From assembly GCA_965113315.1 (NCBI GenBank), contig OZ220376.1: a DNA stretch of 64,000 nt. One strand, 5' to 3'. Within the stretch, counting starts at the first letter, position 1. The number at the start of each line of letters is the position of its first letter. The DNA comes from Podarcis vaucheri. Lineage: Eukaryota. The position numbers and the translations under genes were made by a program. Shown here piece by piece: positions 1 to 64,000 of the stretch. A model generated the notes under the pieces. The model worked only from the letters and a program-made list of their open reading frames with translations, ran no database searches and was not told where the DNA came from.

Positions 1-319
1 CCTCCAGGCAAGTAGAGGGGAAAGCAGAGCGTCCGTCCTTCTATCCTCTCCCTGCTCCGGAGGAACAATGTTTGTGAAGGGAAGAGAGATTACAGGTTCG
101 GCTTAAAATTCTGATTTGACTTCCTGCTTTTTGTTTTTGGAGACACACAGCATTCAAATATGCTTTCTTCCATTTAAAGAGGGAGAGAGAGAGAGAGAGC
201 ACACGCTGGCTGGCTTGTGTGGGTGGGTGGGGGGAAACTTTTGCCTTCCTTTCCTCACGTTATAGCCCTCTCCTGCATTCTTAGCCTTCTGTGTTTTTCC
301 TTCCCTCCCCACTTAAAAT

Positions 320-990
320 GTGGTTACAAAGCATGGATCCACATGGATCCTCAGGATCTTTGCATTGGGTCACCCCAAATTCACCATCAGAGCACACAGC
401 ATGTCCATGGCTACAGCCTGCCCCCCCCCCCAAAAAAATCACGCACCCGCTGTTGCCTGGGGCTGCAATGGTGCAAAAACGTGGTTACAAAGCATGGATC
501 CACATGGATCCTCAGGATCTTTGCATTGGGTCAGCCAAAATTCACCATCAGAGCACATAGCATGTCCATGGCTACAGCCTGTCCCCCCCCCAAAAAAAAA
601 AATCACGCACCCACTGTTGCCTGGGGCTGCAATGGTGCAAAAACGTGGTTACAAAGCATGGATCCACATGGATCCTCAGGATCTTTGCATTGGGTCAGCC
701 AAAATTCCCCATCAGAGCACATAGCATGTCCATGACTACAGCCTGTCCCCCCCCCAAAAAAAAAACCACGCACCCACTGTTGCCTGGGGCTGCAATGGTG
801 CAAAAACGTGGTTAAAAAGTATGGGTCCACATGGATCCTCAGGATCTTTGCATTGGGTCAGCCAAAATTCACCATCAGAGCACATAGCATGTCGTGGTTA
901 CAAAGCATGGATCCACAGGGATTCTCAGGATTTTTGCATTGGGTCACCCCAAATTCACCATCAGATCACATGTCTGTGGCCACAGCATGA
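320..990. repeat. Tandem array of a ~161-164 bp unit (3 full copies plus 2 partial) inside a DNA-transposon relic
   Basis: Unit starts (GTGGTTACAAAGCATGGATCC, or a close variant) at 320, 481, 645, 808 and 894. Copies differ mainly in the length of the C-run and A-run. Confidence 0.95.
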
Positions 991-1039
991 AGCACAAAAA
1001 TGATACGTCCACTGTTTCATTCAGAATATTTTTTCCCTT

Positions 1040-1105
1040 GTTTTCCTCCTCTAAAAACGATGTGCGTGTTATGGTCAGGTGCGTGTTATAGAGCGAAAAA
1101 TACGG
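1040..1105. mobile_element. Right end of a non-autonomous Tc1/mariner-superfamily (Tc2/pogo-like) element; left end probably outside the window
   Basis: ...GCGTGTTATAGAGCGAAAAATACGG followed by TA. Same terminal type as the complete elements at 50956-51118 and 57035-57595. Confidence 0.7.
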
Positions 1106-2401
1106 TATATTTATCAAAGACAGATGTTTTTAAATGTGCTAGCAGTTTTACATAACTAGATGGATTTTAAAAATGACTCTCCACTCCCCCCGCCCCGGGA
1201 GGGTGGTGGTGGGGAGGTTTGTTGCCTGTTTGCACCAGATGATGTAGCAGCTTTGTGGCTGCTTCAGTTTTCTGAAAAAATGCCTTTTCACACACACCCG
1301 ATGCAGGTGGACATTGCAAAACGGTTTGAGAATAGGCTTCTCCTTGATCAGGAGATGGTGTCTTCCAGACTTGTTCCTGGAGGGCACAGAGGCCTCCTTC
1401 CCACCCTCCAGGCCTGCCATGCCCAGTGCCTGAGCTATAGCATTTTTTATTTTTTTTAAATAGTTCATTCCTCCTCTTTTTCCCTCTTGGCCTAATTAGT
1501 GAGCAAAGAGATCTCCAGCAGTGATTCTAAGGAATAGTCCTATTATCAATTATTGATCCTAGATTGGAGTAAGAGTTTAGTTATTATTTTCATCTTTTTT
1601 GCCCAATTTGGTTCTTAGAGCTTTTTTAATGTGCTGAAATAATCTTAAGGGAGCATATGGGGGGCGGGGAGCAAAGTGGACGGTGCAAATGCTTATAACT
1701 TGCATAGGAAAAATAACTCCTAAAGCTTAATCTATTCACTGCCAACTTATTCTCTATTTAGCCTGCTATCAGAAAGTATGCAAGCATCAAGCAGCTGGGG
1801 TATAATTGCTGGGGCATAATATGGCTTGCTGTTCTCTTTCCATCTGCTGCCAAATGCAACATTCACAGTCCTTCCTGTGTGCTCCATCCTCATTTCTTGG
1901 AAATGAGTTGAAGAGTCAGTGCAGAGGCATTTCCAGAATAATTTATTTCAGCAAAATGGCATGTGTACATCCTTACATGGGAAAACCATTTTTTTTTCTT
2001 ATTTGGCAGCATTAAAGAAAAATGTGCACTTAAATTACTGAAAACAAAATTAGAATGTCCAACAGGGATGGCATCCATGCTTTTACCAGTGAGGAAATCA
2101 GTTTTGGAGAAGTATCAATGCATGGAATAGGGTTCCTTCCCACCCTGTGCAAAATAGAGAACCCTTCACTATAGCAGCTTGATAGCTTCCCCTTCTGCTG
2201 AGCATCACAAAAAAATGATGGCATGTGTTACTTGAGAAATGACTGCTGGGTATGATTTGCCCATCTCAGAGGTCCAAACTGGGCAAGATGTATGAACGCT
2301 ACAGGCCAAGCCTCTGTACGCTGACCAGGTGTGTCCTAGGAGGCGCAGCTGAGAATTTATTCTCTCTCTTTCTCTCCCCGCCCCTCCTCTGGCTCCCACA
2401 G

Positions 2402-2515
2402 GATCTGTTGCAGCTCCAGTATGAAGGTGTGGCTGTCATGAAGTTGTTTGACCGAGCAAAAGTGAATGTCAATCTCCTCATTTTTCTCCTAAACAAGAAG
2501 TTCTATGGGAAGTAA
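2402..2515 (+). CDS. Terminal coding exon of an unidentified gene (DLLQLQYEGVAVMKLFDRAKVNVNLLIFLLNKKFYGK*)
   Basis: Long pyrimidine tract ending CCCACAG at 2401, then 37 protein-like codons and TAA at 2513-2515. ATTAAA at 2712-2717 is followed by a GT-rich tract. Upstream exons were not found in the window. Confidence 0.7.
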   Translation, partial: DLLQLQYEGVAVMKLFDRAKVNVNLLIFLLNKKFYGK

Positions 2516-3770
2516 CTCTTGTTACTTGGAAGTCTGTGGAAAAGGAGCTATGAGTTTCTTTCTGTGAGCTGCTTCACCCACCAGTGGCTCCCAAAACGAG
2601 CAGCTCTCTTCCCACATTGCCAACTTCGGCTGGTTCCAGATCTTTGCACCCATCCTGACGTATGGCTGCACCGCCTCCTGCATATTGTTTCCCATGTACT
2701 CAACACCCAGAATTAAACCATTATTAGCCTGAGTGGTTTGTTTGTTGTCTTTGGGGGTGTTTAGTCCAAGTCTTGGACTTTCCCTCCTCTTCTACCCCCC
2801 CCCCCAATCTATTGTAGTGTAGTTTGATATTCCTGTAGCATTATGGTGGCTACTAAGGTGACCAAACCACCAAGACAGCACCTGGAGGCACTTCTGCTCT
2901 GGCCATGGGCCATCTCATGTGATCAAGTAGGTGGTTCTTGGTAGGAAGGCAAGATGGGCAATTTTGAGCCTCGTCAAGGTGGATAAACAGATCTGGCCTA
3001 TGGAGCAGCAGTCTCCGTGCCCAGTGTCCCGCTGAAATGAATGAAAGCGGTTGCAGAAATCAAGTACGTTGTTTCTTGCTTTAGCAGCCTAGTAGAAACA
3101 ATCAAAAATATATCATAAAGCAGTGGAGGGGCCTGCTGAATTAATAGGAGTAAAATTAAGCATAGGGGGATAGTTCTGCTTGAAGTTTTCTTCATAGTGC
3201 ATGCCTGCAACACTGACTGGTCATTTGTAATGTTCCTTTGGGATAAATCCTGTATTGGGTCCCTCCGCCTATACTGTGGTCTCTATGCACTTTTGTTAAA
3301 TAAAATTCTAAGGACTGGAATTTATTGGATGGATCCTCTTTTGGCCCAAGACACCACACAGTACTTAAGACTGCTGCTCTCACTTGCAGCATTCTCTGTT
3401 ACGAAGCAATAAGACACAAAGCTCAAAAAGGCTGCCACAGCTTCAACTTGCCTTCACTCCAAAAGAGAGTCCTGAGTTGGCAGCAGAGGCTCCTGCTGAA
3501 AAGACTGTCCTATATTTAACAGTTTCTGCTCTTCCCTGTGGGGTACAGAAGACGGATAGGAAACTTGTGACATTCTATATGCTTCTTGTTCAATCCCAGT
3601 TCCCTTCAGGTCCAGTTAGCGTGGCCTATGCTGAAAGATGGAAGCTATACTCCAGCCTCATCTGAGGGGTCACAGGTTCCATATCCCAAGTACAACCACA
3701 CAATGTGGATTAAATTCTAATTGCTGTGAAAACCCCAAATGCTGAGCGAGTTGTCCAGGGGGATTTTTCC

Positions 3771-9192
<5,422 letters not shown>

Positions 9193-9294
9193 CTTCGTTT
9201 CTCCGGCGAGACCCGGAAGCGCCTGCAGGGGTTGCTCTTCCGGGGCGCCAGGGAGCCGCTCTACCCGCCTCTTCTCCCCTTGGTACACGAGGAG

Positions 9295-12200
9295 ATGGGG
9301 CGGAAGCGGCAGCAGCAGCAGCAACGGCGGCAGCGGCAGCGGCAGCCCCGGCCGGGACCCCCTCTCGAGGCCTTCGCGGAGGCGGAGGATGAGGAAGGCC
9401 CCGGCGGCGACTCCGGCCCCATCTCGGGCGGGGACCCGCTCCGCGGCCACTCTTCCTCCTCCCCCGTCAAGGGCGCGGCGGCGGGGTCGTCCTCGCCGTC
9501 GTCGGCCGAGCCGGAGCCGGGTAGCGGCAGCGTCCGGGGATGCGGCGAGGTCCGGGCATCGCCTTCTCCCCCGCTGGCCATGTGGGACTTGGGCCACTGC
9601 GACCCGCGGCGCTGCACGGGGCGGCGGCTGGCGAGGAAGGGGCTGGTGCGGACGCTGCGCCTGGGGCAGCGCTTCGGAGGCGTCATCCTCAGCCCCGCCG
9701 CCACCCGCTTCGTCTCCCCCGCAGACAGGTGAGCGGGGCCGGCGGAGCTAGGAAGGTGTTAGAAGGAAAATCTGCTCCCTTTTCCCTTATGGGGTATCCA
9801 AGAGCCCGTAGAGAGTCCTTATGTAGGTTCTCTATCGGTAGGAGAAAATAACAGAGAATATTGAGAAGCAAAGCAGCTAGTAAGCCGGATCTTTATTGAA
9901 CTGTTGCAACAGGGTGCTCACTCAACACATTCAGGAGCGAGGAGCAACCCAGAACATTTGTGTGCAAGCAGTTATATAGACTTTTGAAATAGCCTACCCT
10001 GTAGCTCAAGACCACCCCCCAAAACATCATACATACATCACAGAAAGAGGTGGTCCCCCGCATAAATTTGTTGTGTGTGTTGCTTCTCTCCTGTCAGCCA
10101 GGATACCTGATAATGCTTTATATGATTGCCTTTTCTGGATAGCCTGGCCATTCCTTTGAGATGGTAAATACTTAGTTCCTGAATCTCTTACGCATATTGA
10201 TAGTGTTAAAAGAAAATATGGAACATGTATTAATATCAATAAAGGTCAAGCCCTTACTTCCTTTTTAGATACTTGCCAGATTGTATTTACAGGCATCTAG
10301 AGGAAAGGGGTAGCTAGCAAAGACAGGAGGAGGGTTTCTGCCCGTTTGAGGGGAAAAGGCAGGACCTTTCATCATGCTATACTATACTCAGGGCCACTCA
10401 ACGGTAATGTTGGGCAGACAAAATAAAGCAGCTCTTCACACAGCTGGTAATAAACTCTGGAATTTGCTCACTGAGAGGCAGTGATCGCCATCAACTTGAA
10501 TGAATTTCACTGAGGATTAGACAGATTCATGACAAGCCTATCAGTGGCTTCTAGCCATAATTGTTTTGTTCTGCCTCTATTGCTGTCTCTGAATGAGTGC
10601 TGTGTTCATGCCCTGCTTGCAGGCTTCCCTCAGGCATCTGTAAGAACAGGCTGGTCCAGCTACAGGGCTGCTTTCTTCTTAGTGCTCATGTGTAGGGCCA
10701 GTATGTGGAGCCTGTAAGACTGATACTTCAGGGTTGAGGTGCGTTCCCAGCCAGTGTTCTTTTGGGGCTGTGTTCAAGTGGATGCTTCCACAAGCTAGTG
10801 AGCTGATGAAACTTCACACCTTAGGATCGATGTAACGTTGCTGAGTCCTTGGTTATTCAGATTTGTTCAGATTTGGCCACATCCAGTGTCTTCGCATGAG
10901 AAGTCTGACTTGGTGGTCTTGAGCAACTCACATCTGCTATCCTAAGTGGATCCCAAAGCAGCTCCAATGGGGTGAGAAACCAGCAACATCCTGGTTTGAA
11001 ATTGCTGTTGCTGTGTTTTTAGACAGATTGTGGCTCAGAATGGAATTGCGGTGATTGACTGCTCTTGGGCAAAGCTGGATGAGACGCCATTTGCCAAGAT
11101 GAAGGGAAGCCATCTCCGCCTGCTGCCCTTTCTGGTGGCTGCAAATCCAGTGAACTACGGCCGGCCATGCAAACTCTCCTGTGTGGAAGCATTTGCAGCT
11201 ACTTTCTACATTGTGGGTGAGGCTGGAAGAAAAGCTTGTAGGTCTAATTCTTTGCTGTAAAGTGGACTGTATGAACACATGCCTGTCTGTGTGCAGCCAC
11301 GCCTTAGTGTCAAACATATTTCCTTGATGACTGGGACAAGTTTGAAAATGTTCTGTGGGTCTGTGGGATCTGCTGAGGAATCTGGGGTCTGTTCTCTCCA
11401 CATTCCCTCCCTTCTTTTGAGCACTGCTAGGCTTACAGCAAGGTGTATGCGAATGTACACATTGCTCAATTACTTTTTAATAGCGACTTCTGTCTTTATT
11501 TTGAGCTACCTGCCTCTGTCCCAACTAACTGATTAATTGGAGAATGTGGCAAGATTTCTGAGTGATGCTATAAAATTGTCACCATAGGTCTTAACGTACC
11601 TCACAATGTCTGGTCTGGACAGTTTTATCCTAAAGTACCTCTTAATATGTTTCATTAACTGTGTTGTATTTTGATCCATGTATACAATGCACTTTTTATG
11701 CCAATGAAGTCTGATAGATAGATACTGATAGATAGATAGATAGATAGATAAAAACTTATTTCACAATGTCACCAGCAACTAGGAGGTATGAGGCTGGACA
11801 GCTTCTTTGCCTGCAAAGTACCTTGTAATTTTTTTTAAAATGCAGACTTTCTTGTCTTTATTTTAGGATTCTCTGATCTTGCCATAATCCTCTTACAAAA
11901 ATTTAAATGGGGAAAAGTGTTCCTTGATTTGAATAAAGACCTCCTGGAGAAATATGCAGCCTGTAATTGTGAAGAGGAAGTACTGAAAGTTGAACAAGAG
12001 TTTCTGGCTCATGCCCAAGAAAAAGAAAAAGAAGAAATAGGTAAGAACCTACTGATTTTTACTTCTGAGGACCTTTGAGTCTTCTTAAACAATGCCTTGA
12101 CATTGCCCTTGTCTACCCTGCACCTCCATGGTCAGGAAATCAAGTGGTGCTCAGTCAGAAAGCTGCTCCATTCTTCTGGGATGAACATATGGGATCAGTC

Positions 12201-13616
12201 AGCCACATAACTTGGGTGCCCCCTAGGAGCATGGGGAATCCCCAGCATAGAACTATACTACATCACCAACCAAGTGTCCCACATAATTCCATACATTCTA
12301 GAAGACAAGACAAAATGAGTACACCTGGAGAGAGACATAATTGAAAATACCTCCACCACAGCTTACCCATTCCTCCCCAAAAAACTAAGGAAAATCCCCA
12401 CCACACTAAACAGGTTCACACAGACCATGCTTAAAGCATGGAAGGAAGAAGCAGGTAAACTGTCCTCAACCCCATCCCCACTAATCCCCCTGGCACACCC
12501 CACCACTATTGCACCACGCAGCACAAAACCTCTAGATAAAAACCTGGCAAGCCAAAGGCTTATACCGCCTAGCAGACTTCTACAAAAATAACAAACCCAT
12601 ATCAACACAAGAAATACAAGACAAACTAGGGGGCACCGAAATGCCCTGGGCTAACACACCACCAAGTACATGCCCTTTTAAAGAATCCTGTAGTAAAATA
12701 AGCAGCGACTGGGCCCTTGACAACCTTCAAAAACCTCCTAACAGCAAAGGGCTGGTATCTACAAAATACTGCTCCAAAATCCCACAAACCCCCTCAATGT
12801 AATCAGAAAACAATGGTTCAATATTTGTTGTTGGAAAAGTGAAATTCAAGTATTAAATCACCTCAACTCAACATTTAGAGCTTTGTCATGGCAACACTAA
12901 CACCTTGAGTTAGGCCTAGTAGCTCACTGTCAGCCAGTGATACTGGTTTCCTTGATGCAGTAATTATTGTCAATATAGACTAAAGTCTCTGCCCATCTCC
13001 CCTGCCTTCAATGACTACTACACCAGCTGGACTAACAAACCAACCCCACACTCCCAAGTTATCTACCATCAACTGCCTGTGGCAATTATTATTGGCATTG
13101 TACTGGTAAATTATTGCATATTGATTTTACTTTTAAGTCATCTTGGAATGATTTGCATTCTGAAAGATGGGATGTAACTGCATACATATGGTTCTAGAGA
13201 AGAAGAAAAAACTTGGAACAATAGCTTACCATTCTGCTTTTTTCTCTCCACAGACCCCTTTGATATTGACTCTGGAAAAGAATTTTTTAATCCCAACAGG
13301 CCTGCCAGAGCTTCAGGGTAAGAGCTTCAGGTTTGCAATCCTAAACCCACCAGGGAACAAGTCCATTGAATTTAGTGGGGCTTACTTCTGAGTTGACATA
13401 GCAGTAGTGTCTCATTTTCCTTTTCCTTCTTGATCACTGATCTCTGTTCATAGAATAACTGCTGGTGATGAAAGTTCCGATGAAGAAACATCTGATGAGG
13501 ATGAGGATGATGCTGGAAAGAGTAGCAGCTCAGAGGACCTGAATGCAACATGTGCTGCACACAGCAAGCCAGCTGTGTGGGAGAAAACTAAAAATAAACC
13601 AAGGTTCCAATCCTGA
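9295..13616 (+). CDS. TSR3: 18S rRNA aminocarboxypropyltransferase
   Basis: Exons 9295-9728, 11023-11216, 11867-12040, 13254-13317, 13454-13616; GT-AG introns, continuous frame. Motifs: [69 protein letters not shown], then an acidic C-terminus. AATAAA at 13671-13676. Confidence 0.97.
9757..10380 (-). mobile_element. LTR-like insertion in TSR3 intron 1
   Basis: CpG-island composition ends abruptly at TGTTAG (9757). Minus-strand TATATAA (9972-9978) is followed ~75 nt later by AATAAA (9892-9897), the U3-R layout of an LTR. The right boundary and target-site duplication were not resolved. Confidence 0.45.
10405..10690 (+). mobile_element. Degenerate CR1-like LINE 3' fragment
   Basis: CTTCACACAGC...AAACTCTGGAATTTGCTC...GGATTAGACAGATTCATG; similar to the copy at 37585-37840. 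Confidence 0.6.
11714..11750. repeat. (GATA)n microsatellite
   Basis: Interrupted GATA run seen directly. Confidence 0.9.
12200..13130 (+). mobile_element. L1-clade LINE ORF2 3' remnant
   Basis: A/C-rich strand. It translates to a broken frame [14 protein letters not shown]...K*VHLERDI...YPFLPKK...MLKAWKEE...SPLIPL, resembling the region after the RT domain in vertebrate L1 ORF2. Boundaries are approximate. Confidence 0.65.
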
Positions 13617-14779
13617 GCATTCTTACAAGGAAGTAAGTCCCATTGAACTCAGTGATGGGGTTTGCTTTTAAATAAAGCCTGTCTAGGATTGGGCTTGACT
13701 GCACTCTGCTCTGGTGACCCCAGTGGGTTAAGAATATATACAAAGTTGGTTGAGAACCTTCTGTCGATAGCAGTCCCGACTTACTGCTAGCAAATGGGGC
13801 CTCACCGTCTCTCTTCTGTTGTAGTGGCCATATGCTGCAACTGTGGCACGCTTTTAAATCACCATTTCAGCTAGTTTCTACTAGCAGACTATGTTGTGAT
13901 GTTGGAAGGAAATAAACTGGGAGAGGTTCCCTGAAAGTAACGCCTCCACCTCTCAATGCAGTACCTCTCCTGATACCCAAGAGAGGCTGTGGCCTGGTGG
14001 CTGGGAATGCAGATGCTGAATGAGAAGCTCCAGCTGAGATGGGCAGGCACCCTGACCCTTCTTATACTGCTGAGGGTGAAGAACACAAGGGACTACCTTG
14101 CTGGAGCAAGGCTGGACTCCACACCCCCCCCTCCAGTGTAGCTTTCAACAGGGGCTAATGAGCTGCCTCTGGGGGATCAGATGGTAGCAAAACAAAGGTG
14201 GCTGAAATTGCAGTGTTACAAAAGCACCCCAAGCCCATTGCAGCATTTAACCTGTGTCACTTGTGCCTTGATGCAAAAAAAATTCCTCACTTTGCAGGCA
14301 AGAGGAAAGATGAAACTGCACTCTAAGCTTCCTTAGGTCACCAGTGGGTTGTGGGACAGTAGCCAATGAGAATATCACCAGGATAATGAAGCTACTGGGT
14401 CTGAAACATGCATTTTCAACCTCTATTGTCCAGCTAAAAGGATGCTTTGATGTGAAGGAAGGAAATCCTTATATGGCAATGTTGAAAAGCATACCCCTGC
14501 CCCCAACATGTATATTCATGGGAGTGGAATAAACACTAATGTACCAAACTTTGGTTAGTTTGTCCTTTCATCCTATTAAGCCAAGCAGCCAAATGATGCG
14601 CTATGGAACTAACTACCGGTGGCTTTTCAAGATCTCACACAGATTTTTTTTAACTCCTGCCTGGAATGACCATGGCATATCTCTCCCAAAGCTATTGAAT
14701 GCCTGCAAGAGAGGTCACTCCAAAAGTGACAAGTATATTAAAGGAAGAAAGTGAGACAAAAAAGCTTTATAGAAACAAG

Positions 14780-14785
14780 TTTATT
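14780..14785 (-). terminator. Polyadenylation signal of UBE2I
   Basis: AATAAA on the minus strand at the end of a U-rich 3' UTR, followed by a U/GU-rich tract. Confidence 0.65.
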
Positions 14786-15347
14786 TACTCTAAACAGCAA
14801 CACAGACAAAACGCCATAAACACAAAGGAAGTGATGCAGAATCAAGATGCTGGCTGACTTTGGATCTGGAGGCTTTTAAGCAACAACAACCTAATTTATT
14901 ATTGGTAGAAATCAAAAAAGGGGGTGGAGGGCATGTTTTTTTCTTTTCTTCTTACAGCCAAGTAGAGGCAAAATATACTTCTAAACAGTTTAAAGCATGC
15001 CTGCATCAGAAAGCAAAGAAACTAGAGATACTAGTGAATTTATAGAAGTATAAAAGTTTATAGTTTTACAGCAGTTGAAATACTGACATCAATATTAAAA
15101 TAAAAGCAAGTTTTACATAACAATCAAAAATACAAAAGACTGAAGGAAGAGACCCTGTATGAAAAAACGGGGGGCAATTCAGCAAATTTAGAACTGTATA
15201 CAAGTGGCGAATATGGAAAATGGCACACATACAATCCCCTCCCCTAAGTGACTATTAATTGTACATAGTGACAATAGATTTGCAAAAGTTTTGTAAACAA
15301 GTTCTTGCCAATTAATCCCTTCCTTTAAGATGCTGGATGACAGGAGC

Positions 15348-20306
<4,959 letters not shown>

Positions 20307-20319
20307 TCAGGGCAGCTGA

Positions 20320-21620
20320 AGTTTTCCGCATCGCCGCCACCTAATGGGCCGCAAAAAACCGTCTTGGGGCGACTTTGCCACCACAGCCCCGGAAACTGTC
20401 AGCTTTCCCGACGAGGCGGGAGAGGGAGGGGGAAGAGAAAGAAGGATCCCAGGACCCTGAGCCTCTCCCCCCTTCCCCGGGCGCTGCTGCTTCCCGCCGG
20501 CCGCCGCCTCCTCCCTCCCCAAGTCCAGCAACCGGGCGGGCGGGGGGAGGAGGTCGGAGAAGTACCGCGGCCTAGGAGTCCCGTGCGAGCCCTAGGAGCA
20601 TCGCCGCCGCCGCAGGAAGGCCCGGCCCGGCCCCGGAGCAACCAGCCCCGCCTCGGCGGAACCCGGCTATGGGCCCGGCCCGGCCTTCTCCTCGCCCCGG
20701 AGGCGGAGCGCGAGCAGCCAGGCCTGACCTTGAAGGACCAGCGGGAGCCCCGGGAGGAGGCCGAGAAGGCGGCCGCTCCGCGGGCTGAGAGGCCTCCGCC
20801 GCGCGTTTCCCTCTCCGCCTCAGCGCTGCCTCTAGGCCCAGTCCGCCGCCACCGCCTCCTCCGCTTCCCGCTCCTGCCCGCGGCCTCTTCCTAGGCGTCC
20901 TCCCGCCAAAGGCCTCACCGTATAGCGGCCGCAGCAGCAGCTCCCGCGCGTGTCCCGGATTCAGGCGACGGCGGCGGCGGCGAATGACCCGGATGTTCCC
21001 TACTCGCCTCCCCCCCTTTTGTCTCAAGCCTGGACTTTCCCTCGCAGGAAGCGGAGCGCGTCGACGCAGCCTGTCCCTCGGCGCGACCCGTCCGCCAAAC
21101 GGCGCCTGCGCGGTGCGCGCGCACTTCAGCGCCACAGCCAGGCCTGGAAGCTCAGAGCAGGCCGACTCTGCGCGGGTAGAGAAGTAGATTCCGCCCAGGG
21201 GCGGAGCAAATTCCCCGCCAATCCACGGAGCTGGGCAGCCGGTGATCCCACCTCTGGGGGTGGGGCTGGTTGCCATGATGACGGGAGTCGCTCTGAGAAC
21301 CCGGATGGGGCTCGACTGCCCCTCCCCTTCCTCCCCATTGGAGCTTGGCTGGGAAGCTCCGCCCCCACAGTGGGCCACATGTGGAGAACACCGGGGAAAT
21401 CCTGACAGATGGGGGAGGATAATAATAAAATATGTAATAAATGTAGTAGTAGTAATGCTGCGAGGCCAAGATGCGACCCTCCCTGCGCGAGCAGAGCCGA
21501 AGAACGGCGGGTGGGTTGGCTGGAGCAGCGAGGTTGGAAGCCGAACTCCAGCTGCGCCCTGAAGAGGCTGGGACACCGCTCCGATACCGCCCTGCAAGCG
21601 CAGCCCCAGAAACCAAGACC
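20320..21620 (-). promoter_or_regulatory. CpG island / promoter and non-coding first exon of UBE2I
   Basis: High CpG density; donor ACG|GTGAGG at 20918/20919; GC box near 21198-21204 and CCAAT at 21218-21222. Confidence 0.88.
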
Positions 21621-21650
21621 CACAACGGCAGCTTTGTTAGAAAGGAGACG

Positions 21651-21656
21651 TTTATT
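21651..21656 (-). terminator. Likely distal polyadenylation signal of KCTD5
   Basis: Minus-strand AATAAA followed by GU-rich GTTGTGGGTCTTGGTTTCTG. Confidence 0.55.
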
Positions 21657-23738
21657 TCATGCACTTTACAAGGAGCGAGTGTAACGAAACTTTTCTTTAA
21701 AACATCCACACATATCAGTAATATATTTGTTCCAGAAGTGACACATCCACCTGAAAACGAACTAGAGATGCCTCGAAAGGGACTCCTCTAAGAAATCTTT
21801 CATTTTGTTCTGCTCACAGCCAGGCCAAAAGTACAGAGGTGGGGAAGGGTGCAATGCCAGGTGTCAAACTGCTGCAAAAAGTACTCTTCAAAGATAAAGA
21901 ACTGGTGCAAAAAAGAACTATTGCTAATCCACTGTCTGGAAGATTGTACTTTTTTTTATTTTAAAAAAATGATGTCACTGCTTCCCCCACCCTGGCAGAA
22001 AGCAAACAGGTGGGGTGTGGGGGGGAGGCACAGGGAGAGCCTAATTTCAAACCAGCCTCTCCTCATCAGTGTTTTAAAGAGTCAACCTTTCCAGAGCACA
22101 GAGGAAGGCAGCGTGATGATCTCACCTCTCCTGTTGGTTGGTCTACCTGGGAAGTTTTAATGTAGGAAGAACCCTCCTGGATCAGACCAAAAGGCAACCA
22201 AGTGCCCTTCCTGGGAAGCCCACTCATACTGCTGTATTCAAAAGCACAGGAGTGCCTCTGCTCATGGATGCACTACACAGCCCCCCTGACTACTAGTAGC
22301 AATAATTCTAGGTTTGTAGTTAAGTTTTAAAAAGTAAAGCATGCATCAAGTATTCGGATTTGCTTCCTGTCCAGGTGCACAGAAAATCTAGTCCTTTGTA
22401 AGCACAGTGAAAACGCTGCCTTTGATAAACTTGGCCCCAAGCAATGATCTGTTTTCTACCCTATGGAAGGACAGAAAACACACTTTTCCACACATGACAA
22501 TTCAGTCTTGTAAATGATGGAATGTTCACAAGCAAATGCATCTTCTTGATTAGGGCCCCACTGAAATGCAAGCAAACTTTCATTAACTTGCATTCAAGTT
22601 CTGTGGAAAGGCCAGCCCTTGACATTCCTACTGCATGACAATTACAGCCAGGTAGCCCTTTCAGCCCTCATTTTTGGAGCAAGTTGTCACAAAGCTTGAG
22701 GCACCCATGTTTCCCTAAGTAAATGCATTACCAACATCTTAAACGGCAGCTCTAAAGCAGGATTCAGAGATGGCCAAGATAGTGAAGGAGAAATGAATAA
22801 GCAAAGAACCACTTCCAGGCTTGTTTCAAATCCATTTTCTGTTTGCAAGCAGGTAAAGTAGCCCAGGCTGTGAAAAATATCTCAGTTCAGCAACAGCACT
22901 AAAAATGGAATTTGAAGGAAGGTCCAAGAAGTAGACAAAGACTGAACTTGGACTACAGCCTTTCAAAGGAACTCCATTTCTCCTTGAATTGAGGTGTTAA
23001 CTCACATGCAGGGAACTATTGGTTTTAAGCCAGAGGGAGCCCATGCATCTCTTTCTAATGCCATACCAATCCTACCCTTTGACGGTGACTGATTTTGGCT
23101 GTCTGCAAGGGAACCCCTACACACAAGTAGCAATTGCACAGAATGCCTGATGGTGTGGATGTCCTATGTGTGAGCATAGTTTGGCCCTAGTTCTATATCA
23201 GTGCGCAAGATCATTTGCTCCAGAGACCAGCATACTAGCAGAAAGAACCTTGCAATGAAACAGAGGCAACAGCTGCCACTCCTGGGGTAGGAGAGCATGT
23301 GAATGTTTGGCAACACTCAACTTTGTTAAGTGGCAGCTCTGACAGTGAGAAAGGAGTGTTCTCTCTCCCACCCTCTACAAGGACACAGCAGGCCTTGGGC
23401 CGATCTCTCCTCTTGCGACAAAAGCAATTTTCTCTACTCATTCTACCCACCTTTTACTAAAATATGTGAGAGTCAGGGAATGGCCGCATGCGGGTGTCAG
23501 GCCATGGTTGTATGTGTGCCTCTAAACTTATCTTTCTTGCAGGGGAAAGTGTCTGAGATGGGACATATTTTTTCCAGACTAAATGACAGCTTATGGCAGC
23601 AAGGGATGGGACAGACAAGACAGAAAGTTGCATGGCTAAATGAGCACAGATGTAACTGAAGCATCTATTTCTTTTGTTGTCAGGCATCATTGCAGGGCCT
23701 CTTGTGCCTTGAGAGTCAATTATCTCTTGGGGGGGGCA

Positions 23739-23989
23739 GAAGAAGAAGAAGAAGAGTTTGGATTTGATATCCCGCCTTTCACTCCCCTTCAGGAGTCTCA
23801 AAGCGGCTAACAATCTCCTTTCCCTTCCTTCCCCACAACAAACACTCTGTGAGATGAGTGGGGCTGAGAGACTTCAAAGAAGTGTGACTGGCCCAAGGTC
23901 ACCCAGCAGCTGCATGTGGAGGAGCGGAGAAGCGAAGCCGGTTCCCCAGATTACAAGACTACCGCTCTTAACCACTACACCACACTGGC
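23739..23989 (-). mobile_element. tRNA-derived CORE-type squamate SINE (Squam3-like)
   Basis: Minus-strand head GCCAGTGTGGTGTAGTGGTTAAGAGCGG (A box), CORE-like GCTGGGTGACCTTGGGCCAGTCAC, and a (CTT)n tail. Confidence 0.85.
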
Positions 23990-26900
23990 AGGCCTTCAAG
24001 CCCCTTGTTTACATGAGAAACTTCACATTTGCTCTCCCCACCCCCTTTTTAAATAAATAATTGACATTTCTTTTTAAAAAACTGAGTAAAATGAAGGCAA
24101 AGCTGAGTCTAAACTACAGCTGAGCAGTGCAACAAAAGTTGTCTGTGTCCACTTTAGTATTTCAGAGTCCAGAGACAGGAGGGCCCCACAGGCAATGGGA
24201 AAGTTTGCCTTTTTAAGCTGCTGAAATCTATCCAGTTCTCCAAGGGGGGGATGTAATTTGCATAATGCATAGACACTAACCCACTGAAGTGAGGAAAGTG
24301 GCAAGTGGCTGAAAGGAGCACCTGTTCTCTCCCCTTAAAGAACGTTAGCAAAGAAGCAGAAGGCACCTGGGTAGCCCTTTACCTGCTGTCCTCTACACTT
24401 CATGGTATAGGGTTTTTGGTACAATCTAAAGTTTGTACCAAAGAAAGTGATCTTCTGCAGTGCCAATTTAAATACTTCCCCTAATTTTTAAAAGATACCT
24501 GGCTTCCAAGTTTCAGGAGCCTACAGACAAGTAACAAAGGGAAAAGGAGAGAATAAAAGGCCTGAGGTGGCAGTTCTGGGAGACAGAAGTAGAGCCACAA
24601 AGGATAGGAAAGCCCAGTCTGGCACCCACTTGCTTTCTGAGCTCTCCTCACACTGCCTACATTACCCATCATGAGGGCAAGAAACCTGTATTTTTTCTTA
24701 AGCCAACAATGGAAGCTGAGGTTCTCAACATGCTAAGCTTTATACCACAGACCACATTCCACAATCAAGAAGAATACAAAAGGATTCCACACTTGCAAGG
24801 TTAAATCCTAGGATGCAACTTAAATTTCATACTGTTCAACATGCTAAAACTTTTTCTGCGTTCAGTAAGAAGCCAAACCAATGCAGAGAGAAAACCTTGC
24901 CTGCAGCCAAAATCATCACCCTGACAGATGCTGGCTTCAGCCCCTTCCAAAGTGTCTCCTGACGCTTTCTGGCTTTAAAGTCAGAGGGGGAACAGGAGGA
25001 ACATCAAAAATCCCCTCCTCCAAGGACATAAGGGGAAGTGGCAGCAAGGTGGGAAATCCCACCCCAAAGCAGCAAACACGTTCACTGGCCACTTGATGGA
25101 CAGAGTGGCTGCTTCTGTGCTCCACCTCCTTCCACTCACCATGTTGCTGCTGCCTCCTCTCAAGCCTGAAATTTGTGTCAGTCAAATCCTTTGCTACTTT
25201 ACAGCAAAAAACATTCAAAGGCAGTTTCTGGACAGGCATGTGCACCACCTTTAAGGAAAGGCTGTTTGGAGATGGAGGCCTTTCAAGTCAGTCACTCAGG
25301 CTGCCCTGGCAGAATGCGTCACAGTAACGGTGGGGCCTGAAGGAGAACAAGGCCTGTTCAGCCAATTCAAGAGCCATCTTTGCATCTGCATATATGTGTG
25401 CGTGCACACACACACAAATGCACACGCAGACACACTCGCAGTAACATTTCTTTCTACGTAAACGAAATGTGATCTCTTAGCACATTGGCGTTCACTTTAC
25501 GGTAATCAAACACAGATGCCTAAAAAAGTATAAAAGTAGAAACATTTCACCCTTCAGAAGAATTACATTTTAGTAAATTCATTTCAATGCTAATATCTTA
25601 AAAAAGACAAACGGATTACTCAATGTTGAGGAGGGCCTTGCAACTTTCTGTGCAGACCAGTCTCCATGGCAAAAGACAAATGGCCCACTTGCTGATCTAC
25701 TGGGCAGAAAAGGTTTGCCAAAAACCAGATCAAAAATGCAGGCAGACAAGGGATGCTTCAAGATTGTGAGGACTCCACGCATCTGAATGGAAAAGGAAGG
25801 GGTGTGTATACACACAGCTTCTGTGAGTTGCTTAATGAAAGTTAAAATATAGGTAGCATGTTAAGAGAGCCTCAGACAAGCAAGGGCTCCTCTCTGTGCT
25901 CTATGAAGCAGAGAGATCTGTATATACTCCTTTAAACCTATTTTCAAAAGACATGCTAATGGTTTCATTTAAACACAGTACACTAAAAAGCTCCAGTTGT
26001 GTTTCTTCACATTTACCACAAGCCTCTCTCAATGAAACCACAAGTGTTATTGACAGTACTTGCCAAACATCAGAAGGAACTGCATAGATAAGAGAATGTA
26101 GAAATGACTGTAAACATCTGTTAAAGAATCACAATAATTCCTGCCTTCAGCTGCACAAACTCTGATGCTTTTGAGCACAGAGATTCTCATTCCCAGCCTT
26201 CATGATGGAGCACCCATGAAGACTCAACCCCCATGTCTACCTTCAGTGCTGTGAGTCCACGGGGGTAGCAATACTTGCAGGCATTTCTAAAAACGAAGAA
26301 CGCAACTTTGGTGTGTGTGTGTGTTTTTGTGTGTGCACACATGTGTGCAAGGCAAGGTATTTGCCGTATTATTTTTGTTTAACTGGGGCTTCAATCCTAA
26401 AGTGTAGCTAAAATTGGAGGTTAACCTTTGCAGGAGCAAGTTACCTGGAGAGGAAGGCTTCCCTAGAGATGTGGGCAAAATAAGACCTTCTTCCCAAGAA
26501 GAGAATACCCTCTGGGTACTGAAGTAAGCAGGGTCAGGAGGGGGATGAAGATGCACCCCTCCCTTAGTCTGGGCTAGTGCATTCTTACAATAGATCCCCA
26601 AGGAATGTACAGCAGCCGCCACAGTCAACTGGAGCTGCTTAAGGATGTGTGCCCACATGTGGGCTGTAATTTATTCATAGCACCAAGTATGTTGACCTTG
26701 AACTGCCTACAATTATTAAAACCCAAATTGTTTCCCTACAAACAGCAAAGCATCGCTATATCTCTTCGGAAGGAAAGCATAGAGTGAAGTCAAATCTTCT
26801 TTCCATGGGATTAAGATCAGCACAACCAGGCACCAGAGCCAACACAACCCCTCTTGCTGCTGAAGGCAGGCATCTGCAAGCAGCCAGCTCCAGCTGCAGC

Positions 26901-27026
26901 ACCACCTTCAGGGTTCAAAATCCAGAACTACAGAAATGGTCTGAACAAGCGACATCCTCTTGGTGCCAAGCCTCTTCGTGTGGCAATGCAAAGGAAAACT
27001 TGTCAGCATTCAATACTGGGGCACAG

Positions 27027-30000
27027 TTACATCCTTGAACCTCGCTCCTGCAAGATCTGGAAGGAAACAAACAACAAGTGGTGAGATTCTGCATGGTAAG
27101 GTTCTCCAGCAAGACTCACACAGTGGAAAGACTCCGGTATTCTTGAAGGCAAAACCTTAAAACAGGCAAACAAGCTGATTTTGTTCTCTGACGCAAGACA
27201 CCTTGGCACATGATGGTGAACTAGCCAGTCAGCTGCTACTCAAAACATAGGAAGTTAATTAAGGGAACTGCCAACAGGCCAGACTCACCCATTCCCTACA
27301 AAACTAGCTAGGCTGTACAGCTAGGCCAGTGTATGTGAGTGGTCCAGCTCCCAGTTTGAAAAGAACAGTTGTGGATTAAAAAATGGGCCATTTATGCGAT
27401 CAACAGCTCGCTTTGCTGATTATGTTCTCACTAAGCATTAGTGGTAAGAAGTGTTTGAGAGTAGAATGGACTCCATCGGAAGGTGTGGGCTCTTCTTCCT
27501 TGGAGGTTTTCAAGCAGAGGTTGGATGGCCATCTGTCAGGGATTCTTCAGCTATGATTCCTGCATTGCAAGGAGTTGGACTAAATGACCCTTGGAGATCC
27601 ATTTCCAACTCTACAATTCTATGACTCTATAGCATTTATTAGTATGACATATGCAATCTGCAAGTAGGGGTGCAGCCACTGGAAATCCCCCTCCCCTCCT
27701 AAAGGTTAATTCAAATGAACAACAGTTGTAGATCACAACCTGAGGCTGCAGAACCATGCCTGCCTGGGTTCCTTGCTCCAGTTTTGATGCCCTCCCTTTA
27801 GTGCTTATTTTACTGCTTTTCAAGCAATGAGGATGTCTTCAGTAGCGAGTGTGCTAGATTTAAAGTTACTAATACAGTACAGCCTGTCTGCCTTTTCCAA
27901 AGAAAGATGTACAAATACCCCACTTTCTGGTGTGTCCAGTCATCAATCTTAGTTTGCGTATATACAATACTGAAGGGTTATGCACTTTAATTGGGAGGGG
28001 GTACACTTCACTCTCCTCTTTGAGGCAGAAATGTGTAACACATTTTTAGACAATTGTAAGGTCCCTCTATCAAATTTTCAGCAATTGGGATCTAGTTACT
28101 GAGATTTAATAATTCCATAGTATAACTTAACATTCTGAAGGAACGATATGTAAATATCTTGGCTTCGTGGATTTTTCCAGCAATTAAGTATCTTGCCCTG
28201 TATCAGGGTTGGAGAACCCTTTTGGCTGCCTCCTCCCTGCCTGGAACCTGGGTGGTGATGACATCAACTACCAGAAGAAACCACCATAAAACTCCAAGTC
28301 ACTTTGGAGACACCTTGGCCAAGAACAGGAAATAAAGGTGTTGCAGTGGCAGGCTGTGCACTCTGACACTTCACAGGTGGCCTCGGTTGCCCACAAGCTG
28401 CTGCCTTCCTCCTCGCCTGGGGATGTGCAGTACAGATCAGAGGTACTTTTCAGCCCTCAACTGAAGGACCTGGGAAGGGCACTCAAAGAGCCACATTCCA
28501 GGCCACTATTTGTGTTGCTTGAGGAGGACAAGGACTAAGGAGAACTCAGTGCAGTGGCTCTGCCAGAGAATCAAGGAGCCTCACTCCTTGGCTTCACCAA
28601 GCAAGGATAAGATAGTTCAAATAATAACATGAATCATCATTATTTTTAAAGACCCTTATCTGCTTAATAGCACTGGCATGTTGGGAACCCAAAGCATCTC
28701 AGGGCAAAATATCCCTTGTAGCCAACACAGTGTGTGTTGATGTTTCAGCACTGCGTCATTTGGCCAGCAACACCTGCAGTTTCCACTATGCCTCTTCCTC
28801 ATCCAAAGAATTTCCAGGGACCTTCTCTGTAAAATCCTCACCTGTTTCTCCTCTTTGCATCAGCACTGATGAAAATGGATAGTGTTGGCCTTGAACAGGG
28901 ACAAATCCCCACTCAGGGCAAGCAGGGAAAAACACAACATGCCTTGCTTTTACTAGATTGTCGCTAGGGAAATAAGAGTCAACAACACATCAGCTGCATT
29001 AAAAACAACTCAGGACCTTGATTGTGGAATCCACTAAGTAGCTCAAGGCCAGTCCCTCACACAGTAATGCAGGGCTTTATATACTTGGAGGAGGGGCACA
29101 CTACGGGTGTGTGAAGCACAGGCAATTTCCAGCCCATCCCAGTGCTGCTTTCAGGTACAGCCGCCATTGGAAAAGTTCACACCTCCTGACTCAGACTCCT
29201 GGCACCCTTCTCCCCACCTCTTTCTCCTTTCATCATGGCAACACAGGGAAGGTGTACACACTTGTAGTCTGCTCACTCAGCAAAAGAACCAGACCAACTT
29301 TCTACTACAGCTCTGGCAGCCATGGTGACAATCCTTCTGCTCTTTTTGAATCGTTAGGCTCCTCTTGAATCGTTCACTCCTCTTGGAATGAACCTACTGG
29401 ATCTAGTCCACTATCCTGTTATTACAGTGGTCAACCACTGTGAAGCTCACAAGCAGAATATCGGTGCAACAGGTGCACCATCTGCCCACTTACACTCCCC
29501 AACAACTGCCTCCAATACTGGTTATGGGCCTCATAGCTATCTACAGTCTCCTCCTCCTCCATAAATCTGTCTAATCCTCTTTCAAAGCCATCATCTTGCA
29601 GGAGTGTGCACTGTGTTAGGAAGCACTTCCTTTTCTCTATCCCAAATCTTCCAGCATGCAGCTTCCTTGATGACCCCTCTGAATTCTAGTATTAGGAGGG
29701 AGAAAGAAACTCTATCCACTTTCTCCACAAACACAGAGTTCTTTCCAATTTGTTTCCCCTGCTCTCATAGCAGATGTGAAGTCTGCATCCAAACTCAAAG
29801 AGAAAGCAATTGTAGACATCTGATTGAAGACAATGTTTCACGGCATGCAATCCGGAATTCCTGAAGGCGTACTAGTTAAAAAAAGAAAAGAGCAAGCAAC
29901 CCAAAGTCTGTGGCCATCATAGGAAGGCAACCTGGCTCAGACCTTTTGGCCCCTACCTTCCCCTGGTTTTCTAAAGTGCAAAGCAGATGGGTTCCCTGGT

Positions 30001-33000
30001 GGAGTCTTGCTTTCCTCCCTGTGAGAAGAGCCACAAAAACACATTTCCTCTGAAGAGGACCAACAGCAGCAGGAAGTAAAGGAGCCAACACACAAGTGGA
30101 CCACTAGGCAGTCTAGGGGCCTACGGCTACCCGGCAACGGGGTCAAGGCAGCAACTACAAACACAAAACAAGATGCACCAGTGGGAGAGGCCAGAGGGAG
30201 GACAGGCAGGTGGGTGAAGTCCTAGTGCTCACCATGGCATTCACACTTAATCTGAGTCATTCATATCGTAATCCGTCTCTTCGTCTTCACTCTGAGTTTC
30301 ATGAAGCAAGTGCAAAGAGCAGGAAGGAAAGGAAAAGAAAAGAGTGCAAGGTGAGTAAATACAAACGTCCCCAGGCTGCCTGAGAGAGGATTCAAGGCTT
30401 CTGCTTGGTGATCTTTGGACAACTGGCCCATTCACTTCAATAGCTGCCCTACACAAGGAGATCCAGGAAAGAGATCCGGAAAAGTCTGGCCTGGATTTGT
30501 CTTAGCAAGAGACTTCTGGCCAAGCCAGCCCCTGAATTGTGAAGGGTGACCCAGAAGAATGTTCTGTGAGTTGATCCCAGAAGCAATCCAACAGCGCAGC
30601 CAGCCAGCCAGTCAATCGTTGGAAGAGCAGCTACAACGCAAGGAAAAAGCCACCACAGTGTGAAGAGGGCAAACCACCACTGAAAACAGCTGTCAAGCTG
30701 CCAAGCAGCAGCAAAACACCCATATCCAGTGTCAACGACCCTCTGGCACAGCAAGGGACATGACGCAGAGGGCTGCAATAGGTGGGTGTGTTGAAAACAG
30801 AGTGTCTCACCTTGCACTAGAGTAAGTCACTAGTTACCATCCCATAGGTTTCACATCCAGAAGAGGCAAATAGTTTACGGTCAAATCCCACCTTTTGGTG
30901 GCTAAACATTACTAGCCTGGAAACACTGGAAATTGAACTTTCGTCCACAGACCAAAAACAGTATTTCTAATTTATGTGCTTTCATGTGAAAGCAGTTTAG
31001 TAACTTTCAGAGTGTCTGGCTCAGATGCTGTAATTCCATATTCCCTCTTCCTTTTGTCTAACTTCCCCCAACCAACTTTTTTTGGTTAATCAAGATTTAA
31101 TTGGGCATGGGAGCCCGAGCTGTTTTTTTGTTGATATATTTAAAAGCAAACTCTTAAAGATGTGCATAAGAGCTACCTCTCTCTTCAAAAGAACTGTCCC
31201 TTTGCCCTGTGTCCCAGCCACCATCACCCCACCCCCATACAACCTTTCCTGATAAACATCCAAACAGTTTCTTAGCTGGTTAGCAGCTGCTCTGCAGGGT
31301 GTGAGCTGGAGAGCACTCATGCCTGCAAGGACACCTGGATTCCACCTCGTGTGCCAGAGGTCTTGTTGAACTATGACTGGAAGTCATAGTGAAGATGCAA
31401 GAAGCTGGGCTTCCTTGTGTCTGCGGGCTCTGCCCTGCACCTTTACTAATTCACCCAACTCCAACATCATCTTCCTCCTTCTCAACAGGCACAAATCCCA
31501 GCATGGCCACTTCTCTCTAGCATGCAAATGCCACACAATGCAAGAGTGCCAGATGAACACAAAAGACCTTGCTTCTATCTGTGCCCTCTTCATTAATTCA
31601 GGAGTTCATGCAAGGATCTTGAAGCTTAGATCTTTCTGAACATCACTATAGCATCTGGCACATCATTTGCACCTTCAGAAACAATCACTCTACAATCTGG
31701 CTGGCTGTTTACAAAGCCAAAGGCCAAGGGAAAGCATAAGGTAGAGAGTGAAATAGGACAGTGAGACAGAAATCACACATTTGCTTCCAAGCTGCCTGGC
31801 ACACTGTTTGCCAGCTTCTTGGACAGCAGCAGCAGCAGCTTCATTTAAAAAGGTGCAGATGGATGGAAGATGAAGGGCCCAGCACAGAGAGGATCTCCCA
31901 GGGAGGGAGGCTGGGGGAAGAGGGGGAAGCTCCCATGTAAGAGCTGGGAGGGTTCACCCGTTTGTGTGTGGAATAAAGGTCAAGATATAATTATGATAGA
32001 GAACCTTTCTTCTTCTTCTTCTCCTCCTCATCTCTTTCTACTTCTTTATTGTCTTCTTTTGTGTGCCTATTTATCTTCTTTTGATTAGTTTCCTTTCATT
32101 GTATTTTATGTTGAAAACTCAATGAAAAATGTGCAGAGAGGGCTGGCATTAACTTATGCCCATGGCACAACTGTGTTAATTAACAATTATGCAAGGATGG
32201 TATGACACCAGAACCTTGGTTCATCTCAGTCGACTGTAGCCTGGCATAGGCCTGATGAATCTTAGGACATATGCCCCTTTGCCTTTCTCTCCCACACCCC
32301 CCGGAATTCTGACCCTTTTGTCTCTACTGGATGCCCCATGACATGAATGCAGACATCCTGATTTTAACCGCAGCAGAGCAGCCAGACAATAACACTGGCA
32401 ACCAAGGGCAGGGCCTCTAATTATAGTCTTGTTGGCAGAGTGCTTTCTCAGGCCAGAGGGAAATTTCTCGCCATGATTTATGGAAAAGCTAGGAGTAGAT
32501 CAAGGGATTGTTTAACTCAGGGGGGCTAAGACAGCCAGAATTGGGTTCCACGTTGGCCCCAGGACAGGAGATGTTAGTCACACACCGGACTCTCACCACT
32601 TGCTCAAAAGTAAGAATATCATTGACATTATTAATCAAGTTTCACTAAAAGTGTATTTCAGTAGCGAGTCTTTGAATTGTGTAGGTGGGGGGAATTCCTC
32701 AGAGCTCCACTTTGCCTCTTTCACCCTGCACTCACAAGGAAAGCTTTTGCTGGATTTAAGGCCATGAAACTTTGGGTACCTCAAGTTGGAAACTGGAGAG
32801 AAAGAGAACCTTGAAGTCATGGGATTCCCTACCTTTCCTTCTCCCAACACAGGGCACCTTAAATTCTCCAGCTTAGAGTTATGGGTGTGTTAGAATCATA
32901 ATCAAAAGCACCTGCAAGTCTATATACCATATTTGCCCAAATATAAGCTGCACCCAAATATAAGATGCACCTTTAAAACTGGAGGGGGAAAAAGAAAATA

Positions 33001-36000
33001 TACTTGAATATAAGCCGCTCCCATCCTCACTGCTTTTGGTTGCATACTGGGCCGGGGGGAGCAGTGCTGCATTGCCGGCGCCTTTCCCCTTCCTCGTTCT
33101 CTCCCTTCCTGGTCTTGGGGGAGAAGACGGGGAACTAGGTGCAGGGCAGGCACTACTTTTCCACATTCCTGCCGCTGTTTGCCTCGCACTCCTGGCTGCA
33201 TACCGTAAGGTCGCAAATATAAGCCACACTTTTCACGGTTGGAATCTGGGGGGTGGGGAAGTGTGGCTTATATTCAGGCCAACAAGGTATGCCTGTGTTG
33301 GCATACATAAATTAGCCTTGACACTGCAATGTGATTTATATGCCTTTATTTTTTGGTTGCAATAAATGAAGGTTTCCGTGTTGGTGGTTGCGTCTGTGTT
33401 TTTTAGGTTGCACCCACATGCAGGCACACCTAGAATAGCACCTGTCATTTTCCAGAAAAAGGTTTTGCTGCTCTCTGGGAGTTGGGTGTTTGGGGATTAG
33501 ACATCCATAACCATTAGAGATTCCTTTTGTGTGGGGCAGGGTGTCTTCATACAGCTGAGTTTAACAGCACCAGCAATGAAATGGACAGAAGCCTAAAATG
33601 GCTTATGAAGGCACCTCTGTGCTCTATCACACCCAAGGCTGGTTTACTGTAGCTCCTGCATAAGAGGTGTGATGTTGGAGCCTCCTTTTTCCACAACTGC
33701 TCAGTGTGCTTGTGTGTGTCTTGTGCTTGGACACCTGAGAAAGGGTGGGCAGAGGATACCCAAGCAAGCTGCTTTCTTAGTAGCAACTGGCAAACAACCT
33801 TTGATGGCAGAGGAAGGCAGCAGCTGGGCCTTGCTCCACCCTGAAGATGACTCACCTTTGCCTTTTCGCTGGGCTCACTGGCCGTGCCATAAGGGGTGTT
33901 GTGCAGCTCCTTGGAAACAACACAAAGGAATTCGGCCTGGTCTTCATTCCCATAGTTATAGGAAGATCCAATGCTGACTAGCTGGAGGTGGGAAAGAGAG
34001 ACAACTGAGGGGGGCTGTTCTTGTGCTTCAGACAGAACTTAATAAGGGATTACAACCAAAGCTCTGACAGTCAACATTCTGGGCTATTAAATAAAGGTGG
34101 AGCTCTCTCCTTCCTGTTCCCACAACGGGCATCTAACATTAAGAGTGGCCCCTGTCCCTTCCTATAATTCATGCTCAGGCAGGAGAGTGTGGCATTGTGC
34201 AGATAGGAGGCGTCAGTGTTTCACAGGGAGTGTAAGCAATCCTGACCACACAGAGCACTGACTGTGTAAACACACAGCTGTGAAACTCCTAGAATGTTGC
34301 ACAGAAGGAAGACTGCAGGCCTAGAGCCATCCACAATGGATGTAGAAAATAAAGGCCCAGAAACAGAGTTGTGGGGATTCCACACTCTTCTTTGCTCTTG
34401 GAGAGCTAGTGCCTGTTGAGGGACAGTTCTGAGCCAAAAAGATTTTGCTTGATTCCTCCTGCTCTCCAAATCTCCATTAACTGAGAATCTTCCACCACAG
34501 AGAGCTGTGGTGCTTGTACAAACAAATACCAGTGATCTGATCAGTACTGCAATACTGAAGGCAGGATCTGAAGCACTGGCTCTGACATGGCATCTTGGTG
34601 GACAAACATAACTACATGGCTACAGTTTATAGCCTAGATACAAGAATTTCTAATTTTTAGCTGTTTTGTGTGTGTAACAGTGTTCATATCACCACCAGAG
34701 TTAATCCCAGAGGACTATGTTTCCAAGAGCTCTCTACATAAAAAGTGGAGCAAATGGATCTTTGCCTTGAAATGGCCACATGGCACAGTGCTGGAGGAAT
34801 GAAGTGCTTCGTGCCTGCTGTGTGATTTCCCATGGAAATGCCAAGAAGGTGCAACTCAGGCTGAGAGTATAAGCTGCAAATCAAGCATCTCCTAAGGCAC
34901 AAGCTCAGTGGCACATCCAAAGGCTTATTCCCAGTAGGGAAATAATGATATTGTCCTTCTCTACAGAGTTACTTTAAGAAACAACTAGAGTTAATATGTG
35001 ACGAACTTTGAGCAACCAGGCAAACTGCTGTAAAAGTACAAACATTTGTCTTGAGTTTCCTGACCATTCCAGGACCCAAGCCCACAACACCCACAATTAT
35101 TCCAACCCTCACACTTCTCTCGCCTGCTTTTTTGTTTGTTTGTATGGTCCTTGAAAGACTGAAGTGTTTGCTTCCCGTTTTCTTACCTGCTCAAATTTCC
35201 AGCCATCAGACATGGTGGAGACCATCTGAGTCAACTCCTCTTCCTGGCACTGCAGCACCCTGTAAACGTGCTTGACTGGCACCTTTGGTGAAAAACACAG
35301 AGAGACAGCTGAAAGATGAAGCAGGCCAAGAATGGCCACTGGTTTCAACCATCATGTCTTCCAAACGAATCCCTTCTCCGTTACCACTGAGCTCCAGAGT
35401 GCAAAAAAGCCACTTGCCTCAGCCTCTGCTGAGATCTCTCTGCTGCCCTCCTCCCTTTGGGCATTGCCACAAGCACAAACATTTCACTCACAGAAGGAAA
35501 AGGGGCATCTGATACCACCAGAAGCCACTTCTCATAATTCCCTCAGTTTGGGCACCAAACACAGCCACACATTCTGAAATGAAGTCAAGCCAAGGCTACC
35601 TAAAAACAAATCAATTTTTTAAAAAACTAGCAGGTCCTACCTGTGAGATTCTGCTGTCTCGTTCCCTTATTTTGTCCTTTACAAGTTTGATTAAGGATGT
35701 GATGTTGTAGAATTCAGCTTCTTCAAGCACACCTGATTGGAGGGGAACACAAAGTCAAAAGAGGGCCTCATAAAACTCCAGCTACTTGTGAGAAAGTCTG
35801 TGTCACAAACAGGCCCTGAGAGGCATTGCATGGCCAAGCAGCAGACTGTCCCTCTGAAGCACTGCCCTGGTCAGGATGAGGCAGGGCCTCTGCTCCAAGA
35901 CCAAAGCAGAAAAAGAAAGCCCAGGAGTAAGGAGAGTGTTCCAGGAAGGTCACGCACCAGCCAACAACCTCCCCAAAACAGTGACCTCACAGCACTTCAG

Positions 36001-39000
36001 GTGCTGGAACCTGGTATCTAAAGGATCATTCAGGTCTTAAGATCTGAAGGCCACTGCAAGTTGCAGAGCAATGCTACAAACTAGCCCAGCCCAAACAGGC
36101 TGCCATGCTTTGCATATGTGAAACCAATTACTGTACACCCAAAGTGATTTTTCACAGCTGTGATCAAACATTAAAGCAGTTTTCCTAAACAGCAAAACAT
36201 ACCTTCCTCTGCGAGGTCTTTATTGATAACCAGTTTCCCGTGTCGGAGATAATTCAACACCGGTCCAAAGTAGGTTGGATCTCTGTCTATTAAGTAGGCA
36301 CCTGTTTCATCCTAATTAAAATATGTGTGTTACTTATTTATATAGAAATTGTCTTATCACACTTAAGCCATCCTATTCCCAGATCAGCCAACTAAATTAA
36401 AATACCAGATTAAATTAGTGTGAGACCCCACAGAGATCCTGACATTCCAACCCTGACATACCCTCATCCATGTCATAAACCAGAAGCTTCCACCATGGAT
36501 TCAGTGCACCGCATTAATGAATAATCAGAGCTTCAGTATGGAGGTCTTAATTGTGAAACAGAGCTACTGCTCAGCTGGTTTCTAATCTCTAATCAATTAC
36601 CGCAAGGGACTGTGAAAATTAATAATTTGGCTCAAATGACAATCAATATTAATGTGGGGTAAGAAAAGCTTAATAACGTTTATCCAAATGAGAACCATCC
36701 ATTTTATTCAACCACTAGTTATGATCTTTATACTAAATAATAAACCTAAAATTGCAACCAAAGCAATAAAGCCCTCAAATCTCTGGGTTAGATCCAGGCT
36801 TAGAAATGTAATGAATGGTCCCTACAGTTCATAAAATTCTCTCTGACTGAGTTGAGGTATCCATTGCAAGAAGAGGGCTTTCTCCAATTCTCCCTGCAGA
36901 CCCCAGCAATCTCCCCTACCCAAAGGTTCTTGTGGGTCCCTCAACCATCTGGAGCAGATTTTTGGAAGGCAAAAGGAACTGAACAGGAAATCAGCAAAAA
37001 TCTCCTCCTCCTGTCAAGAAGAGTGGCTGTTTAATAAAACATCCAAGGGGCTTAAAAGGTATTTTGTTACACACCTGTACAGAAATATGATTTTGTAGAA
37101 GGTTGCCAGAGCCCTTTGAATTCACATTATTTTTATGAGCTGAACACAAAAATTCACCATCCAATCAAGGCTCACAGCATTTTCCTGAACGACAATTTTG
37201 TTATTGTGCTTTCCCATAGGGGTGGTTCCAATTATTAAATTTGCCCTGATATTATTTGTTTTTATTACACTGGCTTCAATATTTGCAATTTATAATATTT
37301 AGAGGGGGGAAATGAGTTGGGGGGTACATGGCAGAAGTGTATAAAATTATGCATGGTGTACAGAAACCTCTCCCTCCCTCAAGACTCAGGGCCACGCAAC
37401 AGGTTGAACTTTTGAAGATTTAGAACAGACAAAACGAAGGACTTTTCATTCATTTTTCCTTGATATAGAAATATGGATGTTGTGACAATAATAATAAATA
37501 AAAGTGAAAATGCAAAAACAACACTAAAATAAAGGAAATCACAAGAACTGAATTTCCACTAGGATTTTTTAAAAAGAAAAAAGGAAGGACTTCTTCACAC
37601 AGCACATAGTTAAACTACAGAATTTACTCCTGCAAGAAGTAGTGATGACCACCAACTTAACGGCTTTTAAAAAGGATCGGAGAAATTCATGGAAGATATG
37701 GCAACCAATGGCTACTAGCCACAATGGCTATGCTCCACCTCCACTGTCAGAGGTGCTATGTCTCTGAAACTCAGTTGGAGGGAAACCCAAAAGGGAGAGT
37801 GCTGCTGCTGCTGTGCTCAGGTTGTGTTTGTGGCCTATTCATTTGAGCTTTGTAAACTGCTTTGATTTTTCCCCTATGAAATAGTGGTATATAAGTATTT
37901 TTAATAAATGCCCATAGGAATACAGAGAAACATCAGACAACATTTTTACATGAAAATGCCCCAAATTCACTATCAAAAGACAATGAACATTATAAAATTG
38001 TAAAACTAATACTACGTGATGCTTGTGGTGCAAAAAAACTGGGAATGAAGAAGCACTGATCTTCATACATCTTTTTTTTTTAAACAAATAGAACCCTTGA
38101 CCACCTTTGTCTTATCATTATAGTTCACTCCTCTGGTTACTCACTACAAAAATCAGCTTCTTGTTGCTGTACACAGCCCATTTCTGATGGCCAGATCCTG
38201 ATGGATCCATTTAATGATTAAATGTAAACTCAAATCCCACTCTGGACATTCATGGCTTACCAATTCAGTGTCTGTTCTGGTACTTCCAGGACATAACATA
38301 CAATATTCGTAGCACGATGCTACAAGGTCTTTTGCATTCTTGTTGCAAACTTCAGGCCAATAATTTTTTTGGTGCTCTCAGTCCATGCTGTGAAGATCCA
38401 CACTGAAGGATCCAGGCCCTGTTGCATTGATTGGTATCTTACAATAAATATACAGCCTACTTGTGGATGGATGGGTTTTGAGGATGCAAATTATCTCTCT
38501 AAGTATGCAACATCTGCATTGCAAAACTCACAAATCTGGTGAGTCTTTGCACCACTAGCAAAAACATGAAACCTGGAAATGGCTTTTCTTGGAACTGAAT
38601 GAGTTTTACCATGGGTCTAATTTTTGGCACCATGATGAACTGTGATTTTATGGAGCAGCCCATGGACAAAGATATAAGCATTGGTTTGATAGTGGATTTG
38701 AGGCACCTTCATGTAAAAACCATGGATCCATGAGAATCTATCCAGCTCTTTCCCCCACTTCATTACAGGCTTGCCACAGTCCTAAAGTTAGAAAGCAGAG
38801 TTTGGCACAGAGGTGTACAATGTGAGGTCCAGCAGCACTGGATTTTGCTGACCCCATGATTAAAGAGCACAATCAAGAGCACAGCTCTATTCTTATCAGA
38901 AAACAAATCTGAGTAGACTGTAATCTTGCACTGCTGAGCTTACTCAACTGACCTAATAAATATTTGCTCCATAAGGATCTGATTACTATTATGCTTGTGG

Positions 39001-41748
39001 TAGTGTGGCTAGAATTAGCCAAGCAATGGAAAAGACTACAGTGGGGGGGGGGGACTGTGGAAATAGCTTATCTGAGAAACTGACATACTAGGATCATATT
39101 GACATGAGAAATTGTTTTTTGCTTGGCAGTACTTATGCCAGTAGGAGCAACCTGAAAGGTGGTCTCTCTCCCCCTCCTACAACTGTCTCATGAGCAAATA
39201 TGGCAAGACATACTGGGAGACAGCTGTTTTGACAATCTGATTTTCTTAATGTATGCCCACTGTTTATGAAAGTAGCTACTCTATTTTTTCAATGAATATT
39301 TAAAAAGTTAAGTAAGAACCAGCATCGATAAACAACATGATCTAGGCAAGTTCAGACTTGCACTCTGAGGCAATACACAAGGGGCGTTATCAGGAACTAA
39401 AGGGCAAGGAGAGGCAGCTCACTTGAGTCATTAAAAGCAAGCTTAAGCTATATGCCAAGTGAATCTTTCAGGACTGGAGTGCAATCTGACCACTGCCAAG
39501 GCACACTTAACAATTAACTAAGCAGCCATGGACACTATGAAGACTGTAAGCTTTTATGGACTAGCATCTACCTCATCAGATACATTGCATGCCATTGCTA
39601 CATAGGTGTAGAGAAAGAAATACAAACAGTGAGATCATATGGAAATGAAATGCAAAAAGAGGTGTTACATTTGCATTAAAGCTTAAAATCCAAGTTTCAC
39701 AACCCCTTTGAAGTTTCCTTATTCAAGTCCAGGAGCAACCAACATGGTGCCTTCCAGTTGTTGCTGAACTACAACTCCCACCTTCCCTGACCATTTGTCA
39801 TGCTGGCTGGTGCTGAAGCATGTCACAGTCCAACATAAGGAGGACACCAAGTTAGCTATTCCTGAGTTAGTCTGTTGGGAGCAGACTTTCTGCATGTTGC
39901 CTTCATCTCTGAGTCCAACCAGAAGAGAGAATAACAACTTTACTCCAGAGAAAAGGAGCCAACTTCTAGGGGCCAAGGTCTTCTTCGGCCTCCCCAATAA
40001 AATATATTGGGGAGGGGGCTAAAGTTGATGGGCATTGCCTTCAAATGGTGTATTACACTGCATCATGTGATCAGTTATGTGGACTGGAGCTTACCTGTCC
40101 CCCTCCCCAAATATTTGATTCAAGTTGGCATCCCTGCCCCAGAGAAGAGGAACCTGTCTGGTGAAGAGAAGTCAAGGCCTGGAGATGCCCAGAACCCAGG
40201 TATGCAGAGTCTAGAGCAGCCTTTGCTAATCTGGTGCTCTGCAGATGTCATTGGACTCCAACCCCCATTAGCTCCTGCTGCCAGCCATGGATGATGGAAT
40301 GACTTCCACCAGCATTTGGAGAATCATAGGTCCCCCCTGGGTAAAACAAGAGAACCTTCAATCTACTAAAAGAAGCCCGGAGACAAAGCTGTTTTGAACA
40401 AGCCTTTTAGAGTGACTCTCAAGAAATACAGACTCTTTCCCAAAGCTGATTTTCTACATCAACAGTAAGTTGGATCAGATAACCTTTGATGGCCCTCCTA
40501 GATTTACAAGTGAAATAATACTACCATGTCTTGTTACATCTGTTCTACCTAAGAAATCTGTCTTTTGTCTAGGGTGTTAGAAACGTTAGGGTTACAAGTC
40601 AGGCTTTATTTTCTCAAATCATGAGGACATAATCCCAGGTGGGTCACCTGGTTCATGTAGCCCCTAGGATGGACCCGTTTGGCCTGGATCTCCAAGCTGG
40701 AACCGAGACCATGATTTTCCCTCATAAAACCTTCCTTTGTGTTAATATCTTGCTTGCTAGAGAGTTCTGATAAACTGAAAACTTCTCACATTTTCAAGAC
40801 TTGTGGGCTTTGGTGGGGCCCAGCACTTCAGTAATGGAGTCTCTCACTTGCAGTATGCCTAGGGACCAGCAGCATGCCCATTGAGGCCCAGGTGGGCTTT
40901 GCACAGGCATAGGAAGGGCTCCTTTTATAGAAAGGGGGCTATGGCTGGTGCTCCACGTCAGGCAGCATGATGCTTTGAGCTGGCACTGAGATCTCCCTTC
41001 AACCCCGTTGCTCCACACCCTCAAGACAAGTGTGGATCCCTCGTGAACTCGCAGTGTAACCCTATGCGTGTTTCCTCGGAAGCAAGTCCTACTGTGCTCA
41101 ATGCATACTAATTATACATGCTCAACACTTAAAAGTTGCCTGCCTAGATGCGGGAGAAAAGGCGGCCAACCTCCCGGGTAACCGACCAGAAAAGAGCGGG
41201 AACCTGACGGTGGGCGCCTCTTTCACGGTAACGACGGCGCCGCTGACACAGGTGGCCTGAGCGGCTTTCTCACGCAGAGCCCGGCACTTCGGGAGGAACC
41301 GGGGCAGCAAAGCGGCGGCCCTCCAGCCTAGTGCCCGCGGTGGGACGGCCAAGCTATGGGGTCCTCGCCCGGCCTGTCCCCGGAGCACCTGCAGAATGCG
41401 GCGGCGGCGCCCCCTCACCTTGTCAGAGTCGAGGTCCGGGTCGGCCTGGCACAGGCGGAAAAGGAAGCTTTTGGGGTCCCTGCAGAGCGTCTGCCGGGTG
41501 GTGAGGAAGCAGGTGCCGCCCACGTTCAGCCGGACCCATTTCCCGGGCACGCCGCCCGCGACGGGAGGGGCCGGGGGAGCGAGGCAGCCCCCGCACGACG
41601 ACGAGGACGACGACGAAGGCGAGGAGAAGGACGACGACGACGAACTGGAGCTGCTGCTGCAGCGCCGGCAGGAGGCGGAGGGAGCCCCGGACAGGCCAAG
41701 CCCTGCCGCCGGCACCACCGGCAGCTCGCAGGAGCCCTCCGCCGCCAT
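27027..41748 (-). CDS. KCTD5: BTB/POZ domain-containing protein KCTD5 (CUL3 adaptor)
   Basis: Exons 41419-41748, 36203-36311, 35641-35732, 35187-35282, 33856-33981, 27027-27056. Motifs: [101 protein letters not shown]|ILQERGSRM*. Adjacent to PDPK1, as in mammals. Confidence 0.96.
27462..27628 (+). mobile_element. CR1 LINE 3' end
   Basis: TCCTTGGAGGTTTTCAAGCAGAGGTTGGATGGCCATCTGTC...TTCCAACTCTACAATTCTATG. Confidence 0.85.
30233..30291 (-). CDS. KCTD5: Candidate alternative KCTD5 exon encoding the acidic C-terminus [14 protein letters not shown] (coding part 30247-30291)
   Basis: Branch-like TACTCAC, a long AG-free pyrimidine tract and a CAG acceptor. Phase-0 frame is compatible with exon 5; donor ATG|GTGAGC. 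Confidence 0.6.
32927..33287. mobile_element. Tc2/pogo-like MITE
   Basis: TA+CCATATTTGCCCAAATATAAGCTGCAC ... GTGTGGCTTATATTCAGGCCAACAAGG+TA; related to 57035-57595. Confidence 0.75.
37585..37840 (+). mobile_element. CR1-like LINE 3' fragment
   Basis: ACTTCTTCACACAGCACATAGTTAAACTA...AAATTCATGGAAGAT...AATGGCTACTAGCCA. Confidence 0.7.
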
Positions 41749-42150
41749 CCTGGCTGCGCGCCGGAAGGTCCGCTCTCGAAAGGCGTCCCCTCCGGGCCGC
41801 TGTCCCGGCAGGCTCTCCGAGAGCGCATGTGCGGCGGCGATGTGGCCCCGCCCCCTGCCGTCCGGAAGTGAGGGCGGAGCGGCCCCGCCCCTTCTGCGGG
41901 CTTCTTCTGCTTGCTGGGTGCGCCAGCGGGTAGAGGGGAGGAGGCGCTGATTAACTCTTTGCCTGCCGGCCGCTTTTACCATCCAACCTCCGCCTCGCCT
42001 CGCCTGGTCTCTTCTTCTTCCGCGCCGATGAAGGGCGGGGCGGGGCGGGGGAGCGGGAGCTCTATGTCTGCCAGGAGACCGTTCGCGCAGGAAGCGCTGT
42101 ACTCTCCCGCCTCCGTGCCTGAGTTTGCGGGCGAAGCGGGGGGCATGTCA
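41150..42150 (-). promoter_or_regulatory. CpG island / promoter of KCTD5
   Basis: High CpG density; CCGGAAGT at 41862-41869; several GGGCGG boxes at 41872-41890 and 42033-42050. Confidence 0.88.
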
Positions 42151-42365
42151 ATACCAACACTATGCCCACATTTATTTAGTTAAATTGAATTTCTGTACCG
42201 CCCTTCATTTTAGGCTTACAGGGCAGTTTATAGCAGAATAGGACGTAACATAGCAGTAAACAAAATACAATAACACCCCCAACAGATTTTTAAAGACCTT
42301 GGATCAATCAGCCAAAGGCCTGGGAGAAGAGGAATGTTTTTGCCTGGCACCTAGTAATCTGTAAG

Positions 42366-42619
42366 TGTTATGTACTGAAGCTTTCACCCTGGGCCAGCAG
42401 GGGGATACTGTAGATAGTTTTCACTCAGGTCCACATATGCAAATAAGAGTTTGAAAGTGACGTTCAGTGATTGGATAGTTACAGAAAGTAGTTACTGTTG
42501 TGTTGTAGTGGAGCGCTATATAAGCATGCTGGCTGAACAGTTCAGTTCTGTTCTGTGAATAAACAAGAGCTGTTTGAAGAATCGCTGTGTCGTCTGATAT
42601 GTTCACCCACAACTTAACA
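42366..42619 (+). mobile_element. Solo LTR (254 bp)
   Basis: TGTTA...TAACA termini; 5-bp flanks GTAAG/GTAAC; TATATAA at 42517-42523; AATAAA at 42558-42563. Confidence 0.85.
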
Positions 42620-43035
42620 GTAACGAAGGCACAAAACATAAAGGGGGAGCCTCTACAGAAAAGGCCTCTTCTCATGTTGCCACCCTCTGGGCCTCTCACA
42701 AAGGAGGCACACAAAGGGCCTCAGTTCATATCAGAAATTCATATCCTTGAGGTCCTGAGTAGTTTTTAAGGCATTATAGGTCAAAACCAGCACTTTGAAT
42801 TGGGCCTGGAAGCTTACTGGTAGTTGGGAAAGGATCAGTGTTATGTGCTCAAAACATATTGTCCTGGTGAACAACCTGACTCCTGAATTCTGTGCCCACT
42901 GACATTTTCAAACCATCTTCAGAGGCAGCCCTGCCTATAACACATTGCAGTAATCTAACCTAGAGGTTACCAGAGCATAATCAACTGAACTTAGGCTATT
43001 CCTGTCCAGACAGGGGTGCAGCTGGGCCACCAGTC

Positions 43036-43180
43036 TAAGCTGATGGTTAGAGCATGGTGCTGCTAATGCCAAGGTCCTGGGTTTGATCCTCATATGGGAC
43101 ACCTACATATTCCAGCATTGCAGGTGGTTGTACTAGATTACCCTCAGGGTCCCTTCCAACTCTACAATTCTATAATTCTA
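43036..43180 (+). mobile_element. tRNA-derived SINE with a CR1-like tail (Squam2-like), nested in the L2
   Basis: TGGTTAGAGCATGGTGCTGCTAATGCCAAGGTCCTGGGTTTGATCC head; GGTCCCTTCCAACTCTACAATTCTATAATTCTA tail. Confidence 0.8.
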
Positions 43181-44255
43181 AGGCACTCTGTGCAACTGAG
43201 ACCTCTTGAGCCTCAAGTGACAGTAATGGATCTAGAAGCACCCTCAAGTTGTGCATCGGCTCCTTTACAGGGAGTTAAACTCCCTCAAGAGCAGGCAACC
43301 TCCCATCCATCTGGTCCAGGGAACTGCCCACTAACAGTGCCTCAGTCTTATCGGGTTTAAGCTTCAGTTTGTTGGCTCTCATCCAGGCCATTACCAAGGC
43401 ATGACAACAATGCAGCACATCCACTGCCTCACCTGCAGATGTAAAGGAATACAGCTGTGTGTCCTCCACATATTGCTGATAGCATACTCCGAAACTCCAG
43501 ATAACCCCTCAGCTGCTTCATGTAGCATGGGGGATAAAATCGAACCCTGAGGAACCCCGCACTGAAGGCTCCACAGAGCCAAAGAGCACTCCGCAAGCAT
43601 CACCCTCTGGAAATGATCATGCAGAAAGCGGTGCCAACCACCAGTAACTTGGACAGCCACTCCAGGAGGATACCATGGCTGATAGCATTGAAAGCCGCAG
43701 ACAGGAGAAAGAAGAGGCACATTTCCTCTTCTGACACAAATCATCATACATGGCCACTAAAGCAGTTTTTGTGCCAAAGTTGGGCCTAAACACCCCAAAT
43801 GAAATGGATCTGGATCACATTGCCTGGACTGGCTTGGGGCTTCATGGTTAGCAGAATAACACATGGCAGGTGTTTTGCTGCCAGGGTGGGTGGAAATGTC
43901 CTCTGTGTGGGGGATATAGCACTGGCTGCATCCTCATGAATACACTGATCTGATGTTGGTCATTACAGCCCTCATTTCTTTGAAAGGTTAGCCTTAAACC
44001 TAAAAAGCAGCTTTAAAAATACCTTTGGTGGTGGGGGGGTTGTAATGTTTGACACTGCAAGCCTTACTCTAATGCAGCATAATAGGGCCTGTGTGTTCTT
44101 TTCCCACTCAGGACCCAGCAGCCACCTCTGGGCCACAATATGACAATACATGGCCCTCACACAAAAAAGGGGCTGGGAACTGGAGACTGTCCTCCTTCCA
44201 CCTACCCAGCTCCTGAAAAATAAGTGAATGATGCAAGCCAATGTGGATCGTGGGA

Positions 44256-44259
<4 letters not shown>

Positions 44260-44300
<41 letters not shown>
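44260..44300. repeat. (GA)n microsatellite
   Basis: Seen directly. Confidence 0.95.
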
Positions 44301-44302
<2 letters not shown>

Positions 44303-44503
44303 TCCCAATCCATTGCCAGATTGATACAGGAAGACAGGGCTTTAAAGATGGATCAACGTTTTTCTTCAGCAGTTTCCATACTGGCAATATGTAATGCAGA
44401 TAGGGGAATTCAGAAGTTTTGAACCATGGAATATGCAATGTTTACTTATCCAAACCTAAATTTGCTTTGCTATTTTGGGAACATGAATGAAGCGCAGATA
44501 TGT

Positions 44504-44509
44504 TTTATT
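44504..44509 (-). terminator. Candidate polyadenylation signal of PDPK1
   Basis: Minus-strand AATAAA ~3.6 kb past the stop codon, at the end of a U-rich, repeat-poor UTR-like stretch. Confidence 0.45.
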
Positions 44510-47500
44510 TAAACATGCAATACAAATGCTGTGTGTTAGAGATGAAACTGCAAGCTGCTGCATCTTAAGTTATACAACTCTTAGGTTTTCCACTTAGAAA
44601 GAAATGAGGAAATAAAAAAGCTGAAACTTGAAACAATCACCATAATAAACAGGAGGGTTTTATTATCTGGGATTAGAAACAGTATGCAGACATAAGCATC
44701 ATCATGCAGCAACAGAAGGAACTCAATTTTTAAGAGAAAAAAGCTCAGAAATAAATACCCCTATAATGTAACTATGAAGTAGCAATAAAACTGGATATTG
44801 TTACAACTTTTACTATTGGAGAGTTCAGCTTGATCACCACTTAAAAGTATGTGCACTCCTATGTACACTTACCTGGGAGTAGGTCCCATAGACTCAGTGG
44901 GATTTGCTTCTAAGTACCATGCATACCAAAAGGTTGCAATTGCTTATAATAATTGTAGACAAGAATTAGCTATCCCAAGCTAATTTATATCACTACCCCA
45001 TGAAATAATTGATCACTGAATATACTAACCTAGGTCTCATGTTTATTTCTATAACCAGAATTAATGCCTGAAAAACCCAGAGCTTCCCATTTGGAACTTT
45101 CACTTTGAGTTTCATGGACTTCAGAAACAAGTTTGCATAAACTGAAACAAGCTTTTCACACATTAGTTTGCTCCTTAATTGATGGGAAGCTTCCAAACAA
45201 TTCTAGTTCTTTCACAATGCAGAAGATGGGTGAATCTGAGGCAAGTGAGAAGCAGAGTCAGAGGCTGGGTTTGGGGCACAAAAGGTTTGTGCCAGCATTT
45301 TACGAGTTAGCAGACCCAGCTTGTCTTCATGGACCAAATACCTGATGGTGTTGTCTATGTGGTAATTCAAACAGAACTTTTCCAAAATACTCAGCCTTAT
45401 GTGTGGTTTATTTATATACACTTGATTGTAAAAACAACAACCACAACCACCCCTCAAAGCAGTTTAGAAATCCAGTCAAATGCAGCAGCAAAATGCTACC
45501 CGCCTCCCAAGGTCTAATATTTGCAGCAGTGTGAACTGTGACAAACACGGCTTTTAAGACTATTGCACTTGTCCTGAAAGTGGCTGAAGAGAGATGATTT
45601 AGTTGAGAGCAAGAGTATGGAGAGTGCTGTTAACTAGATACCTCAACCCTAGTCCAGACTTGAATTATATTATCACCTATTCTAAAGGTGTCCACTCAGC
45701 CACCTGAACCAGCATTTCCGCTCTCTTGCCTTTCGAAGCTTTAGACCTGCTGTTAAAGTGAGATGACTGGATCTCTTTTCCCTTCTCTGCTCCTCCTGTC
45801 TGTTCCCTCTTGGTCCAAACTGACTATTGCCCTTTAGTGCTATTGTTCTTATGGTCCTCCCACTGGCTATTCTCAAGGCTGGGAGAGACTGCTTGTCAGG
45901 AAGAGATGGGACACCATTTTTAATGGGGCAGAGATGCTTCCTCTTAATCCAAGTAAACAGCAGGATGCAGCTAGCAAATTTAAGCAAGCCAAGCAGAAAT
46001 ATGTGTCCTCTGGTGCAGTTGCAGAGCAGTTCTGCAAACATAATTGTGTCGCTGGACATTTCTTACCAGAAAGACTCCTTGAATCATTAGAGAGATGAAC
46101 TGTGCAGAACAATTATCATCCATGGGAGAAGTCAAATCTGTGTGTGTCATCATTTTCCAGAGAGGAGCTTCCCAGCACCTCTCCTGAGACAATCTAACAC
46201 AGTTGTGTGTGATGCTAAGTTGCCACTTGCTTTCACCCAGTGGGATTCAGTTTTACCAAGGGGTGGGGGGAAGGAAGAAAAACAACCAGCATGACTGACA
46301 GCTGTTGGAAGGGGGTTCTCACTGCCAAAAGCACTTCTACTTGGCTCCACTACTTCTGGTGGCTTGTTAAGAGTCATGGTTGCATTGCCTGGCTGCAGGA
46401 AAAGAATACATCCATGTTCCATATGATGGCTATTGCAGACAGTGTGCATGTATGAACAAACACATGGGTGTGTCAAAGCTTTACAGGAAAAATGGTCCAA
46501 CTTGTAGACAGAACTAGAGATAACAGCACACCAGTCTCATCTGCTCCAGAAGTGCTATTCACCTTGTGCTGGTGGAACTTTGAAAAGAGCGGATTCTCTT
46601 CTTTCCAGCAACAACCAGACACTCTCCACTTCCAAGTCTACTCCTGACTTTAAGGGCAAGAGAAACCCTCACCTTCAAAATGGAACCTAAATCTGACACC
46701 TCTTGCTCAGCACTAGTGAAATATTCTCTCTTACGGTACAAGTGAAAAGTGAACAGAAGTGGTACCAGTACTTTTGGGGGGTGAGGAAGAGAACTGGTGT
46801 CTGGGCAAGAACCTGTTCCCCTCCTTGCAAAAATGCTTAGGCTACCCAGATATCAGAGCACACCATAGAGAAAGGATGCTTGCAGTGAGAAAGCAATATC
46901 TTTGCTATGTTACAAGAAATGTTTGACCATAACAGTTTAATAGGAAAAGGACAAAAGAACGATATGAAACATTTGATAGATATGACTCAAGTACCATACA
47001 CTTCCCCTCCTTTGTATCAACATTTTTACATAAACACAACAATTAGTCTGATTAGTGGAGGGGCTTAAATATATTTAAATCATGTAAAATATTTTCAAAG
47101 TTGCTAAAAGGTCTGACGCTTTGCCATTGAACAAGACAGGAATATATTTGTACACCTCATTATACAAAGAGACAACAAATCAAGTCATCAGTTGTACAAC
47201 CGCGCTTCTCTCCCCAGGCACAACAGGCCAGCCCCCTGCAGTGCTCCACCCTGGAAAGAACCAGCTTGCTCCCCCTCCCCCTCTTCGGAAAAGGTGAAGA
47301 GTCTATTTACTACATCAATACAGCTTGGTACTAACTAGGCAACCTCTCAGTTAGTATTAGTTAAAAGCATGCTGGTAACTTTAATGCTCCTTAGTTCAAC
47401 ATGTAAATGCATCAAATTAAAATTCCATGTTTAAAATTGTATGAAATTTGATTTCCAGGATTAAGTGCCACATTCAAATTTTCCCTCTCTTACCACCTGT

Positions 47501-48079
47501 GCCGGAGTGTATCTATCTGCAAAACATGCAATTAGAAGTACCATCCATGGAGAATCCTGCAACTGGACACGGCCTGAAGGGTTCGGCAAGGGCATCCATC
47601 CGCTTGCAGCAGCGGTTACAAGTGCTGGATATCAATTAGAGACCAACTAGAAGGGAGGAAGTGGCAGCAGAAACAATGGTGGCCTCTCACACGGAGATGT
47701 TTCAAAGCTCCCTGACGAAACACAGTTGCATGATAAAATCGGAAAGTCACAGTAATAATCCCGCCCCACATGATCTGGGCTGTGCGCGTGGCTTGGCTTA
47801 ACTCATCTACACTGAAGTCAGCAGTTTGCAGCAGAAGCCAAGGGAGTCTCTCACGGCAGCAAAGAGAGCTGTGCAAGTGTGTGTGTGTTTGGAAGCCTCA
47901 ACAGAAGCACAAAAGCAAGCAAAGCGACCCTGAATTCCATTGGTTGGGCTTTTCCTTAGAGAAGGAACTAGTTTTGGCCCTGGAGATGGATGTAGGCTGG
48001 GCTGGGAAGAGTCCTCAGGCTGGGAGCATGTGGCGCTCTAGCAGCAAGGAGGGAGGCAGGGCACTGGGGGGGGGCAGTC

Positions 48080-51000
48080 TCATTTCGCAGTGTTCTGGTG
48101 GTATATGTGTCGCCAAACCTCGTGTATCTTTTTGCACCATTTATGAGCGTTCCCACTTGGGTCCATCAGGTAGTATGTCCTGTTAGGCTACAAGTAAACA
48201 AAGGTTTAGTGCCTACTCATTCCTGCAGCAAGAACCTAATTAAGCTGATCAAGGCCAGCAGGCAATGCATGGGCTTGGGCCTCCCCTCCCTCCCCTGGGG
48301 ATGAAGGCTGCACACAGCACTTTGTACATCAGAAGTCTCCCACTGTAAAAACCAGACAACGGGCAGGAGCTATTAAAAGGCAGGGGTGGCTGTGTGAGCC
48401 AACTCTGGCCTGAGAAGGTACAAGAGTCATCAGTGTGTGGAGCTGTGTTACTGGGGAGCTGCTACTTCAGGAAGTTCTAGATCCATTTTTCAAAAAAGGG
48501 GAAGGATCCCTCAGCCAATTAACACCTCCAGCACCTTCCTCAACACCTCCAGCACCTCCCAGGAAGCACTGGCAGCTGAATGGGCCCTGCTTAATACCAC
48601 ACCTGCAAGAGCCCACAGAACAGGACCGGTCAAGTCAGAACTTGTCAGCAGGAAGAGGTCACTTACTGTGTGAACAAAGAAGGTCTTGAAGTTCTTGGCT
48701 TCCGGCCGGAGTTCCAGCGACCAAGGGATTTCTCCTTTCAGAATTTTGTTGACAGGGTCCACATAGTACAAGTGTGGCCCTTCAGTGAGCAGCAGCTGGC
48801 GCCTGCGAGCAAAGAGCCCCTGCAGAGGAGGACACAACACTTAGAGCTAAGCCAGCGCTGCAGGTCAGCAGCTTCAAAGAAAGGGTCAAGAAAGCTCTTG
48901 TTATAGAGCACAAAGGGATCAATCACAGCATCTTCTGAGCAGCTAGTTTCCTCTGCCTCTCTGCCATTACCATATGCAGCACAACCAGCTCACAGGAAGA
49001 GGAAGGGGAAGTACCTATTATATTTTTTGCCTTTCCTGCAACAGTCTCCAAACCAAATTTTGGACAAATGCTGGAAGGTCTTCAAAGCTCAAACTCTCTC
49101 CTAGGCAACGCTCTCCTTCCCCAAGACCCTCATTCCCTATGACAGCAGGGGAACTGTCATCATGGGAGCGGGACCTCCCTGAAGACCCCATCCAACACTC
49201 TATCTCTTTTGCTGTTTCCAGGTCTGGGAACCAACTTGTTCCTGGAGCTCACTGTACTCTAGATACACCCACGACTTCAGTCCAGTGGGGGGATAGTCAA
49301 ATATATGGCAGGCTCTGCAAAACACTAGAAGGCCCCCCTCCCTCCCCACTGGTTTTTTAATTTTTTTCCCGTTACCTATTACCCACCACCTGGTACACAT
49401 GGAAGAGCATACAAATAAAATTATGAAATGTGGAGGTCAAGGAGAACAAACAGGGTTACACTCCCCACCACAAACTACTACATTTGGATAATCTGCTTTT
49501 GGTTTCTCTTAGTATATGTTTCTTTCCCCTCCACTATTCTGCAGGTTTTTTTATTTCATATCCCCAAGCACTTTAGACTCACAAGTACAGTGGTACCTCA
49601 GGTTACATACGCTTCAGGTTACAGACTCTGCTAACCCAGAAATAGTGCTTCAGGTTAAGAACTTTGCTTCAGGATGAGAACAGAAATCGTGCTCCAGCGG
49701 CGCAGCAGCAGCAGGAGGCCCCATTAGCTAAAGTGGTGCTTCAGGTTAAGAACAGTTTCAGGTTAAGTACAGGCCTCCGGAACGAATTAAGTACTTAACC
49801 TGAGGTACCACTGTACAATCATTTAAAGAATGAATCCGAGGCACAGGATAAGGTGACTTACCTTCCGTTTGTCAACTGGACCCATTTTCAGTATTAGATT
49901 ATTTTCTACAAACTGGTGCCTGAGAAGAAAACATCACCGTGTGTTATTTCCATCAATCCATCATTCATTGCCAAGCCATCCACTTACAGGCTTTTAGAGA
50001 CAGAGTGTCAGTGAGAGGAGGAAAAGTAGCCAGCAGCCAGATGGGCGCTCCCTGCTAAGGGCATTGTGCTCAGCGCGCAGAGGAAAAAGGTCTCTAGCAG
50101 CACTTTTATGGGACTGTCAGCTCTGGGTCACATCCCATGGCAGAAATTGGCTGCATTTCTAAGCTCTGGTGAATTCAAATGGTCCTGGTTCCCCCTTTTC
50201 TAAAGCCCGAGATTCTGCCACCCTCCATTGTTAGGAACACGCAAGTGAGGTGCAAGATTGATGAAGCTGAACTTTATTTGTGGAGCAGGACGTCACTCGG
50301 GAGGGGGGAGAGAAAGCAAGTGCAAGCACATGCGCGCACACACATTTGCATAAACCACTCTATGGAAAAAAACCGCCACACCCCGCAGTGCTTACCAGGG
50401 ATTTCCACCAGCCTGCTTTGCCAAGAGTAACCTTTTCTCCTTTTCAGAGAACTGGAGGTCCAGCTCAAAGGAATTGCTGTCGAGGTTGTGAATGTATTGC
50501 TCTATGTTGTTGCTGCTGCCTGAGGTTGGTGGGGTGGACGTCTCCGGGGAAGACAAGGACTGAGAAGAGGCGGAGCCAGACACTTGCAGGCAGCCAAACT
50601 GACTCAGGAGATTGTCATACTATCAAAACAAGAAAGATAGTTTTCAGAATAAATGGGGGGAAAGTATGTGGCATCTTATCCTTTTCTTCTGACCAATATT
50701 TCTGCCAACATAATATTCAAGTTGTCTTCAAGAGTAAATCCAGCAACATTAATGGATCTAAATTAGATGTGCCAATGAATGTGACTAACAATGGATATAA
50801 TCAATGTTATTTATTATTCTGAATGCTCTCTTTAAATGCTAATAATACTATCATGTATTTACGCTGTATAAACACTGTAAGCCCATACTTTAGGAAAGCT
50901 ACACATTTCATCTGCAAGAAAACAAATGGCTTCCAACATACAGTATCATAAAATACTGTATTTTTTCGTGTATAAGACTATATTCCCCCCCCCAAAAAAA

Positions 51001-54000
51001 ATTAGTTTAAAATTGGGGGGTTTGCGTCTTATACATAGAATGTTGTGATTATTTATTTCTTAATTTAGGCTTAAAATCGTCTTATACATGGGGGCGTCTT
51101 ATACACGGAAAAATACGGTAACTGTGTGGCCATCTTTTATTTTACTCAGTACATCACTTTTGCCATCAAGGCAAAATCCCATTCATTTTCTGGCCACTTG
51201 TTCTGCTGTTAGTGATATTCTTCATTTCTTTGCTTAAAAACATTCTTGCATCAATTCACAAATGGGACTAATTCCTCGTGCTCTGTCTCACTGAGGCTTC
51301 AACACAATTTAGTAAGGACAAGACCTAGAGAGGTTTCATATTTACTGTAAAATGCTTGATCTGCTTCCACTTTTTAATAATAGCATTAATAATAACCACC
51401 TCCCTTCTCCTGTTGACACTTCCAGCACATGCTTATACTTAAGAAAATCAGTAGGCTTCCCAAGATTTTCACTGGAATGATTTTACCTATATTCTGCAGC
51501 TATTTAACTAAATTTTATGGGTGATTTACAAGTCGTAAGAGGCCAATTTAAATCAAGAGGCTCCAGTAGAGTGATTTCAATGGGTCTACTATTGAATATG
51601 ACACTGAGACACTGGATATCACTCTGCATCGTAATAAAGGGTTATTTTACCTAATTTCCCCAAATCAGCTAATTTCCTCAGAGCAATCCTCATCCAATCT
51701 GGGTACGGTACAGGAGAGTGTGATGGGCAGCATAGCCACTGCTCCATCAGTTGCACATGTCAACCAGGACAGATGTGGGGACAAACAAACCCTTGCTCCA
51801 CTCTACAGTCCACCCTGGGACTGCTGACAGCAGTGGAGCCAGTTCAGTCCTCCCTCTCCAGAACACCCCATTTGGCAGGCAGCATGAGAAATTCAGTGGT
51901 GCTGGAGGAGTGCTGCTGAAGCCACTCTGAACAGCAGAAGGAGATTTCTGCCCTATCCATCCATGCTACCCACCCTCAATATGGCAGATGAGGGGGCTTG
52001 GGTCGCAGCCTCATTTCTTGATTCACTATTTACATAATTTATTACCCATTTTACGTTAAGACACTCAAGCCAAAGGGGGGGGGAAGGTTTGTTGGATTCA
52101 AATTTCTCCTAATTTCTGAATGATCAATAGTCCTGCCTTGATTGATTAAATCTATGTATCAGAAAAATCCCCGTCTCCAAATTTTAAAGCCTGTATCTTT
52201 CACAAATTTCACCAGCGATCCCATATTTTTAACCAGCTGGAAACTAGAACATTTCCTTTTACTTGCTTTGTTTCATTATCTCCCCACAGTACATCCATGT
52301 ATCACTCTTTAACCCTCCACTTGCATGCAGAAATTCTGCGAGAGAGGGAGGAAGCTGGGAAGGAGCTCTGCTTTCAGCTCAGTATCTGCTCTCACCCTCT
52401 GGTCATGTGAACTTTACAAGTGAAAGTGAGGGTGACAGAGGAGCCAAGGATTAGACCAGAGCAAGAACTACAGGCCTATTTCTCCCTTGAAGGATGCAAA
52501 TGTATTGAAAAGACCTTTATGGAGCATGGTAGATCAAAATGGGCACTCCTACTGCGACTGCTGAGATGGATGGAGAAGGATGTGAGGCACTCACAAGGGC
52601 AAACTGCCCTTCAGGAGCCTTTGATCTTCCCTGGCATCAGTATCAAAGCCTGCACTTACATTTCCATAGCAATCCTCATCATCTTCTGACATTGCGGGCA
52701 AATATGCAGTGAGCTTGGGTGGTGTCTGAAGATGCAGATTCTCCCAGGTGATGGAGTCGAAAAAGGGGTGGGCCTTCAAGGGCTCATATCCTCCCATTTC
52801 TTCACAGCCTAACCTCTTGGTAGCATCTTGGACCTGGTTAAGTGAAGACACAGTTACATTTTCCCTGGAAAGACTCAGGGGGCGTCTCTGGCTCCACTCC
52901 CTGTCATTTCAGATCTTGGTGACTCACGTCAGTCCACCTCTGTGGACAATCTGTTAATGTGGGACCTTTGATGTACCTAGTAGAAGCGAGACTCCAGGAA
53001 GGAGGAGGACAATTGAGATTTCTTCTCCAAGTACCCCTTCATGGTGATTCACAAGGGGCTTTTGCAATAACCCGTGAAACAAAGGCTTGTATAGGTTTAA
53101 CTGGTGTAAAGCAACGGGATAGACATCCTCTAAAGGAACTGGTCATGAAGTCAACTTGCTTCCTGGAGCAAGTGGGAGGCAAGTGGCCAATTAAAAGAGA
53201 AAAGAGGTGGAAGGAGACAGGCAGGAAGGAAAGGAATGCTGGTTGCTGGCCTTGAGGCTGACATCTGTATCATATGGTACTTGTGGTGCTAAAATCTTGA
53301 ACACCAACTGACTGAAAAGTTCCAGCTAGTTTGGGAACCAAGCTAACAGTCTAGTTCCATGAAGAGAGGGAAAGTAGAGGGGGGGGGCCTTAGCTGGAAA
53401 TTAATACCTCAATACAAGGTATAGAGGAGTCTATCTGTGGGTCGGGGTGAGGCTAGGAAGCGAAAGGGCAGAAAACCCCATGGGAAGGCGGTGGGGACTA
53501 AGAAACAAGGCCCTGAAGATGCTTTGTGGAAAAGCAGGAGGGACAGGGAACAAGTCAAAGGGGCAACAGTTGGTGGGCGGGACTCTGAAGCCTAGAGGGC
53601 CAAAACACCGGCTGGGGTAGAACAGCAGCAATGAGTACCACATTTTGTGCAAGTTATCTGACTGGAGGCTTCTAGCATGGATTGGAAACTTTTGACAATA
53701 CAATTCATTTACCAAAAGCTTTTCTACGAGATCTTTTGCCTTCGGAAAGAACTTCTCTGGGAATTCATACTCCAATTTGATTATCTTCTGGAATATGAGA
53801 TATTCATTTCTGCAAAAAGGATGGGGAAAAGTATAGTTACATCTATGCAAACATTTCCTATAAGTCTACTTCAAGGTTGAAACTATACCACCCTATGGGT
53901 ACACGGGCAAACACTAACTTGGTGGGAAGTCTGGCACTGGTGTGCTCCAAAATCTTACCCGGCTCTGAATGGTGGTAATCCTGCTACAAGCTGGTATACG

Positions 54001-57000
54001 ATGCAGCCAAGAGCCCACAGATCCGAACTTCATCATCAAGACAGGCAAAAAGATGAGAAGGCAAAGCAGAAGAGTTAGCACTGTGGGCGTATCCAATGTC
54101 ACCATCTCCTAGTTCAGGCACCCACAACAAAAGCATACAACATATTCCCTTTCAGGCAGAGCTGCAAATTCCCCTGGAGTATCAGACTCTAATTTACTCA
54201 GAATGCCTGGTAAAGGCACCTTGAAGAAAAGGTGTTTATCCCTGGGCATTTCCCAAGGATCTGATGCAGAAGCTGCCACTGTGCACTTCCTGAACCAGAT
54301 CTATGTATTTCCTCATCTTGGGTTAGGCTCCCACAGGAAGGACGGAAACAGCAGAAGAGAGACTTCAGCAAGGTCCCAATAGGGCTGAGCGATATCAGCT
54401 TTTCAATAACGCAGTGTATCGCCAGCCAAACATCGCAGTTTGGTGACATACTGTGATGCTGAAAAAACAAGATGCATTGGCCTCTCCCTGAAAAACACTG
54501 GGTGAAACTGCCCCAGCTCTCACCTCAAGTGCTGAGGCAGTTTCACCGAGACTCGTGGGTTAGGACAATGCAACTTGTTTGCGCTGGGCTGGGGGCTCTT
54601 TTAACTGCTCAACTAAGGAAAGGATAGCTGCACACTCCTCAGCCAAGCAGCTGAAAGATCCATAGGGAGGAAACAGCTGTATCGGCGCCTCGCCAATAGA
54701 GCTTGTTTCTCCCTCTCGGTTGTATAAGGGCTGTATTGGGACCTAGGCCTGGGTGATATATTGATATATTGCCCGGGACTAGTATGAGGAGCAGACCGCG
54801 ATGTTGGCTTCACTCAGCGGTATATCGCTGGTGAAACCGCCACTGCTCCCGAGTCCCTGTGTTAGCGGTGCCTGCTGGAGGAAGGACCAGTCCTGGGCAA
54901 TATATTGATATATCGGCCAGGCCCAGGTCCCAATACAGCCCTTTGAAGAAGATCCCAAGCTAAATAGGTGCTTAAAAAAATAGAAATAAATTAAATAGCC
55001 CACACAGAGCTTTCTTGTTCTCTGTCTTGTTTAATGTACAAACCAAGTAAAACGGCAAGAGATTGCAGCAAGAAAACATGATGACAATGCTTAGAACGTC
55101 TTGTCTCATGTTTTGCTGGTATGTTATGTTAAATCCAAGGGCTAATGAACTATTCATGTTACATAAAAGTAGACAAAAGCAATCCTAACAGCCATTGTCA
55201 TGCTGTTTAAAAATTTTCAGTGTTGATTATGCAGGAGGCACTGAGGCACAAGAATGGGGTACACCCTAATGGAAATAGGCTTCACCCATTTGCCTTGAAG
55301 ATCTCTCTCTCTCTCTGTCATAAAACGCCTCTACAAAGGCAACGTATGTAACTCACCTTTTGCAGGCAGACTTCTCTGTTAACAGCTCTGGAGACACATA
55401 CTGTGCTGTCCCAACAAAGGAGTTCGCCCGTGCTGAAGAAACCAAGATGCAAGTAAGCATTTAATCATTAAAAATGTCCTTACAAGGTCCTCATGAAGGC
55501 TTGGATGTGTTCATTTGGAACAATGCTTTCACTTTTGTTGTGCAATTCAAATTTCATCAGCTTTTATTTAACTATATTTGTAGGCATCCAATATTACATA
55601 ATGACTATTGTTTTTCAAACACTCCCCGCCCCCTCAACACTAAGCATTACTAAGCAGTATTTCACCCCATGGGCACCCCACTATCACCTGATTTCAGCTG
55701 CCCCATTTTAGTAACCCCGCAGGTTCCCTCTCTGATGTCATCTCCTGCGGTATAGCCATCTTACCTTTACTCAGTAAAGAACCGTCATAAACCCCATTGA
55801 GACGTAGCATTGGATACTGTGGTCAGTTTTAAGGAATTTGAAACTGCAGAAGGTTGCTTTAGTCGTTGACAGGTTGAGAAATTGCACTCACCTCGCTTGC
55901 TGTCTGCAGACAATACTTTTGCTGTCCCAAAGTCTGTAATCTGAATGTGCATGTCTCCGCTGAGCAAAATGTTCTCTGGCTTCAGGTCCCTGCAAAAGGC
56001 ACAGCTGGGAATGAGCCATGCATGCATAGAGTCATGTCATCACCAACAATTTGTGTCCCCTGGGGAAATCCCGAGTTGTCAATGTAATGCCCTAACCATG
56101 GAAAGCTGATTCTCCCCCAGGCTTCTAAAGTAACAGCAGCTATCTAGGAAATTAAGCCTGTCCTTTGGCCTTTACTGTCTCTGCCTGTTCTGGTAGGTTT
56201 GAAGTAGATTCCTACCTGCTCCTCTGCCTGGTATTGGGAGCTGCTTCCCAAATGAGTAGGAGGGGACTAGGCAGCAGGGGGACATGGAGCAGATCTGAAT
56301 GTTAGATCATGCTGAGTTCTTCTCTTCTGCCTTCTGCTGCAGGCAGGCAAAGAGTATGGAAGAGGCGCTACATTTACTCTGCTAGCGACCTGGCAGAATG
56401 GGACGTCCCTCTCCTCTACAAAAAAAAAAAAAAAAAAAACCCAAGGCAAAAGGCGACAGAGAGAGAGAGAGAGAGATTTCAACTGTCCAAAATCCCCATC
56501 TGGATACTTTGTACTCCAAGGCAGCCAATGCATTGTGCCAAATTAACTAGGCTGGTGTCGCCACAGGTGAGGAATGCAGGAAAGCCAGGAAGTCTCAACA
56601 AAGGTACCTAAGACACTGCTTGCTTGCTATGGGAACTTTTGAGTTTTGAGCCACCAGGAGAAATCTATCAGGAGGGCAACAAACGGTAACTATGACAACA
56701 GCAACAAGAACCAAGAATAGATGGATTTGAATTCATTACATTACCTGTGAATGATTCCCTTTCCGTGCAAGTACTCTAATGCAGACACAATTTCAGCAGT
56801 ATAAAACCTAGTACATGTCTCATCAAATGAGCCAATCTTCCGGATGTACTTTAGAAGCTCTCCATTTTTGGCATAGCTAAGACCAAAATCTGAATCCTAA
56901 GTTAAGGATAATTTATACTGTGAATCTCTGGACCCTAAAACACAAAGGCAGATAATCTGGGGCAATGTTAGAAGGGATAGGTGGCGATATGCTTGGAAAA

Positions 57001-60000
57001 AGAAGGCTGGACTCTGCACACAGCCAAAGATTTACAGTATTGGCCCGAATATAAGCCGCCCTTTCCCCCCAATTTCGGACCCTGAAAAGTTAAAATGCAG
57101 CTTATATTGGAGTTTTTTTTTTTACCTTATGCTGCTGAAAGCAGCTGGGGAGCGTGTGTTTGGCGGGGGGGGGGGGTGCGCCTCCCAGCTAGTTGGCGGC
57201 GTGCACTCCCTAGCTGTTTGACGGGGTGGAGTGGCACGCCCACCTCCCAGCTGGTTGGCGGTGGGGGTGGAGCATTCGCACCACCAACCAGCAGGGAGGC
57301 GGGCACGCCACTCCCCCGCCCCCTGCCAAGCAGCTAGGGAGCATGCGCAGCCTCCCAGCTGGTTGGCGGTGCGCACACTCACTAGCTGGTTAGCCTGCGC
57401 ACGCTCCCCCCCGCCAAGCAGCTAGGGAGCACGCATACCGCCAACCAGCTACACAAGCCGGTGCTGGCGCTCAGCTCCGAGCATGCTCCGTGCCTGCCTT
57501 CTGGCACTACCGCCCTGAACAGGGGGTGGCTGGCACCAACACCTGTAAATAAACCTTGAATTTTAAGTGTGCAGCTTATATTTGGGCCAATACGGTACAG
57601 CGGTTAACTTAGTCTCCAACCATTTTGGGACAAGGGGCACATTTGGAGATAAAAGAAACTTGTGGACACCACCAAATACACATTCCACAGAGGAAAAACT
57701 GGTGGTATTCAGAAACAGCCCCATACACCTAAAAGGCAAAGCACAGACACCTAGAGACAAATAAAACACAGTAAAAACAACAACAAACTTCCTCCCACCA
57801 CAAAAACTAGGCAATCTCATCAAACAAAAAAAATGTAAATATAAATTAAAACATAAAAAGTGGGAGAGGGGGGCTGAGTGGGGTGCCTTAAGGCACTGTC
57901 ATACCCATGGGGAGGCAAGACTCGTCCTCTGCCAGGTTTACAAGATTTTTCACATTTGTATCCTGCCTAAGAATTCTGGTACACCTATTCTGAAAACATC
58001 ACTGGGTTAGCAAATGAAGAAACATGGTTCTTTTTCCCCACACACATTATCCCAACAAATATCACCATGAAACATTTCCATCCAGAAGGATACAGAGCTT
58101 CTCATCATCCTGAAAGGTGAAGTAGAGATTGACAAAGAAAGGGTGATCCAGGCAAGACATGATATCTTTCTCCCTATTCACGCACGGCACCTTGCCCTCT
58201 TTTATGATGTGGCGCTTCTCCAGAATTTTAACTTTTAAAAAGACAAATAAGTTACAACACACTTGGGAAATACACAGTGAAGCTGCAAACTCATCTGCTC
58301 TGCTTGACTATGAAGCTACACTTAGAAAGCAGCTTCCCACAAAAGCAGCAGCAGGCGTAACCTAGACTTCCTTTGGCTCCATTATGAGGACAGGACATCA
58401 TCCATCTAAAATCCACACCCTAATGAAGAAAGGGTTACTCACTGGCATATTCTCTGGAGGTAGACAATTCTCTGGCCAAGAAGACCTGTTAAATGGGAAA
58501 TAAGAACTGCCTTATGTTTTGCACGCAACTAAGATCCCACAAAAGGTCTCCAACCTACTGAGGGGGTGAGTGGAAAGGGGGAATTCCACCCATTGGAGCC
58601 CAGGCCCCCAAGGGACCATTGCTCTATCCACACCAGTTACATCAGCCAGTCTCATACACATTCCCAGCACTCCCTAAAGACAACATGTAGGAACAGTTCT
58701 GGCAGTTCTCCCAACTTCCTAGGGCAGATTTTTTTCTGGGGGGTGGGGGAGTGGGAGTCACTGCACTGGCCTTTGCTAGTGTGCTTGGTTAGTTGAATCT
58801 GGCCCTATATGTCCAGAAGGGAAGAGGCAAACCATCATTTTGTAAGAAGTCCTAAAATCCAGGAATCCTAAGGTACCCAAGAGGTTTTTTGTTTTTGATT
58901 TTGGGGGGGGGGCAGCTATAGCAAGCAATGACACATCACAGGGGTGGAGAGTCAAAACCTGCCAATGGAACATGTGCACAACAGCAGGGGTTCAATGAGG
59001 ACAGACAGAGGTGGTAACCTCATCTCACTAAAAGTCTGGTGTGAGACTGCAGGGGCCACAAGAGGACAAAAAGCACCAGAACAGTCAACAGCTGTGAACA
59101 TTATTTCTCTGACCTCCTGCAGAGCCAAGTAGAACCTTCCTCCGGGCAAGCGGGTGGGCAAAGTGCTTTCCTTAGAGAATGCTAAGTGGGGAGGGGAGGG
59201 GAGGGGAGGGGAGGGGAGGGGAGGGGAGAGAACTGTCTGAATGATACACAAAGGCCAAATGGCTGGCTTCTGCCATGACACTCCCAGAACCCACAGTTGC
59301 AGTAGATACTCACTGTTGAGAAAGACCCTTCGCCCAGAATCTTGACAAAGTTAAAGTCCTCTGGGCGTTTCTTTCGAGGCTGTGGAGGTTGCTGCAAGGA
59401 TTTTTCACTCCCCCTTGGCTCAGCCGTTGTGCCCTCCATGCTCAGTCCCTGCCTGCTGCCACAGGAAGCAGCAACAGGTGAAGGGCTGGGATCTGCCTGG
59501 TTCCTCACCATTGATGGTGATGGGCAGGAACATAAAACCACGCTGGACTGGATTGGAACAGCATCGTACTGAAGGAAAGAGAAAGAATGTACATGATGCT
59601 GCAGCTTGCAATCTATTAGCCACACATCCCCGTATACAAGTCGGAAATATGCCGAAGTTCAGGAGTGCTGCTCCCCACAAAAAGGGGGGGCTACAGGCAC
59701 CTACCGGTGATCATGGCAGCTATGCTACATTGCTGTGATTCCATAGATCAAGCATGTACAAAACACACAAAAATGGCCACCTCATGACCTGAATTTCAAG
59801 AGTCAAGAGTTGCCACCTTACTGCTTCACAAATAATTACTATTACTAATTACACACCCTTTACCCTAAGGTCCCAGCCTATACTTGAATCTATAAAAGCC
59901 AAAGTCTTTCAGATCACAGCAGGTCTTCAGAGATCTGAAGGCTAAAGGAATCCAACCCACAAAGTTTGGAAGCTGCCTGAAGAACTTGGTAAGTCTAACA

Positions 60001-63000
60001 CACACATCCAATTAGCTAGACAGAAACTGAAACAGTCTGAAACCATTTGGCGTTTTAATATTTGACACGCAAACTAGTGAAAAGAGCAGCTTACTCAAAT
60101 GAAATAATAATTCTGCAATTCATGGCTTTAAAATATCTTTACATAACCAAAGACACCAGAGACTCAAGATGGGACCCTCTGCATGAAAAGCAGGTACATT
60201 ACCTACTAACTTACAATTCCTCCACTATTTTATTACAATGTGCTCCTAGGACCTCTGGTCATTCTGTCATCTTACCGTAGAATAGTAGCCTCCAAACTAC
60301 ATTCTAATAATAATTATAAGAAACAGTAAATGTTTTTGACTGGAAGCTTAGCATATTGAGGACTGCTATAGTGAATGTATGGAATTGTGCTTCACTGATT
60401 GTTGGTGCCTGTTTTTTCATCGAAACACAGGAAACTACTGATACCAAGTCAGGCTAATTGGTCCATCTAATTCAGTATTGTTTACATTGAGAGGTATTCA
60501 AATATCCAAAGTCAAGCAGATTCCCCATTTATATCAGGAAGCTTTTCATTATCAACAAGTTCAACTTTCAGACTTTCCTTTAGACTCTTAACTTTAAGGA
60601 AATTAAATGAATGATTAATTCTTTCCTTCCTTCAGTGTTGCTATTTCTTCAGGTGAGAGGTTTATAAGATGTCAAGACTCCTCAGAAAACCCAAGTTTCC
60701 ACATCAGACTGGCTGAAACATTCCTATCCATTTGACATCGCCATTTCAATTTCCTCTGAACAGCTTATCAAGGTCTGCCATCTAGGTATGAATCCAGTTT
60801 CAGAGTAAAAATAGTGTTCCAGACTGAATAAATGAGCTAACTTGTAATGGGCCATGACTTTCATGGCTGCCTTACTATGTCCCACTTGCTCTTGCCAATG
60901 CCAAAGAAAAGTACCCAGGCCAGGTATGCGTAGGTTTGAAAGTGTTATAAAAATCCTGCTGACACATAGAATAGAAATACTATTGCCTTGATAACAGTTC
61001 CTCTACTTCTGTAGCTTATTACTTCTAACATGATTTTTAAAATGCACACACCCTTGTTACACTTACCCAGCAACTGAAATTTTATGCTGGTTTCAACCCC
61101 CACCTGAATTTTGAGTCCAGTCCATTATTTTCATTGTGTCAAAGGGTATATATCAGCAATAAACCACAGATAAAAAAGCATCAATATGGCATGAAGCTAA
61201 CTGCTTTTAATTAACTACAGTTGCTTTTATTAATCACTTCTGTTTTAACTGTTTTGTTTAGTTTTAAGAGGTTTAATGTGATTTTAATGGGATGATTATT
61301 TTATGATGCTTTATATTTAGAACAATTGTGTTCCAAGAGAAAATATACATAGCAGATAATTAAAAATAAACATAATAAATAAAGAACCTCCGGCTCTCTC
61401 AGGAGTCACAGCATGTGGTTGACTTGCCCAGGTAATGAGTTCTGTAGCCAGACAGATGGTATACAGTTACGCTGCTGCCGCCACTGATTACATCCAGCCT
61501 TGAGAAGTCTAGGATCACCAGTGAAATGCAAGTTTGTTTTGTAGCAGAATGATAACATTTTGGCAAGTACAGTATTTTATGCTCACAGCAAAGAGCAGGC
61601 AAACTGCCCCCTGATAATTACTTGCAAAGACATATATAATCCATGCCCTGGCAATATTTACAATGGAGCTTCTTCAGTATGGAACTTAACAGGTTGTGAA
61701 CAGGGCCTACAAATTTCAAGGCAGAGCCATCCCTGGATGCAGAAGCCCCATCATGTGGGATGCTAAAATCCAAGAAGCTAAGACAGCCTTCCTCAACCTG
61801 GTGCCCTTCTGATGCCTTGGACTATGATTTCAGCACAGCCATGCTGGGGGCTGCTAACGGGAATTGTAATAAAAATATGTGGAGGGTATCAGGCTCAGGA
61901 AGTTTGATCAAGGATGGTGTTACATCTGCCTATCTCTGGGGAACACAGGATAAGCAAGTGTACACTGTTTGCACACAATACATGATGCTAGGCACACACA
62001 AACTGCACAAGAAATCTGGAATCATTTTCACATTTAAGTCATTCTACAGTACTAAGAAAAGTCAAGTAAGCTGATGAAAGTGCAAAGGACACAGGCACAC
62101 CTGTTTGAAATCTGATGGTGGCATAAAGTTACACAATTCTGCAGAAAAGGCCATAAGTGTTACAGAACTTGTGGTTTGCATGTATAAAAATGTCAGGCTC
62201 TGCTCCATTCAGACTGAACTACTGTTGCCCAGCTCAGGGAATTATTGGTTGGATGAGTCATTGATTTGATTCAATACATTGTGGAGTCTTCTATGCCTCC
62301 TATGGCATATGTACTCATGGCTGGCATTTGCATTTTTAATTCTGCTGATAACAAGAGGTCATATGGGAACATCTACACTTCCTCAAACACATGTGACAAT
62401 AATGTGAGGACTGGGTAGCTGCCTGTCCTGTGCCAGTTTTCACCAGCTGATATGTATTTGTAAGTAAGTGGGAATAGGTTGGAGTTGGTGCCACAGAACA
62501 ATGGGCACTTTTTACTAAATGACACTAGAAACAGCCATGACAGTGGCCAACTGTGTCAATGAAACTACTGGGAAGAATGGCAATTACTCAAGAACTTTAA
62601 ATCAGGATGTGAAACAATTTTGAAGTAGAACAGGCTGAAAATGAACACCTCTGACAACAAGCATCAAAAGCTACACATATATTGAAAAAAGAAAAAATTC
62701 GCTCTACATCAGCACTTCCTAAGGATTGAGCATATTAGATCTCACCTCAGCTGTAAATCAACTGGGCATCCTTTGCATGACGTCTGCCTTACAGAATTGC
62801 TCCTTAACTAATATATAAGAATTTTCTTTGACCACTGGAAGATTCAGCTTTTCAATCCCTCAGGACTAGCAGGGCCCCCAAAACGGTGGGCCAAGGCGAC
62901 ACACTGCTCTATCGCTAATGGTAAGCCCGGAATGTAGCCGAAATCGCAACCTCCGTATCGCCCGCGACAGTCGGAGGCGCCAACACCCAATGCACACCGG

Positions 63001-63492
63001 AAGACGAGCTGCCCTCTCCGTTGCCGGCGGGGGAAGGAGGTGGAATTCCGAGGGCAAATGGGCGCGCCCCTCTCCGCCTAAGTGGGGCACTCACTTCACA
63101 GGGATCCCGCGCCGCTACGCAAAACAAGGCAGGCTCTGGCCGAGGCCTGCCTGCTTGTCCAGGTAAGACGACGGGAGGCCAAACACCGGGGGGGGGGGGA
63201 GGTCAGGGCCCGGCCGGCTCCTCCGCAGCTTTCGCTTCCGTGCTGTAGCCTGGGCCCCGCCCCTCTCCGGCCAGGATCCCAGGCTGACCCCGAGGCGCCT
63301 GCAGAGCCCCTGGCCAAGAGGAGACCCGGGGTCGGGGAGCGGCGAACCCCACCTTCTCTCCGCCAGAGGTCCCGCTCGCGCCGCGGCCTCCCGGAAGGCA
63401 GCGCAGGCCAAGCGGCCGCTCCTCTCCTCCCCTCGCCCCTTCCCCGCCGGCTCCCGCGCGGAGCTTACCAGGGGGCTGCCGGTGCTGGCCAT
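48080..63492 (-). CDS. PDPK1: 3-phosphoinositide-dependent protein kinase 1 (553 aa)
   Basis: Exons 63469-63492, 59314-59568, 58443-58485, 58094-58231, 56745-56889, 55892-55989, 55357-55432, 53959-54027, 53713-53809, 52660-52833, 50396-50619, 49862-49919, 48667-48819, 48080-48187 total 1662 nt. Motifs: [36 protein letters not shown], and the PH domain [20 protein letters not shown]. Confidence 0.98.
49588..49813. mobile_element. Tigger/mariner-like MITE, intact ends
   Basis: TA+CAGTGGTACCTCAGGTTA ... TAACCTGAGGTACCACTG+TA, a perfect 18-bp terminal inverted repeat. Confidence 0.92.
50956..51118. mobile_element. Short Tc2/pogo-like MITE
   Basis: TA+CTGTATTTTTTCGTGTATAAGAC ... GTCTTATACACGGAAAAATACGG+TA. 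Confidence 0.85.
54726..54943. mobile_element. Palindromic MITE with ~55-bp terminal inverted repeats
   Basis: AAGGGCTGTATTGGGACCTAGGCCTGGGTGATATATTGATATATTGCCCGGGACT ... AGTCCTGGGCAATATATTGATATATCGGCCAGGCCCAGGTCCCAATACAGCCCTT. Confidence 0.8.
56890..58093 (-). other. U12-type (minor spliceosome) GT-AG intron, PDPK1 intron 4
   Basis: 5' splice site GTATCCTT (58093-58086). Branch site TCCTTAAC (56908-56901) lies ~11 nt before the acceptor, with no pyrimidine tract. Confidence 0.93.
57035..57595. mobile_element. Tc2/pogo-like MITE with GC-rich internal repeats
   Basis: TA+CAGTATTGGCCCGAATATAAGCCGC ... GCAGCTTATATTTGGGCCAATACGG+TA; internal CCCAGCTGGTTGGCGG repeats. Confidence 0.85.
59187..59227. 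repeat. (GGGGA)n pentanucleotide repeat, G-quadruplex-capable
   Basis: About 8 G4 runs separated by single A bases, seen directly. Confidence 0.9.
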
Positions 63493-64000
63493 GGGCGCGG
63501 GCTGCTCGTCCGTCTGCCCGCCCTCCGAGCGAGCGAACGACTCGGCCGCGCTCCAACCAGAGAGTCCGACCCAATGGGACGCCCGCGTCCTCCGTGAATG
63601 ACGTCGGCCACAACAATGCCCTCTTCCGCTAGGGGAGGGCGGGACTTCCGTCCGCCTCCCTTCAGCACTGGATGGGCGCCGAGGCACTCAGCCACGTCTC
63701 GTCGGCTCACGCGAGACTGTCTTGCGCTTGCGCCAAAGAAGCCGGGCGGAGTGCGGGGGGCGAGTAGAAAGAGCAGCAGGTCAGCTGACCAGCCGGCTCC
63801 GCGGGAAGCGGGAGTGAAGCAATGCGCCACGCCCACTCGCTTTACCCACAACGCCTCTGGTTCGCCTCCAACCGCCGTTTCCCGTGATGCACTACTCCCC
63901 TCTTTCGACGGTGGCAAACCGAAGGGGGAGAGCTGTTCGGTAGAGAGGCTGCCTGGGGACGCCTCCCGCGGATGACCCGGAGCCAGCTGGCTTGCTGGCT
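62880..64000 (-). promoter_or_regulatory. CpG island / promoter of PDPK1
   Basis: High CpG density around exon 1; CCAAT at 63571, TGACGTC at 63599-63605, and GC-box and ETS (ACTTCCG) motifs at ~63635-63650. Confidence 0.88.

Follow-up and report, generated by a model that had tools for sequence, protein, structure and literature searches.

Clustered N-lobe substitutions in the PDK1 kinase of lacertid lizards and a possible retuning of its docking-pocket control

PDK1 is an essential kinase whose N-lobe has barely changed across amniotes. Living sequences indicate that in lacertid lizards nine or ten amino-acid changes arose in this lobe ahead of the divergence of Zootoca, Lacerta, and Podarcis and have been retained. 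The gene described here lies in a stretch of 64,000 nucleotides from Podarcis vaucheri (contig OZ220376.1 of assembly GCA_965113315.1), referred to below as the window. We lean toward the reading that the single detected, spliced lacertid PDK1 is active and still docks its substrates, but with retuned coupling between the docking pocket and the active site. An initial annotation made from the letters of the window had described an intact, very likely active kinase with a lineage-specific burst of N-lobe changes that hit allosteric residues, a description that stands; its suggestion of a gene duplication and its emphasis on the phosphate pocket do not.

PDPK1 is intact on the minus strand of the window, with 14 exons (63492..48079), GT-AG boundaries at all introns, and an open frame of 553 codons (553 amino acids). 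The encoded protein differs at two positions from that of Podarcis, at three from that of Zootoca, and at five from that of Lacerta, and it joins an N-terminal AGC kinase domain to a C-terminal PH_3 domain. KCTD5 follows downstream, and then a ubiquitin-conjugating enzyme gene that we take to be UBE2I; the same neighbors occur within fused PDPK1 models of birds, geckos, and snakes. The exons of the two neighbors lie at 41748-33838 and 19408-15351 on the minus strand. Database models that fuse PDPK1 with KCTD5 are found in many birds, turtles, crocodilians, geckos, and snakes, suggesting read-through or mis-annotation. Elsewhere in the window, a GC-rich island with long open frames on both strands (9013-9758) is probably the first exon of another gene, and a repeat element in PDPK1 intron 4 (57030-57600) has very high contig depth at its ends. 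Residues carry human numbering, equal to the window residue plus two in the kinase domain and anchored on K111 through human PDB chains, the start residue of which is assumed. For the PH domain, an offset of zero, anchored on K465, is likewise our assumption. The coding features are as follows.

63469..63492, minus strand: exon 1, coding part with start codon, in a GC-rich promoter region (gene model); RNA loose ends at 59569 run on into this exon
59314..59568, minus strand: exon 2, N-terminal region, beta1, and Gly-rich loop (strand 82-90 in the structure model)
59352-59350, minus strand: K83N codon, exon 2
59346-59344, minus strand: G85V codon, exon 2
58443..58485, minus strand: exon 3, beta2-beta3 (exon 2-3 joint seen in RNA)
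58482-58480, minus strand: V97F codon, exon 3
58464-58462, minus strand: S103 codon, exon 3, a variable site
58094..58231, minus strand: exon 4, K111, alphaB, alphaC, and beta4 (exon 4-5 joint seen in RNA)
58196-58194, minus strand: N122G codon, exon 4
58184-58182, minus strand: Y126C codon, exon 4
58178-58176, minus strand: T128N codon, exon 4
58169-58167, minus strand: R131K codon, exon 4
58163-58161, minus strand: V133I codon, exon 4, a change common to Rhineura
58154-58152, minus strand: R136C codon, exon 4
58130-58128, minus strand: K144N codon, exon 4
56745..56889, minus strand: exon 5, beta5 and hinge to alphaE, unchanged against Rhineura and single copy in the genome
55892..55989, minus strand: exon 6, catalytic loop and DFG intact, with N214S and Q236R (55895-55893)
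55357..55432, minus strand: exon 7, activation loop, S241 intact
52660..54027, minus strand: exons 8-10 (54027-53959, 53809-53713, and 52833-52660), C-lobe and start of the acidic linker, Y288, D368, and D371 intact, with L319Q
50396..50619, minus strand: exon 11, linker with an NYD motif and an F383-x-x-L386 hydrophobic motif (motifs as given in the available passages of PMC8986801), and start of the PH domain
48079..49919, minus strand: exons 12-14 (49919-49862, 48819-48667, and 48187-48079), PH domain with K465 and R472-474 intact, and stop codon

All 11 N-lobe changes called in the initial annotation are found. K83N, G85V, N122G, Y126C, T128N, R131K, V133I, R136C, and K144N are confirmed against human PDK1 PDB chains, and V97F and A103S against mammalian alignment rows; the changes are identical in the entries for Zootoca vivipara, Lacerta agilis, Podarcis muralis, and P. 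raffonei. Residues 145-213, compared with five mammals and Rhineura, are identical in Jaculus, Trichechus, Monodelphis, and Rhineura, with one site differing in Sus and Vulpes. One further lacertid change had been missed: Q236R in the activation segment, five residues ahead of S241, where 75 of 76 other vertebrates have Gln. At the nucleotide level, exons 2-5 were compared with four sequencing runs, one of which (X1) may be the source of the window and is hence not independent. Exon 4 matches a contig of a related organism (X18) without a single other letter, and a neighboring intron-rich contig differs at 22 letters in ~370. RNA reads of a further organism (C) show exon 2 spliced to exon 3 and exon 4 to exon 5 where predicted. 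Exon 4 is covered at an RNA depth of 4-6, with no difference in exon 4 among those listed, and three exon-5 differences in reads are all silent; among the differences listed, contig and spliced reads thus support the N-lobe bases.

The catalytic apparatus is preserved, with K111, E130, D205, K207, N210, the DFG motif, and activation-loop S241 all present; L155, also claimed as intact in the initial annotation, is so as well. The PIF groove, as composed in the available passages of PMC9330272 and PMC6327997, is unchanged at K115, I118, I119, V124, V127, L155, and F157. In the adjoining phosphate pocket, K76, T148, and Q150 are retained and R131 is replaced by Lys. Residues for dimerization (Y288), the linker, and PIP3 binding are all intact, and the linker motif has L386, with Leu in Rhineura and Paroedura too. 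The window PDK1 is intact and very likely an active kinase. A structure model of Podarcis PDK1 (mean pLDDT 75.9), used for secondary structure, reproduces the human PDK1 fold with TM 0.95-0.99 over target length, a match that says little on point effects. It places residues 83 and 85 in beta1, 97 in beta2, 122 at the alphaB-alphaC joint, 126-136 along alphaC, and 144 at the start of beta4. By PKA topology, V85 and F97 may sit on the outer face of the sheet. The two new cysteines, C126 and C136, are ten positions apart along a single helix, which makes a disulfide bond linking the two unlikely.

An alignment of 79 vertebrates (three lacertids, 34 other amniotes, and 42 anamniotes) separates lacertid changes from older variation. 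Four of 83 rows had been dropped: Macaca and Pelusios, with faulty-looking models, an Anolis sagrei "-like" record, and the window itself. V133I is not confined to lacertids, as Rhineura, anoles, and sharks also have it, and A, T, and S alternate freely at site 103. The other nine changes are absent from Rhineura, the sister amphisbaenian. G85 and K144 are invariant in all 76 non-lacertid vertebrates and V97 in 75 of them; N122, T128, and R136 are invariant in the 34 other amniotes and vary in amphibians or fishes. The replacement residues V85, F97, G122, N128, C136, and N144, and also N83, are seen in none of the 76. The proviso of the initial annotation that the residues might prove widespread or ancestral therefore applies in this alignment to two sites, in part to two more, and not to the remaining seven. 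The partial cases are those that recur: C126 in Tiliqua, Lerista, and Latimeria, and K131 in Tiliqua, Latimeria, and the caecilian Geotrypetes, which retains Y126. (These recurrences are in rows P0004, P0125, P0258, and P0158; a contig protein, P0003, has C126 with R131.)

More distant sequences show which of the residues the fold accepts. Among 83 PDK1-like proteins kept from 148 (65 were dropped because the region was not covered or the activation-loop motif was missing), K131 occurs in 49, N128 in 28, I133 in 16, N83 and F97 in 8 each, N144 in 2, V85 in 1, and G122, C126, and C136 in none. A short-protein search found no partial set of the lacertid residues among its 32 matches. In the same genome, two sister AGC kinases that we take, by the names we assign to such genes, to be PKCs have Cys and Lys at positions 126 and 131, and in one of them position 83 is Asn and position 85 is hydrophobic, as it is in five of six sister kinases. 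By analogy, the AGC fold tolerates C126 with K131, a combination native to two PKC genes. G85V, N122G, Y126C, R136C, and K144N are the radical changes.

The excess of change is specific to one branch and one region. In relative-rate counts against Rhineura, residues 83-144 give 9:0 (P=0.004) and the remainder 9:3 (P=0.15). Six triplets, which are not independent of one another, give 9:0, 10:0, 10:0, 10:0, 8:1, and 10:0 for the same residues (P from 0.002 to 0.04), with none of the six significant over the other 386 columns. Ten of the 21 lacertid-fixed changes fall within 62 of 448 columns; a sliding-window permutation that allows for the choice of window puts such clustering at P=0.005 with uniform sites, and at P=0.025 (amniote) or 0.036 (vertebrate) with sites weighted by variability. 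Branch lengths, estimated for the whole N-lobe (76-160) as a unit on a fixed species tree of assumed topology, agree: of 155 vertebrate branches the lacertid stem is the longest in the N-lobe (0.191 substitutions per site vs 0.046 in the rest), and it makes up 35% of amniote N-lobe tree length vs 7% elsewhere (Fisher P=2e-4; 0.015 after multiplication by 72 branches). The N-lobe branches of Erpetoichthys (0.183) and Rhinatrema (0.159) approach this length, and the alphaB-alphaC region therefore appears to be a soft spot that recurs outside amniotes. Frogs, too, vary in this region. Caecilians and ray-finned fishes have alphaB-alphaC clusters of their own at I119, N122, V124, P125, T128, and R136 (P0143, P0158, P0178, and fish rows), and in the aligned sequences this region is a recurrent hotspot outside amniotes.

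After the stem, change ceased. Residues 83-144 do not differ among the three lacertid genera sampled, which span a shallow crown, and only two sites vary in the 448 core columns. All of these rate tests are built on living sequences and branch lengths. Episodic selection predicts a branch- and region-specific excess of amino-acid change and a return to constraint after the shift; the lacertid stem has the first, and the second is seen within the shallow crown. Lineage-specific adaptation is plausible on this sequence evidence, although some 11 base changes across a long stem need not, we infer, exceed the neutral rate. Minimal codon paths at ten N-lobe sites, an indirect measure made without outgroup DNA, take three steps toward G/C, six away, and two that are ambiguous; N122G requires two base changes. 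GC-biased gene conversion is unlikely, as these paths mostly lose G/C.

The residues affected are known from work on human PDK1. According to the available passages of PMC6327997, peptide binding to R131 shifts alphaC, and the signal is relayed via R129, Y126, and E130 to S241, T226, and K111. Read in order, this review pairs Y126 with T226 and not, as the initial annotation had it, with phosphorylated S241. The same passages report that R131M and R131A abolish activation by PIF ligand and that R131K is unaffected; with K76, T148, and Q150 unchanged and Lys131 in 49 of 83 distant homologues, the earlier claim of a hit to the phosphate pocket was overstated. R131K and T128N are both common in distant PDK1s, and the pocket is probably kept. 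Y126 and K144 are the better-supported targets. Available text of PMC12006859 lists Y126C and K144E among mutants that alter activity or allosteric response, the direction not being given there. In that of PMC9330272, a bridge between K144 and D138 forms only in the closed form, and K144 stabilizes the closed, active state; in that of PMC12101721, PIFtide binds less well to K144A and K144E, and simulation of an autoinhibited state has the linker held by Y126, R131, and K144. Autophosphorylation is promoted by the NYD and F383/M386 motifs of the linker, as stated in the available part of PMC8986801.

These observations suggest a mechanism for the retuned coupling. Y126C would remove an aromatic link from helix alphaC to the activation segment, K144N would break the salt bridge to D138 that belongs to the closed, active state, and N122G might loosen the alphaB-alphaC joint. 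R131K with T128N would leave the phosphate pocket usable and docking possible, and G85V with V97F would add hydrophobic bulk on beta1-beta2 that may compensate or grip the linker. On balance, hydrophobic-motif peptides and the linker of PDK1 itself are predicted to activate the kinase less strongly or in a different way, and the PIF-dependent substrates (S6K, SGK, and RSK) would be affected more than PIP3-dependent AKT. The substrates themselves, judged from 20 kinase C-tail matches and three motif exons against standard motifs, with the S6K motif split across exons, look canonical, and no partner co-evolution is therefore seen. A bolder version of this mechanism is an adaptive rewiring of the master kinase of insulin/PI3K signaling, in which a PKC-like N-lobe (N83, V85, C126, and K131) has dropped the K144 latch, linker autoinhibition and the balance of S6K/SGK/RSK against AKT have changed, and a route of Y126C followed by R131K has been taken three times in vertebrates; we regard it as unlikely.

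The main alternative to retuned coupling is compensated drift, in which one or two mildly harmful changes, such as Y126C, were fixed on the lacertid stem and neighboring changes restored the behavior of an ordinary PDK1. K131 appears to have arisen four times, three of them in lineages that carry C126 and account for no more than 7.5% of tree length (P=0.002, post hoc). This pairing likely represents epistasis and fits both leading readings; epistatic compensation accounts equally well for it, for the clustering, and for the stasis. Half of the new residues occur in sister AGC kinases or distant PDK1s, C126 stands without K131 in Lerista and together with it in Tiliqua, and the substrate motifs are unchanged where seen. 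However, C126 in skinks and the coelacanth is not accompanied by the remainder of the burst, such that C126 does not force it, and losing the otherwise invariant K144 and G85 does not look like a repair. We consider compensated drift possible rather than probable.

Temporary local relaxation, in which an N-lobe contact with the linker or a binding partner disappeared or was no longer needed in early lacertids, leaving the region to drift to no advantage, is improbable. It would suit the loss of three surface basic residues (K83, R136, and K144) and the somewhat fast, though not significantly so, evolution of the rest of the protein on the stem (the 9:3 count against Rhineura), but drift of this kind should have left further change in 83-144 among the three genera, for which the crown may be too young, and it did not touch the buried PIF-groove residues between the changed sites.

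Relaxation after a gene duplication, with a conserved second PDPK1 elsewhere in the genome, had also been proposed in the initial annotation and is very improbable. In the 1.61-Gb genome, this locus was the only one recovered at PDK1-level identity in searches with lacertid exon 4, exon 5 DNA, the full bird protein (78 of 448 candidates scored), an ancestral-type N-lobe protein (75 of 75 scored), and the PH_3 family; its neighbors match those of birds, geckos, and snakes. That duplicates can occur in lizards is suggested by the two PDPK1 records of Anolis sagrei. These records (P0126 and P0128) lie on scaffolds of different length, and three residues of the beta2-beta3 loop differ in one of them, which may reflect a duplicate or a haplotype artefact. 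Assembly or sequencing error, the other explanation that the initial annotation allowed for, has a negligible chance of being correct, because the exons are spliced in RNA and the residues are identical in independent assemblies of three genera as well as in contigs and reads.

The clade-wide variant of this well-known kinase is apparently unreported. Searches pairing PDPK1 with Podarcis, or with squamates and positive selection, found no paper, subscription journals being outside their scope, and PDPK1 is not mentioned among the listed lacertid or insulin-pathway evolution papers. A 2015 study by McGaugh is said to treat the evolution of the IIS/TOR network in amniotes and may bear on novelty. 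The residues concerned receive no mention in PMC7614687, PMC7677135, or the supplement of PMC12006859. With Y126C, R131K, and a replacement of K144 in the only detected copy, lacertids offer a natural experiment on the allosteric network at which the design of PIF-pocket drugs is aimed, one that allows testing of which residues docking-dependent activation needs and how their losses are compensated. Should function prove to have shifted, a whole lizard group would show a rarely seen alteration of the intracellular core of insulin/TOR signaling.

Compared with other vertebrate PDK1s, the lacertid enzyme retains the 14-exon gene with kinase and PH_3 domains, the neighbor KCTD5, and all catalytic, PIF-groove, dimer, linker, and PIP3-binding residues, and the window protein is 92% identical to Rhineura PDK1; it differs at nine residues in 83-144 that are unlike those of Rhineura and nearly all other amniotes. 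It shares Y126C with the skinks and the coelacanth, and R131K with Tiliqua and Latimeria, but these animals lack G85V, V97F, N122G, T128N, R136C, and K144N. Conventional and novel PKC N-lobes resemble it at 126 and 131 and, in one gene, at 83 and 85, but the lacertid changes are scattered single residues over three exons with orthologous introns. The PKC likeness is one of convergence or tolerance and does not reflect a PKC chimera or gene conversion; the single-residue nature of the changes over three exons rules out conversion from another AGC kinase. Further parallels are the laboratory mutants Y126C, R131K, and K144A/E of the available literature passages. In lacertids the same positions are altered naturally, with the same replacements at 126 and 131 and, at 144, an Asn that is not among the mutants in these passages, and the set adds six or seven further changes in the only detected copy of a viable animal.
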